The notes beneath the pieces were generated by a model. It had not been told where the DNA came from. It saw only the letters and a list, made by a program, of their open reading frames with translations, and made no database searches. Shown here piece by piece: positions 1 through 64,000 of a DNA stretch of 64,000 nucleotides (position 1 is its first letter; every line of letters begins with the position of its first letter). The translations under genes were made by a program, and so were the position numbers. This DNA is from a plasmid: sequence record NZ_CP154590.1. One strand, given 5' to 3'.

Positions 1-870
1 ATGAGTAATAAGAAAAAGACACCTGACCTTCGGTGGCTACATTCACTTCCAGTACCTGATGTTGTCCATACCACAGCCCCCCAGCTTCCTGCCCCTGTGA
101 GCGTTTCAGGGGGACGCTGCTATTGCTGCGGTGCTGATATGAAACATCTGTTTATGTTACCAGAATCCCTGCCCTTAACCCGACTTGCGGAAGAAGCACA
201 TGATGCAAAGGCCAGACTCGTCAGAGCGAAAGATACGCTGGCTCAGCTGGCGTCCCGCCCCACGCCACAGGTACCGGCTGAATACGAAAAACATACTCGT
301 GCACTGAAAGCCGCACAAACCGGGATGCAGCACGCATCACTTGCAGCCCGCCGCCTTGCCCTGCGCCAGATTCCCACCGCGCTTCTGACCGATACCGGTT
401 TACTGTCTGATACTGAATATGCTGAGTTCGAACGGCTCACGCAGCCGTTTAATCTCTGTTTTATCTGCCACGCCTGGCATGCCCTCAACGGGTTTGCTGC
501 TGCTCAGGGGGTAATGGTCTGGTTACCGGATCTGCATCCACGTAATGTCGTCGCCCTGAACCGAAAAGCGCTGCAGGCCGTCTTCAGCAACATTCCTTAC
601 AAAATTCGGGAGGGTCGCCGGGTGCTGTCGGAATTGACCCGGCATCGATTGCCTCTGGAAGAACGTTTCGGAGGGTGGCGGCCTGCTGATTATGCCGACG
701 CGCTTAAACGCTTCCCGCCAGTCATTCGCGATGACATGCGACAGAAAATGAATGGAGTGGCGTTGATCCTTACACCGGATTCAGTAACGGACAGTGACGT
801 GCTGTCAGAAATCCCGCAGAAAAAAATAGTATCGGCGCTGCCCACTGGCACCACTGTCACACAAAACTGA
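1..870 (+). CDS. IncI-type conjugal transfer protein immediately upstream of traU (TraT-like by position)
   Basis: 289-aa ORF at the window edge, directly preceding a TraU-like ATPase in an IncI-like gene order; no recognisable motif. Confidence 0.3.
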   Translation: MSNKKKTPDLRWLHSLPVPDVVHTTAPQLPAPVSVSGGRCYCCGADMKHLFMLPESLPLTRLAEEAHDAKARLVRAKDTLAQLASRPTPQVPAEYEKHTRALKAAQTGMQHASLAARRLALRQIPTALLTDTGLLSDTEYAEFERLTQPFNLCFICHAWHALNGFAAAQGVMVWLPDLHPRNVVALNRKALQAVFSNIPYKIREGRRVLSELTRHRLPLEERFGGWRPADYADALKRFPPVIRDDMRQKMNGVALILTPDSVTDSDVLSEIPQKKIVSALPTGTTVTQN

Positions 871-941
871 AGCGCACCTCGTCACACAGATGCGCCATCG
901 AGCCCATCAATACACGCCATCCTGGTGGAGTCTTCACTGCT

Positions 942-3900
942 ATGAATATCAACCGCCTTGTCTTCGCCATTGAAGACGTTATGAACACCTTTTCCCGTTT
1001 CACCATCTCTGCTGACTTTGTCGACTATTGCGACATTCGCACTGTGATCGGACTGGACAAACACGACCTGGAACTCAGACCCTGGCTGGAAGCACCTTAT
1101 ATTGGCGTAACCCATCATGGTTATTACCTCTCTGCATTTGAAATTTCCGGGGCATTGCGTGAACTATCAGAAACCGCCTCAGCCGACCATCCGGATGCGT
1201 TTGAAGGAATGATCGCGCACCTCACATCCACACTCAGTACGACCTGGAAAAATACCGGCCATAAGTTGGCCTTCATTTTTGAACGAGATCCGGAAAAAGG
1301 GCGTGACGAAGTCAGCACCATGATCGCCCCACAAAAACGCTCAATTCAGCACATCGGCATCCAGTTGGATGACCTGCTCAATGAAAAGGTAAACGTAATT
1401 TCACCTTGGCTTGTCCGTGAGCGATGCTGGCTTGCCGTCTGGAGTTCACCGACACTGGTGAGCCATCAGGAAAGAGCAGATTTCAATACCACCGTTCGGG
1501 CTATCCAGGATAAAGCGCCGGTCGCGCGCTTTGGACAGGAGCCCTGGCGCTGGCAAATGTCTGGTCTGAAGATCAGGCATGACAGCTTTATCTCTACTCT
1601 TGAAAAAGCACTCGTACGCGGCGGAGACGGCTTACTTGTCCGCCTGCTAGACGTGCCTGAGTTCTGTAACGAAATCAGACGTGAAACAGCACGTAACAGC
1701 ACATCGGCAGCATGGCGCCCGGCACTGCCGGGGAAAGCCGCACCCTCGGGTACGCTTCAGGATGATGACGCCACGGCTCTGCTTGCTCCCTTCCTGAATT
1801 TTCAGGTTTTTGGTTGTACACCAAAAACTGAAGGTAATCTTGTGTTTGCAGAGGGACTATGGCATGGCATGGTAGCCATAACTCTGCCTCCTCAGAACCC
1901 CAGCCCCTTCAATGAACTGGTTAAACTGGTTCCACGTGCCGTTCCCTGGCGTATTCGGATCGATATAATGCCGGGTGGGATGAAGGCGCTGGGCTGGAAA
2001 AAGAATATTTCATCATTTGGACAATTTATTCCCTCCATTCGTCCTCTTTACGACGCTTTTACGCAGTTGGCTGAAACGGATGAACGAGATCCAGTTTGTG
2101 TGATGACCATTGTGGCTTCCACCTGGGGGCGTACCCGTGAAATATGCACCCGTAATCAGATGCTGCTTGAATCAGCTATGCAGGGATGGGGAGTCTGTAA
2201 CACGACCACAACCTTCGGTGATCCACGTCGGGGATGGGTAAACAGCATGCTGGCAGCGTCAGCAGGTTCAGGCCCCGTCCCGCTTTATCCGCCACTATCC
2301 CATGCGCTTTCTATGCTGCCCTTCAACCGACCAGGTTCCGTCTGGCGCGGGGAAGGTAATTTGATGCTGCACACTGAAGACGGCTGCGCCTGGGAAGTTG
2401 GGCTGGGTTCTTCACGACAGAACAAGCACACCGAACTTGCACCAGGTGACTCAGGTCTTGGTAAGTCGGTACTGATTAATACCCTGACGGAAATACAGGT
2501 ATCTTCCGCCCAAGTTTCACTTCCCTATGTGGCGCATATCGATAAAGGGTTCAGCGCTATGGGGTTCATCCAGCTGATTCGTGACAGTCTGCCGGAGGAG
2601 CGAAAGGACGAAGCCGTCGGTATTATTCTCAGCAACGACCCGTCTAAGTCGCGCAATGTTTTCGATATCCTGTACGGTGCCCATAAGCCAGTAACGCCGG
2701 AGAAGCAATTTATCGCGTCCATGTTGATGGCCTTCTGTATAGAACCGGATAAAGGGACGCCTCCTAACCCGACCGATACCCGGCAGATAGTGAACCGCCT
2801 GATTGATCTGGCGTTCGACATGCGCAGCGGTATTGAGCCAAACATGTTCCGGTCAAACGTAGAGCCAGAAGTGGATGAGGCACTGGAGTCATCCGGGTTG
2901 AGAGATGAGCACGATCAGGAATGGTGGACTGCGACGCCATGGTATGAAGTACGTGATCTCCTCCATGAGCGCGGGCAGTTATCCGCGGCTCAACGGGCGC
3001 ACTATCAGGCAGTACCCGAACTCGCTGATATGCCAGCGCTACTACGCAGTGAGGCAATTCAGGAGAGTTTTGGCAGAGTACAGCGTGACGGTTCACAGGA
3101 GCCACTGCTGGAATACATTGAGCGTTGCATGATTCAGGCTCGTCAGGACTATCCGATGATGGCCAGTCGGACTCGTTTCGCGCTGAACCCGAACACACGC
3201 ATTATTGCCGTAGACTTAAACAACGTCGCCGGCGATAAGACTCCGGCAGGCAGACTGAAAACCGGCATAATGTTCCTCTTTGCTGGCCACATAACAGCTG
3301 GTGATTTTACGCTTCCTCAGTATCAGGAAGAGATAGTGAAAACGGTGCCGGAAGCCTATCTCCCGGGCATTATGCGGCGTATCAACCAACTCGACAGCGA
3401 AATGAAAACCAAAATCTACGACGAGTTACACAACGTCAAGGGCATTGATTTCATCTTCGAAGCGCTGGACACGCAGGACAGGGAACAGCGTAAGTTTGGC
3501 ATCCGCACGGTGTTAAGTACCCAGTTCCTTACCGACTACCCGAAAAGCCTGCTCGATTCTGCCAACACCCTCTGGCTGCTGCGCTACCGCCAGGAAGACA
3601 TCCCTCTTTTACGGGACAGTTTTAAGATCCCCGAACACAATCTCCATGCTTTCCTGCGTATGCCAGCCGGTCCTGCTGCAGACGGTAGTGGAGTACCGAT
3701 GCTGTGTATGATGCGCACGACCCAGGGCACGCTGGCGCGGATTGTCCGGTTTACGCTCGGACCGCTGGAGCTGTGGTCGCTTAACTCAGACAAAAAAGAT
3801 GGTGCGCTACGCAAAAATCTCTCCGCGACGATCGGCACTGCCCGTGCCCGTCAGTTGCTGGCAGATAAGTTCCCACGTGGGTCTGCAAAAAAACTCATTG

Positions 3901-3995
3901 AGTACAGAGAGCGTAACAGTGGCGTCCGTGGTGATAAGGGTGTCATCGAACTGATGGCGGACGAAATGATTAACGAACTGGGGTATGACCTGTGA
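942..3995 (+). CDS. traU: TraU-like T4SS ATPase (DotO/IcmB homologue, MPF-I)
   Basis: 1017 aa, the same size class as R64 TraU/DotO; P-loop GDSGLGKS; first gene of a TraU-V-W-X-Y-ExcA block. Confidence 0.75.
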   Translation: MNINRLVFAIEDVMNTFSRFTISADFVDYCDIRTVIGLDKHDLELRPWLEAPYIGVTHHGYYLSAFEISGALRELSETASADHPDAFEGMIAHLTSTLSTTWKNTGHKLAFIFERDPEKGRDEVSTMIAPQKRSIQHIGIQLDDLLNEKVNVISPWLVRERCWLAVWSSPTLVSHQERADFNTTVRAIQDKAPVARFGQEPWRWQMSGLKIRHDSFISTLEKALVRGGDGLLVRLLDVPEFCNEIRRETARNSTSAAWRPALPGKAAPSGTLQDDDATALLAPFLNFQVFGCTPKTEGNLVFAEGLWHGMVAITLPPQNPSPFNELVKLVPRAVPWRIRIDIMPGGMKALGWKKNISSFGQFIPSIRPLYDAFTQLAETDERDPVCVMTIVASTWGRTREICTRNQMLLESAMQGWGVCNTTTTFGDPRRGWVNSMLAASAGSGPVPLYPPLSHALSMLPFNRPGSVWRGEGNLMLHTEDGCAWEVGLGSSRQNKHTELAPGDSGLGKSVLINTLTEIQVSSAQVSLPYVAHIDKGFSAMGFIQLIRDSLPEERKDEAVGIILSNDPSKSRNVFDILYGAHKPVTPEKQFIASMLMAFCIEPDKGTPPNPTDTRQIVNRLIDLAFDMRSGIEPNMFRSNVEPEVDEALESSGLRDEHDQEWWTATPWYEVRDLLHERGQLSAAQRAHYQAVPELADMPALLRSEAIQESFGRVQRDGSQEPLLEYIERCMIQARQDYPMMASRTRFALNPNTRIIAVDLNNVAGDKTPAGRLKTGIMFLFAGHITAGDFTLPQYQEEIVKTVPEAYLPGIMRRINQLDSEMKTKIYDELHNVKGIDFIFEALDTQDREQRKFGIRTVLSTQFLTDYPKSLLDSANTLWLLRYRQEDIPLLRDSFKIPEHNLHAFLRMPAGPAADGSGVPMLCMMRTTQGTLARIVRFTLGPLELWSLNSDKKDGALRKNLSATIGTARARQLLADKFPRGSAKKLIEYRERNSGVRGDKGVIELMADEMINELGYDL

Positions 3996-4564
3996 TGTGT
4001 TCCATCCACCTGACGCCACGCTGCCGTCGCCCGGCAAAGGGACAGGTCAGACTTTCACGCCTGATGATCGATGTTGACGGCGTGGAGTTTGTTCTACCAT
4101 CTCGTCACTTTCGTACAGACAGTGCAGTGAACTCTCGTGCTGTATACGCTACTGATCGTCGGGCTCCACAAGAAGCCTGTGGCGTTCTTCTTACGATCAA
4201 AGATCGTCCTCGCCAGTTGGTTACTACGGCCATATGGCAGGTAAAAGAGCCAGGCGAACAGGTGCGAGAATCGCGTCATGTGGTCCAGTGGCTGTTACCT
4301 GAGGATATAAGGACGGTGTTAAGTGATGATACCTGGTTATGGCCGGAGGGGGCAGAGACCCCACAACTCAGCCCAGGAGACTGGCCGGTACTGGATATTA
4401 CCCCTTCAACTCACTCACGGATCGCTCGTCGTGGGTTGACTATCATAGACACCCGCAGCCGGGAAGGACGTATCAGCAGACGCTTTCAGACCTTCCCTCT
4501 GGTAGCCCTCGCCCCCGACCCACAGTCAGCTCGCCTTCCCAACGTATTTACCCCGCTCAACTAA
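3992..4564 (+). CDS. traV: TraV-like transfer protein
   Basis: 190 aa; start overlaps traU stop (translational coupling); matches R64 gene order by position. Confidence 0.4.
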   Translation: MMCSIHLTPRCRRPAKGQVRLSRLMIDVDGVEFVLPSRHFRTDSAVNSRAVYATDRRAPQEACGVLLTIKDRPRQLVTTAIWQVKEPGEQVRESRHVVQWLLPEDIRTVLSDDTWLWPEGAETPQLSPGDWPVLDITPSTHSRIARRGLTIIDTRSREGRISRRFQTFPLVALAPDPQSARLPNVFTPLN

Positions 4565-5779
4565 ATGGAGAATTTCATGATACAACGCCATCTCCCCGCG
4601 CTGGCGCTTGCCATCGCGTCCAGCCTTCCCACAGTTGCCAGTGCTTTCACCGTCAACGTGAACTCCAGTGTTCCGATAACTACTCAGGTTCTGCCTGAGA
4701 TGGCCACCATCCAGGCAACGCTGGTCGAAATACTACAGATGCAGCAGGCCACCGGTACAGCAATCACACAGAATGCTGACAAGCTCGGCGCGCTGATTAA
4801 TCAGGATGGACAGGCCACCCGTCAGCAAATGATTTTCAATAATGAAACCCAACGGCTGGAAGAAGCTCGACAGAGTTTTTCGGTACCGGATTCGATCTGC
4901 AGTGATTCAGCCTCCGGCGTTGCTGCACAAAGTAAAAGTGCGTCAGGTAGTACCGCATCAAAACTCTCTTCCGGCAAAGGCGTTTCCAACTCAGCGGTGC
5001 GTAAGAGGATTTCCACTGCATCAGAAGAGCAGGCCCGCGACGCTTATGACGGTGCGAACGTGCATGCAGCGTACTGCACAGCAGCAGAATATGAGCGTTT
5101 TGGTGGGACGGGGATCTGCCCAGCCGTCAGCAAAATGCCCGGTGGTGACAGCCAAGTACGCTCGATCTATGGTGGAGCAGGACCGGAAGGGACGGCACCA
5201 GCACTGTCCTGGACACAGGAACAGACCGACGCCGCAATGGCCTACATGAAAAACACATCGCGCCCTTCGGCCGGTCGCACGCCCGGTAAAGGTGAAGTCA
5301 ACACCGTAACCGGACGGACGTATGTAGGATTGCTCAACGAGTACAACGGTATCACCGATGCCGCCTCTGAACCTCAGCTCTCGCTGATTGCCGACAGTAA
5401 GCCCAGTGAAACCACCCGTGATGCCCTGAAAGAAGCACTGCAGTCCCCTTCCGCAGCGCAGTATTTTGATGATGTGGCTTCACCGGAGGCGAAAGCGAAA
5501 GGCTACATGAGCCAGCGAGAATTTGAATCCTTTGAGGCCGGACGTCGATATGCCAATACAGCCTATCTCTCTGACCTGCAGCAAATGAACGGAGATAACC
5601 TTATGCGCGAACTCATCCGAACCACGGCGCAGATGAACTGGCAACTTAATGACATTAAAGAGTTGATACGCAAAGGGAACGTTATCGACGGCCAGTTGCT
5701 CGCTGCCTTTGCCCGTCAGTCCTATGCCCCACGACTAAAACAACTCGAATCAGCCATGAACCAGGGAGCGGCCAAATGA
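4565..5779 (+). CDS. traW: TraW-like secreted/periplasmic transfer protein
   Basis: 404 aa with N-terminal signal peptide (LPALALAIASSLPTVASA); position and size fit R64 TraW. Confidence 0.45.
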   Translation: MENFMIQRHLPALALAIASSLPTVASAFTVNVNSSVPITTQVLPEMATIQATLVEILQMQQATGTAITQNADKLGALINQDGQATRQQMIFNNETQRLEEARQSFSVPDSICSDSASGVAAQSKSASGSTASKLSSGKGVSNSAVRKRISTASEEQARDAYDGANVHAAYCTAAEYERFGGTGICPAVSKMPGGDSQVRSIYGGAGPEGTAPALSWTQEQTDAAMAYMKNTSRPSAGRTPGKGEVNTVTGRTYVGLLNEYNGITDAASEPQLSLIADSKPSETTRDALKEALQSPSAAQYFDDVASPEAKAKGYMSQREFESFEAGRRYANTAYLSDLQQMNGDNLMRELIRTTAQMNWQLNDIKELIRKGNVIDGQLLAAFARQSYAPRLKQLESAMNQGAAK

Positions 5780-6318
5780 CATCTGAAAAAATAGTCTCAC
5801 GAAAAAAAAGCCTCACCGGGCGTATCACCATCGGATTGCTTAGCATCTTTCTACCTGTGCAGGAAACAAAGTGGTTTCTACGATCAGCTCGACACATGAC
5901 ATCACGCAATCTGGAGCGAATGCGTGATGCCTTTCCTGAGCTTAACACCGACGACAAACTGCCTGCTTCTCCTGATTGGGAAAAAGCCGTTGAGGAATCC
6001 GGCTGTACTACCGAACAGCTGGATAAGGGGTATGTTAGCCAGCGCCGGCGCTGGCGATTTCTGTTCTGGCTTATGATTATACTCGTTCCGCTTGCACCAC
6101 TGACAACATTCATCATCTGTGGGAGTATCACTGCACACCAGATCAGCACCTGTGTGGTGCTGTTTTCCGGCGCTGGCGTGGCGTGGTCAAAAGCGCTAAT
6201 CGTAACCTATCGACTGTGGCAGTTACGCAACCGGCGTGTGAGTCTTGCTGAAGGAGGCACCTTTCAGCATTTCAGGACGGAAACACATGCCTTACGAGAT
6301 TCCATTCTCGGAAAATAA
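5776..6318 (+). CDS. traX: TraX-like small membrane transfer protein
   Basis: 180 aa; two hydrophobic helices; overlaps traW stop; fits IncI order. Confidence 0.4.
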   Translation: MTSEKIVSRKKSLTGRITIGLLSIFLPVQETKWFLRSARHMTSRNLERMRDAFPELNTDDKLPASPDWEKAVEESGCTTEQLDKGYVSQRRRWRFLFWLMIILVPLAPLTTFIICGSITAHQISTCVVLFSGAGVAWSKALIVTYRLWQLRNRRVSLAEGGTFQHFRTETHALRDSILGK

Positions 6319-6374
6319 CGGCCCTCTTCTGCCCCAACCGCCATCCCGGCATTCATGTTTTATCCGGAGTTACC

Positions 6375-8537
6375 GTGAAAAATCTCATTCGTGCGCTTTG
6401 TGCAGGGCTGCTTATACCTGTTATCCCGGCACGCGCCGGTGTCACTTACGATGATATAGTCTCTGCTGCGACCAATGCCCAGGACCTTTCCCGACAGGCT
6501 CTGGTCACTATCTTCGGCGACGTGGTGCTAGACCCTCTCGCCGCCGGTAATACCACGATGATCGGGAATCTGTTTGCGCTGTTTAACGGAATTATTGCCG
6601 TCCTTGCCGTCGTCTGGTTTGTGATTATTGGCCTGAAGCACATCAACAAAACGGGGCATCAGGGCAAGGTATTCAGTGGCGATCGCGATATCACCAGTAC
6701 ACTGAGTACAGTCTCAGGATTCTTGATGATTATCCCGACAGCCAATGGCTGGAGCATGTCTCAGCTCATCATCCTCTGGGGCGCATCGATTATGGGCGTG
6801 GGCTCTGCCAACCTGATGGTGTCCAAAGCTGCAAGTGATATTGCCAGCGGCTACTCCCTGACGGTGCAGCCCACCCAGGCCTCGACCCGTACATCTGCAC
6901 GCGGTATTTTTGAGATGCAGCTGTGCAAATACGCCATCAATACGGCACTGGACGATTACAGCAGCACTGCCAATTCCACCACAGCAAAAATGACTGAGAG
7001 ATTCGGTTCGTCTGGAGGAAATTATACCTACCGGGTCACGAACGGCAGTGGAGTGTGTGGCACAGCAACAATTCCGGAACAACAGAAATCAGGCTCCTCG
7101 TCTGGCTCTGGGAGCTTCTTTAATCCCTTCAGTAATAGCGACACACGTGAAGTCGTGGACGCACAAAACAAAGCGATGGAAGCCATGATTCAGGATATGG
7201 ATAGCGCTGCCAGCGAGTTTGTTACAGGATTTATGAATAAGCGAACGACCGGAAACGGCACACTCCCGGATATAGAAACGCGCATTCAACGAGCTGCCAA
7301 CAACTATGAACAAACAGTACAGCGTGCGCTGCCGGCACAGAGTGAGCAAAATGGCATTCAGGATGCTGTCAGGAATTACCTCGATACATACGGCTGGGCG
7401 TCTCTCGGCGCCTGGTATCAGACTTTCGCAACGGCCAACCAACGCCTGACTGAAGTTGCCAGTCGCGCACCGGCGACCAGTGGGATGTCCTCTCTAGGGG
7501 AAATTGGCAGCGGAGAACTTTTCAGTGCAGTAATGAGCGCATACAGAACTCAATTGCAGAATTCGAGTTACAGTCCGGCGTTGGGGACCACTATCTCAAA
7601 CGATGAACAAACGGCAGTAGATGGGAATGATCCAAATAGTTATTTCATGAAAACTGTCGGTGGGCCCATGCAGAGGTTAACCAACTACTTAGCAACTTCA
7701 TTAAGTGGAACAGGTTCTGTAAATGGGCAAGTTAACCCGCTTATTAAGATGAAAAATGTAGGCGATTACACGTTTGGAGCTGCCGAAGGCACATTAACTG
7801 CATACACAGCTGTTCGAATCATTGCAGCTGCTGGGGAAGGAAGCTTGGTAGGTAAAGCGCTAGATTTATCTACCGGCACAGTCAGCGCGATTAATAAAGG
7901 TCTGGATGCTATATCTCCAGCAATATACTTCCTGCTGCTGCTCATGTTTACGGCTGGGTTTACCTTATCAATCTACTTACCGTTTATACCATTCATTTTC
8001 TGGATGACAGGGATTGGAAACTGGATTGTCAGTGTTCTTGTTGGCTGTGCTGCAGGCCCTCTGTGGGGAGCTACACATCTAGGTACTTCACAGGATCGAG
8101 GTAGTCGTGCTGCGTACGGCTATATCTACTTGATCGACACGATGATACGCCCAACCCTCATGGTGTTTGGATTCTTTTTCGCATCTGTCGCGATTATAGC
8201 TGTAGGTACAATCTTACACGCATTGTTCGGAGCAGCTCTGGTCAATGTTCAGGCAAATTCTTTGACCGGAGTTTTCAGTCTTGTTGGATTCTTAATGATT
8301 TATGCACGCCTGTGTACAGCACTGGTATCCAGTATGTTTGCATTACAGGCATATCTACCGGACTACGTGATTTCATTCTTGGGCGGAAGGGATGCAGCCA
8401 ATACCCTTGGCAGTATGGCTGGCTCAGTGAAAGATATGTTTATAGCCGGTGGGAGAAATATACGCCATACCCCTGGAGTTAATACAAAGGGTATGAATGG
8501 CCCCGATGGAACAAATAATGATGGAATCAAAAGTTGA
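6375..8537 (+). CDS. traY: TraY-like polytopic inner-membrane T4SS protein (DotA-like)
   Basis: 720 aa with many hydrophobic segments in the C-terminal half, large periplasmic loop; position before excA. Confidence 0.55.
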   Translation: MKNLIRALCAGLLIPVIPARAGVTYDDIVSAATNAQDLSRQALVTIFGDVVLDPLAAGNTTMIGNLFALFNGIIAVLAVVWFVIIGLKHINKTGHQGKVFSGDRDITSTLSTVSGFLMIIPTANGWSMSQLIILWGASIMGVGSANLMVSKAASDIASGYSLTVQPTQASTRTSARGIFEMQLCKYAINTALDDYSSTANSTTAKMTERFGSSGGNYTYRVTNGSGVCGTATIPEQQKSGSSSGSGSFFNPFSNSDTREVVDAQNKAMEAMIQDMDSAASEFVTGFMNKRTTGNGTLPDIETRIQRAANNYEQTVQRALPAQSEQNGIQDAVRNYLDTYGWASLGAWYQTFATANQRLTEVASRAPATSGMSSLGEIGSGELFSAVMSAYRTQLQNSSYSPALGTTISNDEQTAVDGNDPNSYFMKTVGGPMQRLTNYLATSLSGTGSVNGQVNPLIKMKNVGDYTFGAAEGTLTAYTAVRIIAAAGEGSLVGKALDLSTGTVSAINKGLDAISPAIYFLLLLMFTAGFTLSIYLPFIPFIFWMTGIGNWIVSVLVGCAAGPLWGATHLGTSQDRGSRAAYGYIYLIDTMIRPTLMVFGFFFASVAIIAVGTILHALFGAALVNVQANSLTGVFSLVGFLMIYARLCTALVSSMFALQAYLPDYVISFLGGRDAANTLGSMAGSVKDMFIAGGRNIRHTPGVNTKGMNGPDGTNNDGIKS

Positions 8538-8592
8538 GATGTGGACATCTATCCAGTAGTGCTATAATATTGATTGAAATACCTAAGGAGGG

Positions 8593-9231
8593 TTGACTGT
8601 GAAAGATAGATTCCCTAAATGGTGGCTTCCATATTATGTAGTCAGAACTCTATTCTTGCGGTTCGGAGTTATTACATTAGTTTTACTTGCTCCGCTATTT
8701 ACTTTATATGTATCGAGCGGGGATTATGTTATTGGAAGTGACTATATTTTTCTCTTTAGTCTTTGGTTTATGCTGTTCGCCCCATTCATCATAAATTACG
8801 GCATAGCCAATAATCGTAAAAAAAAGATCCTTGCTGTTATTGAGAAAATCAAGGATACAGGGCACTTCAAGCCGGACATCAACTCAGAAGGCTGGCTCTT
8901 CTGGCAAAGTACCTATCTGGGTTTCGACTTCCAGCAAGGAACGTTTTTGTACATCAGAATCTATCCTGGCAACGTTATGGATGTCATTGGTTTCGATGCT
9001 TACAGCCTTACCCGTACAGAGGTTGAAGACTCAAAGCTGCGCCTGTTCACAAAGTTTACATCGTTGCCGATGATTCTTATTGATACCGGCGCTGCATCCA
9101 GTATTGCTAACCATTTGCACGCAATGAACAATAAAGGATACAGCTATAACTTTAACTTCAATGATGTCGTGAATAAAAAACGTGCCGAGATCGAAGTTCT
9201 GACAGGACTACCAGTTCCCGTTCTTGCCTAA
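8593..9231 (+). CDS. excA: ExcA-like entry exclusion protein
   Basis: 212 aa; AT-rich gene directly after traY as in IncI1; N-terminal TM helices; strong RBS AAGGAGGG; true start probably GTG at 8599. Confidence 0.45.
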   Translation: MTVKDRFPKWWLPYYVVRTLFLRFGVITLVLLAPLFTLYVSSGDYVIGSDYIFLFSLWFMLFAPFIINYGIANNRKKKILAVIEKIKDTGHFKPDINSEGWLFWQSTYLGFDFQQGTFLYIRIYPGNVMDVIGFDAYSLTRTEVEDSKLRLFTKFTSLPMILIDTGAASSIANHLHAMNNKGYSYNFNFNDVVNKKRAEIEVLTGLPVPVLA

Positions 9232-9255
9232 AACACATCTACTCCCCTCCAATAA

Positions 9256-9286
9256 ATAGCCGGTTTAATTACCGGCTATTTTTATT
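9256..9286 (+). terminator. rho-independent terminator after excA
   Basis: ATAGCCGG-TTTAATTA-CCGGCTAT stem-loop followed by a T-run. Confidence 0.5.
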
Positions 9287-9533
9287 AAAGTAGATCATTG
9301 CCCTGAAAATTCACTCTAAAACAGATAATGATAATTAAAACCACAATCTGACTCCTTATTGATTATTACTCAAATAAAGGGGATCCATATCAGATCCACA
9401 ATAATTTAATTTTTAACCAATCAATATATTTTCACCTTCCGTTGCCATCAGTAAACACGCCTACAGACTTTAGATAAGTCCATGCGTTGTTGCCCTTTTT
9501 TATTCAGTTAGTCTTCATCTTGGGAGTTTATCC

Positions 9534-10742
9534 ATGACATCCGCTCGCGTGGGATCGAATGACCCGCTTGAATTTCTCGGCGCCCTCGCCATCCTGGGAA
9601 TTATGGTTCTGCTTGTCGCTTGGCTGTACTTGCCCGAGTTTGTGTATTGGTCATGTTTCATTTTGCATATCCTGTGGGGTATGGCTGACTTTGGACCATT
9701 CCATACCTGGGCCGCACCGCGCTATAACCTGTTGGCCGTCACCGCCAACAATGCCCAATACATCACGTACGATCAGTGGATCAACGTGATGGAGCAAACG
9801 ACAGGGATCTTGATGATATTCCTCATTCCCCTGTCCACCGCTTCCCTGTGGAGCTGGTTACACCATCCAGCCCGCAACTGGCAAACTCGGCGGGTACTCG
9901 ACATAAGTACATTGCCGTTCGCCATGGAAGCTATTTCTCCTGCAATTTCCCCCATCCTTAGTGAGGGAGATGCCAGTCGTCTCTTGTTGGATAAACGTCG
10001 TCCGGAAAGACGTCCGGCACAAACCCCGGAAGGTTTCGTAGAAGAACATCAACTCATCAGTAACATGCAGCTCGATGTTGCCCGCTGCCGGGCTGTTTTC
10101 ATGGCGCAGCTGGGACGTCCGCTGAATGGATGGAAAAGCCTTGCGCCGCATGAAAAAACTCTGTTCGCAATATTCGGCCTTCAGTTTTTCCTGGACGATC
10201 GCCCGGCAGCAAAAGCGCTGATGGATGAACTGAACCGTTCCTGCCGTCTCAAAAGTCGCCGTGATAAGGGGAAATTCTCAGTACCAGTCTATGCGCTGGC
10301 CAGAACTGCCTTTAAGCGTGTCATCCAGAGCGAAGGCGCGAAAAAGTGGTTGCATGAGCACCGCTACGTCAGAAGTGGCATGGTCTGGCTGTACGCACAT
10401 GATTTACGGCTGACACCGCCTAACTGGTTATGGCTCAAGGGAGTGGATCGTCCCCTCTTCTATGCCCTGCACCGGGCAAACACCACCAAAGGATTTATTG
10501 AAGGAGCAGGTATCGTCGCCGTCGCCCGCACCGAGAGTGAGGCTATACGACTTGGCCTGCCCTGCCCGCAAGCCTGCGTCGATGAAGCCATTGAGGGACT
10601 GCGCATCGATATGCTGTCCTTGGGGCTAATCTGGGACGAACCTCAGCCAGACCTAGACCGCAAGCGCCGCATCCGGACCAACTGGTCACTGACGGAAGAT
10701 GTTATCACTCGCCCGGGAGGCGACGACGCTCCCATCTTCTGA
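9534..10742 (+). CDS. trbA: TrbA (DotM/IcmP-like T4 coupling subcomplex membrane protein)
   Basis: 402 aa, N-terminal TM helices; first gene of the trbABC order that precedes nikB in IncI plasmids. Confidence 0.55.
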   Translation: MTSARVGSNDPLEFLGALAILGIMVLLVAWLYLPEFVYWSCFILHILWGMADFGPFHTWAAPRYNLLAVTANNAQYITYDQWINVMEQTTGILMIFLIPLSTASLWSWLHHPARNWQTRRVLDISTLPFAMEAISPAISPILSEGDASRLLLDKRRPERRPAQTPEGFVEEHQLISNMQLDVARCRAVFMAQLGRPLNGWKSLAPHEKTLFAIFGLQFFLDDRPAAKALMDELNRSCRLKSRRDKGKFSVPVYALARTAFKRVIQSEGAKKWLHEHRYVRSGMVWLYAHDLRLTPPNWLWLKGVDRPLFYALHRANTTKGFIEGAGIVAVARTESEAIRLGLPCPQACVDEAIEGLRIDMLSLGLIWDEPQPDLDRKRRIRTNWSLTEDVITRPGGDDAPIF

Positions 10743-10794
10743 AAATCCGAACATATCTAACGCGAATTAACATACCTTCTACTGGAGTCTCCTT

Positions 10795-11994
10795 ATGTCA
10801 CAGAAAAGCACCTACACCACCTTTCGTTGTAACGATTTCATTTACGACACAATTGTGGTTTTACATCAAAGCGGAGACGGCGATCCTCAGGCCCTGCTCA
10901 TATTCCGCGAACCACAGCGTATGGCCATTCATGATAAAAAACTCATTGCCTTTTATGAGCTTTCAAAAGAAGCCGTGACACTTCTTGATGACCCGATGCA
11001 CGATGCCGCAGAAGTCTTCAACACCATTGCACTGCAACTCAAAACTCAGAGTAAGGCGGTGATAAAACGGCGAATTAAAGCCCTTGTCCTGTTTGTTGGC
11101 GGTGCGTTGATTGCGTCCTCGTTATGGTTCATGGGTACAAGCAACCATACCTCACTTAATTTCAGTAGCACAGAACTGACAATACCTGAAGGGCCTGCCC
11201 CTGTTCAGCCACAACAGTCTGCCGCTATTCAGGGACAACCTAAAATGACGGTTCTCCCGTCGACTGACAATACTGTCAGCCACGCTGTACAGGCTGAATC
11301 CGCCAACATGCAGAATATTATGAAGGAAAGCCATGAATCCTTACCGGCCTCTCCTGCTGAAGCATTGCAGACGGCAGCAACACCGATAACTCCACCCACG
11401 CCAGTAACAACAGAAGCGACGGAACAGTCAGCCCGACAGAAGATGGTAGCCATACTGAAGCGCAGCGCCGATCGGGGTCTGTTCACCATCCCACTCTCAA
11501 CCGGACATGAACGTACGCTGTATGCATTCCTCGACCCAACCTGTGCGGTTTGCAAAAGCATGGAACCAGCAATCGAACAGCTGGCACAAAATTACAACGT
11601 GGTCATTTTCCCTGTATCTGTAGTCAATGACGGTGGCGATGCCGTAGATAAAATCGTTCCGGTATTGTGCGAGAAAGACCTGACTGCCCGTGCTTTAGCA
11701 TGGAGCGACCTTTTTCGCCCGGACGCAGGCATGCAGGTTCCTGGACAGGCGACCTCTCAACAGGTGAGTTCAGACTGTTCCGTGTCGGCTCAAGCCGTAG
11801 TGGCCGTAAACGATACAGGCTTCCGCGCATTTGGTTTCTCAGGTACACCGACAGTGCTGACTGACACAGGCATTCGTCTGGCAACAGGCATGCTGGCCGC
11901 ACCTGATAAAATTGCTCACTTCATGAAAATTACCGATCCAATGACACAAGAACAGGTCGACCGTTTTGTGAGTTCCCTTAGCATCCAGGAGTAA
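10795..11994 (+). CDS. trbB: TrbB thiol:disulfide interchange protein (DsbC-like)
   Basis: 399 aa with thioredoxin-fold active site CAVC (LDPTCAVCKSMEP); position between trbA and trbC. Confidence 0.6.
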   Translation: MSQKSTYTTFRCNDFIYDTIVVLHQSGDGDPQALLIFREPQRMAIHDKKLIAFYELSKEAVTLLDDPMHDAAEVFNTIALQLKTQSKAVIKRRIKALVLFVGGALIASSLWFMGTSNHTSLNFSSTELTIPEGPAPVQPQQSAAIQGQPKMTVLPSTDNTVSHAVQAESANMQNIMKESHESLPASPAEALQTAATPITPPTPVTTEATEQSARQKMVAILKRSADRGLFTIPLSTGHERTLYAFLDPTCAVCKSMEPAIEQLAQNYNVVIFPVSVVNDGGDAVDKIVPVLCEKDLTARALAWSDLFRPDAGMQVPGQATSQQVSSDCSVSAQAVVAVNDTGFRAFGFSGTPTVLTDTGIRLATGMLAAPDKIAHFMKITDPMTQEQVDRFVSSLSIQE

Positions 11995-13285
11995 CCCTTG
12001 ACTGCTCCCAGCCCTGAAGAACGGGGATTCCCACTTCAACGAGCCGAACCTAAGCCGCGTGATGCGGTTCAGGATTTACAGGCTCTCCATGGGCTAACAC
12101 TGCCAGCCCGGCAGCTTTTATATTACGGGCCGCGTTGATATCACGATCATGGTCTGCCCCGCATTCAGGACAGAGCCACTGACGAATATCAAGAGGCATG
12201 TTTTTCATGGTAAAGCCGCAACAGCTACAACGTCTGGAAGAAGGGAAATACTGGTCGATAGCGACAACGCTACGCCCTGCCCATTCCCCTTTGTACTGTA
12301 GCTGGCGAACAAGTTCGCTCCAGCTTGCGTCAGCTATCGCTTTTGACAGCTTTGGGTTGCGGATCATGTTTTTCACCTTAAGGGATTCGACGCAAACAAC
12401 TTGGTTTTCGTTAATCAGTTTGCGGGACAACTTATGCAGGTTATCCATCCGGCAATCGGACATTTTCGCGTGGAGTTTGGCGAGCTTTAAGCGGGCTTTG
12501 GCACGATTCTTTGAGCCTTTTTTCTTCCTGCTTAACATGCGTTGCTGCAAAGCCAGTCGCTTCGCATATTTAGCCGTGTGGCGTGGATTGCTGGTTTTGA
12601 ATCCGCTGTCGGTGACGAACAAATCTTTTAAACCAACATCAATGCCGACCGTGGAAACGGTAATCGGCAGTGATACAGGTTCAAACTCGCAAAGACAGGA
12701 TACGAAATATCGTCCGGCGGCATCTTTGGTGATAGTGACAGTGGATGGCGCAGACGGCAACTGACGGCTCCAGCGCACATATAACGGCGCCTTGCTCTTT
12801 GCCATGTACAACTTGCCGTCACGATATTTAAACGCGCTCGCAGTGAACTCAACCGCCTGCTTGTGGCGTTTGCTTTTGAAGGCTGGATATGCGGCTCGTC
12901 CGGCGAAGAAGTTAGCAAAGGCCATTTGTTGGTGGCGTAGCGCCTGTTGCATGGGTACGCAGGAAACGTTATTCAGCCAGGCGAATTCTGGCTCTTTTTT
13001 CAGTGCAGTTAATCGCGCGCTGGCTTGTATATAGCCGATCTTTTCCTTTCGCTCGTAGTACGCATCCGTGCGCCAGCGGAGGATGCTGTTATAGACAAAA
13101 CGTACACAGCCAAACGTCTGAGCTAAAAGCTCAGTCTGCTCTGGTGTCGGGTAAAACCGGTATTTATAGGCGCGTTTCATCGTTTCACATACTAAAGAGG
13201 ACAATTTGATTATGCAAAAGGCAGTTAGCCGGAAAACCGCTTCCTTTCCTCCCCGGCCTAAAGGCCGGGGTTTCCCGGAGGCATT
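11995..13285 (-). mobile_element. IS200/IS605-family tnpB-only element (IS1341-type) inserted in the trbB-trbC intergenic region
   Basis: Occupies exactly the gap between trbB stop (11994) and trbC RBS/start (13289). Perfect subterminal hairpin CCCCGGCC-TAAA-GGCCGGGG at 13251-13270, in the position of the left end. No Y1 tnpA present. Confidence 0.55.
12050..13204 (-). CDS. tnpB: TnpB (OrfB) RNA-guided endonuclease-type transposon protein, IS200/IS605 family
   Basis: 384 aa; N-terminal MKRAYKYRFYPT signature; RuvC-I (IDVGLKDL), RuvC-II (VCVESL), zinc finger CSCCG..CPECG and RuvC-III (DHDRDINAARNI) all intact. Confidence 0.85.
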   Translation of the reverse strand: MSSLVCETMKRAYKYRFYPTPEQTELLAQTFGCVRFVYNSILRWRTDAYYERKEKIGYIQASARLTALKKEPEFAWLNNVSCVPMQQALRHQQMAFANFFAGRAAYPAFKSKRHKQAVEFTASAFKYRDGKLYMAKSKAPLYVRWSRQLPSAPSTVTITKDAAGRYFVSCLCEFEPVSLPITVSTVGIDVGLKDLFVTDSGFKTSNPRHTAKYAKRLALQQRMLSRKKKGSKNRAKARLKLAKLHAKMSDCRMDNLHKLSRKLINENQVVCVESLKVKNMIRNPKLSKAIADASWSELVRQLQYKGEWAGRSVVAIDQYFPSSRRCSCCGFTMKNMPLDIRQWLCPECGADHDRDINAARNIKAAGLAVLAHGEPVNPEPHHAA

Positions 13286-13288
13286 CTG

Positions 13289-15589
13289 ATGAATAATACG
13301 CCCGTAAATCAGGCGCTAATGAAGCGCAATGCCTGGAATTCCCCTGTTCTTGAGCTTATGCGCGACCACCTGCTGTATGCCGGAATTATGGCTGGAAGTG
13401 TGGTGGCGGGTTTTATCTGGCCACTCGCCATACCGCTCTTTCTTTTGCTGACCATAGTGGCCAGCATCAGCTTCGGTACCCACCGCTGGCGCATGCCGAT
13501 GCGAATGCCAGTCCACCTCAATAAAGTAGATCCGTCTGAAGACAGGAAGGTACGACGCAGTTTTTTCAGAGCATTTCCCTCACTGTTTCAGTACGAAACA
13601 ACGCAGGAAAGCAAAGGTAAGGGGATATTCTACATTGGCTATAAGCGAATGAATGATATCGGACGCGAGCTGTGGCTCACCCTTGATGATCTGACCCGCC
13701 ATGTAATGTTCTTTGCCTCGACCGGTGGCGGGAAAACCGAAACCATCTATGCGTGGATGCTCAATTCATTTTGCTGGGGACGGGGATTCACCTTTGTTGA
13801 CGGCAAGGCGCAGAACGACACTGCACGTACCTGCTACTATCTGGCTCGCCGCTTTGGGCGTGAGGACGATGTGGAGTACATCAACTTCATGAACAGCGGC
13901 ATGTCCCGCAGTGAGATGATCCAGAACGGAGATAAAAGTCGGCCACAGTCTCACCAGTGGAACCCCTTCTGCTACAGCACTGAGGCCTTTGTGGCTGAGA
14001 CGATGCAATCAATGCTGCCGACCAACGTACAGGGTGGAGAATGGCAGTCCAGAGCTATTGCAATGAACAAGGCGCTGGTCTTTGGCACAAAGTTTTACTG
14101 TGTCCGTGAAAACAAAACCATGTCATTGCAGTTGCTCCGCGAGTTTATGCCGCTGGAGAAACTGGCCGGGCTTTACTGCCGTGCCGTGGATGATCAGTGG
14201 CCAGAAGAAGCTGTCTCTCCGCTCTATAATTATCTGGTAGACGTACCGGGTTTCGATATGGCCACCGTGCGGCAGCCTTCAGCCTGGACAGAAGAGCCGC
14301 GCAAGCAGCACAGCTACCTGACGGGCCAGTTTCTGGAAACCTTCAACACATTCACAGAAACGTTCGGCAATATCTTCGCTGAGGATGCCGGCGACATCGA
14401 TATTCGTGACAGTATTCACAGCGACCGCATACTCCTGGTGTTGATCCCAGCCATGAACACGTCGCAGCACACAACCTCTGCACTGGGGAGAATGTTTGTT
14501 ACCCAGCAGAGCATGATCCTGGCCCGGGACCTTGGACACAAGCTGGAGGGACTGGACTCAGAAGCGCTTGAAATCACCAAATACAAAGGCAAATTCCCCT
14601 ACATGAATTATCTCGATGAGGTGGGAGCCTACTACACTGAGCGAATAGCCGTTCAGGCTACACAGGTACGCTCTCTTGAGTTTGCACTTGTAATGATGAG
14701 TCAGGACCAGGAGCGCATTGAAAATCAGACCTCAGCGGCCAACGTCGCAACCCTTATGCAGAACGCAGGCACCAAAGTCGCCGGAAAAATCGTGAGTGAT
14801 GATAAAACGGCAAGAACAATCAGTAATGCTGCAGGGCAGGAAGCCCGGGCGAATATGGTCAGCCTGCAGCGGCAAGACGGTCTCATTGGCACTTCCTGGA
14901 TCGATGGTGACCACATCAATATCCAGATGGAGAACAAAATCAATGTGCAGGACCTGATTAAGCTACAACCCGGTGAGAACTACACAGTGTTTCAAGGTGA
15001 TCCAGTTCCAGGAGCATCTTTCTACATCGAACCTCAGGATAAAACATGCAATGCCCCCGTCATTATCAATAGATATATCACGATTAACCCACCGAATCTT
15101 AAGCAACTGCGAAAACTTGTCCCACGAACAGCACAGCGCCGTCTGCCGGCAGCGGAGAACGTCAGCAAAATCATTGGTGTACTTACAGAAAAACCCTCGC
15201 GCCGGCGTAAAGCGGCCAGAACTGAACCCTGGAAGATAATCGATACCTTCCAGCAGCGGCTGGCCAATCGGCAGGAAGCACACAATCTGATGACAGAATA
15301 TGACATGGACCACGGAGGACGGGAAGAAAACCTCTGGGCAGAAGCGCTGGAGATCATCAGAACAACCACTATGGCGGAACGAACAATCCGGTACATCACA
15401 CTCAATAAACCTGAGTCAGAATCGACGGAAGTAAACGCTGAAGAAATTCAGCTGGCGCCGGATGCAATATTGAGGAACCTGACACTTCCACAACCTGCCT
15501 ATGTTCCTCCTGCCCGGCACAGAAACGAGCCATTCTTCTCCCCAAAACAGACAAGTTCACCACAGCCAGATATGGAATGGCCAGAGTGA
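13289..15589 (+). CDS. trbC: TrbC type IV coupling protein (DotL/IcmO-like, VirD4 family)
   Basis: 766 aa; N-terminal TM helices; Walker A FFASTGGGKTE; size matches R64 TrbC. Confidence 0.75.
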   Translation: MNNTPVNQALMKRNAWNSPVLELMRDHLLYAGIMAGSVVAGFIWPLAIPLFLLLTIVASISFGTHRWRMPMRMPVHLNKVDPSEDRKVRRSFFRAFPSLFQYETTQESKGKGIFYIGYKRMNDIGRELWLTLDDLTRHVMFFASTGGGKTETIYAWMLNSFCWGRGFTFVDGKAQNDTARTCYYLARRFGREDDVEYINFMNSGMSRSEMIQNGDKSRPQSHQWNPFCYSTEAFVAETMQSMLPTNVQGGEWQSRAIAMNKALVFGTKFYCVRENKTMSLQLLREFMPLEKLAGLYCRAVDDQWPEEAVSPLYNYLVDVPGFDMATVRQPSAWTEEPRKQHSYLTGQFLETFNTFTETFGNIFAEDAGDIDIRDSIHSDRILLVLIPAMNTSQHTTSALGRMFVTQQSMILARDLGHKLEGLDSEALEITKYKGKFPYMNYLDEVGAYYTERIAVQATQVRSLEFALVMMSQDQERIENQTSAANVATLMQNAGTKVAGKIVSDDKTARTISNAAGQEARANMVSLQRQDGLIGTSWIDGDHINIQMENKINVQDLIKLQPGENYTVFQGDPVPGASFYIEPQDKTCNAPVIINRYITINPPNLKQLRKLVPRTAQRRLPAAENVSKIIGVLTEKPSRRRKAARTEPWKIIDTFQQRLANRQEAHNLMTEYDMDHGGREENLWAEALEIIRTTTMAERTIRYITLNKPESESTEVNAEEIQLAPDAILRNLTLPQPAYVPPARHRNEPFFSPKQTSSPQPDMEWPE

Positions 15590-15661
15590 CAGTTCAAAAA
15601 TTTGTCGGGTTTTAGGAACAACTGCCGATAATCAAAATGATATAGCACAAAAGGAAATGAA

Positions 15662-15931
15662 ATGAAGAAACTAATATTTGCCGCACTCTTTGGTTTTTCA
15701 GCCGTTGCCGCTGCAGCGCCCCAACCTGTTGTAGACGCCAATGCCGTGGCGCAGTTGACTGAAATCCGTAACATCCTCCTCACGAACCAGCAGAAGGCGT
15801 ACGCCTGCTCCGATGGCGAGAAGCTTTATACCGTCGGGTTGCAGATTAAACATGATGGTTCTGAATACAAATGTGTTTTAAAGAATGACCACGCGGAATG
15901 GGAAGTAGTTCCACGCATTGCATTTAACTAA
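15662..15931 (+). CDS. small secreted protein of unknown function
   Basis: 89 aa with signal peptide (AALFGFSAVAAAAP) and 2 Cys; followed by a strong terminator. Confidence 0.4.
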   Translation: MKKLIFAALFGFSAVAAAAPQPVVDANAVAQLTEIRNILLTNQQKAYACSDGEKLYTVGLQIKHDGSEYKCVLKNDHAEWEVVPRIAFN

Positions 15932-15958
15932 AAAAGGCCGCGAAAGCGGCCTTTTTTG
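15931..15958. terminator. bidirectional rho-independent terminator
   Basis: AAAAAGGCCGC-GAAA-GCGGCCTTTTTT; lies between convergent genes at 15931 and 15962. Confidence 0.6.
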
Positions 15959-15961
15959 TTT

Positions 15962-16756
15962 TTATAGTTCTGCTTTGGAGGTAGCTGAGTCAAAATTCAG
16001 TGCTTTCGAATACGACCGTTGCTCATCCTTAGCGATCTTGCTCGTTTCTTCCATATCAAAGTCCGGATATTTTGTTTTAACCGCTTTGCACAGGTCTTTC
16101 AGGTGCCCTTCTGCTTCACATACTGCGTTCCGGAAATCATCATGAGCAGCCTTTGCCAACGGATCAGTATGTACATTGTGCTGATGGCCGAACTTCTGCA
16201 GATGAGGGTTATTGGTTTCAACGAAGTACCATGCATAAGAAAATGCCCGCGAGCATGACTGGTAAAATAGCTCTACAGATTTCCTGATTTCTTTGTCATG
16301 AAGATGGAACTGAGTAGCCTGAATATAACCCTCAACACCGTAGTGGTAATGAAGTGCCGGAATATATACCCACGTTATTTTTCCGTGATGGAAAAACCAG
16401 TCATAAGTAGGCAAGTGCATCTGGCTGAATAACTCATAAAGAGTATTTTTATCTTCCTTGTCTTCTGCAGTCATCTTCTTTTTTGATGGCCAGCGATCCA
16501 GTGTTTCGTTCGCTATCAAACAGAGCAGACCCAGCCCCAGACATACCCATCCACTCGTGCTCGTATCTGGTATATTAATGCTTGCGTACCTGGATAAAAA
16601 TGCGTTCACATAGGGGACCCAAAGTGGCCCTGACAACATCGATATACCGGCAGCTATCAGCGCCCTGGTGACCCACTTACGTAGTTCTGGAAAAAAAACG
16701 CGAAATATTTTCCAGAAAAATTGCTCATCAATTTTCAAATCATATTTCCTGGGCAT
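15962..16756 (-). CDS. membrane-anchored protein of unknown function (2 N-terminal TM helices plus His-rich cytoplasmic domain)
   Basis: 264 aa; hydrophobic segments ALIAAGISMLSGPLWV and WVCLGLGLLCLIA; no recognisable catalytic motif. Confidence 0.4.
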   Translation of the reverse strand: MPRKYDLKIDEQFFWKIFRVFFPELRKWVTRALIAAGISMLSGPLWVPYVNAFLSRYASINIPDTSTSGWVCLGLGLLCLIANETLDRWPSKKKMTAEDKEDKNTLYELFSQMHLPTYDWFFHHGKITWVYIPALHYHYGVEGYIQATQFHLHDKEIRKSVELFYQSCSRAFSYAWYFVETNNPHLQKFGHQHNVHTDPLAKAAHDDFRNAVCEAEGHLKDLCKAVKTKYPDFDMEETSKIAKDEQRSYSKALNFDSATSKAEL

Positions 16757-16863
16757 ACCCTATGCCGCGGTGGAGGCCACAGTGTATTCGTGAAGAAAAA
16801 GCTAAGACAAGGCACAGAAACCCTTGCAGGCGACGTTAAAAAGTATTGGAGTAGCTATAACCC

Positions 16864-18015
16864 TCACTCATTTCTCAAGAGGTCGACATAATCCTTATAG
16901 ACATAGCTTTTCCCGCGAGCTCTGCCAGTCGTTTCAACAAGAATGCCTGTAGCTTCGAGTACCTTGATCGCAGTACTGGCAGTAGGAAACGTTACCGCAA
17001 GTTCAGACTGAGCACGTTCGACAGTTAATCTTGGCATAACTGGCAGTAACTCAAAAAGACGCATGGTTTGCAAGGACGTCGAGGTGTTCGCAAGTAGCAT
17101 CTTTCGATGCATGGCGATGAGAGAAGCTATCTGAATAATACTCCGTTGAGCCTCCTCAGCAGCTATCTCCACCCCTTCCAGGAAGAACGATACCCATTGC
17201 TCCCAGTTCCCATAGCTCCGTATCTCTGACAGACACCGGTAATATTCTTCCTGATGGCTTTTCAGGTACCCGGAAACATATAAAAGAGGTTCGGGCAGGA
17301 CACCCCATTCTTCCAGCAGGATTGCAATAAGCAGTCGGCCAATGCGTCCATTACCGTCCAGAAAGGGGTGAATAGTTTCGAATTGCGCATGCACCAGGGC
17401 AATCTTAACGAGTGGAGGTAACGTCTGATTTTGGTCGTGAATAAACAGCTCCAGATCAGACAAGAGGTTCGTGACTTCTTCCGGGGGAGGAGGAACATAG
17501 ACCGCATTACCAGGACGAGTTCCGCCTATCCAGTTCTGGCTGGTTCTGATGTTGCCGGGTTGTTTATTAGCGCCACGAATACCATTGAGAAGAACCTTAT
17601 GCGCTTCCGTAATCAACCGCACCGATACAGGAAGACCTTCAGGTGAGTTAATTTGTTCCCGGACATACCGGAATGCCTGCAGATATTGTGTAACTTCTTC
17701 AACATCATCCGCATTGGCAACGGATAAACCTGCTTCGTCATCAAAAACGTCTGTCAGGGTAGCTTGGGTACCTTCCAGCTGGGAAGTTAGCAATGCCTCG
17801 CGGCGCAAGGCGCTGTAAATGAGCCACTCTCCGGAGGCAACGAGACCAGACATACCTGAAAGCCTGGCCAGGGCAAGTTCAGCTCGTGTATTTTGTTCTT
17901 GCCATACATGGGGATCCAGTTCTGGTTTCGTTGGTGGCAGAGGAAATGGCACAAAGGCATGAACAGCCTCATTGTGGCTTTGGGTGGTTTTGTAGTGGCC
18001 TGTTACTCGATTCAT
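16864..18015 (-). CDS. Fic-family AMP-transferase with N-terminal inhibitory helix and C-terminal wHTH
   Basis: 383 aa; canonical Fic motif HPFLDGNGRIGR; putative inhibitory motif TSQLEG upstream (class-II arrangement). Confidence 0.8.
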   Translation of the reverse strand: MNRVTGHYKTTQSHNEAVHAFVPFPLPPTKPELDPHVWQEQNTRAELALARLSGMSGLVASGEWLIYSALRREALLTSQLEGTQATLTDVFDDEAGLSVANADDVEEVTQYLQAFRYVREQINSPEGLPVSVRLITEAHKVLLNGIRGANKQPGNIRTSQNWIGGTRPGNAVYVPPPPEEVTNLLSDLELFIHDQNQTLPPLVKIALVHAQFETIHPFLDGNGRIGRLLIAILLEEWGVLPEPLLYVSGYLKSHQEEYYRCLSEIRSYGNWEQWVSFFLEGVEIAAEEAQRSIIQIASLIAMHRKMLLANTSTSLQTMRLFELLPVMPRLTVERAQSELAVTFPTASTAIKVLEATGILVETTGRARGKSYVYKDYVDLLRNE

Positions 18016-18110
18016 TAAAGCTCCTTTTAATAAGCTAGATAGTTATTAAAACATCCTTTAATAACAATATCACTAGTTAAAAAAAGCTTTAATACAGAGG
18101 CTGACTCTGT

Positions 18111-20810
18111 TTATCTTGGCGTCGGTGGTTCCCAGGTATTCTGATGTGAAGCTTGAGCATCCGGAGCATAACTGCTTTGATTCAACACATTTGTGAATTG
18201 TTGCTCATGCTCAACACGTAGCTGGTCTACATCCGGCCGTGCGATATGGTATTCAGCTTCATCGCGGTGGTTCACATTGTGCCATGCCACCATTTTGGCA
18301 AATGCTGTATTGAACTGTTCATCATTCCCTTCTGGTGCCATCGCGACGGTCGGAGAACGACTGAAGAGAACCGGTGCGACTTTGACCATATCCCGCTTCA
18401 GCGAATCGTAATCGCCGGTGTTTCTGAAAATAACCCTGTCGCCATAGTCAGTGCAAATGTGACGACCTGTCTCCGGATCCCGGAACTGGACGCGACCATT
18501 TTTCTTCAGTGAAGCCTGTAGGCCAGGTACACCGGAATACATCGGCGTACCACCAGGTTCACAGATAACAACACATCTGCTGTCTGTAGTGGATTTCACT
18601 GCATTACCACGACGATCCTTGTAATCCCATCCCCTTAGCTGTGATATCGCAGCCTTGTCACCTTTCACCGCTTCAGCTTCAACCCACTGCCGGTAAGACG
18701 GCGGATACCATGTTCCCTGTCCGATGAGTTCAGCGCGTTCAGCTTTCATAGCTTCTTTCAGTGTAATCAGAGCCTGCATACGCTGCAGTTCTACAATATG
18801 GTAATACAGCTTTCTCACCAGAGGGTCTCGATGTTCGATACGGATGCGCGCTTTACGCATCCGGCATTCATCATGTATAGCCTGGTAGCGCTCACGACCA
18901 CGCAAATCCGGACGCTGCCAGTTAGCCCGCCAGGCTGCATAACGGGCTTTCAGATCTTCTCTTGCAGCTGCGCGCGCTTCACGGCGCTGGCGACGCAATT
19001 CAGGGTCACGTTTCATACCAGGAATATCGCGATCGCTCACGGCCAGTTCCGGATTGTAACGGCTTACCGGCTTAACACGTTCAAAGATGTCTGCCGGCAC
19101 TGGAACAAATGAACCAGCATGAGGTTCCGCACGCGCAAGTGTAAGATCCGGATGAACATGACTTGCCTTAACAGGAGTCTGTTCGCGATTATAGGCATCC
19201 ATCACAACCAGCCCCTGCTTCTCACGAACTAACAACAACCCTTGTTTCGCAAACTGTTCATGACAGCGTTCCCAGGAAAAGTGTTTACTGCTTATAAGCG
19301 TTTCAATCTCCTGACGGCAGTGCGAAACAGCATAGCCCCAGAGGCTTTCCTTATCGGAGAAAATCTCGCGTTTCAGGGCTCCCTGTGGACCCGATCCTGT
19401 ACGCAATTTTCGCCATTCCCGATCGGAAACTGGAGTTGCTTCCAGACCGCCACCAGTGAACTGTTCTGCAGGAGGAACCTGCTGGAAAATGTCTTTTGGT
19501 ACCGGCTTCCAGCCACCTTTATACGAGTCCAGGACCGCTTTCGTTAGCGCAGGCCATACCCGTTCTGCCCTGACTGGTGTGCGCGTTGGATCATATCCAT
19601 CACAGATAACCAGTCGATCATGTTGTTCTTTAAGATACAAACCCGACTTTGCGAGGAGTGTATGTACCGACTGTATAGTTCGTTGCGACGGGTCCTGATC
19701 AAGTGCAATCAGCGGTGCGCGTAAACGTGCGGTCGCATAGTCAGTTAAGGTATCTTTCTCTGTCATTCGTTCAGGACGCGACGGCACTGTAATTTTCTCA
19801 GGTTCGTAACGGCCAACAGCCTGGACTTGCGAAAAGATATCCTGTGCAGGAGGAGTAAACTCACCCAGTTTACGAATAAGTTTTTCGGTATCGAAAGCGT
19901 GACCAAATGCCGAAAGCGTTACGCCAGGACGCTCACTGTCCCAGCCATCCTTCACTTTCAGCTCGCCGTTATCCGCTGACAGGAACAAACCTTCTTTAGC
20001 AAAACGCTGATGGAGAGAAGACCAGTCAGTCACAGGTGCTTCCCGTAAACCGGCTATAGCAGTGTCAGCGATGTATTCTCTCAGGCTCTGAATACGACCA
20101 CGCTTCCAGGCACTTTGACGATCACGTTCAATCGAAGTACGACGAACAATACGATTGTCAGGTGCAATCACATAGCACCCATTATCGGGCGAAAAGCCAT
20201 GCTTAAGCTCCAGCTCACGGCAGGCCTTACTCAGTTTTTCCTGGCTGTAAGCGAGACGGTTAAGATAACCGGTCTCCGGGTGAACGCGGTTTACAGCGAT
20301 GTGAACATGCAGATTATCCGTGTCAGTGTGAACGGCAGAGACGAACTGATGGCCGGCTAATCCTAGGCGAGAAAGCGTATGGCTGACCGAATCATAAATC
20401 TGTTCTGGACGTGGGCTTTCATGCGACTGCCAGCTCAGAATATAGTGGAATACAGGATCACTTTTGTTATGGGCGAACTTCGCTTTACGGGCCGAGAACT
20501 CCATCTCTTCGGCTGCGCTTTCAATTGACGTACAGTTGTGGAAACAGGTCACGCCGTAAAAATTTACCCATTCACTGCCGTCCGGCATCACGTCAACAAG
20601 CGAGATAAACGACTCATCACGCAGTTTCGTGGCATAATCAACAAGACGAGAAAAGCGACTGCTGTGCGGCATTTCCGGTTTTGTTCCGGATGCTTTAACA
20701 GCTTCCATCAAATCATCATCGCGCGGTTCATCACGAACAGAAACGTAAGACACCAAATCCCCAAAGGAGGACTTTCCGTCTTGTCGTTTCGGTGGAATAA
20801 CTGCGATCAT
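18111..20810 (-). CDS. nikB: NikB relaxase (MOBP family)
   Basis: 899 aa, the size of R64 NikB; histidine triad HTDTDNLHVHIAVNRVH; adjacent to nikA and oriT. Confidence 0.85.
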   Translation of the reverse strand: MIAVIPPKRQDGKSSFGDLVSYVSVRDEPRDDDLMEAVKASGTKPEMPHSSRFSRLVDYATKLRDESFISLVDVMPDGSEWVNFYGVTCFHNCTSIESAAEEMEFSARKAKFAHNKSDPVFHYILSWQSHESPRPEQIYDSVSHTLSRLGLAGHQFVSAVHTDTDNLHVHIAVNRVHPETGYLNRLAYSQEKLSKACRELELKHGFSPDNGCYVIAPDNRIVRRTSIERDRQSAWKRGRIQSLREYIADTAIAGLREAPVTDWSSLHQRFAKEGLFLSADNGELKVKDGWDSERPGVTLSAFGHAFDTEKLIRKLGEFTPPAQDIFSQVQAVGRYEPEKITVPSRPERMTEKDTLTDYATARLRAPLIALDQDPSQRTIQSVHTLLAKSGLYLKEQHDRLVICDGYDPTRTPVRAERVWPALTKAVLDSYKGGWKPVPKDIFQQVPPAEQFTGGGLEATPVSDREWRKLRTGSGPQGALKREIFSDKESLWGYAVSHCRQEIETLISSKHFSWERCHEQFAKQGLLLVREKQGLVVMDAYNREQTPVKASHVHPDLTLARAEPHAGSFVPVPADIFERVKPVSRYNPELAVSDRDIPGMKRDPELRRQRREARAAAREDLKARYAAWRANWQRPDLRGRERYQAIHDECRMRKARIRIEHRDPLVRKLYYHIVELQRMQALITLKEAMKAERAELIGQGTWYPPSYRQWVEAEAVKGDKAAISQLRGWDYKDRRGNAVKSTTDSRCVVICEPGGTPMYSGVPGLQASLKKNGRVQFRDPETGRHICTDYGDRVIFRNTGDYDSLKRDMVKVAPVLFSRSPTVAMAPEGNDEQFNTAFAKMVAWHNVNHRDEAEYHIARPDVDQLRVEHEQQFTNVLNQSSYAPDAQASHQNTWEPPTPR

Positions 20811-20831
20811 GATGTTCTGATTCTCTCCGTA

Positions 20832-21167
20832 CTAGTCGTTGCTCATAAGTTTTTTTCTGAGCGTGGTGGACAATTCTGATATTGCTACAAGGACCGTGGA
20901 GTATTCTTTATCCCCGACTCTTTTCCCTTCAACAAACAGATGCTTTTGCAGTCTTCCCAGCCTCAATAGCTCAGTCATAAAGCTGTCGTCGATGAGTGAA
21001 ATGACCTTTCTGTTCATCGCAGCGTTACGAATGTAAGCCGATACGCTTTGTCCAACCTCTTCCGCTTTCCCTTCAATTTCTTCGATTTCATCAGGGGTAA
21101 ACCTCAGAGTCTTGATAACGGTTTTCTGCCGTTTATCACTTCCTCTTCGGGATACTTTGTCGCTCAT
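20832..21167 (-). CDS. nikA: NikA oriT-binding relaxosome accessory protein (RHH)
   Basis: 111 aa; RHH-like segment KTLRFTPDEIEEIEGKAEEVGQSVSAYIRNA; RBS AAGGAG; directly upstream of nikB. Confidence 0.8.
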   Translation of the reverse strand: MSDKVSRRGSDKRQKTVIKTLRFTPDEIEEIEGKAEEVGQSVSAYIRNAAMNRKVISLIDDSFMTELLRLGRLQKHLFVEGKRVGDKEYSTVLVAISELSTTLRKKLMSND

Positions 21168-21169
21168 GT

Positions 21170-21300
21170 GTGCTCCTTACTCGGGTGTCGGGGCGGAGCC
21201 CTGACCAGGTGGCATTTGTAATATCGTGCGTGCGCGGTATTACAAATGCACATCCTGTCCCGTTTTTTCGGCCATTATACGCTTCGCTGGCTGTTTCGCC
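21170..21300. promoter_or_regulatory. oriT: oriT (IncI-type) with inverted repeats and probable nic region
   Basis: 11-bp inverted repeat CATTTGTAATA (21213-21223) / TATTACAAATG (21238-21248) followed by CACATCCTGTCCCG; GC-rich repeat GGGTGTCGGGGCGGAGCCC upstream; located upstream of nikA. Confidence 0.6.
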
Positions 21301-21410
21301 TAGTGGCGATTTGACGGCATCGGCAGTGCGAGACACTGCCACTTTTTATTTGGCAATGGTATGATTGACATGAAAATCATAGCGGCAATATGTGAAAGGA
21401 AAAATTTGAT

Positions 21411-21734
21411 ATGGCAGATAAAAAATGGTTCACAACGGAAGACGTTGAACTGGCAAAAATGACGTTAGATTCTCTACCTGATTTAACCGAGAAACGTCTT
21501 ACCAAATCCGACGTATTGAATAAACTGCAAGACCAGATAATTTTGCTTTCTGGTCATAAAGGCTATTCTGTAGATGATATCCGTTCGGCTTTAGAGGGTG
21601 TGGGTATCCAGACAAGTGTTAAAGCTATTCGTGAAATATTAAGTAAGCAGAAAAAAACAACAAAAGGGGCAGGTTTTTCTCGTAACAGAACGACTAAAAA
21701 TTCTAATCAAACTCCAGTGAATCAAGAAAGTTAA
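21411..21734 (+). CDS. hypothetical Lys-rich protein next to oriT
   Basis: 107-aa ORF with an in-range RBS; no motif recognised. Confidence 0.3.
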   Translation: MADKKWFTTEDVELAKMTLDSLPDLTEKRLTKSDVLNKLQDQIILLSGHKGYSVDDIRSALEGVGIQTSVKAIREILSKQKKTTKGAGFSRNRTTKNSNQTPVNQES

Positions 21735-21896
21735 GAATTTTTACGGAGAACACTGGAACCTGATGAGAGGCATTATTTTACCACGATAGTGGTTAGATAA
21801 TTCCGAACTGTGTAATTAGCTGAAAACTGATTCAATACCTGAGTTTGTCACGCCCAGCACCATAATTAGCGGGAGTTTCCTCCCGCATTGCATCAT

Positions 21897-22796
21897 TCAT
21901 GACTTCAACTTTTGCATCATTTCTGCCATTCCCCACAATGCACGGTTCAGTTTTACATCCCCATCAATTCCGGTCACTGCACGTGTACGCTGTCTCTTTC
22001 CTTGCGCTGTTTTTCCCAGTAAACCACCCTTTGTCATATTCTCCTGAACACGCTGATACGTCGTCCAAAGATCATTAGATTTATCTTCATTTCGGCGAAC
22101 ATTGAGCAAATCGGATGGTGCCAGAGGGATGTGCTTTCCTTCTGAGTTTTCATCATAACGCCAGCCCAGAGCGGTCTGTGCAAAAATTTCCTGCTCCTCG
22201 CGTGTCAGCGCGGTGTCTTTCATTATTTCTCGTGACTCTGTTATTTCGTCAAAAATTCCCAGAACCTCGTATGCACCTTCTATAACTTGCTCGACTACAT
22301 CGCCTTTGTGCGGGACACGGATCTCCCCGAACGTCTGCCCGCAAATCATCCCGTTGGTGCAGACGAAGCGGAACATTCCCGGAATCATCTGATAACTGCT
22401 GCTACCATCGTGGCTATTCAAAAGAATTATTTCCGGAACCTCTTTACCTGCAATTTGCCCGGCGCGACGCAAACGCATCATATGTTTGGTGTGACCACGT
22501 TTTCCTTCATCACGGGTGCGTGTCTGGCAAGCAAAGAACGGCAGGAAACCTTCTTCGCGCAATTTTTCCAGAACGGTAATCGTTGGAATGTACGTGTAGC
22601 GTTCGCTACGGGAATCATGTTTGTCCTCGGAAAAAATACTCGGAACAACATGCATCAGTTCATCGTTCGTCAGTGGACGTTCGCGACGGATGACATTCAT
22701 TGATGCAAAACGAGATGCTAAACGGGCCATAGTGATTCTCCTCATGATGATTATAAAATTGCTTCTGCCGTCGCCTTTTTGATGATGATTCACCAT
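21897..22796 (-). CDS. leading-region protein, likely DUF932-type
   Basis: 299 aa; resembles the roughly 300-aa conserved plasmid/ICE leading-region family from memory; no catalytic motif seen. Confidence 0.35.
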   Translation of the reverse strand: MVNHHQKGDGRSNFIIIMRRITMARLASRFASMNVIRRERPLTNDELMHVVPSIFSEDKHDSRSERYTYIPTITVLEKLREEGFLPFFACQTRTRDEGKRGHTKHMMRLRRAGQIAGKEVPEIILLNSHDGSSSYQMIPGMFRFVCTNGMICGQTFGEIRVPHKGDVVEQVIEGAYEVLGIFDEITESREIMKDTALTREEQEIFAQTALGWRYDENSEGKHIPLAPSDLLNVRRNEDKSNDLWTTYQRVQENMTKGGLLGKTAQGKRQRTRAVTGIDGDVKLNRALWGMAEMMQKLKS

Positions 22797-23137
22797 CGCG
22801 GGTGGCCGTTCCCGTGATAAAGCGAACGGCCTGACCTACAAGGAGGAGATGCAAGGGTGCAGCAGGAAGCCGCAGCGCAAGCGACCAGAGGGAGTGCGAA
22901 CGGGTGAGTGATGTGCCCTTGCATAGACTCCGGGTCGGGCCAGAGTCTTTCACGGGTAAGGCAGCACGCGGTGAGCAAAGTACTCAAAAGGTGAAAGCTG
23001 GAATTATCCGGCGGGCGAAGCCCGTTTCCTTTCTGGGGCCGCCAGGTGGCCCCAGTCAGGGCGGCGCTGTCGGGACGGCAGCTGCAAGCCCGTGCGCCGG
23101 AGGTGGAGAATTATGCCCGGGCGTGCCGGGCTGATAC

Positions 23138-23707
23138 TTACCAGTCAAATACTGGCGCACCTTCCACATTATCCCCCACAGATGAGAAATGGATCATGCT
23201 AATATTGGCCTGCTTAATAGACCGATAAATTAACGCCCGTGTGGTTCGTGAAATGCCCAGACGTTTCAGCCGGAGAAGCGGACGTGTGGGAGCATCGAGG
23301 CGCAGAAGATACCCGACATCGGTATCCAGAATCCACGGCCATTCGTTCTCTGATTGGGTCAATTCCTGCAATAAATAATTATCTTCTAACGTGATATGAG
23401 ATATTCGACATTCCATAACCGGGCGCAGCATCATACGCGGAGCGATGATACTTTTCCCCCATCCCAATGAATCCGTAATATCGTTCCACGCCCATTCATC
23501 ATCACCAGGAATAGGGCACTCCAGCAACTGGAAAGGAACCCCGATTTTCTCCGCAATTTTCTTACCTATCGAGATCACATCCTCATTACGTTCCTGAAGA
23601 TCGCGGCCTGCAATATATTCACCATCCAGATAAATGGCCTCCTCGCCGTTCTCAAGACGGATACCTGTTACGCCGCGTGGCGCATTTTGTAGATAATATT
23701 TTGGCAT
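23138..23707 (-). CDS. hypothetical leading-region protein
   Basis: 189-aa ORF, good coding appearance, RBS GGAGAA upstream. Confidence 0.4.
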   Translation of the reverse strand: MPKYYLQNAPRGVTGIRLENGEEAIYLDGEYIAGRDLQERNEDVISIGKKIAEKIGVPFQLLECPIPGDDEWAWNDITDSLGWGKSIIAPRMMLRPVMECRISHITLEDNYLLQELTQSENEWPWILDTDVGYLLRLDAPTRPLLRLKRLGISRTTRALIYRSIKQANISMIHFSSVGDNVEGAPVFDW

Positions 23708-23761
23708 TGGTTATTCTCCGCAATGGCGATCAAAAGCCGCCCCGTTGCGGGGCGGCGGCTG

Positions 23762-23905
23762 TCAGATGTAGCCCAACTCGGCGTTCACGGTAGTCATGAA
23801 CTGCTGCCAGTATTCAAATCGCAGCGCAGGTACATGCGCGCGGCGGCCACTCTTCAGGGCGTTTACAAACGCCTTCGCCTGTGCGACTATTTGCGGGTCG
23901 AAAAT
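23762..23905 (-). CDS. small hypothetical protein (47 aa)
   Basis: Strong RBS AAGGAG 7 nt before ATG (reverse of 23897-23916); the longer 113-aa ORF-track reading is less plausible. Confidence 0.3.
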   Translation of the reverse strand: MFDPQIVAQAKAFVNALKSGRRAHVPALRFEYWQQFMTTVNAELGYI

Positions 23906-24575
23906 CATAGTTAACTCCTTTGGTTTTGATGAGGACCAGTTGCATCTGGTCTGGAAGAAGCAGAGTTCGCGCTCTGCTTTTTTATTGCCTGTGATCCGGC
24001 AATCCTTTCTGCGTCGATGACGCAAGCCTTCAGTTGTTCCCCCCCGGCTCCTTCTGCCGTCTCTTTTTTCTTCGGCTTCCGGGCCAGAACGAAACGCCCT
24101 CATTGCGCAGACGATCCGGCAGCGCCCGAAAGAGGCTGCAAGGGTTAAGGACTTATTTTTTCTGCGTCACACCGGAAAAAATCAGGCCTTAAGCAGCTCT
24201 GCTGCGACCCTTTCAGACGCTTACGGGAGATGTCAGTCTGCATCAGCAATGAGAGGCTTTCGTGCGTGCGGAGGGGAAAAAGGACGGCAGAAGAAGCCGG
24301 TGAAGCCGGCTTTCCTTAGCGGACGCCAGCGGCGGCCAGTGAAAGCGGCGCGGCCGGAACGGTCGCAGCAAGCGCGGGGGTTGCCGTTCGACATCGGACA
24401 CTAGCGAATAGCCCGAAACCGCTTGCGGGTTCGGCGGAGCCTGGCCGGTGCGTCAGCAGCTGCCCGGCGGAGTGTGGCCTGACGACCCGGCGCGCTGGCG
24501 CGACGGGGAGCCGAAGGGGGCGCACCTTTCGCATTTTCCTTTCTCTTTTCGCTGTCAATTTCAACATCAAAAAAA

Positions 24576-24646
24576 GTGCAATTTCTGCACCTTTTAACCT
24601 TCAAAAAAACCATAATTTCATTATAAAATAAGTGCAATTTCTGCAC
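24576..24646 (+). promoter_or_regulatory. twin palindromic operators GTGCA-N5-TGCAC
   Basis: Identical 15-bp palindromes at 24576-24590 and 24632-24646, immediately upstream of the HTH gene start (24664). Confidence 0.5.
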
Positions 24647-24663
24647 TTTTTTAAGGATAAATA

Positions 24664-24921
24664 ATGACAGGTTACGAGCTTCGACTCTGGAGAAAAGGCC
24701 TCGGCTGGAGCCGTGACAAGGCGGCTGAACAACTGGATATCAGCCTGCGAACCTATAAAGACTACGAAAACGCGCCCCGCCTGAAACGTAGCATTGCGCT
24801 GGCAACAGTGACGCTATCACTACAGGACCAGCTGCCCCGATTCAGACAGAACCGGACCAGCGGCGACAAAATGCGTGAAATGCTCAATACGATGATCGAT
24901 GATGCGATCCATCCGGATTAA
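24664..24921 (+). CDS. XRE-type HTH DNA-binding protein
   Basis: 85 aa; helix-turn-helix region SRDKAAEQLDISLRTYKDYE; RBS AAGGA; the only plus-strand gene in the leading region. Confidence 0.5.
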   Translation: MTGYELRLWRKGLGWSRDKAAEQLDISLRTYKDYENAPRLKRSIALATVTLSLQDQLPRFRQNRTSGDKMREMLNTMIDDAIHPD

Positions 24922-25247
24922 CGGCCCTTCCCTGCGGGCCTCCCCTGCAACGTGTCCTGCACATATTTTTGCGCCATATTCCAGACTCGCGCTTCATCTT
25001 TGCTCAGTTCCTCTGAATCAATGGCTTCACAGGTATAGTAAGCATCCCATGGCGGCGGATGACTGACCGCTTTGGGCATATTCAGCAGTTCAACCGCCGC
25101 GCGAACTGCCGGAAGCACATCACCCGAATCGATCCCTTCATCAAAAATTATCTCTGTGCCCATCGCCACGTTATCCTCCAGCCACGCCAGCAGGATTTCC
25201 AGTTTGTGGGGTTTGCTCATACGTCCTCTTTCGGTGTGGCCCGGCAA
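24918..25247 (-). CDS. hypothetical acidic protein
   Basis: 109-aa ORF; the real start may be the internal MSKPHKL; overlaps the HTH gene stop. Confidence 0.35.
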   Translation of the reverse strand: MPGHTERGRMSKPHKLEILLAWLEDNVAMGTEIIFDEGIDSGDVLPAVRAAVELLNMPKAVSHPPPWDAYYTCEAIDSEELSKDEARVWNMAQKYVQDTLQGRPAGKGR

Positions 25248-25264
25248 TCGCCGGGCCTGATTTT

Positions 25265-25756
25265 TCAGTCAATGGCCCGGTAAATCAGATCGCGTTCCGG
25301 GTGTTTGATGATGCTGATATAGTCCTTCAGCGCGTCCTGACGATCGACAAGCCCCTGGCAGACTTTCGCCATGCGCTCCCCCATTTCATAGACCTGCCAG
25401 TTCAGACGATTGAGGGACATCAGTGTCGCAATGATCCCGGCGGCCTCCGCTGAAACCTCAGCATCGAAGTAATTTCCCGGCATGGTCACGTGATACACCC
25501 CTTCCGGCGGTACCAGATACCCGGTCGGTCGGGTAATACAGTCCTCAGTCCATCCGTCAATTCGACCGCTGATACCACGCGGAACGGCAAAGTAACGCCA
25601 GAAACCTCCGTCATACTGGCTATGTACCTGTAACCAGGAGGCGACCAGCTGGTCGCCCTGCGGCGTGAAGAATAATTCAGGAATAAAGGCCAGACGCTGG
25701 CGCGGGTCAGTGATTTCAATGCTGGCAGTCGGGGCAATCATTGTGGAAGTCATCAT
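25265..25756 (-). CDS. antirestriction protein, ArdB/KlcA family
   Basis: About 163 aa from the MMTSTM start (RBS AAGGAAAG); family-like segments RLAFIPELF and YDGGFWRYF. Confidence 0.6.
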   Translation of the reverse strand: MMTSTMIAPTASIEITDPRQRLAFIPELFFTPQGDQLVASWLQVHSQYDGGFWRYFAVPRGISGRIDGWTEDCITRPTGYLVPPEGVYHVTMPGNYFDAEVSAEAAGIIATLMSLNRLNWQVYEMGERMAKVCQGLVDRQDALKDYISIIKHPERDLIYRAID

Positions 25757-25835
25757 TATTCGGCTTTCCTTAGTGGCCGCCAGTGGCGGCCAGTTTAAGT
25801 GGCGCTGCCGGAACGGCAGCTGCAAACGCTATATG

Positions 25836-26654
25836 TCAGGCGGCAATATCGAGGCCGTACATAAAGTCCTTCATTGCTTTCATGCGTCTCTGGAACTCCA
25901 GCTTGTTTTTAAAGTCGTTCCAGTAATAAACCGGGGTATACCGCGCACGATGCAGGTTCATTGTCAGCGTGTTGCCTGTGATAACTTCCGCCGGGATACC
26001 CAGTAACGAAAGCTGAACAAACGCCATATCGGCGGCGATCGGGTCAATATCGATACAGCTTCCGAACATGTGATTCGAATGGTCATATCCGGCATCTAAC
26101 AGGCATTCGGCATAGGCGATAATCATCCCCGCCGCGCCGCTCGCAGGGTCACTGACGGTGACAAAACCCTCGCGGCGGATCGACTCTTTCACGCCGGGCA
26201 TCATCATTCGTGCCATCATCGACTGAACGGAATACGGCGTGAAGTATTGCCCCATGCCATTAGATCCCAGCTCCAGCTCCATGAAAATCGCGCCGAGAAA
26301 ATCATGAAATTTGGCATCGAGCGCGCACACCATCAGGATGAAAAGATCATGCATTTTCTGAATATCTGCGGCCTCGTAGCGCTCGCAGACTTTGCGGCTA
26401 CGCTCGATATTCTCCGGTGTAAGAATCCGCGCCAGATCCAGCTCACTGGCAGAAAGCGTGATGAAATCGCAGAACACATCCCAGCGGCGCATATAACGCG
26501 CGGTATCGTTAAACAGGCGGATAAACTGCTTACGTGCTGCATCCACGTGCATCAATCCGATAATCGGCTTCTTTTTGGAAACCGGAACAATTGGAATAAC
26601 GTTGTCAGACTCACGCGCCTGGTTGAAAAATTCTGCAAAACTCAGTTGTGACAT
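25836..26654 (-). CDS. truncated HsdM-like N6-adenine methyltransferase-family protein lacking catalytic motif IV
   Basis: 272 aa; motif X (GQYFTP), SAM-binding motif I (SDPASGAAGM) and an HsdM-like FGSCIDIDP..MAFVQLSLLGI block, but the protein ends before any NPPF/DPPY motif. Confidence 0.5.
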   Translation of the reverse strand: MSQLSFAEFFNQARESDNVIPIVPVSKKKPIIGLMHVDAARKQFIRLFNDTARYMRRWDVFCDFITLSASELDLARILTPENIERSRKVCERYEAADIQKMHDLFILMVCALDAKFHDFLGAIFMELELGSNGMGQYFTPYSVQSMMARMMMPGVKESIRREGFVTVSDPASGAAGMIIAYAECLLDAGYDHSNHMFGSCIDIDPIAADMAFVQLSLLGIPAEVITGNTLTMNLHRARYTPVYYWNDFKNKLEFQRRMKAMKDFMYGLDIAA

Positions 26655-26696
26655 AGTTCCCCCTGCTTGCCGCCCCTTCAGGGGCGGCTCCGTGTA

Positions 26697-27056
26697 TCAG
26701 TGTGTTTTCTGGCTTTCAGGAATGAAGGTCGCTTTGACCTTCGCCACAATGACGGCGTGATTCAGGTGGCTGTAATCACGCAGACGGAAATAACGCTTGC
26801 CGCAGCGCACGAAAATATCAGTCACGTTCCCGCAATACATTTCCTGCATCATGAACGTTTCAGTGTCCTGCGCGGTGTCGCTACGCCAGTTCATTGGCGG
26901 CATCATCCCTGCCGCGTCATGGAACTTGTACACGTCGATTTCGACGGGTGCAGTGACAGCCGCTTTTTCGCGGGTCAGCCAGTAGGCGCGCTCGGCCTCG
27001 GCGGTCGCGTTCATGTCCAGCGTGTGGGTCGGTTCGGTCTGATATACGTGCATAAG
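26697..27056 (-). CDS. hypothetical leading-region protein (119 aa)
   Basis: Start MHVYQTEP with RBS AAAGGAG; the 323-aa ORF-track extension runs through a GC-rich repeat and is rejected. Confidence 0.4.
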   Translation of the reverse strand, partial: LMHVYQTEPTHTLDMNATAEAERAYWLTREKAAVTAPVEIDVYKFHDAAGMMPPMNWRSDTAQDTETFMMQEMYCGNVTDIFVRCGKRYFRLRDYSHLNHAVIVAKVKATFIPESQKTH

Positions 27057-27960
27057 GATCTCCTTTCTTTTAATCACATCACCCGTTGAGTTACGGGAGC
27101 CGCGGTTTTGACGTTTTGCGGGAACCTGCTGAAGTTTCCCGGGTTGTTTCACTTCACCCGTTTGAGAACCTTCGCCGCAGGTGCAGCACGCCACCGGCCG
27201 ACGCCGGAATCCGGGGCGGAAGCGCAAAGTTTTTACCTGGAAAAAGTTTTCGCTGGAGAGCGGCAGCGGCCCTGGATGACAAGGAGGACTGTGGCGTGAT
27301 TCAGCACCCAGGAGGAGGATCTCAAAGGGCGAAACGCACAACGGAGAAGACGAGCCGGGACCCGCCGCAACGGCGATACGCGGCAGCGTAGCGATGTTGC
27401 CCTGCAGAATCCCGTCGCCGGCGACGGGATGGTGAGAGCGGCGTGGCCGGAACGGCCGCAGCAAGCGTGGGGTTGACCTTCTCCATCGGACACTAGCGAA
27501 TAGCCCGAAACCCGCAGGGGTTCGGCGGAGCCTGGCGGGTGCGTTAAGCAGTTGCCCTGGCGGAGTGTGGCCTGACGACCTGGCGCGCTGGCGCGACGGG
27601 GAGCCGAAGGTGGTCGGGTTCTTCGCCTTTCTGGTTTGAAACAGCAAAAATCCGGGAGAAAATGGCACAGCTATCAGGGAAAGTGGTACAGAAGTGAGTA
27701 AAGAGAAACAGACGGCAGGAAGAAAGCGGAAGACGACTAAATGACCATAATGAGGACATAAACGGAGGGGAGGATGGGAGGCGCGCAGCGCCTCTCCCCC
27801 GCCCTTCCAGCTGGGCGCCCTGCAGCAGGTTGTTCATGCCAGGCCAGACAGGGAAAAGGGCCTCCCTGCGAACAGGGAAGCCCTTCTAAAAGCGCTTGCG
27901 GCAATGGTCCGACAACATCCGATACCCTGAATGGCGGGGGTTTCCCCCCGCCGGGGTTAG

Positions 27961-28119
27961 CTACTTAGCGGATTCGTAAGCCAGTATTGCAGCGACCTCC
28001 CGTTCTCCGTCCTTCAGCCTGATTTCGCAAAGCGATTTTCGGGTCAGGTATGTGAATGCCAGCAGTGTTAAACACACTATAAGCACACACCAGATAACGG
28101 GACTTCGCGGCAGTTTCAT
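27961..28119 (-). CDS. hok: Hok/Gef-family type I toxin
   Basis: Reverse-strand translation [52 protein letters not shown] (52 aa), almost identical in pattern to Hok/FlmA; RBS AAGGAG; absent from the ORF track because it is under 60 aa. Confidence 0.8.
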
Positions 28120-28179
28120 GGCCTTCTTCTCCTTGCCTTACGGCATCTAAGAGGCTATCCTGATGGTGTCGATTCATGC

Positions 28180-28270
28180 AGGGGCCTCGGTTAATGAAAA
28201 TTAACTGGGGCTTTTGTCTTTCTGCCTCACGACACAGGTACAAACCACCGGAACATCCTGAGGCAAAAAG
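28180..28270 (+). ncRNA. sok: probable Sok-type antisense RNA / mok overlap region of the hok locus
   Basis: Inferred from hok locus architecture only (antisense to the hok mRNA leader); boundaries not determinable by eye. Confidence 0.3.
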
Positions 28271-28350
28271 CCTCAAGCGCCACCGCCATTATACCGTTCA
28301 TCCCTCTTTCTGCCCAGGAATAGGCAGCTAACTGTCTTAATTTATCCTGC

Positions 28351-28587
28351 TTATCCGTCTTCCCGGGGATCGCCCTCCCCTCTGGCCCACTCAGTAATCT
28401 GCTCATCCAGCACGGCAAGTTGCGGGTATACCGCCTCAGCCAACAGATAAAAATCTGTCTCCAGTCCGCCATGCCAGTCGGCCCATTCGGCAGACATATC
28501 ATTCAGTTTGTCGACGATGGTCTGCAGCTTCTTACGCTGACTGCGTGCGAGTTTCAGTTCCTCGCGGAACGGGTTTCGTTTTCTCAC
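28351..28587 (-). CDS. hypothetical protein (78 aa), coupled to psiA
   Basis: Start overlaps psiA stop (ATGA). Confidence 0.35.
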   Translation of the reverse strand: MRKRNPFREELKLARSQRKKLQTIVDKLNDMSAEWADWHGGLETDFYLLAEAVYPQLAVLDEQITEWARGEGDPREDG

Positions 28588-29318
28588 GGCCAGACCTCCC
28601 GAAGAGTGATCTTGTTCGGTACCATCCAGCGTTCAAGCTCGCGTTCTTCAGGCGAACTGGCTCCCGCAACGTCGTGAACATCCAGCACAACCTCCAGCGC
28701 CGACAGGTTATACCCGCGAACCAGAGATGCCAGTGACGGACAACGTTCTGTCCACGCCCACAGCATTTTTTCCAGATCGTAGTCCCGGATATCCTGTTGT
28801 GACCAGTGGGCATACCAGGTGCGGATAGTCTCCGGTGTGTGAAATGCCAGGTCAATTTCGGCCTGCCCGGTCAGATTGTCATACTTCTCTTCCCGCTCTC
28901 TTTCTCGGCGTGCCTCCTGACGGCTGTATAGATCATCTTCACGCTGGTAACGGCTTGCCTGACGCTCTCCCACACTGAACGCCTGCTCCGGAAACAGCGA
29001 TGTCACCATCGAGGTATCAAGCGGTGAATAACAATGCCGACCCCGCGAGCGAATCAGAGTATCAAATGCTTCCTCATACTGAGCGAGCGGGACTTTGTCG
29101 TCCTTGTACCAGTACACGCCGCGTACCTGGTTAATGGCGCGACCGCTAATTTTGCTGCTCCCACACAGGAACCGGAAAAAGGCCCGGGCATAAGGGTGCG
29201 GCGGATTACCGAACCGCCTGTCCTTCTGGGTTGTTTCCTCAACGTGCATAATGGCACGGAGTGCAGCTTCACGTTCTGGCAGTTGCGTCACAAGAGAGAG
29301 ATGGCGTGGAATGCTCAT
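28584..29318 (-). CDS. psiA: PsiA plasmid SOS-inhibition protein A
   Basis: MSIPRHL start overlapping psiB stop (ATGA); segments PYARAFFRFL and LAFHTPETIRTWYAHWSQQ resemble F PsiA. Confidence 0.75.
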   Translation of the reverse strand: MSIPRHLSLVTQLPEREAALRAIMHVEETTQKDRRFGNPPHPYARAFFRFLCGSSKISGRAINQVRGVYWYKDDKVPLAQYEEAFDTLIRSRGRHCYSPLDTSMVTSLFPEQAFSVGERQASRYQREDDLYSRQEARREREREEKYDNLTGQAEIDLAFHTPETIRTWYAHWSQQDIRDYDLEKMLWAWTERCPSLASLVRGYNLSALEVVLDVHDVAGASSPEERELERWMVPNKITLREVWP

Positions 29319-29740
29319 GCTGGTATCTCCTCTTTCAGAATAGACATGATGTCGCATAGTCCGTATCCATCCCAGTGAAGGCCACTGATCTGGCACAAAA
29401 TGCGGCTGATTTCACTGGCATCGAAGAACGAGGACTGGTGAACACAGGCCAGACGCTCTCCCTGAGACATGGAAATCAGCACAAGCCAGTAATCACTGAT
29501 TTCACCAGGGCTGCATACCACCACTTCAAAGCGCTCATGTTCGGGGGTAAAGCGAATCTGAACCGGAAACAAGCCGCCGAACTCACTGCGAAATTCTCCG
29601 TTCATGTCCCATTTGTCAGGAAGCGCGAAGGAATTCATGACGGCATTAGTGAGTTCACTGCGATACTGAAAACCCGCTGCTCGATGGGCTTCAAACTCTT
29701 CGGCGGTCATCGCGGCAAGACGGGAATGATGAATACTCAT
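29315..29740 (-). CDS. psiB: PsiB RecA/SOS inhibitor
   Basis: 141 aa from MSIHHSRL (RBS AAGGAG); MNGEFRSEFGGLFPVQIRFTPEHERF matches the PsiB core. Confidence 0.8.
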   Translation of the reverse strand: MSIHHSRLAAMTAEEFEAHRAAGFQYRSELTNAVMNSFALPDKWDMNGEFRSEFGGLFPVQIRFTPEHERFEVVVCSPGEISDYWLVLISMSQGERLACVHQSSFFDASEISRILCQISGLHWDGYGLCDIMSILKEEIPA

Positions 29741-29783
29741 AGGGTATCTCCTTATTGCCGCCCCATCGGGGCGGCTCTCCATA

Positions 29784-31772
29784 TCAGGCGGCTAATGCCG
29801 AGTGGTCAGTTTCAGTCTGGTTTTCTTCAATCGCTTTCGGCTGCGGAGCGCATAACCACGCAGGAACCCAGCAACTGTCTTTCAGACGATCTTCGGCAAG
29901 CTCGGCAGCATCGCCCTTCTTCATCTTCGCCGCATCGGACGCTGCCCCTTCCATTCCAGCCTCTTTCAGGGATTCGACAATCTGGTCATGCTTAACGCCT
30001 TTGAAATATCCGTCTTTGGTTGGATGCCACCAGTCGCGAAAGTTGAAATCGATCGCAGTCTCCAGCGCGTCAAGTTTACTTCGGGAGGTATGACCGTTAT
30101 CGCGAGTCTGAACACCGTCAACGGAACAGGCCGTACAAAACGCCATAAGAGACATGAGCACGCCACCATCCAGCGAGAAGAACGAGGTTAAATCCTGTCG
30201 CCAGCCCTCTGGCAACAGCGCCTCAAGACGCTCACCTTCGGTCCGGATTGCGGTATATGCTTTACCCTCCTTGCCCGACGGTGCATTCATGGTCTGTGAG
30301 TAATGACCTACAGTCACGCGAACACCAAATGGATTATCCTGCTCTCCACGCCCCGTAAAGACCTCAGCACACATACGCCATGCCAGCAGCGCCACGGCTT
30401 TGGTTGGCTGGTTCATCAACGCTGCCTGAACAGCAAGCGTCCTTTCAGACGACATTTTCAGCAGTTGCGGCGCGGTAACCCCTTCGGTGATATCTTTTTT
30501 TATCGAAGTCACCGCAGGTACAGGATCCTCCCCACTTTCCGTTTCTCCGTTCTCTTTTGTCGGAAGGTCTGCAATACGGCAGACACCGCGCTGAATGACC
30601 AGTTCGCCATACTGGTAGCTGACCACAACACCCGCAGAGGCTTTCATCCCATCCGTCCAGGCACGTTGTCCTGCTTCTTCCTGCATACGACAGATTTCGG
30701 CATCAAGCTCGTCAGCTTCATCACAGGCACTGTCAAACGTACTAAATTTCTCTTTCAGTTCATCCAGACGCGCCTGTTCTTCATCGGTATAGACGGTTTC
30801 TGGTTTTTCCAGCAGCAGGTAGTCTTGCCCGTCCTGACCATAACGACTTACCGTTTCTGGACGACCCATACTCCACGACCAGCCCTCGCTCAGTTCGTGT
30901 TGCAGTGCAATCGTGTCCAGTTTTTCCTGTACAAGGCGCTGAACCAGTACGCTGTCAGCCGTTCCAGCCCCCTCTTCCTTGGAAAACAAATCTTCACGAA
31001 CCACACCGCCAGCGGTTTCATATGCTTCACGACCCACAAAGAGAAAGGCTGAACTGGTAACAGAAATTTCGGTTTCTGTGATCGCACGTTTTAGTAAATG
31101 AGCCTGAACAGATCCCCACTGCGCGTAGACGCTGTCAAACACCTGAACCTGACGTTCCTGACTGGATTCAAGGCACAGAGCCTGACACTGCTCAACAGTG
31201 ATTTCATCCTGTGCCAGCTTATCCAGCAGTGCTGGGGCAAGGTTTGCCAGTTTCAACATGCGCTGAACATGGCGGGAACCATAGCCCAGACCATCACCAA
31301 TCTGCGCGGCGGTTTTGCCCTGCGCCGCCAGCTTACCAAAGGCCATAATTTGCTCGGCAGGGTGCATCGCCTCCAGTTCATTGTTCTCAGCGTAAGACGC
31401 TTCAACAGCCAACTCGTCACTGACGCACTTAACCGGAACCTGATAATCAGCACCAATACGTCCCGTCTCGCACAACAGATTCAGTGCGGTGAGACGTCTA
31501 CCACCTGCAGCAACTCCGGATTTGCCCTCCGGCAGCACGTGAACCACGAGGTTATGCAGAAGCCCGAGGTTTTCAATCGAGTTAGCCAGACGTTTAACAC
31601 TGTCAGCGGTGTAAGGGATAGTACGCACGTTCAGCGGAGATTTAATAAGATCGGACAGCGGAACGTATGTGATAACAGCGGAATCAAGCGCGCTTTTCAG
31701 TTCTGCGCTGATAACTTTATTCTTCGGGTTGGCCTTTTTGGCTGATTTTGCTTTAACATTTGCTACTGACAT
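29784..31772 (-). CDS. ParB-like nuclease-domain protein (leading-region YubM-like)
   Basis: 662 aa from MSVANVKAK (RBS GGAGG); N-terminal ParB/Srx-like box; size and position typical of F/IncI leading regions. Confidence 0.7.
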   Translation of the reverse strand: MSVANVKAKSAKKANPKNKVISAELKSALDSAVITYVPLSDLIKSPLNVRTIPYTADSVKRLANSIENLGLLHNLVVHVLPEGKSGVAAGGRRLTALNLLCETGRIGADYQVPVKCVSDELAVEASYAENNELEAMHPAEQIMAFGKLAAQGKTAAQIGDGLGYGSRHVQRMLKLANLAPALLDKLAQDEITVEQCQALCLESSQERQVQVFDSVYAQWGSVQAHLLKRAITETEISVTSSAFLFVGREAYETAGGVVREDLFSKEEGAGTADSVLVQRLVQEKLDTIALQHELSEGWSWSMGRPETVSRYGQDGQDYLLLEKPETVYTDEEQARLDELKEKFSTFDSACDEADELDAEICRMQEEAGQRAWTDGMKASAGVVVSYQYGELVIQRGVCRIADLPTKENGETESGEDPVPAVTSIKKDITEGVTAPQLLKMSSERTLAVQAALMNQPTKAVALLAWRMCAEVFTGRGEQDNPFGVRVTVGHYSQTMNAPSGKEGKAYTAIRTEGERLEALLPEGWRQDLTSFFSLDGGVLMSLMAFCTACSVDGVQTRDNGHTSRSKLDALETAIDFNFRDWWHPTKDGYFKGVKHDQIVESLKEAGMEGAASDAAKMKKGDAAELAEDRLKDSCWVPAWLCAPQPKAIEENQTETDHSALAA

Positions 31773-31839
31773 CGTTATTTCCTCCATTTTAATGATTGTC
31801 GCGTTCTGCGGAGGTGCATCTCCGCAGAACACCTTTCGT

Positions 31840-32175
31840 TTACTGCTGTACTGCCCTGCCGTGACTTTTCAGGTAGCCGTTCAGTACCTGTCCGGCATCC
31901 GGCTGGAAATTCCAGACCCGTTCAATCAACTGCTCATGTTCGTCACGCATAACTAACTGAAAATGCGATGACTGATCGTTTTCTAACGTCACATTGGAGT
32001 AATACGCAGACACGTTTTTCGCGTCTTCGCGTGTAAAAGCGCCCAACGGAAGCAGTGGCGCAGGAGCATTGACGACTTCGCCATTCAGCAGCGCCGCCAG
32101 CGCATGATCCTCAGCCGTAGGCTGCCGTAATGACTCAGGCTGATTCAGAAAATCCTTCAACGATTTGCACATCAC
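31840..32175 (-). CDS. hypothetical protein (111 aa)
   Basis: ORF with plausible RBS; no motif. Confidence 0.35.
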   Translation of the reverse strand: MMCKSLKDFLNQPESLRQPTAEDHALAALLNGEVVNAPAPLLPLGAFTREDAKNVSAYYSNVTLENDQSSHFQLVMRDEHEQLIERVWNFQPDAGQVLNGYLKSHGRAVQQ

Positions 32176-32757
32176 AAAACCCCTCTGGTCTGGTTTTCAG
32201 AGGCAAAGCCTCTCCTGCCGTCCTCTTTCTGGTGTTTTCACACACTGCGGAGGACCTTTCCGCGAGAGCGTAACGGGCACGGCCCGGTGAAGCTGTCCAG
32301 GATTAGCGGGAAATTTATTCCGGCTCGTCCGGAAAAAATTTGCTGATAAAGCCCCGGCGGTCCTGGCCAGCAAGACGGGTTGTGGCGGTATCAGCGACCG
32401 GAAAGGCACTCAGCAGGGAATGAACGCAGAGGAAGTGGCGGGAGAGAGCCGGCAACGTCAACAACGTTGCCCCTTACACCCCGGAACGGGGTGCATCGAG
32501 CGCAGGAACGGCGCGACAGGGCGGCGCGACCGGAACGGTCGCTGCAAGCCAGCCTTTGACGTTGCGACAGCCTGGGATGGAAACCCGCTGCCCGAAGGTT
32601 TACCGGAGGGCCGGGCAGAGACAGCGCAGCTGGCTCGGTGCGAAGCATGACAGCCCCGGTTCCCGAAGGGAAGTCGCCCGGGTAAACCAGCCCGTGGAAA
32701 AAAAGTATCTGAAAGCCCCGGTTTTTATCGTTCTGGTTATGGTTCTGGCCACGCGGT

Positions 32758-32810
32758 CCACGCCCACGCCCACGCCCACGCCCACGCCCACGCCCACGCC
32801 CACGCCCACG
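32758..32810. repeat. hexanucleotide tandem repeat (CACGCC)x9
   Basis: Eight perfect CACGCC units plus a partial unit; lies in an 800-bp non-coding, GC-rich stretch. Confidence 0.9.
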
Positions 32811-32982
32811 CAGGTCAGCATGTTTCAGAAACGACAGCAGGAAAAGCAGATTTCAGAACTGATTCATTACCGGCTTCACCGGCGGAGGGAATGCGCCGCA
32901 GGCGCTTTCCCCTGCCGTCATCCCGCAGGGATGACAGGGTTTTCCCGCGCGCGAACAGGCGGCTCATTGGCCGCCTCCGGGA

Positions 32983-33171
32983 CTAATATTTAACTTTTTG
33001 CTGGATAAACTGGCCGCCGATAAAAAGTTGCTCGCGACGAGTCAACAAATCACAAATATCGTCAAGGAGCATTGGCGTCGTTATAGGTCTGAGGCCTAAT
33101 TCCCTGCGGCGTTCGTTTACCAGAGTTTTGTAGTGTTTCAGAATTTTGCGTGTTTCAGGTGTCATTTTCAT
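32983..33171 (-). CDS. small hypothetical protein (62 aa) downstream of ardA
   Basis: ORF 44 bp after the ardA stop, probably co-transcribed. Confidence 0.3.
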   Translation of the reverse strand: MKMTPETRKILKHYKTLVNERRRELGLRPITTPMLLDDICDLLTRREQLFIGGQFIQQKVKY

Positions 33172-33213
33172 AGGGAACCTTTTTCCGGCAGGGTTTCCCC
33201 TGCCTTATCTGAA

Positions 33214-33738
33214 TTAGCGACGAAAAACATAGCCATCAATGAAGTTGAAAGTGTCGATAAACAAATCACGGGCAAACGCGTCATAGTCAAAGTAGCCGCG
33301 CAGGCTCTCAGGGATAGCCGCCAGCAGGCTGTGTTCGTTCACGTAGTCCACAGCAAAATCTTCTTCGCTCACGGCCTCGCCATAGTAGGCGTCTTCGAAC
33401 GCGTCAAAGTCGCATTCGCCGCTGTATTCGGCCCACGCGATAAATGCCGCGTCCTTACCTACATCCTTCGCCTGTTTGTAGGCATCGATGAAATCCCAGT
33501 CCACAGAGCTTTCAGAGGCAAACTGAGAAGGAATGCCTTCCCAGTCCTGAAACATCAGTTCCGGGTCATGCTCATTCGCGTGGAGCGCGTGGCAGGCTTC
33601 CAGAAAGTCTTCTTTCTCGTCGAAATCGGTCAAATCAAACCATTTTCCGGCCAGGCTGCCACAGTTGTATTTGTGATAAGTGCCAACGTATACCGCCGGG
33701 GTGGTGGTGCTGATAGTGTTCATGGGTGTTCCCTCCAT
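33214..33738 (-). CDS. ardA: ArdA antirestriction protein (DNA mimic, anti type I R-M)
   Basis: Highly acidic 166-174 aa; PAVYVGTYHKYNCGSLAGKWFDLTDFD and HDPELMFQDWEGIPS match ColIb-P9 ArdA closely. Confidence 0.85.
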   Translation of the reverse strand: MEGTPMNTISTTTPAVYVGTYHKYNCGSLAGKWFDLTDFDEKEDFLEACHALHANEHDPELMFQDWEGIPSQFASESSVDWDFIDAYKQAKDVGKDAAFIAWAEYSGECDFDAFEDAYYGEAVSEEDFAVDYVNEHSLLAAIPESLRGYFDYDAFARDLFIDTFNFIDGYVFRR

Positions 33739-33765
33739 AGTCCAGGTTATCTGAGTACCGGCTTA

Positions 33766-34000
33766 CGCCGTGCCGACACGACAGCCCGACGAAAAGCGGA
33801 GGATGCAAGGTCGGAAGCGGAGGCCGCAGCGCAGATAAAGCAGAGGCGGTCTGGACGGTTTTTCTGCGAATTTTTGAGCAGAAAAACAACGGGAAGAACG
33901 CCGATAATCATCAAAAATAACTGCGACCGGGTGACGGTGGAGGTGGCGCCAGCCACGTGCCTTGCATACGCAGCGGTCGGGCTAAAGTGAAGGCACGGCG
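33766..34000 (-). repeat. GC-rich palindromic leading-region repeat A1 (putative ssDNA promoter, Frpo/ssi-like)
   Basis: Ends CGCCGTGCCGACACGACAGCCCGAC ... GTCGGGCTAAAGTGAAGGCACGGCG are mutually complementary (large hairpin); about 235 bp; directly upstream of ardA. Confidence 0.5.
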
Positions 34001-34130
34001 TTAGCCGCAGACCGCACGAAATCTCATCCCGCGCGCGCCCGTAACAGCGTGGAGGTCGCGCTGGTATAGCGGAGCAGCGCGACATCCGATTCCTGTTCAG
34101 AACTGCGGGGCAATCTGCCCCGCCCGTCGG

Positions 34131-34910
34131 TCACGCAGCAATCCGGATTCCGGAGAATGACCGCATCATCGCGTCAATTTCGACGCGGGCCTCGCTGACC
34201 GCATCACGTAACCAGCGGCGCTCAAACCATACGCGTGATGGGCTGTCCGGGTGACGCAGCGCGAACGGTACGTCCGTGACACCAACAACGCGACCGCGAC
34301 ATTCGAGACGGATCTGGAGGCGACGAAACGTTTCCTGCCCGTCGAGGACGGCTTTCAGGCGCGCGTCGAGAGTGTCGTTATCCCACTCGGTATCATCGCT
34401 TCCGGCTTCCACTTCAATCACGGAGAGCGTGAAGTTGCGCGTCCGGCGGGTAAACACCAGAGGATCAGCAGCAGGACGCAGGGCTTCTGTCAGGCGGTAT
34501 CCGGCAGCGGCGACACAGCTACAGACATGGTTGATTTCGTCTCGCAGGGCTTTCAGGAGGCACAGGATTTGTTTTACCGACATCCCGGCAGGACAGTTAT
34601 CGTATTCCAGCGAAATCGTGCCAGCGTGGGCTTTGCGGTGGCCCAGCGAGTTGCGGTAAAGACGAACAATCAGATCGCTCCCGCCAACTAATGGCAGCAG
34701 TTCATTCAGTGCGCTATCCGGCATCAGGCCACGCAGCGCAATTTCAGGCAACAGGCGCAGCAGATCGGACGCCCCCAGTTGGCCATAGAAAGCGACGCCT
34801 TCCCCACGCGAATAATTCAGGCTGGTATCGATATCCATCGTGGCTGGCCAGCCACGGGCAACCAGCGTGTTACGGGTGTGACGGTGCATAAAGCGATAAG
34901 CGGTGGTCAT
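34131..34910 (-). CDS. hypothetical leading-region protein (259 aa)
   Basis: ORF directly downstream of repeat A2; no motif recognised. Confidence 0.4.
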   Translation of the reverse strand: MTTAYRFMHRHTRNTLVARGWPATMDIDTSLNYSRGEGVAFYGQLGASDLLRLLPEIALRGLMPDSALNELLPLVGGSDLIVRLYRNSLGHRKAHAGTISLEYDNCPAGMSVKQILCLLKALRDEINHVCSCVAAAGYRLTEALRPAADPLVFTRRTRNFTLSVIEVEAGSDDTEWDNDTLDARLKAVLDGQETFRRLQIRLECRGRVVGVTDVPFALRHPDSPSRVWFERRWLRDAVSEARVEIDAMMRSFSGIRIAA

Positions 34911-34943
34911 AGTTTTCTCCTTGTCTCGACGCGGCGACTGCTT

Positions 34944-35178
34944 CGCCGTGCCGATACGACAGCCCGACGATCCGCGGGAAATGCAAGGGCGGAACCGGAG
35001 GCCGCAGCGCAGATAAAAGCAGAAACGGTCTGGACGGTTATCGAGCGAAACCTGAGCGAGAGAACGACGGGAAGAACGTTGAAAAACATAAAAAATTTAC
35101 TGCGACCGGGCGATGGTGGAGATGGCCCGGCCATGTCCCTTGCATTAACCGCAGTCGGGCTATAGTGGAGGCACGGCG
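34944..35178 (-). repeat. GC-rich palindromic leading-region repeat A2 (putative ssDNA promoter)
   Basis: Same terminal sequences and internal GATGCAAGG..GCCGCAGCGCAGATAAA core as A1. Confidence 0.5.
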
Positions 35179-35273
35179 TTGACACCCGCCGCGACACCGG
35201 CGCGGCATAAAAAGCGGAGTCCACGACATCCTTATGGCTGATTTGGCGGGCTGACAATGCAGCCCGGCCACGG

Positions 35274-35612
35274 TTAGCGGGTGAATTCGTCCCAGTGTTC
35301 GTTGAACTGATTCTGAACCCGCGGGCTTGTCAGATCACCGGTAACAACCCAGGCATCCAGGAATTTAAGCTCCTGCAGGATAGAACTTTCAACATCATCA
35401 AGCAGTGTGATGCTGTTAAACCAGACCGACTTTCCGGAACGATAAGCCCATCGGCAGCCATCACTCTCTTCCAGGCATTCCTGCCACCAGGTTCTCCCCA
35501 TATAAACAACCCCGGCTTCCGCCAGCGCCAGACTCTCCGCCTGGATCAGGAAATATGCCGGAAACTCAAGATCAGAAACTTCGATATCGACGCCAATCAA
35601 CCAGGTATTCAT
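35274..35612 (-). CDS. hypothetical protein (112 aa), downstream gene of a coupled pair
   Basis: Start overlaps the stop of the 153-aa gene (ATGA). Confidence 0.4.
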   Translation of the reverse strand: MNTWLIGVDIEVSDLEFPAYFLIQAESLALAEAGVVYMGRTWWQECLEESDGCRWAYRSGKSVWFNSITLLDDVESSILQELKFLDAWVVTGDLTSPRVQNQFNEHWDEFTR

Positions 35613-36073
35613 TATTTCTTTGCCTCTTCAATCGCCCACTGCAGGTGATCCCAGTTGAAACCGATATTGGCATCATGGCATTCATCAGCGAGTGCCATCG
35701 CAGCCTCAATCGTCTCGTTGTCCAGCGTGTTATCGAGCGAAAGGAAATCGTCGGCCAGCCAGAACGTCCCTGTACAAAGTGCATCCAGAGGATGTTGCTG
35801 CAATCTGGCAATCATCCCCGATACAGTCATTTCACGACGCCACAGACCAGGTGTCGGGAAAACTGCGTTGGCCACATCAAACCACTCCCAGTCTCCTGGC
35901 GGTACCGGCCATTTCACCATTTCGGTCTGAACGCCTGGTAGCCGGGACAGACGCTCAAGGATCTCCCCCAGGGAAAACTTATGGCCACTTACATCGTCAC
36001 TGGCCAGACAGTGGCCATTGAGAAACACCGCATGCTGGCCATCATCCAGCGTAATACACGTCAGCTTAAACAT
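35612..36073 (-). CDS. hypothetical protein (153 aa), first gene after repeat A3
   Basis: RBS GGAGGGAAAT before ATG; no motif. Confidence 0.4.
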   Translation of the reverse strand: MFKLTCITLDDGQHAVFLNGHCLASDDVSGHKFSLGEILERLSRLPGVQTEMVKWPVPPGDWEWFDVANAVFPTPGLWRREMTVSGMIARLQQHPLDALCTGTFWLADDFLSLDNTLDNETIEAAMALADECHDANIGFNWDHLQWAIEEAKK

Positions 36074-36100
36074 ATTTCCCTCCTTAACCCGGCACCCATC

Positions 36101-36329
36101 TGCGCCGTGCCGACACGACAGCCCGACGATCAGTGGTTAATGCAAGGGCGCCAGCAAGGCCGGTAGCCGGTAATAGCAGAGGCGTTCCGAACGGGTTTTC
36201 CGTGAAAATTGAGCGGAAAACCGACGGAAGGAACGACGATAAGACGTTAAATCACAGGCGGCCGGGTGCAGCTGGCGGCGCAGCTTCCCTTGCATTCACC
36301 ACAGTCGGGCTATAGTGAAGGCACGGCGC
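36101..36329 (-). repeat. GC-rich palindromic leading-region repeat A3 (putative ssDNA promoter)
   Basis: Third copy of the CGCCGTGCCGACACGACAGCCCGAC ... GTCGGGCTATAGTGAAGGCACGGCG element. Confidence 0.5.
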
Positions 36330-36427
36330 ACCCATGCCTGAAGATGGGATAACCAGACGCTGCCGGTTCAATACCGGCAGTGGATGGCTGGGGAGAGATG
36401 ATGAGCCCCGGTTTCCCGGGGACGTCT

Positions 36428-37171
36428 TCAGGAAAAGCTGGAGGTTAATTCCCGATCGTGGATGATACGCTGGCGTACCTCGTCAGCCAGAGCATGAAGC
36501 GCTTTCAGCGGTAGCCAATGGCGTACTGGCGCTCCCGGACGAATAATGCAAATGCCGGCGCTGCGGTCACCTTCGCGGACCATATCAAAATCACGGTAAA
36601 TCGCGAGGCCAACGGCAACAACTGCGGCCCCGTGGTGAAAAATTTCTGTCAGCCATAGTTGCTGTTGTTCAGCATCCGGGCGCATCAGCGGCGGCATATC
36701 ATTCCACGCTTCACCAAAAACCCAGAAGTGGCGTGTCTGGCGCTCAAAAATATTAATCCCTTCATACTGGGCTCCGGTCATGTCGTTAATAATGCCGGCA
36801 TCAATGAAGATCTGACGGCACAGGACCATCAAATCGGCTTCAATCGCTTCAGTCAGGCCAATACAGATCGGGTTCGCCTCCTCAAAATCAACCCGAACAC
36901 AAGGATCACCTTTCAGGATTTCGCCGCTGACGCTTGCACACAGGTTGAGATCACTGCACATCTGCTGCAGGCCATGGACCGCACGGGTATCAAGATGGCC
37001 ACGTGAAGCAATCGCCGGCAGCATCGCCATAATAGATTCGGTAGTGACATGGCCCGAAATAGTGAAGCAATAACAGTTTGCATCAGGCTGGACAACGACT
37101 GACGACGGCCAGTTGTTTTCTGACAGGATCTGACGGCTGCGGGTTGGTGCAAGAGTCATATAAAGATTCAT
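36428..37171 (-). CDS. hypothetical leading-region protein (247 aa)
   Basis: Start MNLYMTLAP with RBS AAGGAG; another GC-rich element (shared core GCCGCAGCGCAAGCGACCAGAGGGAGTGCGAACGGGTG, also found at 22870) lies upstream. Confidence 0.4.
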   Translation of the reverse strand: MNLYMTLAPTRSRQILSENNWPSSVVVQPDANCYCFTISGHVTTESIMAMLPAIASRGHLDTRAVHGLQQMCSDLNLCASVSGEILKGDPCVRVDFEEANPICIGLTEAIEADLMVLCRQIFIDAGIINDMTGAQYEGINIFERQTRHFWVFGEAWNDMPPLMRPDAEQQQLWLTEIFHHGAAVVAVGLAIYRDFDMVREGDRSAGICIIRPGAPVRHWLPLKALHALADEVRQRIIHDRELTSSFS

Positions 37172-37590
37172 AGGGTACTCCTTCGTTTGATTTACCGGGC
37201 TTCTTCTGCCGTAGCTTTTACGTACGGGAGGATATCTCCCGCCATAAGCGACAGGCGGCAACGTGCCATCAGGCAAAAATCAAGTTCCGGAGGCAAAGCC
37301 GCAGCGCAAGCGACCAGAGGGAGTGCGAACGGGTGCAGCAGCAGGCGACTTTATTTTTGCCGGCACGGTGCAACTGTTTAAGCGATGGCTGGAGATAATC
37401 TGACTGCAATAGAGCAGCAAAGTGACTTCATTGGATATACCCACATCGTTATCCCCCGATTCTGTGGATAAGTAACCCAGCTCTCAACGAGTGCAAGGTA
37501 CCACATCACCGGTGGAGTTTTTCCAGGAACTACAGAGGGTTAAAGGCAGCAAAAAATCAATACTTGAAAGTGTCTTCAATAAGGCAATAA

Positions 37591-37610
37591 TACTGTATAT
37601 GCAAACAGTG
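37591..37610 (+). promoter_or_regulatory. LexA (SOS) box
   Basis: TACTGTATATGCAAACAGTG fits CTGT-N8-ACAG, 16 bp upstream of the umuD-like start. Confidence 0.7.
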
Positions 37611-37625
37611 TTATTTGAGGTGGTT

Positions 37626-38054
37626 ATGTTTGAGTTTATACGTGCTGACAGCAATCCAGAGTTGACGCCCATCCCTCTCTATAGCGATCGCTGCCAGGCT
37701 GGGTTTCCCTCACCGGCCCAGGACTACGTGGAGGCCGAATTAGACCTGAACCAGTACTGTATATCGCGGCCCAGCTCAACCTACTTTGTACGAGCTATCG
37801 GCAACTCGATGACCGACATCGGCCTGCATTCGGGCGACTTGATGATCGTCGATAAAGCCGAACAGGCTCAGCACGGAGACATCGTCATAGCTGAGATAGA
37901 GGGAGAGTTCACGGTTAAGAGATTGCTGCTGAGGCCACGGCCTGGACTGCAGGCGATGAACCCAGCCTACCCAACTCTATGGCCAGACCCGGAGAACCTG
38001 CAGATCTTCGGTGTCGTGACGGCATTTGTGCACAAAACCCGGGGACATGATTGA
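37626..38054 (+). CDS. UmuD/MucA/ImpA-family SOS mutagenesis protein (S24 peptidase)
   Basis: 142 aa; [10 protein letters not shown] cleavage region, GNSM active-site Ser, [15 protein letters not shown]; the ORF-track N-terminal extension is rejected. Confidence 0.8.
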
Positions 38055-39325
38055 TGTTCGCCCTGGCTGATGTGAACAGCTTTTATGCGAGTTGTGAGAA
38101 GGTCTTTCGTCCTGACTTACGTGATAGACCAGTGGTTGTTCTTAGCAATAACGATGGTTGTGTTATAGCCAGATCTAAGGAAGCGAAGCGGCTTGGAATC
38201 AAAATGGGGATCCCCTGGTTTCAGCTAAAAGCAATGCAGTTCCCGGAGAAAGTCCTAACGTTTTCCAGTAATTATGAGCTGTACGCAAGTCTGAGCAACC
38301 GGGTCATGGCACATCTGGAAGAATTGGCGCCCCGCGTTGAGCAGTATAGTATCGACGAAATGTTCCTGGATATTCGCGGCATCGATGGCTGTACTGACTT
38401 TGAAGATTTCGGACGGCAGCTGCGCGAGCACGTCCTAAGAGGAACCGGACTGACAATTGGTGTCGGGATGGGACCGACAAAAACTTTAGCAAAATCAGCA
38501 CAATGGGCTTCTAAGGAGTGGCCGCAATTTGGGGGCGTGCTGGCCCTGACTACTGGCAATCTCCGTAGGACAGAGAAACTGCTCTCACTGCAGCCAGTGG
38601 AGGAAATCTGGGGGGTTGGTCGCCGCATAGGCAAAAAGCTGAATACATACGGCGTGACAACTGCGCTGCAGCTGGCGCGCATGAACCCTGCCTTTGTACG
38701 CAAGAACTTTACCGTGGTGCTGGAGCGGACAGTACGCGAGCTGAACGGTGAGGCCTGTATATCTCTTGAAGAGGCACCGCCCGCAAAGCAGCAGATTGTC
38801 TGCAGCCGATCATTCGGAGAGCGCATCACGACTTACGAAGCGTTGCGACAGGCTATCTGCCAGTACGCCGAACGCGCGGCTGAAAAATTGCGGGGAGAAC
38901 ATCAGTTCTGCCGGCACATATCGGTCTTTATCAAAACCTCCCCTTTCGCAGTCAACGAAGCTTATTACGGCAACGTGGCCAGTGAAAAGCTTCTAGTGCC
39001 TACACGCGACACCCGAGACATCATTAATGCCTCAGTAAAAGCCCTGGACTGTATCTGGCTCGACGGGCATCGATATGCAAAGGCTGGAGTAATGCTGAAT
39101 GACTTCACCCCTACGGGAGTAGCACAGTTAAATCTTTTCGATGACGTTAAGCCGCGGGAATGTAGCGAGGAGCTAATGAAAGCCCTGGATGGCATAAACC
39201 ATTCAGGGCTCGGGAGGGTATGGTTTGCTGGGCGCGGAATAGCGCCGGACTGGCAGATGAAAAGAGAAATGCTGTCGCCGGCATACACAACTAAATGGAC
39301 TGATATACCGTGCGCCTCAATTTGA
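38054..39325 (+). CDS. UmuC/MucB/ImpB-family Y-family DNA polymerase V catalytic subunit
   Basis: [16 protein letters not shown]-terminus; 423 aa; start overlaps the umuD stop (TGATG). Confidence 0.85.
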
Positions 39326-39328
39326 GTA

Positions 39329-39718
39329 TCAGAGAAAGCTCTTCATTTTTTCTCGGGCTTCTTCCAGTCGCTGCTGCTCATCATCCTCTACGACTTCGGG
39401 CTTGATTGCAGGGGTAAACTGCCCAGCTCCCAGTTCCTGAAGCACTGAGCGAATATCAGCCTGCGTAGGTTTCCATCCGGTGGTCTGGCTGAGCAGCCCG
39501 GTCAACTGGTCAGCTGTAAACTCCTTGTTCAGCATCGCGGCCAGAAGCGCGGGTAATCTAGGATCCAGTTGCTGCAGAGCCATTCCGGAAATAAACGCAT
39601 TCCGGAACAACTCGCCCCGGGTCGAACGGGGAACGGCTTCAATGACTTCCAGAGCCTGTCTGTCTGCATCCTTCTCAGGATGCAGATATAACGTGAATTT
39701 TTTCCGTTCCTCACTCAC
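39329..39718 (-). CDS. parR: ParR/StbB-like centromere-binding protein (type II partition)
   Basis: 129 aa immediately downstream of parM. Confidence 0.55.
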   Translation of the reverse strand: MSEERKKFTLYLHPEKDADRQALEVIEAVPRSTRGELFRNAFISGMALQQLDPRLPALLAAMLNKEFTADQLTGLLSQTTGWKPTQADIRSVLQELGAGQFTPAIKPEVVEDDEQQRLEEAREKMKSFL

Positions 39719-39722
39719 TTCA

Positions 39723-40700
39723 TTACTCCCCTTTAAATACGGCGATCGCTTCTACCAGTGCGGTCTGTGGAGAGGCCATCATAACCACTTTCGGGCCCAG
39801 ATGTTGCCATGCCGCCTGGACTGCCGTTTCGATAAGCGGTGCACCACCACCGACAATATAAACCCGGTTTACATGACGGAAATCGGCAAGGTCATCCACC
39901 ACCCGAGCCCCCAGACTGGCGATTGCGCTTTCAATGGTATCCATCACCAGTGGGATTTTGCTCTCGTCATTAATCACCTGACGGACAAAATCCATATCGT
40001 GGCGGTGTTTTATCAATTCATCAGCCACCATGGCACTGGTATCACTTGAAGCCATACGAAGCGCACTGAGGGCACTCTGAGTGACCATTGACACACCAAT
40101 ATCCGAATTACCATGAATGGCACTGACCGCATCAAACTGCCCGACAATGACGCCAACATCTAGAGTCGTCCCGCCAAGGTCGATTACCAGCGATTTCTCG
40201 TAAGGCCCGACACTGTCTTTTACCAGACGGGTAAACACGGCAGGCAGGGATTCCGGCATAACTTCAACGTGTTCAATACTGAACGTCTCACCTTTATTCA
40301 GTTTTACCGGCCGCATAAGGTTGTCGATCTTGCGCTGAATGTTGAGCTCATTCTTCTGGCATTCTTTTGTATAGAACTCACTGATAGGCAGTGTCACCGT
40401 CAGTGAAACAGCCTGTGGCTTCAGCCCGCTGTTAAGTAATGCATGATGTACAGCCAGAACATTCACATCCGTGTACTGATACTCAATATGAGTCGTCAGG
40501 ATGGACTGATTGCTGACTTCATCATAGGTGTACTTCTTGCCATCGAGCTCATAGTTAAAAGTCTGTCGATTTCCCAGCCCCTCTACCTTCCAGCCGGTAC
40601 GGAACGAGTTCGCAGATACTGACGTCTGCAGCTTTTTCCCGGCATACCAGGCAAGTTTTACGTTTGTTGATCCGTCGTCACAGAAAATATTCATTGTCAT
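39723..40700 (-). CDS. parM: ParM/StbA actin-like segregation ATPase
   Basis: 325 aa; FCDDGSTNVKLAW phosphate-1 motif, DLGGTTLD, and VYIVGGGA adenosine motif. Confidence 0.85.
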   Translation of the reverse strand: MTMNIFCDDGSTNVKLAWYAGKKLQTSVSANSFRTGWKVEGLGNRQTFNYELDGKKYTYDEVSNQSILTTHIEYQYTDVNVLAVHHALLNSGLKPQAVSLTVTLPISEFYTKECQKNELNIQRKIDNLMRPVKLNKGETFSIEHVEVMPESLPAVFTRLVKDSVGPYEKSLVIDLGGTTLDVGVIVGQFDAVSAIHGNSDIGVSMVTQSALSALRMASSDTSAMVADELIKHRHDMDFVRQVINDESKIPLVMDTIESAIASLGARVVDDLADFRHVNRVYIVGGGAPLIETAVQAAWQHLGPKVVMMASPQTALVEAIAVFKGE

Positions 40701-40971
40701 TCCTTAGCCCAGATATCGATAACACTCAAAGTGAGTATTAACAATTATTCTCACGGCAGTGCAACTACTCACTTTGAGTCCCTTCGAACATGATAATATC
40801 AAAACAAACTCATAATCAAATCATTTGAACATCGAAAACACATTATTTTAATATTACTTTAATATCATACTGAGTTGAGGTAACTTTCACCAAAAAGCAT
40901 CGCTATCGGTTGACATGACAGCCAAAAAAACTATCATCATGATATTGTTTTAATATTAAAAAGGGATTGCA
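40701..40971. promoter_or_regulatory. shared centromere/promoter region between divergent parMR and parA operons
   Basis: AT-rich; repeated TTTTAATATTA motifs (about 40846 and 40949); arrangement resembles the pB171 par1/par2 shared parC1. Confidence 0.5.
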
Positions 40972-41625
40972 ATGATACTTACGATAGCTAACACAAAAGG
41001 TGGCGTAGGTAAGTCTACGCTCGCGGTCAACATTGCCGTAAAAAGAGCCCTTCAGGGGAAAAAAGTTTGGTTAGTCGATGGTGATAAACAGGGTTCGTCG
41101 CAAACAGCTATTTTGGTTCGTTCAGAGGACGGTGTTGAGCCAGGTATTGCTTGCTCGCATTACCCTGAAGGTCCGGTATTAAGGAGCCAGGTTTTACAAC
41201 AGAAAGATAACTTTGACGATATCATCATCGAATGTGGGGGCCGAGACTCCACTGCTATGAGGGCAGCTCTGACAATCACAGACGTCCTTTTAGTCCCTTC
41301 AGCACCGGGAAGTTTCGAAGCTTGGGCTATGGATGCCAACGCCGAACTAATCAAAGAAGCGCGGAGCATAAGAGATGGGTTGGTCTGCTATTCGCTTTTG
41401 AACAAAGCAGATACTCAAGCCAGATCCTCCTACAACAGAGATATGCTGGAAATGATGGAAGAGTACAAAGAGGACATCCCAATCCTCGACAAAGTCATCT
41501 ATCAAAGAAAAGTCTACGCCAATGCTGCAGGCAGTGGAAGGACCGTGAGTGAACTGAAATTACGTTCGCATGAAAAGATTGCAGTGCAAGAGCTAGATAC
41601 TCTCATATCAACACTATTTGAATAG
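40972..41625 (+). CDS. parA: ParA-family (type Ib, ParF-like) partition ATPase
   Basis: 217 aa; deviant Walker A NTKGGVGKST. Confidence 0.8.
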   Translation: MILTIANTKGGVGKSTLAVNIAVKRALQGKKVWLVDGDKQGSSQTAILVRSEDGVEPGIACSHYPEGPVLRSQVLQQKDNFDDIIIECGGRDSTAMRAALTITDVLLVPSAPGSFEAWAMDANAELIKEARSIRDGLVCYSLLNKADTQARSSYNRDMLEMMEEYKEDIPILDKVIYQRKVYANAAGSGRTVSELKLRSHEKIAVQELDTLISTLFE

Positions 41626-41672
41626 TTAAATGCAATCAAAATAATATTAAAGTAATGTATAGGTGATATGAA

Positions 41673-41957
41673 ATGGCGCTCCAAAAAAAACCCAAAAACC
41701 AGCAATCTGTTTCAAATAATGAGGCAGTAGAAAACTTCATAAACTCAGCCCCCGATGCAAAACTCCCCGCGTCGAAGGGAGTTGTTAAAGGTAAAAAACA
41801 GCAGATCACAATCACGATGGACCCTGAACTGATTAAGCGTATAGATGAAGCAGCTGCAGAGAACGGGCAATCGCGCGCTGCTTTCATTAATATGTCATGC
41901 ATAAACATACTGGACTATGGTTTGCAAATTGCTGGCAAGAAGAAAATCAGCGACTAA
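41673..41957 (+). CDS. ParG/ParB(pB171)-like RHH centromere-binding protein
   Basis: 94 aa; flexible basic N-terminus plus C-terminal RHH-like ITITMDPELIKRIDEAAAENGQSRAAFI. Confidence 0.6.
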   Translation: MALQKKPKNQQSVSNNEAVENFINSAPDAKLPASKGVVKGKKQQITITMDPELIKRIDEAAAENGQSRAAFINMSCINILDYGLQIAGKKKISD

Positions 41958-41990
41958 AAACATTAAAACACAATGAAAGCAATTTCAATT

Positions 41991-42020
41991 TGATGTTGTT
42001 TTAATATTAAAACAACATCA
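41991..42020. promoter_or_regulatory. 30-bp perfect palindrome (parC2-like site)
   Basis: TGATGTTGTTTTAATATTAAAACAACATCA, containing the same TTTTAATATTAAAA core as the upstream centromere region. Confidence 0.55.
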
Positions 42021-42050
42021 AATCAATCTTTTCTGAATCTTACTGCTATC

Positions 42051-42827
42051 TTAGATTTTTTTTATCATCGCAACAGCCTCAGCCCCGGACATCTGAAACT
42101 GTACCCGGTGCCGTGCCGCCACATCGAGTGCAAACACCTTCGTGTAGACCTCCGTTGAACTGATACTCTTATGCCCCATCAGACTCTGCAGCACCTTCAG
42201 CGGAATACCGTTGTACAGCATATGCATGGCATAGGAATGCCGAAAAGTATGTGGAGTCACCGCTACCGAGAATGTCACACCGTCGGCCGCAGCGGATTCA
42301 ACCGCTTCACTCAGCCAGGTTCTGACGGTGCGGTCCGTAATTTCCCAGATGCGTGCTTTCTCTGTTCTGCCAGTACGTTTATTTCGGCGCTCGAGGGGAA
42401 TTTTCAGCGTGGCCACCATCATCTCCAGCTGACTGACGTACTGTTTATCTGACAGCGGCACCAGGCGATGAGCCTGGCTGCCAGCAGGCATTCTTCCTGC
42501 TGTTCTGGCCGCCTTTTCTGCCCGCTGTTTCAGGGTGGCCAGCTGCACAAACGGGTAGGGTGGCGCCAGCGAAAAATCACTCCGGGTCAGCGCCAGCGCT
42601 TCGTTAATGCGCGCGCCGGTATTCCACAGCGTGGCCAGCAACATCTTGCGGTGCAGATCGGGGACATAATGGAGTAGGGCGCTTACTTCCGGCGCCAGCA
42701 GATACTTCGGCAGTTCGTCCTGGACGATCGCCATCTGACGCAGGGCCAGAGCCGCCGGGTAATCGATGGCCACAGGTAGCTGTGCTGCAGGAACATTGGT
42801 TTGAGTGACCGGCATGAGATGACTCAT
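42051..42827 (-). CDS. tyrosine site-specific recombinase (ResD/XerD-like multimer resolvase)
   Basis: 258 aa; C-terminal HTFRHSYA...LMGHKSISSTEVYTKV with catalytic Y. Confidence 0.8.
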   Translation of the reverse strand: MSHLMPVTQTNVPAAQLPVAIDYPAALALRQMAIVQDELPKYLLAPEVSALLHYVPDLHRKMLLATLWNTGARINEALALTRSDFSLAPPYPFVQLATLKQRAEKAARTAGRMPAGSQAHRLVPLSDKQYVSQLEMMVATLKIPLERRNKRTGRTEKARIWEITDRTVRTWLSEAVESAAADGVTFSVAVTPHTFRHSYAMHMLYNGIPLKVLQSLMGHKSISSTEVYTKVFALDVAARHRVQFQMSGAEAVAMIKKI

Positions 42828-42831
42828 TGCT

Positions 42832-43365
42832 TTAACACCCCGGAAAATCTGAAGGGCCGATAATAAACATCACCAGGCCGTCGCGGCAACGTTCAAGCTC
42901 CGCCTCACTGGCAGAAGAAGACAGCCTGTGCAGGTTCGCGGGGGTCGCGTCCAGAGGATATAAATCCTGGCTGAACAGCGACAGATTATCTTCACTGCAT
43001 GTGAGACCTGCCGCTCCCAGATACCGGGAATAATCAGACAGTATGGACCGGCGTTCTGCTTCAGGCAGTGACTCAAAATACCCCAGATACTCATCAGTAA
43101 AAGCAGAATCGGCGATCCCCCTGACCACGCCGGCCATTTCCTGACAGATATCCAGCTGCAGCACCGCCGCAGGGAAGATATCCTCCCGGTGTCCGCCACA
43201 GGATGCGGAGGCCAGCCGCCACTGACGGTTGGTGCTGACCGGTACTGTCCGAGTCGACGCAAGCACCAGGACCGGCAGTTTACCCGTCCACGTTTCAAAA
43301 GGTTCGTCAAAATAATCAGCAGGAATATCGGCAAGAGCCATTCCATCCCATGTTGACACTGTCAT
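42832..43365 (-). CDS. hypothetical protein (177 aa)
   Basis: ORF 5 bp upstream of the recombinase gene, same strand. Confidence 0.35.
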   Translation of the reverse strand: MTVSTWDGMALADIPADYFDEPFETWTGKLPVLVLASTRTVPVSTNRQWRLASASCGGHREDIFPAAVLQLDICQEMAGVVRGIADSAFTDEYLGYFESLPEAERRSILSDYSRYLGAAGLTCSEDNLSLFSQDLYPLDATPANLHRLSSSASEAELERCRDGLVMFIIGPSDFPGC

Positions 43366-43376
43366 GTTGCTCCTCG

Positions 43377-43763
43377 TTATAGTTTATATGCGGCGGGTAA
43401 CCAACCGGGAGCCGGCGGCAGCGGAGAACAATTCCAGGGATGTTGCGCTGCCAGTTCCTGAATATCGTCGTCATACAGCCCAGTCCCGCCAAAATCAAAC
43501 GCCGGCCAGCGCTGGCAGGCATAGCAGTAGGCCAGAAAACCCTCATCCCGCTTCCGGGTCAGCCAGTACACCCAACTGATGGCGTAAATGTCCTGCGAGT
43601 AAGCCCCCCAGGCCACAAAAAACGCAAAGCGGGTCCAGTGGGCCAGTTCGGGGTAAAGTGGACGCATGGCAGCCAGTTCATTCAGCGTCTGCTGGTCAAG
43701 ACTGAAATCCTGCTCTTCCGTGTCGGTAACAAATGTCTCCAGATCAAACTTAAACTTTTCCAT
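43377..43763 (-). CDS. hypothetical protein (128 aa)
   Basis: ORF in the same operon-like run. Confidence 0.35.
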   Translation of the reverse strand: MEKFKFDLETFVTDTEEQDFSLDQQTLNELAAMRPLYPELAHWTRFAFFVAWGAYSQDIYAISWVYWLTRKRDEGFLAYCYACQRWPAFDFGGTGLYDDDIQELAAQHPWNCSPLPPAPGWLPAAYKL

Positions 43764-43814
43764 CCAGTGTTCCTTTATTATTGAGAAATCCCGCCTTACC
43801 CTCTGTTAATGCTT

Positions 43815-44141
43815 CTATCTGAAGCTTGCCCAGAAGTCAGGCCGAATGTCATACAGCATTGTGTCACCAACATCAGCCAGCTTTTCATCAAATTCCCCCT
43901 TATCGGGAAGACAACCATCCTTGACATCAGAAACGTCGCTTAACTCTCTTAGATGCCAGAATTCGCAGTCTGGCTCCTGGATAGCAATAACAAAACCGTA
44001 TGAATTCACCAGGTAACGCGGATTAACCGGATATTCTAAATCCCTAATCCATAATGGAGTGCTGTTTGGGATACCAAGAGCCATTCTTATTTCCAGTAAT
44101 GTCCTGTTACCAGTTCGACCAGCAGTACATCGTTTACACAT
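43815..44141 (-). CDS. hypothetical protein (89-108 aa)
   Basis: ORF; probable start at the internal MALGIP. Confidence 0.3.
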   Translation of the reverse strand: MCKRCTAGRTGNRTLLEIRMALGIPNSTPLWIRDLEYPVNPRYLVNSYGFVIAIQEPDCEFWHLRELSDVSDVKDGCLPDKGEFDEKLADVGDTMLYDIRPDFWASFR

Positions 44142-44698
44142 AAAATAGTCACTCAGAGTAATTATTACGGGCGGCAGATCTGTCTGCGCACAACCCTGCG
44201 TCTGTCACCCGGATGATTTTCCCCTGCCGTCATCATTTATAAGAGGATAATGAGCAGGCATATAGCCACGCCGTTAAATTACCGGATGGCCGTTTCGGTG
44301 TGATCCGATTTATTGCGTATTTAACAGTTTCCGGAAGTGTACCACGCACACGAAATAAGCAAAGCGGCAATATCTGCCCCTGCGCGACGGATCACGGGGA
44401 AGGGGATAAACACAACATATATAAGAAAACGCAGCTGATGGCATGGCACATGTTGTGTTTCTGCGCCGCTGCGCGCCGGAGGCCGGAGAGAAGATCCGGA
44501 ACAGACAATTTTCGGATCTGCACGGTGGGAAACCCGTAAAGAATATGATAATTAAACAAAATACATAAAATCATATCAGATTTGATATTTATCATTAATC
44601 ATATAACCATATCTAATATGATTATTGCACACAGAGTAGAAAATCACTCATGATATGATTTTTTTACTCAAGCGACATTTTCAGACGGAGCGTGCAGG

Positions 44699-44959
44699 AT
44701 GGATGAGAAAGAAGTGAATTTTTCACTCAGCTATGAGCAACTGACCCGGATAGCGGAAGAACGTATCCGTGAATGCGAGCTGGACAGCCAGGGCGCCAAA
44801 TACATCAGCGAATCGAGTAAGGCCAGCACCCTTCTGGGATTCTGGTATGAACTGGCCATTACTGGTGCGCCAATGAAAAATTACGAACAAACCAAAGCGC
44901 TCATCGACGCCGATCATCAGCGTCTCAGAAAGCTCATCTGGCCAGAGACGGATAAGTAA
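44699..44959 (+). CDS. hypothetical protein (86 aa), first gene of a 4-gene coupled operon
   Basis: Stop overlaps the next gene start (TAATG). Confidence 0.4.
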   Translation: MDEKEVNFSLSYEQLTRIAEERIRECELDSQGAKYISESSKASTLLGFWYELAITGAPMKNYEQTKALIDADHQRLRKLIWPETDK

Positions 44960-46212
44960 TGACTAAGACACGCCGACCATCGCCGCTGCAGCGGCGGGTG
45001 CTGATTGTGCTGGCCGCCCTCGATGCGAAACGTCCGGGACCGGTGGCCACGCGGGATATTGAGCGGATGCTGGAGCAGGGCGGGGACGCCCCGGTGTACG
45101 GGCCGAACCTGCGCGCCTCCTGCCGGCGTATGGAGGCCGCAGGCTGGCTGCGCACCCTGCGCGCCCCGAACCTGCAGCTGGCCGTCGAGCTGACGGACGC
45201 CGGCCGTGCGCTGGCCGCTCCGCTTCTGGCTGACGAACAGGCGCGTGTCCTGGCGGAGCAACGCACGACGGAGATCCGGGTTCTGCCCCTGGTCCGGATA
45301 AAACCGGTATACGAGTCTGACAGGTTCGGTGACGACCGGCCGGTGGAGCTGGACGGTCGCTGGCACCTGGCGTGCCGGGGCGACTACGTTATCCGTCTCG
45401 ACGGCACCACCTGCCTGCAGCTGTGGAACACGGCCGGGCAAGTGATGCGACAGGAAGGCGACCCCCTGCAGGTGGCTGAGTGGTTACAGGCCTGTCACGA
45501 TGCCGGCATTGATATCCGCCTGCAGATCAACGAAAGCACCGCGCCGGAACAGGGTACACCTTCACTGAAAGGGGCTGAGTTTCCCGGCGGGCAGGCTGCA
45601 GACACGACGGAAACCTGGTACCGGTACCTGCTGAGGGCACTGCGACAATACGATGTGCAGGGGCTGTCCGCCACAAACCCGGAGCACCTTAACGCAGTGA
45701 AGCCCGGCAGGCGTAATAAGGAACAACCGCTACAGGAACGTTTTCTGGCACTGGCGAAAACGGTGGAAGGGACCCCTGGTGCCCTTCGTTCGGATCGGTA
45801 TGAAGAGGATGCCGGCCCGCTGCTGACAGAGTTGCTGGACGGATTCGGGTTCACGCCGGACCAGGCTTCCCGCCTCATCCGCCTTATCCGCTGGCCGCTG
45901 ATGAGTCAGGAAGAATATGACCGGCGCGAGCTGAACAGCCTGCTGGATGAACTGGAACAGCGACAGCTGTACTGCAACCGCGAGCAGCTGACTGAGATTG
46001 TGTTTTCACCGGTCCGCCAACCCGGCGAGCGCTGGACTGACCGTCTGCAGTGGCTCCTGATTACGGACGGATTCGGGTTCTGCAGTCCGCTGTCCCGTGA
46101 CGCAGGCGCCCGGGCGTTGGCGATCCTGGCCGGCTACACGGGGCAGGAGGTGGCGGAACATCTGGCCACGGTGATCGTCTGGAACAACCACAGCGCGGGG
46201 ACGCCGTCATGA
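44959..46212 (+). CDS. GC-rich hypothetical protein with N-terminal winged-helix (417 aa)
   Basis: MTKTRRPSPLQRRVLIVLAALDAK...ATRDIERML resembles a MarR/PadR-type wHTH; GC clearly higher than the surrounding backbone; start and stop both overlap neighbouring genes. Confidence 0.45.
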   Translation: MTKTRRPSPLQRRVLIVLAALDAKRPGPVATRDIERMLEQGGDAPVYGPNLRASCRRMEAAGWLRTLRAPNLQLAVELTDAGRALAAPLLADEQARVLAEQRTTEIRVLPLVRIKPVYESDRFGDDRPVELDGRWHLACRGDYVIRLDGTTCLQLWNTAGQVMRQEGDPLQVAEWLQACHDAGIDIRLQINESTAPEQGTPSLKGAEFPGGQAADTTETWYRYLLRALRQYDVQGLSATNPEHLNAVKPGRRNKEQPLQERFLALAKTVEGTPGALRSDRYEEDAGPLLTELLDGFGFTPDQASRLIRLIRWPLMSQEEYDRRELNSLLDELEQRQLYCNREQLTEIVFSPVRQPGERWTDRLQWLLITDGFGFCSPLSRDAGARALAILAGYTGQEVAEHLATVIVWNNHSAGTPS

Positions 46213-46889
46213 GCACAGGCAACGTCCATTTGATTGTAACCTGCACGCGCCGCAAAACCGTGCCTGCAGGTGATGCGGTCTTTCCGGATGAACGTGACGT
46301 GGAGAGAGCTTACGGGCTCTGGATGGAAAGACTGGCGCAGGCCCGTCGCGGATCGCCCCCCATGACCGCCGGCGAACTGTATACGGGCCAGCACTGGTGC
46401 AGGGCAGTTGCAGCTGCGGCGCGAAACGGTGCCGAAATGTGGGTGATTTCAGCTGGCCTGGGGCTACTACATGCCTCTGATCCCGTGGTCCCGTATGAGG
46501 CGACATTTTCCTCGATGCCGTTCTGCCATCGCACTCACTGGGAACGACTGACAACACGTCCACTTTCGGAACGACGGTGTACCTCCCTGAAAATGCTGAT
46601 GCAGACAAGGCCTGACGATCGGTTTGTAGTGGCGGCCTCCCCAGTATACCTGCGTGCCGTGGAATCAGACCTTCTCGCGGGAAGGTACACGCTACGAGCA
46701 CCTGAACAGTTGACGGTTGTCACCTCAAAAGGCTATCAGGGCAGCCTGAAGGACAGTGTCCGGTATACGAGCGCAGGAATGATGAAGGGGCTGAATACCA
46801 ACATGACAGGATTAAATATTAGTTATGCCGTGCAGTTGATTGGTAATGAGGAAGATCGCAGCAGAACAGCACATGAGGTATATGCATGA
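46209..46889 (+). CDS. hypothetical protein (226 aa)
   Basis: ATGA overlaps at both ends (coupled to the 417-aa gene and to nuc). Confidence 0.4.
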   Translation: MSTGNVHLIVTCTRRKTVPAGDAVFPDERDVERAYGLWMERLAQARRGSPPMTAGELYTGQHWCRAVAAAARNGAEMWVISAGLGLLHASDPVVPYEATFSSMPFCHRTHWERLTTRPLSERRCTSLKMLMQTRPDDRFVVAASPVYLRAVESDLLAGRYTLRAPEQLTVVTSKGYQGSLKDSVRYTSAGMMKGLNTNMTGLNISYAVQLIGNEEDRSRTAHEVYA

Positions 46890-47359
46890 TCCGCCTGTTA
46901 TGTTCAATAGTTATGATCGTTCTGACGTTTTCTGCCAGCGCGGATGTCAGCGGCAGGGTTGTGCGCGTGCTGGATGGAGATACCGTTGAGATTCTTGAAA
47001 CAGGGAACAGAGTGACCCGTGTTCGTCTGGCCGGCATTGATGCACCCGAAAAGAGCCAGCCCTTTGGCCAGCGCTCCCGTCAGGCTCTTTCATCGATGGT
47101 GGCGCAGCGAACCGTAACCGTCACGGGAGGAGATACGGATCGTTATGGACGGCTATTGGGTACGGTGTGGCTTGACGCTAAGGACGTGAATGCCGAACAG
47201 ATCCGTAAGGGACTGGCCTGGGCGTACCGATATCACGGAAAACCCATCAAACCTGACTACGCTGCCCTCGAAGACGAAGCCAGACGTCTGGCAATCGGAC
47301 TCTGGTCAGCCCCCGACCAGACAGAACCCTGGCGTTGGCGGAAGCAACATCAGGGATAA
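46886..47359 (+). CDS. nuc: secreted thermonuclease-family (SNase-like) endonuclease, Nuc
   Basis: 157 aa; signal peptide; SNase core RVLDGDTVEI...VRLAGIDAPE...YGRLLGTVW. Confidence 0.8.
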   Translation: MIRLLCSIVMIVLTFSASADVSGRVVRVLDGDTVEILETGNRVTRVRLAGIDAPEKSQPFGQRSRQALSSMVAQRTVTVTGGDTDRYGRLLGTVWLDAKDVNAEQIRKGLAWAYRYHGKPIKPDYAALEDEARRLAIGLWSAPDQTEPWRWRKQHQG

Positions 47360-47683
47360 GGCTCTCTCAATGACGCCCTGAATCCGAACGTTGCCGACAG
47401 CAGGGGAAACCGATTACCTGTGCCTGTGTGAAAATGCCTGCATCCTGTGCTACGAGTTCTCACGATGCCAGGCGGCCGATTTGACTGCCAGTGCCAGTGC
47501 GCGTCCTTCTCCTTTCTTTTCCTGTTATACATAGCAACACGCAGATATATATTGACGGAAATAAAATGCACTTAAGTTAAAACTAATGGACATATCAGAA
47601 CATAACCTATAAATTTATATATGTGCAGTAGAAACAAGTCTAATTAAATATATATCATTAACAATTTCCTCAGGAGTTCTAAA

Positions 47684-47968
47684 ATGAATAAGAAGAGTGA
47701 CAGAACCTTTCCTAAACCATTTTATTTTGCAGTCCTGTATGTAATAACGTTTTCCTTTTCTTACGCATGTTTATCTGAAATTCAACTAATTGTGTCAAAT
47801 AATAATTCGCAAATTGATGCGGTGTGGCCATTAAACTGGATTACAGATCCGAACCAACGCATCTATGGTGCAGCTTTTTTAGGAGTGCTTATCTGCTGGG
47901 TTATTAATATTGTTTTCAACAAAGTTATTTTTACAAAGTATAAGAATTCGAGAAAACAATCCATCTGA
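47684..47968 (+). CDS. small hydrophobic protein of unknown function
   Basis: 94-aa low-GC ORF with two TM-like segments; RBS AGGAG. Confidence 0.3.
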   Translation: MNKKSDRTFPKPFYFAVLYVITFSFSYACLSEIQLIVSNNNSQIDAVWPLNWITDPNQRIYGAAFLGVLICWVINIVFNKVIFTKYKNSRKQSI

Positions 47969-48448
47969 AGCCCATACCTTTTAGGGATGGCGGACGCTTG
48001 TTCGCCACCTGAGCTATGCCACACGTTGTACTCCCTCAAAACCCTATCCCAAACTTTCCCTCGTTCAGCGCGTAGTTCTTTTCCTCATCATCCAGTACTC
48101 TGAGAGGAACTTTGTTTAGTTTGCACATGATACCCCCCATTTTGGTGGTTTGAACGTAAGATTACGGGTATTGATACCTTATTCAACTATTACTTTTATC
48201 CAGCTATTTGATACATAGTCGATACCGTTAATAATATCCACTGCATCGGTATCACATATTACTGTAGTTGTCCCGTAAAAAACACTAACCCATAAATATC
48301 ACCCCTGAATATTTACGCTACAAACAGCTATTACTTTGTTGTCTTGTTGACGAGGTCTTTTGTACACATGCTGTCGAACGCTAAAATTTATGCTCAACGG
48401 AAATTTCGGCAGTTCCAGCGGCTACCGGTATAAACGGAGAATAATTAT

Positions 48449-48486
48449 GGGGGAACCGCAGAATTCGGAAAAAATCGTACGCTAAG
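48449..48486 (+). repeat. Tn1721/Tn1722-type 38-bp terminal inverted repeat (left end of transposon remnant)
   Basis: GGGGGAACCGCAGAATTCGGAAAAAATCGTACGCTAAG, near-identical to the Tn21-subfamily/Tn1721 IR; about 150 bp beyond the mcp stop. Confidence 0.75.
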
Positions 48487-48637
48487 CTAACGGTGTTCTC
48501 GTGACAGCTCTTTGACTAGGCTTTCTAAGGCCATTCTGATAGCCCTGACTTCCTGAAAAGCCATGGCTAAAATTTGTGCGGCTAAAAGGGATAACCGATG
48601 GTAAAGTAAGTTATCCCTGTCGAGATACTGAAAAGCG

Positions 48638-49683
48638 TTATCCTCGTTTTTCCCAAAACTGTTTTGCCAGTTCGCTCAGAGCGCTAGTTAACTGAGCGAC
48701 AGATTTCGCACTTTGCAAATTATTCTGCCCGGTCTGTACATTGGTATCAGCAGCATCGCGTATATTGATAATACTGCGGTTTATGTCTTCACTTACTGCT
48801 CCCTGCTGCTCGACCGCAGTCGCTATTTGCGCGTTCATGTCGGTAATTTCGTTAACGCGTTGGCCAATTCCATCAAGAGCTGTAGCTGCTTCCTCTGCGT
48901 GAGCTACACTCGTGTGCGCTTGCCGACTACTTTGCTCCATGACTGTAACAGCGGATTGCGCTCGCTCTTGTAGAGCGCTGATCATGCTTTGAATATCCGT
49001 TGTCGATTGCTGTGTGCGAGCAGCAAGACTGCGAACCTCATCGGCGACAACAGCAAAACCACGCCCCTGCTCACCAGCACGCGCGGCCTCAATTGCTGCG
49101 TTGAGTGCCAACAAATTCGTTTGCTCGGCGATCCCTCGTATAACGTCAAGAACTTTTGATATCTCGTTACTTTGACCTTCAAGCTCATGAATAACCTGAG
49201 TGGCTTGCCTAATTTCACCTTCAAGGGCAGTGATTGACTGGCTTGTGTGGGCTACCAGACGCTGGCCAGATGCCGTCTCAGTGTCTGCTCTTCCGGCCGC
49301 ATCTGCAGCATGCTGTGCATTGCTCGCAACCTCTTGAATGCTTGCCACCATTTGGTTTACTGCCGTTGCTATTTGATCTGTCTCTGCCTGCTGCTCAACT
49401 GTAAGTACATTGCTTGACTCAATATCCTTTAGTAGGCCTCGGGTGTGTTCGCTAAGCCGATTTGATGCATCACCTATGCGACCTACTATAGCGCCTGTTT
49501 CAGCTTGCATCATTCGTAAAGCAAACTCTATTTGGCCAAACTCATCGGTGCGCCCAGTGTAGAGGGATTGACTTAATGGGTTATTGGAAATATTCCTGGC
49601 TCTTTCAACCAGTCTTCCAAGAGGAGAGAGAATAGCCAAAACACTAACAGAGCTTAAGCTTCCTGACATTAAAGTGGCTAACA
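48638..49683 (-). pseudogene. mcp: Tn1721 orfI (mcp) C-terminal fragment: HAMP plus methyl-accepting signalling domain
   Basis: MCP signalling-domain repeats; reading frame abuts the ISEcp1 IRL at 49684; in frame with the N-terminal fragment at 54487-55018 once the insert is removed. Confidence 0.8.
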
Positions 49684-51340
49684 CCTAGATTCTACGTCAG
49701 TACTTCAAAAAGCATAATCAAAGCCTTGATAAATATGCATTCCTTCGAAATTCAGCTTTCACCCATTGGGTGAAAGAAAAGTGCTCAAAAATATGTTAAA
49801 TTATCAGCTTTTATGACTCGATATATGGTAAAATAATAGTAAGAAAAGTAGTAAAAAGGGGTTCTAATTATGATTAATAAAATTGATTTCAAAGCTAAGA
49901 ATCTAACATCAAATGCAGGTCTTTTTCTGCTCCTTGAGAATGCAAAAAGCAATGGGATTTTTGATTTTATTGAAAATGACCTCGTATTTGATAATGACTC
50001 AACAAATAAAATCAAGATGAATCATATAAAGACCATGCTCTGCGGTCACTTCATTGGCATTGATAAGTTAGAACGTCTAAAGCTACTTCAAAATGATCCC
50101 CTCGTCAACGAGTTTGATATTTCCGTAAAAGAACCTGAAACAGTGTCACGGTTTCTAGGAAACTTCAACTTCAAGACAACCCAAATGTTTAGAGACATTA
50201 ATTTTAAAGTCTTTAAAAAACTGCTCACTAAAAGTAAATTGACATCCATTACGATTGATATTGATAGTAGTGTAATTAACGTAGAAGGTCATCAAGAAGG
50301 TGCGTCAAAAGGATATAATCCTAAGAAACTGGGAAACCGATGCTACAATATCCAATTTGCATTTTGCGACGAATTAAAAGCATATGTTACCGGATTTGTA
50401 AGAAGTGGCAATACTTACACTGCAAACGGTGCTGCGGAAATGATCAAAGAAATTGTTGCTAACATCAAATCAGACGATTTAGAAATTTTATTTCGAATGG
50501 ATAGTGGCTACTTTGATGAAAAAATTATCGAAACGATAGAATCTCTTGGATGCAAATATTTAATTAAAGCCAAAAGTTATTCTACACTCACCTCACAAGC
50601 AACGAATTCATCAATTGTATTCGTTAAAGGAGAAGAAGGTAGAGAAACTACAGAACTGTATACAAAATTAGTTAAATGGGAAAAAGACAGAAGATTTGTC
50701 GTATCTCGCGTACTGAAACCAGAAAAAGAAAGAGCACAATTATCACTTTTAGAAGGTTCCGAATACGACTACTTTTTCTTTGTAACAAATACTACCTTGC
50801 TTTCTGAAAAAGTAGTTATATACTATGAAAAGCGTGGTAATGCTGAAAACTATATCAAAGAAGCCAAATACGACATGGCGGTGGGTCATCTCTTGCTAAA
50901 GTCATTTTGGGCGAATGAAGCCGTGTTTCAAATGATGATGCTTTCATATAACCTATTTTTGTTGTTCAAGTTTGATTCCTTGGACTCTTCAGAATACAGA
51001 CAGCAAATAAAGACCTTTCGTTTGAAGTATGTATTTCTTGCAGCAAAAATAATCAAAACCGCAAGATATGTAATCATGAAGTTGTCGGAAAACTATCCGT
51101 ACAAGGGAGTGTATGAAAAATGTCTGGTATAATAAGAATATCATCAATAAAATTGAGTGTTGCTCTGTGGATAACTTGCAGAGTTTATTAAGTATCATTG
51201 CAGCAAAGATGAAATCAATGATTTATCAAAAATGATTGAAAGGTGGTTGTAAATAATGTTACAATGTGTGAGAAGCAGTCTAAATTCTTCGTGAAATAGT
51301 GATTTTTGAAGCTAATAAAAAACACACGTGGAATTTAGGG
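49684..51340 (+). mobile_element. ISEcp1 (IS1380 family)
   Basis: IRL CCTAGATTCTACGTCAGTAC at 49684; IRR ..ACACACGTGGAATTTAGGG ending 51340; 1657 bp. Confidence 0.9.
49870..51132 (+). CDS. tnpA: ISEcp1 transposase
   Basis: 420 aa, low GC; MINKIDFKAKNLTSNAGL N-terminus; DDE family. Confidence 0.9.
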   Translation: MINKIDFKAKNLTSNAGLFLLLENAKSNGIFDFIENDLVFDNDSTNKIKMNHIKTMLCGHFIGIDKLERLKLLQNDPLVNEFDISVKEPETVSRFLGNFNFKTTQMFRDINFKVFKKLLTKSKLTSITIDIDSSVINVEGHQEGASKGYNPKKLGNRCYNIQFAFCDELKAYVTGFVRSGNTYTANGAAEMIKEIVANIKSDDLEILFRMDSGYFDEKIIETIESLGCKYLIKAKSYSTLTSQATNSSIVFVKGEEGRETTELYTKLVKWEKDRRFVVSRVLKPEKERAQLSLLEGSEYDYFFFVTNTTLLSEKVVIYYEKRGNAENYIKEAKYDMAVGHLLLKSFWANEAVFQMMMLSYNLFLLFKFDSLDSSEYRQQIKTFRLKYVFLAAKIIKTARYVIMKLSENYPYKGVYEKCLV

Positions 51341-51363
51341 AATACTGATGTAACACGGATTGA

Positions 51364-52257
<894 letters not shown>

Positions 52258-52258
52258 C

Positions 52259-53316
52259 TGGTTTTGTTGAATAAATCGAACTTTTGCTGAGTTGAAGGAT
52301 CAGATCACGTATCTTCCCGACAACGCAGACCGTTCCGTGGCAAAGCAAAAGTTCAAAATCACCAACTGGCCCACCTACAATAAAGCCCTCATCAACCGTG
52401 GCTCCATAACTTTCTGGCTGGATGATGAAGCTATTCAGGACTGGTATGAGTCAGCAACACCTTCTTCACGAGGCAGACCTCAGCGCTATTCTGACCTTGC
52501 CATCACGACTGTGCTGGTCATTAAACGCGTATTCAGGCTGACCCTGCGCGCTGCGCAGGGCTTTATTGATTCCATTTTTTCTCTGATGAACGTTCCGCTA
52601 CGCTGCCCGGATTACAGCTGTGTCAGCAGGCGGGCAAAGTCGGTTAATATCAGTTTCAAAACGCCCACCCGGGGTGAAATCGCACACCTGGTAATTGATT
52701 CCACCGGGCTGAAGGTCTTCGGTGAAGGCGAGTGGAAAGTCAAAAAGCATGGCCAGGAACGCCGTCGTATATGGCGTAAGCTGCATCTGGCAGTTGACAG
52801 TAAAACACATGAAATCATCTGCGCTGACCTGTCGCTGAACAACGTTACGGACTCAGAGGCCTTCCCCGGGTTAATCCGGCAAACCCACCGGAAAATCAGG
52901 TCAGCCGCCGCCGATGGAGCTTACGATACCCGGCTCTGTCACGATGAACTGCGGCGTAAGAAAATCAGCGCGCTTATCCCGCCCCGAAAAGGTGCGGGTT
53001 ACTGGCCCGGTGAATATGCAGACCGTAACCGTGCAGTGGCTAATCAGCGAATGACCGGGAGTAATGCGCGGTGGAAATGGACAACAGATTACAACCGTCG
53101 CTCGATAGCGGAAACGGCGATGTACCGGGTAAAACAGCTGTTCGGGGGTTCACTGACGCTGCGTGACTACGATGGTCAGGTTGCGGAGGCTATGGCCCTG
53201 GTACGAGCGCTGAACAAAATGACGAAAGCAGGTATGCCTGAAAGCGTGCGTATTGCCTGAAAACACAACCCGCTACGGGGGAGACTTACCCGAAATCTGA
53301 TTTATTCAACAAAGCC
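52259..53316 (+). mobile_element. IS903-like element (IS5 family)
   Basis: Terminal IRs GGTTTTGTTGAATAAATC (52259) and GATTTATTCAACAAAGCC (53298-53315); 1058 bp. Confidence 0.85.
52292..53260 (+). CDS. IS903 transposase
   Basis: IS5-family DDE transposase; the ORF-track start is probably a few codons too early. Confidence 0.8.
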   Translation: MKDQITYLPDNADRSVAKQKFKITNWPTYNKALINRGSITFWLDDEAIQDWYESATPSSRGRPQRYSDLAITTVLVIKRVFRLTLRAAQGFIDSIFSLMNVPLRCPDYSCVSRRAKSVNISFKTPTRGEIAHLVIDSTGLKVFGEGEWKVKKHGQERRRIWRKLHLAVDSKTHEIICADLSLNNVTDSEAFPGLIRQTHRKIRSAAADGAYDTRLCHDELRRKKISALIPPRKGAGYWPGEYADRNRAVANQRMTGSNARWKWTTDYNRRSIAETAMYRVKQLFGGSLTLRDYDGQVAEAMALVRALNKMTKAGMPESVRIA

Positions 53317-54414
53317 ACGCGCTGGACACACCACGATGACAGCGGTTTTATCCCTTACGCCATCACCACCGGCCTTGATTACGAGGCGATGACCGAACAG
53401 CGCAAAGGCTATGAGAACTTTGTTTATCAGAACGGCGTTTACGATCTCGGCACCAAAGGTGATATGCGACGTAACGAACGTAACCTGATGTGGAACCTCG
53501 ATCCCTACATTCAAACGCACTGGCAGCTCACCTCAGCCCTGGGGCTGGACGCCGGGGCGCGCTATAGCTCGGTATGGTTTGATTCCAACGATCGTTATGT
53601 TGTAGGTAAAAATGGTGATGATAGCGGCGAAGCGAGCTATCACAAGTGGCTTCCGGCGGCAGCGCTGAAGTATGCCATGACGCCGCAGTGGAACGTTTAC
53701 CTCTCTGCCGGGAGGGGATTTGAAACGCCGACCATTAACGAGCTGTCCTATCGTCCCGATGGTCAGTCCGGGCTTAACTTTGCTCTGCAACCGGCCACTA
53801 ACACCACCGTTGAAGCAGGCAGTAAATGGCAGGTGGGCACCGGGATGGCGAGCCTGAGCGTCTTCAATACGGACACGAAAAATGAAATTGTCGTTGCCGC
53901 CAGCGACAATGGCCGTACGTCCTATCAGAACGCGGGCAAGACGCGCCGCCGCGGGGTCGAACTGGGATGGGATCAGCAATTTGCGCCCGCCTGGCGCGCC
54001 AAACTGGCGTGGACGCTGCTGGATGCGACCTACCGTGAAAACGCCGGCGATGCTATTCAGAGCGGCAATCGGATCCCGGGGATTGCACGTAATAGCGCCT
54101 ATGCCTCCTTTGGCTGGGTGCCGGAAGAGGGATGGTACGCTGGCGCTGAAGTCCGCTATATGAGCGATATTCAGGTCAACGATGCCAATAGCGAGCAGGC
54201 TCCAGCCTATACGGTGACGGCACTGAATACCGGCTATAAATATGTGCTAGATAACTGGACCGTCGACCTCTATACGCGCGTTGATAACCTGTTTGATAAG
54301 CGCTACGTCGGCTCTGTTATCGTCAACGAGAGCAACGGACGCTATTATGAACCGGCGCCGGGCCGTAACTATGGCGTTGGGCTATCGGTCAGCTATCAGT
54401 TTGATTCGCTGTAA
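53317..54414 (+). pseudogene. truncated TonB-dependent siderophore receptor gene (delta-iroN-like), 3' part
   Basis: C-terminal beta-barrel segments ending in the TonB-dependent receptor terminal SYQF; 5' end removed by IS903. Confidence 0.7.
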
Positions 54415-54486
54415 CAATACGGCTGCCGGAGAGTGCTATTGAGGTGAGGCTCCGGCAGCGGGTAAAGGCGTTGATTCCTGGTAACA

Positions 54487-55018
54487 ATAAGCTGCTTATT
54501 GATGTATCAGTAAGCATGCCGGCAGCCATTGCGCTTGATATAATACTACCCCATATGAGCAAGAGTATTTTCACGGAAAAGCTAGCAGCCAATTTCGGCC
54601 TCGCGGCCTTCCCGCTTCTCAATTGAGCATATAATTTTTCCGCAGCCAAAACCTGCTCAGGTTCAGGCTTGGTCCTTACAGACTGGTATTCAACAATCGA
54701 ACCATTCTTAGCTATTGGCGTTACATAAGCACTTACCCAATAGTGGTCGCCATTTTTACAGCGATTTTTTACTAGCCCCATCCATGAGCGGCCAGATTTT
54801 AATGTACTCCACATATGCTCAAATGCAGCAGGCGGCATATCTGGGTGTCTTACGATGTTGTGAGGCTGGCCTAATAGTTCTTCCTCAGTGAAACCACTGA
54901 TTTTAATGAAGTCAGGATTAACGTACGTGATATGGCTTTGAGGGGAGGTAGTCGAAAGAATATTGGCATCTTTTGGGAGTTCTAAGTTTCGACCCGTCAC
55001 TGGTAAATTCTGGCGCAT
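54487..55018 (-). pseudogene. mcp: Tn1721 orfI (mcp) N-terminal fragment: PAS domain plus TM1
   Basis: PAS-like N-terminus (Aer-like) and hydrophobic ILLLIWGSIISSAMAAGML; the ORF-track C-terminal 32 codons are read-through into the insert. Confidence 0.75.
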
Positions 55019-55282
55019 AAGAACCTCAAGGGTTGGCTGTTTTATTTTATTGTTTTCGGCATTAAGCCCAATTTCTTGAGCGTTACGATAAAGCTAGCAT
55101 GGAAACGATAGGTGCAAGCAAGTTAAGGGTTGCATCGCGCATGTCAATCTAGGCTATACCCTAACTTGGCGTCAGACCATCCGGCGCTAAATCGTCAGAA
55201 TAGAGTTGCCTTCCGAATTGATTGACATACGCCGTCAAGGGTCATAGATTTCTTCCTGACACATTTCCCTCAGGAGGATACC
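55019..55282. promoter_or_regulatory. res: res region / divergent promoters between mcp and tnpR (Tn1721-type)
   Basis: Position between divergent mcp and tnpR as in Tn1721; resolvase sites not individually resolved. Confidence 0.45.
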
Positions 55283-55843
55283 TTGCACGGTCAGCGCATC
55301 GGTTACGTCCGCGTCAGCAGCTTCGACCAGAACCCAGAACGGCAGCTCGAACAGATCCAGGTGGATAAAGTGTTCACCGACAAGGCGTCGGGCAAGGACA
55401 CACGGCGGCCCGAACTGGAACGGCTGCTCGCCTTCGTGCGCGAAGGCGACACGGTCGTGGTGCACAGCATGGATCGTCTGGCGCGCAACCTCGACGACCT
55501 GCGCCGCCTGGTGCAGGGCCTCACCCAGCGCGGCGTACGCATCGAGTTCCTTAAGGAGCATTTGACCTTCACCGGCGAGGACTCGCCGATGGCGAACCTG
55601 ATGCTGTCGGTAATGGGCGCGTTCGCCGAGTTCGAACGCGCCTTGATCCGCGAGCGGCAGCGCGAGGGCATCGCGCTCGCCAAGCAGCGCGGGGCCTACC
55701 GTGGCAGGAAGAAATCCCTGTCGTCTGAGCGTATTGCCGAACTGCGCCAACGTGTCGAGGCTGGCGAGCAAAAGACCAAGCTGGCTCGTGAATTCGGAAT
55801 CAGTCGCGAAACCCTGTATCAATACTTGAGAACGGATCAGTAA
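55283..55843 (+). CDS. tnpR: Tn21-subfamily (Tn1721-type) resolvase TnpR
   Basis: 186 aa serine recombinase; [11 protein letters not shown] with catalytic Ser; C-terminal HTH. Confidence 0.9.
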
Positions 55844-55845
55844 AT

Positions 55846-55947
55846 ATGCCACGTCGTTCAATCCTGTCCGCCGCCGAGCGCGAAAGCCTGCTGGCGTTGC
55901 CGGACACCAAGGATGAGTTGATCCGTCACTACACGTTCAGCGAAACC
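55846..55947 (+). pseudogene. tnpA: tnpA (Tn1721-type transposase) 5' fragment truncated by IS26
   Basis: [35 protein letters not shown], then the IS26 IR begins. Confidence 0.75.
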
Positions 55948-56767
55948 GGCACTGTTGCAAAGTTAGCGATGAGGCAGCCTTTTGTCTTATTCAAAGGCCT
56001 TACATTTCAAAAACTCTGCTTACCAGGCGCATTTCGCCCAGGGGATCACCATAATAAAATGCTGAGGCCTGGCCTTTGCGTAGTGCACGCATCACCTCAA
56101 TACCTTTGATGGTGGCGTAAGCCGTCTTCATGGATTTAAATCCCAGCGTGGCGCCGATTATCCGTTTCAGTTTGCCATGATCGCATTCAATCACGTTGTT
56201 CCGGTACTTAATCTGTCGGTGTTCAACGTCAGACGGGCACCGGCCTTCGCGTTTGAGCAGAGCAAGCGCGCGACCATAGGCGGGCGCTTTATCCGTGTTG
56301 ATGAATCGCGGGATCTGCCACTTCTTCACGTTGTTGAGGATTTTACCCAGAAACCGGTATGCAGCTTTGCTGTTACGACGGGAGGAGAGATAAAAATCGA
56401 CAGTGCGGCCCCGGCTGTCGACGGCCCGGTACAGATACGCCCAGCGGCCATTGACCTTCACGTAGGTTTCATCCATGTGCCACGGGCAAAGATCGGAAGG
56501 GTTACGCCAGTACCAGCGCAGCCGTTTTTCCATTTCAGGCGCATAACGCTGAACCCAGCGGTAAATCGTGGAGTGATCGACATTCACTCCGCGTTCAGCC
56601 AGCATCTCCTGCAGCTCACGGTAACTGATGCCGTATTTGCAGTACCAGCGTACGGCCCACAGAATGATGTCACGCTGAAAATGCCGGCCTTTGAATGGGT
56701 TCATGTGCAGCTCCATCAGCAAAAGGGGATGATAAGTTTATCACCACCGACTATTTGCAACAGTGCC
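55948..56767 (-). mobile_element. IS26
   Basis: 14-bp IRs GGCACTGTTGCAAA at 55948 and its complement TTTGCAACAGTGCC at 56753-56766; about 820 bp. Confidence 0.9.
56000..56704 (-). CDS. tnp26: IS26 transposase Tnp26
   Basis: 234 aa from [25 protein letters not shown]. Confidence 0.9.
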
Positions 56768-57449
56768 GCCAGGAATGCCCGGCGCGCGGATACTTCCGCT
56801 CAAGGGCGTCGGGAAGCGCAACGCCGCTGCGGCCCTCGGCCTGGTCCTTCAGCCACCATGCCCGTGCACGCGACAGCTGCTCGCGCAGGCTGGGTGCCAA
56901 GCTCTCGGGTAACATCAAGGCCCGATCCTTGGAGCCCTTGCCCTCCCGCACGATGATCGTGCCGTGATCGAAATCCAGATCCTTGACCCGCAGTTGCAAA
57001 CCCTCACTGATCCGCATGCCCGTTCCATACAGAAGCTGGGCGAACAAACGATGCTCGCCTTCCAGAAAACCGAGGATGCGAACCACTTCATCCGGGGTCA
57101 GCACCACCGGCAAGCGCCGCGACGGCCGAGGTCTTCCGATCTCCTGAAGCCAGGGCAGATCCGTGCACAGCACCTTGCCGTAGAAGAACAGCAAGGCCGC
57201 CAATGCCTGACGATGCGTGGAGACCGAAACCTTGCGCTCGTTCGCCAGCCAGGACAGAAATGCCTCGACTTCGCTGCTGCCCAAGGTTGCCGGGTGACGC
57301 ACACCGTGGAAACGGATGAAGGCACGAACCCAGTGGACATAAGCCTGTTCGGTTCGTAAACTGTAATGCAAGTAGCGTATGCGCTCACGCAACTGGTCCA
57401 GAACCTTGACCGAACGCAGCGGTGGTAACGGCGCAGTGGCGGTTTTCAT
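56768..57449 (-). pseudogene. intI1: intI1 class 1 integron integrase, 3' end truncated by IS26
   Basis: [47 protein letters not shown]...; ends at ...AGHSW against the IS26 IR. Confidence 0.85.
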
Positions 57450-57695
57450 GGCTTGTTATGACTGTTTTTTTGTACAGTCTATGCCTCGGGCATCCAAGCA
57501 GCAAGCGCGTTACGCCGTGGGTCGATGTTTGATGTTATGGAGCAGCAACGATGTTACGCAGCAGGGCAGTCGCCCTAAAACAAAGTTAGATGCACTAAGC
57601 ACATAATTGCTCACAGCCAAACTATCAGGTCAAGTCTGCTTTTATTATTTTTAAGCGTGCATAATAAGCCCTACACAAATTGGGAGTTAGACATC
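57450..57695 (+). promoter_or_regulatory. attI1: attI1 / cassette promoter region
   Basis: Between the intI1 start and the first cassette; core GTTAGGC-type site not resolved by eye. Confidence 0.4.
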
Positions 57696-58295
57696 ATGAG
57701 CAACGCAAAAACAAAGTTAGGCATCACAAAGTACAGCATCGTGACCAACAGCAACGATTCCGTCACACTGCGCCTCATGACTGAGCATGACCTTGCGATG
57801 CTCTATGAGTGGCTAAATCGATCTCATATCGTCGAGTGGTGGGGCGGAGAAGAAGCACGCCCGACACTTGCTGACGTACAGGAACAGTACTTGCCAAGCG
57901 TTTTAGCGCAAGAGTCCGTCACTCCATACATTGCAATGCTGAATGGAGAGCCGATTGGGTATGCCCAGTCGTACGTTGCTCTTGGAAGCGGGGACGGACG
58001 GTGGGAAGAAGAAACCGATCCAGGAGTACGCGGAATAGACCAGTTACTGGCGAATGCATCACAACTGGGCAAAGGCTTGGGAACCAAGCTGGTTCGAGCT
58101 CTGGTTGAGTTGCTGTTCAATGATCCCGAGGTCACCAAGATCCAAACGGACCCGTCGCCGAGCAACTTGCGAGCGATCCGATGCTACGAGAAAGCGGGGT
58201 TTGAGAGGCAAGGTACCGTAACCACCCCATATGGTCCAGCCGTGTACATGGTTCAAACACGCCAGGCATTCGAGCGAACACGCAGTGATGCCTAA
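57696..58295 (+). CDS. aac(6')-Ib-cr: aminoglycoside 6'-N-acetyltransferase AAC(6')-Ib-cr (also acetylates ciprofloxacin/norfloxacin)
   Basis: 199 aa from MSNAKTKLG; carries both cr-defining substitutions (GDGRWEE = W102R; TTPYGPAVY = D179Y). Confidence 0.9.
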
Positions 58296-58425
58296 CCCTT
58301 CCATCGAGGGGGACGTCCAAGGGCTGGCGCCCTTGGCCGCCCCTCATGTCAAACGTTGGGCGAACCCGGAGCCTCATTAATTGTTAGCCGTTAAAATTAA
58401 GCCCTTTACCAAACCAATACTTATT

Positions 58426-59256
58426 ATGAAAAACACAATACATATCAACTTCGCTATTTTTTTAATAATTGCAAATATTATCTACAGCAGCGCCAGTGCA
58501 TCAACAGATATCTCTACTGTTGCATCTCCATTATTTGAAGGAACTGAAGGTTGTTTTTTACTTTACGATGCATCCACAAACGCTGAAATTGCTCAATTCA
58601 ATAAAGCAAAGTGTGCAACGCAAATGGCACCAGATTCAACTTTCAAGATCGCATTATCACTTATGGCATTTGATGCGGAAATAATAGATCAGAAAACCAT
58701 ATTCAAATGGGATAAAACCCCCAAAGGAATGGAGATCTGGAACAGCAATCATACACCAAAGACGTGGATGCAATTTTCTGTTGTTTGGGTTTCGCAAGAA
58801 ATAACCCAAAAAATTGGATTAAATAAAATCAAGAATTATCTCAAAGATTTTGATTATGGAAATCAAGACTTCTCTGGAGATAAAGAAAGAAACAACGGAT
58901 TAACAGAAGCATGGCTCGAAAGTAGCTTAAAAATTTCACCAGAAGAACAAATTCAATTCCTGCGTAAAATTATTAATCACAATCTCCCAGTTAAAAACTC
59001 AGCCATAGAAAACACCATAGAGAACATGTATCTACAAGATCTGGATAATAGTACAAAACTGTATGGGAAAACTGGTGCAGGATTCACAGCAAATAGAACC
59101 TTACAAAACGGATGGTTTGAAGGGTTTATTATAAGCAAATCAGGACATAAATATGTTTTTGTGTCCGCACTTACAGGAAACTTGGGGTCGAATTTAACAT
59201 CAAGCATAAAAGCCAAGAAAAATGCGATCACCATTCTAAACACACTAAATTTATAA
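58426..59256 (+). CDS. blaOXA-1: OXA-1 class D beta-lactamase
   Basis: 276 aa from MKNTIHINFAIFLIIANIIYSSASA; STFK and KTG motifs. Confidence 0.9.
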   Translation: MKNTIHINFAIFLIIANIIYSSASASTDISTVASPLFEGTEGCFLLYDASTNAEIAQFNKAKCATQMAPDSTFKIALSLMAFDAEIIDQKTIFKWDKTPKGMEIWNSNHTPKTWMQFSVVWVSQEITQKIGLNKIKNYLKDFDYGNQDFSGDKERNNGLTEAWLESSLKISPEEQIQFLRKIINHNLPVKNSAIENTIENMYLQDLDNSTKLYGKTGAGFTANRTLQNGWFEGFIISKSGHKYVFVSALTGNLGSNLTSSIKAKKNAITILNTLNL

Positions 59257-59393
59257 AAAATCTAATGGCAAAATCGCCCAACCCTTCAATCAAGTCGGGA
59301 CGGCCAAAAGCAAGCTTTTGGCTCCCCTCGCTGGCGCTCGGCGCCCCTTATTTCAAACGTTAGACGGCAAAGTCACAGACCGCGGGATCTCTT

Positions 59394-60026
59394 ATGACCA
59401 ACTACTTTGATAGCCCCTTCAAAGGCAAGCTGCTTTCTGAGCAAGTGAAGAACCCCAATATCAAAGTTGGGCGGTACAGCTATTACTCTGGCTACTATCA
59501 TGGGCACTCATTCGATGACTGCGCACGGTATCTGTTTCCGGACCGTGATGACGTTGATAAGTTGATCATCGGTAGTTTCTGCTCTATCGGGAGTGGGGCT
59601 TCCTTTATCATGGCTGGCAATCAGGGGCATCGGTACGACTGGGCATCATCTTTCCCGTTCTTTTATATGCAGGAAGAACCTGCATTCTCAAGCGCACTCG
59701 ATGCCTTCCAAAAAGCAGGTAATACTGTCATTGGCAATGACGTTTGGATCGGCTCTGAGGCAATGGTCATGCCCGGAATCAAGATCGGGCACGGTGCGGT
59801 GATAGGCAGCCGCTCGTTGGTGACAAAAGATGTGGAGCCTTACGCTATCGTTGGCGGCAATCCCGCTAAGAAGATTAAGAAACGCTTCACCGATGAGGAA
59901 ATTTCATTGCTTCTGGAGATGGAGTGGTGGAATTGGTCACTGGAGAAGATCAAAGCGGCAATGCCCATGCTGTGCTCGTCTAATATTGTTGGCCTGCACA
60001 AGTATTGGCTCGAGTTTGCCGTCTAA
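59394..60026 (+). CDS. catB3: CatB3 xenobiotic-type chloramphenicol acetyltransferase (apparently full length)
   Basis: 210 aa; hexapeptide-repeat acetyltransferase; [33 protein letters not shown]. Confidence 0.85.
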
Positions 60027-60110
60027 CAATTCAATCAAGCCGATGCCGCTTCGCGGCACGGCTTATTTCAGGCGTTATGCAGCCAAATCCCAACAATTAA
60101 GGGTCTTAAA

Positions 60111-60563
60111 ATGGTAAAAGATTGGATTCCCATCTCTCATGATAATTACAAGCAGGTGCAAGGACCGTTCTATCATGGAACCAAAGCCAATTTGGCGATT
60201 GGTGACTTGCTAACCACAGGGTTCATCTCTCATTTCGAGGACGGTCGTATTCTTAAGCACATCTACTTTTCAGCCTTGATGGAGCCAGCAGTTTGGGGAG
60301 CTGAACTTGCTATGTCACTGTCTGGCCTCGAGGGTCGCGGCTACATATACATAGTTGAGCCAACAGGACCGTTCGAAGACGATCCGAATCTTACGAACAA
60401 AAGATTTCCCGGTAATCCAACACAGTCCTATAGAACCTGCGAACCCTTGAGAATTGTTGGCGTTGTTGAAGACTGGGAGGGGCATCCTGTTGAATTAATA
60501 AGGGGAATGTTGGATTCGTTGGAGGACTTAAAGCGCCGTGGTTTACACGTCATTGAAGACTAG
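60111..60563 (+). CDS. arr-3: ARR-3 rifampin ADP-ribosyltransferase
   Basis: 150 aa; MVKDWIPISHDNYKQVQGPFYHGTKANLAIGDLL. Confidence 0.85.
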   Translation: MVKDWIPISHDNYKQVQGPFYHGTKANLAIGDLLTTGFISHFEDGRILKHIYFSALMEPAVWGAELAMSLSGLEGRGYIYIVEPTGPFEDDPNLTNKRFPGNPTQSYRTCEPLRIVGVVEDWEGHPVELIRGMLDSLEDLKRRGLHVIED

Positions 60564-60785
60564 TCCTTTGCATAACAAAGCCATCAAACCGGACGCCAGA
60601 GATTCCGCGCCTGTTGCGCATGGCTTCGCCATTTTATGCGCAATAGGCGCGCCACCCTGTCGCCGTTTATGGCGGCGTTAGATGCACTAAGCACATAATT
60701 GCTCACAGCCAAACTATCAGGTCAAGTCTGCTTTTATTATTTTTAAGCGTGCATAATAAGCCCTACACAAATTGGGAGATATATC

Positions 60786-61133
60786 ATGAAAGGCTGGCTT
60801 TTTCTTGTTATCGCAATAGTTGGCGAAGTAATCGCAACATCCGCATTAAAATCTAGCGAGGGCTTTACTAAGCTTGCCCCTTCCGCCGTTGTCATAATCG
60901 GTTATGGCATCGCATTTTATTTTCTTTCTCTGGTTCTGAAATCCATCCCTGTCGGTGTTGCTTATGCAGTCTGGTCGGGACTCGGCGTCGTCATAATTAC
61001 AGCCATTGCCTGGTTGCTTCATGGGCAAAAGCTTGATGCGTGGGGCTTTGTAGGTATGGGGCTCATAATTGCTGCCTTTTTGCTCGCCCGATCCCCATCG
61101 TGGAAGTCGCTGCGGAGGCCGACGCCATGGTGA
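60786..61133 (+). CDS. qacEdelta1: QacEdelta1 SMR efflux protein (3'-CS)
   Basis: 115 aa; [22 protein letters not shown]. Confidence 0.9.
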
Positions 61134-61966
61134 CGGTGTTCGGCATTCTGAATCTCACCGAGGACTCCTTCTTCGATGAGAGCCGGCGGCTAGACCCCGC
61201 CGGCGCTGTCACCGCGGCGATCGAAATGCTGCGAGTCGGATCAGACGTCGTGGATGTCGGACCGGCCGCCAGCCATCCGGACGCGAGGCCTGTATCGCCG
61301 GCCGATGAGATCAGACGTATTGCGCCGCTCTTAGACGCCCTGTCCGATCAGATGCACCGTGTTTCAATCGACAGCTTCCAACCGGAAACCCAGCGCTATG
61401 CGCTCAAGCGCGGCGTGGGCTACCTGAACGATATCCAAGGATTTCCTGACCCTGCGCTCTATCCCGATATTGCTGAGGCGGACTGCAGGCTGGTGGTTAT
61501 GCACTCAGCGCAGCGGGATGGCATCGCCACCCGCACCGGTCACCTTCGACCCGAAGACGCGCTCGACGAGATTGTGCGGTTCTTCGAGGCGCGGGTTTCC
61601 GCCTTGCGACGGAGCGGGGTCGCTGCCGACCGGCTCATCCTCGATCCGGGGATGGGATTTTTCTTGAGCCCCGCACCGGAAACATCGCTGCACGTGCTGT
61701 CGAACCTTCAAAAGCTGAAGTCGGCGTTGGGGCTTCCGCTATTGGTCTCGGTGTCGCGGAAATCCTTCTTGGGCGCCACCGTTGGCCTTCCTGTAAAGGA
61801 TCTGGGTCCAGCGAGCCTTGCGGCGGAACTTCACGCGATCGGCAATGGCGCTGACTACGTCCGCACCCACGCGCCTGGAGATCTGCGAAGCGCAATCACC
61901 TTCTCGGAAACCCTCGCGAAATTTCGCAGTCGCGACGCCAGAGACCGAGGGTTAGATCATGCCTAG
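61127..61966 (+). CDS. sul1: Sul1 sulfonamide-resistant dihydropteroate synthase
   Basis: 279 aa from [21 protein letters not shown]; start overlaps the qacEdelta1 end. Confidence 0.9.
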
Positions 61967-62370
61967 CATTCACCTTCCGGCCGCCCGCTAAATATCTCCT
62001 TTTGGGTTGTTAATAAAACATCCAATAAGTTGACTGTGCGTGAAAAAGAAAGTTTTGTGTGATGGCGTTGAAGATCGCACCGTTAAGCTCTTATGTGGGA
62101 TGGTGCAGAGCTCGACGACTACCGATAAAACGCAACCGCCGCAAACAGACAAGAAAAAGCCCCAACTGATAACAGTTGGGGCTTCAGTATTGTGATTGGT
62201 GGAGCAATAGCACCCTGAACCCAAAACCTTCTCGCTCAACCGGTAGTGGCTGATAACAACTCGTGAGGGCTATTGCGGGTTAAGCATTTAGCGATGTCTA
62301 GGGCCAGACTGGACGTCTGAACGCAAGCCGCTGATACTGTACATAACCACAGTATCAGCGGAGGATACCC

Positions 62371-63912
62371 ATGTCGCTGGCAAGGAACGCCACGGCGAGT
62401 CAATCGCCCACTCAAACAAACGGTTACGAACGCCACCAACCCGACCAGACGCTGCTCTACCAGCTGGTTGAGCAGCACTACCCAGCCTTCAAAGCCTCAC
62501 TCGAAGCCCAAGGTCAACACCTGCCTCGCTACATCCAACAAGAATTCAACGACCTCCTCCAATGTGGCCGTCTGGAGTATGGTTTCATGCGGGTTCGCTG
62601 CGAGGATTGTCATCACGAGCGTCTGGTCGCCTTCAGCTGTAAACGACGCGGCTTTTGCCCTAGCTGCGGTGCCCGCCGGATGGCCGAGAGTGCGGCGCTG
62701 CTGATAGACGAAGTCTTCCCCAAGGAGCCCATTCGCCAGTGGGTGCTCAGCTTTCCTTTCCAGCTACGCTTTTTGCTGGCTCGCCATCCCCAGCTGATGG
62801 GCCAGGTCTTGAGTATCGTCTATCGTACACTCTCAACTCATCTGATCAAAAAAGCCGGTTACACCAAAGCCTCTGCACAAACTGGCTCAGTGACTCTTAT
62901 CCAACGCTTTGGCTCCGCGCTAAATCTCAATGTCCACTACCACATGCTGTTTCTCGATGGTGTCTATGCCGAAGATGACTATGGCAAGCAACGCTTCCAT
63001 CGTGTCAAGGCACCCACTTACGATGAGCTGAATACGCTCGCTCACACCCTCAGCCATCGCATCGCTCGCTGCATGGAAAAGCGTGGGATTTTGGAGCGTG
63101 ATGCCGAGAATACGTGGTTGACACTGGAAGAGGGCGAAGACGATACGCTGACTCAATTACATGGTGCTTCGGTTACGTATCGCATTGCCGTCGGCCCCCA
63201 GCAAGGGCGCAAAGTCTTCACCCTGCAAACCTTGCCAGGGCGTGAGGATAAAGCCGACTCAAGCAGTCGAGTAGCCAACCATGCTGGTTTCTCGCTACAC
63301 GCCGGTGTGATGGCCGAAGCGCATCAGCGGGATAAGCTTGAGCGCTTGTGTCGCTACATTAGTCGGCCAGCGGTTTCAGAAAAACGTCTGGCATTAACCG
63401 CCAATGGGCAGGTGCGTTACGAGCTCAAAACTCCGTACCGCAATGGCACCACCCATGTGATCTTCGAGCCGCTGGACTTCATCGCCAAACTCGCTGCGTT
63501 GGTACCTAAGCCGCGAGTCAACCTCACACGCTTCCACGGCGTCTTTGCACCGAACAGCAAACACCGAGTTCAAGTAACACCCGCCAAGCGGGGCAAGAAG
63601 CCCGACAAATCGGAAGGTCTCGATACTAACTGGCGTGACAAGAGTCCTGCAGAGCGCCACCGCGCCATGACCTGGATGCAACGCCTCAAGCGAGTCTTCA
63701 ATATTGATATTGAAGTCTGCGAACACTGCGGCGGTCACGTCAAAGTGATTGCCAGCATCGAAGATCCGAAGGTCATTGAGCAGATTCTCAAGCATCTGAA
63801 ACAGAAAACAGCCAAGGCGAATGCCGCCAAGCAGCGTGAGCTGCCACCAGAACGAGCGCCGCCACTGACTCCCAGCCTGTTCGATCCATCACAGAGTCGT
63901 CTCTTTGACTGA
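62371..63912 (+). CDS. ISCR1 rolling-circle transposase (orf513)
   Basis: 513 aa; MSLARNATASQSPTQTNGYERHQPDQTLLYQLVEQHYPAF; zinc-binding CEDCHHE..CPSCG; HUH-type IS91-like. Confidence 0.9.
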   Translation: MSLARNATASQSPTQTNGYERHQPDQTLLYQLVEQHYPAFKASLEAQGQHLPRYIQQEFNDLLQCGRLEYGFMRVRCEDCHHERLVAFSCKRRGFCPSCGARRMAESAALLIDEVFPKEPIRQWVLSFPFQLRFLLARHPQLMGQVLSIVYRTLSTHLIKKAGYTKASAQTGSVTLIQRFGSALNLNVHYHMLFLDGVYAEDDYGKQRFHRVKAPTYDELNTLAHTLSHRIARCMEKRGILERDAENTWLTLEEGEDDTLTQLHGASVTYRIAVGPQQGRKVFTLQTLPGREDKADSSSRVANHAGFSLHAGVMAEAHQRDKLERLCRYISRPAVSEKRLALTANGQVRYELKTPYRNGTTHVIFEPLDFIAKLAALVPKPRVNLTRFHGVFAPNSKHRVQVTPAKRGKKPDKSEGLDTNWRDKSPAERHRAMTWMQRLKRVFNIDIEVCEHCGGHVKVIASIEDPKVIEQILKHLKQKTAKANAAKQRELPPERAPPLTPSLFDPSQSRLFD

Positions 63913-64000
63913 CGACCCCAAATCCAACACTGCTCAACACTGCCAACTTTTAAACGGGGCGGTGGGGCAGTTTGTATCTCTCGAGCTATCAGGCTAGAGA

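Follow-up and report, generated by a model that had tools for sequence, protein, structure and literature searches.

A mosaic four-gene plasmid operon joins a regulator-like ydfA-ydeA pair to movable DUF6884 and nuclease genes

Results

Gene content and upstream region of the locus

The window, the whole 64-kb stretch of plasmid DNA that was analysed, carries four closely packed genes on its + strand. These are orf86 (44699-44959; 86 aa), a homologue of ydfA; orf417 (44959-46212; 417 aa), which consists of a YdeA-homologous half (residues 1-196; 44959-45546) with a winged helix and a beta domain, followed by the linker and helical extension of long YdeA forms (residues 197-417; 45547-46212); orf226 (46209-46889; 226 aa), which encodes a DUF6884 / DpdC-like protein; and nuc (46886-47359; 157 aa), which encodes a thermonuclease of the staphylococcal nuclease family. 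The initial annotation described overlapping stop and start codons throughout this block, and the junctions read accordingly: orf86 and orf417 overlap by one base (TAATG, within gataagTAATGact), and orf417/orf226 (gtcATGAgc) and orf226/nuc (gcATGAtc) overlap by four bases each. A consensus scan found neither promoter-like nor + strand terminator-like sites within the block, and the four genes form one tightly packed and probably co-translated unit. A 13-aa remnant of the C-terminus of an SRAP/YedK-type peptidase gene, on the - strand (47372-47410), marks where the conserved block breaks off on the right; in related plasmids, the peptidase gene is convergent with nuc. The replicon is of type rep_cluster_1444/IncU with a MOBP relaxase, and not IncI1, and its transfer genes are I-type (traJ-traY, excA and a pilV shufflon).

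Directly upstream lies an AT-rich leader (44543-44662, + strand), a putative promoter and operator region rich in TATGAT/ATCATA repeats and palindromes. The repeats occur at -155, -129, -101, -82 and -45 from the ydfA ATG, and five of the nine ATCATAT matches in the window fall within 44543-44659. Composition-matched shuffles of 44540-44700 gave at least three matches in 0 of 20,000 trials, and a first-order Markov model gave at least five in 3 of 20,000; the ATCATAT/ATATGAT cluster that had been noticed by eye is significant by both measures. The motifs build 17-bp palindromes (ATCATATCNGATATGAT) which, with up to three mismatches allowed, are found in the window only at 44570-44586 and 44606-44622 (0.15 expected), and a third, imperfect palindrome is located at about 44643-44662. 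The best -10-like hexamer of the leader is the TATGAT at 44617; the -35 elements are weak, and no sigma-70 promoter was called in the leader by the consensus scan. In a published study of IncI1 plasmids, a promoter was predicted 103 bp 5' of ydfA. The positions of the repeats and palindromes are kept in eight plasmid lineages, whose leaders align with a mean identity of 68% and with the palindromes in register. Further 5' of the operon is a conserved, unstranded inverted repeat, AGATCCGGAA...TTTCGGATCT (44492-44519), the right arm of which, together with the adjoining GGGAAACCCG, is better conserved than the left arm. No Rfam matches were found in 43700-47800. The leader is unlikely to be an rfsF resolution site, because several genes part ydfA from the integrase/rfsF region in ColIb-P9.

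The ydfA-ydeA pair and the long form of YdeA

The first two genes belong to a pair known from I-complex and F-type plasmids. The orf86 product shares 64% identity with YdfA of ColIb-P9 and 63.5% with that of IncI-gamma, and residues 1-196 of orf417 share 71% and 71.9% identity, respectively, with the corresponding YdeA proteins; a full-length homologue of orf417 in UniRef (72% identity) is named 'YdeA protein'. The initial annotation would have been refuted had orf417 and orf226 proved to be well-characterised IncI backbone genes with known unrelated roles, and this is the case by half: orf86 and the N-terminal half of orf417 match the backbone genes ydfA and ydeA, which are, however, uncharacterised. 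The resemblance to the IncI1 ydfA-ydeA(-ibfA) unit of R64, ColIb-P9, pUA1135 and pS88 extends to the overlap of the small gene with the winged-helix gene, to the conserved AT-rich palindromic leader with variable genes 3', and to the position in the backbone, where the pair adjoins the resD-type integrase, parA, parM and umuDC/impB, as it does in ColIb-P9. The present locus differs in that its YdeA is about 220 residues longer at the C-terminus (417 vs 196 aa), and in that its cargo consists of DUF6884 and nuc genes instead of ibfA or colicin genes. In pUA1135, ydfA-ydeA-ibfA and a proQ-like gene were reported to be co-transcribed by RT-PCR, ibfA being a phage-defence gene; ydfA-ydeA was deleted together with ibfA in the IncI1 study, so that its effect was not separated from that of ibfA.

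No Pfam family matches the small orf86 protein. In orf417, a winged helix-turn-helix (about aa 1-104) precedes a beta domain of five strands and one helix (aa 125-195). The extension opens with a variable linker and a helical middle part (aa 197-310) and closes with a helical module at the C-terminus that is conserved (aa 311-410). Of the MarR/PadR-like assignment first given to this protein, the N-terminal winged helix stands; no curated profile of MarR/PadR/HxlR-type regulators matched, as the sole Pfam hit, to PaaX, scored 14.2 bits where the cut-off is 24.8, and no NCBIfam or PADLOC model was hit. The YdeA N-terminal half is present on at least 5000 plasmids, and proteins of this family are usually about 190-200 aa long; at least 80% of the full-length orf417 is covered in 298 of these matches, which makes the present protein a long variant. 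Residues 197-417 occur only in long YdeA forms and showed no relative by sequence or fold. When 1.84 billion representatives were searched exhaustively with orf417 by phmmer, only 257 hits came back, nearly all of them fragments or close relatives, and nothing outside the enterobacterial plasmid family. A toxin-antitoxin reading of ydfA-ydeA, of the AbiE type or another, was rejected: there is no toxin-like partner, PADLOC found nothing, and the sole AbiE-type hit, AbiEi_4 in the IncI-gamma YdeA, was below threshold (15.2 bits vs a cut-off of 25).

The locus of the IncL/M plasmid pOXA-48, which encodes a 395-aa protein with a RelB N-terminus, a 90-aa HTH protein and a DUF6884 protein, offers a second comparison. 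The DUF6884 proteins are 51% identical, the pOXA-48 gene likewise overlaps, by ATGA, the stop codon of the gene before it, which encodes a DNA-binding protein, and the locus likewise lies near tyrosine recombinase and umuDC genes. In contrast, nuc is absent there and the upstream proteins are unrelated except for a short GFGFTxxQA motif. Pairwise BLASTP of the C-terminal half of orf417 and the 395-aa protein gave E 0.003, but the idea that the two are homologues, and thus a shared partner module for DUF6884, was rejected, because the hhalign probability was below 5% and this motif is all that they have in common.

The base composition of orf417 and orf226 had suggested a foreign origin. The GC content of orf417, 0.649 (GC3 0.751), is indeed the maximum of the window (mean 0.513, sd 0.051, in 1254-bp windows); the description of orf226 as conspicuously GC-rich holds only weakly, as its value of 0.559, like that of nuc (0.563), is mildly above the mean. 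The GC-richest part is the YdeA-like N-terminal half of orf417 (0.68), and YdeA is equally GC-rich elsewhere, at 0.645 in IncI-gamma, where the locus has 0.47, and at 0.675 in Klebsiella IncF plasmids. Foreign origin is not supported by these values; high GC is a family trait of ydeA and gives no evidence of recent import.

The DUF6884 protein and the nuclease

The orf226 product matches Pfam PF21818 (DUF6884) at 43.5 bits (cut-off 30) and has no signal peptide. Its residues C12-T-R-R-K16 and I-S81-A-G-L-G85 contain CxxxK and SAGxG motifs that are invariant among homologues of 37-87% identity, and the further invariant motifs include Y96-E-A-T-F100; the CxxxK and LSAxxG motifs of the DUF6884 family were defined previously (PMC11701544). 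Motifs of this type are shared with YfjM of B. subtilis (DUF6884) and YaaA of E. coli (DUF328/PF03883), members of the same superfamily for which DNA binding and base flipping have been proposed and which, unlike orf226, are encoded by stand-alone chromosomal genes. With the family profile, no sequence relatives of solved structure, YaaA included, were found in the PDB. The strongest match is to DpdC, a component of the Dpd 7-deazaguanine restriction-modification system of Salmonella Montevideo (PADLOC PDLC02818, E 2.5e-43, 146.5 bits). We take orf226 for an uncharacterised relative of DpdC that probably acts on DNA bases.

Whether the protein is a working DpdC is a narrower question. Such an enzyme would hydrolyse the 7-cyano-7-deazaguanine (preQ0) of DNA that has already been modified, yielding the amide (ADG), and its substrate could be either plasmid DNA modified by the DpdA/B of the host, so that the plasmid matches the mark of a Dpd-positive host, or preQ0-modified phage DNA, in defence or anti-defence. 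Six more DpdC models match orf226 (E 1e-7 to 1e-21; seven in all), some database entries call its close homologues 'tgtA5 cluster protein 2', an old name of DpdC, and DpdC acts on preQ0-DNA in vitro independently of DpdA/B (PMC10164549). A match to the candidate defence family PDC-M57A, and the defence gene that occupies the slot 3' of ydeA in IncI1, agree with such a role. However, dpdA, dpdB and dpdD-K are absent here: no dpdA (TGT-like), dpdB (DndB/ParB-like ATPase) or preQ0-synthesis genes are annotated in the span of the window in two 100%-identical plasmid records, and none were found beside the plasmid homologues (dpdA/dpdB on pOXA-48, Rts1, IncHI2 and pGH44TC). The homologues occur amid unrelated neighbours on 2936 plasmids (IncL/M, IncT, IncHI2 and IncF types), about 4% of PLSDB, and this wide spread across Inc groups fits poorly with dependence on a sporadic genomic island. 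Moreover, orf226 (226 aa, compared with profile lengths of about 300-319) aligns to positions 3-234 of the 319 in the DpdC model and leaves the C-terminal quarter uncovered, no NCBIfam model matches it, and a search of 50,697 phage records turned up no homologue. Profile searches for authentic DpdC returned only plasmid-type proteins. We consider a working DpdC to be distinctly improbable.

The second possibility is that orf226 handles lesions: it would recognise sites that are abasic, mismatched or contain a ribonucleotide and would protect the DNA of the plasmid while it is transferred or afterwards, a theme that it would share with UmuDC and with the SRAP peptidase of related plasmids. This reading draws on YfjM, which pulldown experiments recovered on probes with abasic or ribonucleotide lesions, and on the work of the Pfam curators, who presented a high-confidence AlphaFold3 base-flipping model and proposed kinship to the DNA-binding protein YaaA (PMC11701544). 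In addition, SRAP/YedK genes adjoin nuc in relatives and have left the remnant seen here, and umuDC lies near the DUF6884 gene both here and in pOXA-48, although this proximity, like that of SRAP, may be no more than synteny of the backbone. The operon is not an obvious early-entry gene set, because its direction is the reverse of that of the leading-region genes and some 22-25 kb separate it from the relaxase/oriT region. We consider lesion handling an unlikely role for the protein.

The product of nuc, the last gene of the block, matches PF00565 (SNase) with E 1.2e-25 and 90.4 bits (cut-off 21) over positions 1-106 of the 107 in the profile, and the catalytic and Ca-binding motifs DGDT, RVRLAGIDAPE and DRYGR can be read from the sequence. 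The signal peptide ascribed to Nuc was upheld on inspection: the N-terminus, MIRLLCSIVMIVLTFSASA/DV, reads as such a peptide (aa 1-19; 46886-46942), and in three related loci (L008, L009 and L011) Nuc likewise begins with a hydrophobic stretch that ends in SAD or HAD. One GenBank record labels nuc 'ParB', and ParB of RP4/RK2 is an example of a staphylococcal-nuclease-type plasmid nuclease. The present protein shares the SNase fold, the catalytic motifs and the plasmid location with this group, but its gene lies outside any parCBA-type stability operon.

Distribution of the block among plasmids

At least 80% of the whole block is present in only 8 of 72,556 plasmid records, and its components occur in varied combinations around this rare arrangement. 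Several plasmids of Citrobacter and Enterobacter have the four genes in the same order, which is kept, with a shorter YdeA, in L011. In L012 and L013, where a short YdeA accompanies DUF6884, nuc is missing 3' of the orf226 homologue, and in L008 and L009 the two are set apart by an inserted gene for a 673-aa acyltransferase, nuc having its own start. Long YdeA is also found without DUF6884 or nuc, and DUF6884 genes are ATGA-coupled to unrelated upstream genes on other plasmids. Long YdeA and DUF6884 are therefore ruled out as obligate partners; a more specific partnership of YdeA with DUF6884 may exist in the clade of close orf226 relatives (at least 60% identity), because ydfA-ydeA lies immediately upstream in five of six such loci. 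What follows ydeA on the same strand varies in the same manner, with DUF6884 and nuc here, genes for a DNA-binding protein and Hha in Klebsiella IncF plasmids, a TraX-family gene in pBM527-4 and ibfA in IncI1, while in IncI-gamma and ColIb-P9 the genes 3' of ydeA are on the opposite strand (DUF6404 and colicin immunity).

This distribution bears on the function first proposed for the block, in which orf417 and orf226 would be a dedicated regulator and accessory pair controlling the production or activity of a periplasmic DNase, the whole working as a single system that serves defence, competition or the control of DNA uptake. The three consecutive overlapping junctions and the recurrence of the four-gene order, including in L011, speak for such a system. 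Against it stand the variable presence and separation of nuc, the occurrence of long YdeA without either partner, the coupling of DUF6884 to unrelated genes elsewhere and the rarity of the complete block. Furthermore, orf226 and Nuc would act in different compartments, because only Nuc has a signal peptide. Nothing in the block indicates a dedicated system controlling the DNase, and we hold that proposal to be very improbable.

Discussion

The four-gene operon is real, but it is a mosaic of a regulator-like ydfA-ydeA pair and two movable passenger genes; the exact arrangement is rare, and the block largely represents families that are already known. We lean, by a small margin over even chances, towards an autoregulated accessory 'cargo' operon on an I-complex-type conjugative plasmid, with ydfA-ydeA and the leader at its head. 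In this model, the 417-aa winged-helix form of YdeA would bind as a dimer to the 17-bp palindromes, which overlap -10-like TATGAT elements, and would thereby set the transcription of all downstream genes, which would be co-transcribed in the present plasmid. The downstream genes would be interchangeable passengers on the ydfA-ydeA promoter, each translationally coupled to whatever precedes it. The orf226 protein, in the cytoplasm, probably binds DNA, flips a base that is modified or damaged out of the helix and acts on it via its Cys-Lys site, and it would work without DpdA or DpdB, as DpdC does in vitro; the lesion pulldown of YfjM also speaks for this reading. Nuc is predicted to be a Sec-exported, Ca-dependent DNase of the SNase type that acts in the periplasm.

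The operon draws attention to two very common but uncharacterised plasmid gene sets, namely ydfA-ydeA, on at least 5000 PLSDB plasmids, and the stand-alone DpdC-like DUF6884 gene, on about 2900, whose carriers include the epidemic pOXA-48 backbone. If ydfA-ydeA heads a cargo slot, as it may, this slot would be a predictable place in which to find new plasmid defence and accessory genes, of which ibfA in IncI1 is an example. A bolder suggestion, which we make as a speculation with the odds against it, is that the orphan DpdC-like DUF6884 proteins are a hitherto unrecognised class of plasmid-borne enzymes that modify or edit DNA bases and write, erase or convert a DNA mark, for example a 7-deazaguanine nitrile or another adduct. 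If this were true, plasmid DUF6884 enzymes could help to evade host defences or to attack incoming DNA, and in the present lineage such an enzyme would have been captured under a YdeA-controlled promoter. Should the orphan enzyme modify DNA alone, 7-deazaguanine-type or related DNA chemistry would no longer be confined to rare genomic islands but would reach mainstream resistance plasmids.

Operon organisation and plasmid context

The best-supported picture of the block at 44699-47359 is that of a modular operon, with a ydfA-ydeA head followed by interchangeable passenger genes. Four plus-strand open reading frames, orf86 (44699-44959, 86 aa), orf417 (44959-46212, 417 aa), orf226 (46209-46889, 226 aa) and nuc (46886-47359, 157 aa), overlap through TAATG, ATGA and ATGA junctions in that order, as the initial annotation had described, and a consensus scan found neither promoter-like nor plus-strand terminator-like sites inside the block. 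Both orf417 and orf226 had been called GC-rich; orf417 is indeed the GC peak of the whole window (0.649 vs a mean of 0.513, sd 0.051), whereas orf226 is only mildly raised (0.559), as is nuc (0.563). The foreign origin proposed from this composition is not upheld, because the ydeA copies of IncI-gamma and IncF plasmids are equally GC-high; judged from these sequences, high GC is a family trait of ydeA, with no sign of recent import here. At least 80% of the whole 3.3-kb block is carried by only 8 plasmid records.

Enterobacter cloacae EN3600 plasmid unnamed3 (CP035635.1) carries this region at 100% identity, as does Citrobacter freundii p112298-KPC (NZ_KP987215.1); each is typed as rep_cluster_1444 with a MOBP relaxase, the latter additionally as IncU. 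Transfer is encoded by genes of the I type (traJ to traY, excA and a pilV shufflon), so the backbone resembles that of IncI plasmids, though it does not have an IncI1 replicon. Inserted among these conjugation genes is an ORF of the TnpB family (RNA-guided endonuclease; 12050-13204, minus strand), with trbC on one side and a thioredoxin-fold gene on the other. To the left of the block lie a resD-type integrase, parA, parM, umuDC and the leading region (ardA, psiB, psiA, a ParB-like gene, hok and a methylase), and on the right-hand side is ISEcp1-blaCTX-M-14. Between the latter and an AT-rich stretch, a 348-aa ORF (48638-49684, minus strand) resembles a methyl-accepting chemotaxis protein in its cytoplasmic signalling region, without the N-terminal sensor region; the plasmid gene tables have no feature entered there. 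In relatives, an intact SRAP/YedK-type abasic-site peptidase gene is convergent to nuc. Its sole leftover here is a 13-aa C-terminal remnant (VSPAVGNVRIQGV; 47372-47410, minus strand), and the gene is considered truncated because homology to related plasmids ends near 47414.

The ydfA-ydeA pair and its leader

Homologues of orf417 occur on at least 5000 plasmids (tblastn), nearly all matching residues 1-196 only (65-72% identity), and just 298 records cover at least 80% of its length. The counterpart of this first half in IncI-gamma, ColIb-P9 and Klebsiella IncF plasmids is a gene of 191-196 aa, preceded by an overlapping orf86 homologue of 84-89 aa, in the same backbone position as here. The pair is named ydfA (the small gene) and ydeA in the literature, and a full-length homologue of orf417, 72% identical, is entered in UniRef as 'YdeA protein'. 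By homology, orf86 is YdfA and the first half of orf417 is YdeA. The genes 3' of ydeA vary from plasmid to plasmid; in pUA1135, an IncI1 plasmid, RT-PCR detected a single transcript spanning ydfA, ydeA, ibfA (a phage-defence gene) and a proQ-like gene, with a predicted promoter 103 bp 5' of ydfA.

The AlphaFold model of orf417 (mean pLDDT 79.7) has four regions: a winged helix (aa 1-104), which agrees with the earlier prediction for the N-terminus, a five-stranded beta domain with a helix (aa 125-195), a disordered linker and helical regions reaching aa 410. The family is narrow by sequence, with 257 matches, mostly fragments, among 1.84 billion representatives. We rejected a tie between the extension of orf417 and DUF6884, the family of orf226, because a long form (the 403-aa YdeA of a Klebsiella variicola IncF plasmid) precedes unrelated genes and short forms precede DUF6884 in two related plasmid loci, L012 and L013. 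The motif GFGF(T/C)xxQA occurs twice in the C-terminal half of orf417, at 45829-45864 (aa 291-302) and 46069-46101 (aa 371-381), and two to three times in a 395-aa protein encoded upstream of the DUF6884 gene of a pOXA-48-type plasmid (L005, 5514-6701); homology between the two was unsupported by profile comparison (probability below 5%).

Within 117 bp, the AT-rich leader holds five of the nine ATCATAT sites of the window. Three or more sites occurred in 0 of 20,000 composition-matched mononucleotide shuffles of the leader, and five or more in 3 of 20,000 Markov-model sequences, which bears out the repeat cluster noted earlier. Paired sites make up 17-bp palindromes, ATCATATCNGATATGAT, found at 44570-44586 and 44606-44622 only (window scan, up to three mismatches; 0.15 expected). 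The 260 bp 5' of ydfA are kept across eight lineages, with the palindromes, the CAGACGGAGCGTGCAGGATG start region and an inverted repeat farther upstream all in register. This inverted repeat, AGATCCGGAA...TTTCGGATCT (44492-44519), is kept 5' of ydfA in several plasmid types, IncI-gamma and IncF(K) among them; its right arm and the adjoining GGGAAACCCG are conserved better than its left arm, which points more to a candidate protein-binding site than to a hairpin.

The proposed passenger genes

The Pfam search proposed in the initial annotation placed orf226 in DUF6884, above threshold, and the protein is also matched by seven of the PADLOC models for DpdC, the best at E 2.5e-43 over positions 3-234 of a 319-position profile. 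DUF6884 is present in DpdC, which turns preQ0-DNA into ADG-DNA without need of DpdA/B; no annotated copy of dpdA or dpdB lies within the window. The CxxxK and LSAxxG motifs singled out by Pfam curators, plus several further positions, are invariant in orf226 and homologues down to 37% identity. Such homologues occur on 2936 plasmids with unrelated neighbours, including pOXA-48-type IncL/M (51% identity), Rts1 (IncT), IncHI2 and large Klebsiella plasmids, and none was found among 50,697 phage records. In the close clade (at least 60% identity), ydfA-ydeA stands upstream in 5 of 6 genome loci. In three unrelated settings, an ATGA overlap links the start of the DUF6884 gene with the stop codon of a different, unrelated gene upstream: L010 (7435-8660), L012 (7630-8630) and the pOXA-48-type plasmid (L005, 5514-7672), where the partner encodes a 90-aa HTH protein and follows the gene for the 395-aa protein, which has a RelB-like N-terminus and internal repeats. 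The same overlap with differing upstream genes suggests that DUF6884 is a passenger regularly coupled to whatever gene precedes it.

The product of nuc matches the SNase domain over the full length (E 1.2e-25), with intact catalytic motifs, and its N-terminus is signal-peptide-like and conserved in relatives, in line with the predicted export. The proposal of orf417 and orf226 as dedicated controllers of Nuc finds no support in the related loci: L012 and L013 have no nuc 3' of DUF6884, and in two Enterobacter plasmids a 673-aa membrane acyltransferase gene (L008, 8832-10853; L009, 8820-10841) stands between the orf226 homologue and nuc. The 673-aa protein, judged by eye, has an acyltransferase-3 type N-terminus and an SGNH-like C-terminus.

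Proposed model

The initial observation is confirmed and its interpretation partly supported. We propose that ydfA and ydeA, with their operator-like leader, form a conserved head, probably under autoregulation by YdeA as a winged-helix protein, that would drive interchangeable passenger genes, here an orphan DpdC-like cytoplasmic DNA enzyme (orf226) and an exported DNase (nuc). The locus is built from known families, and the potential for real novelty lies in the substrate of orf226, which may be preQ0-DNA, as in true DpdC chemistry, a lesion, recognised as by YfjM of B. subtilis, or something new.
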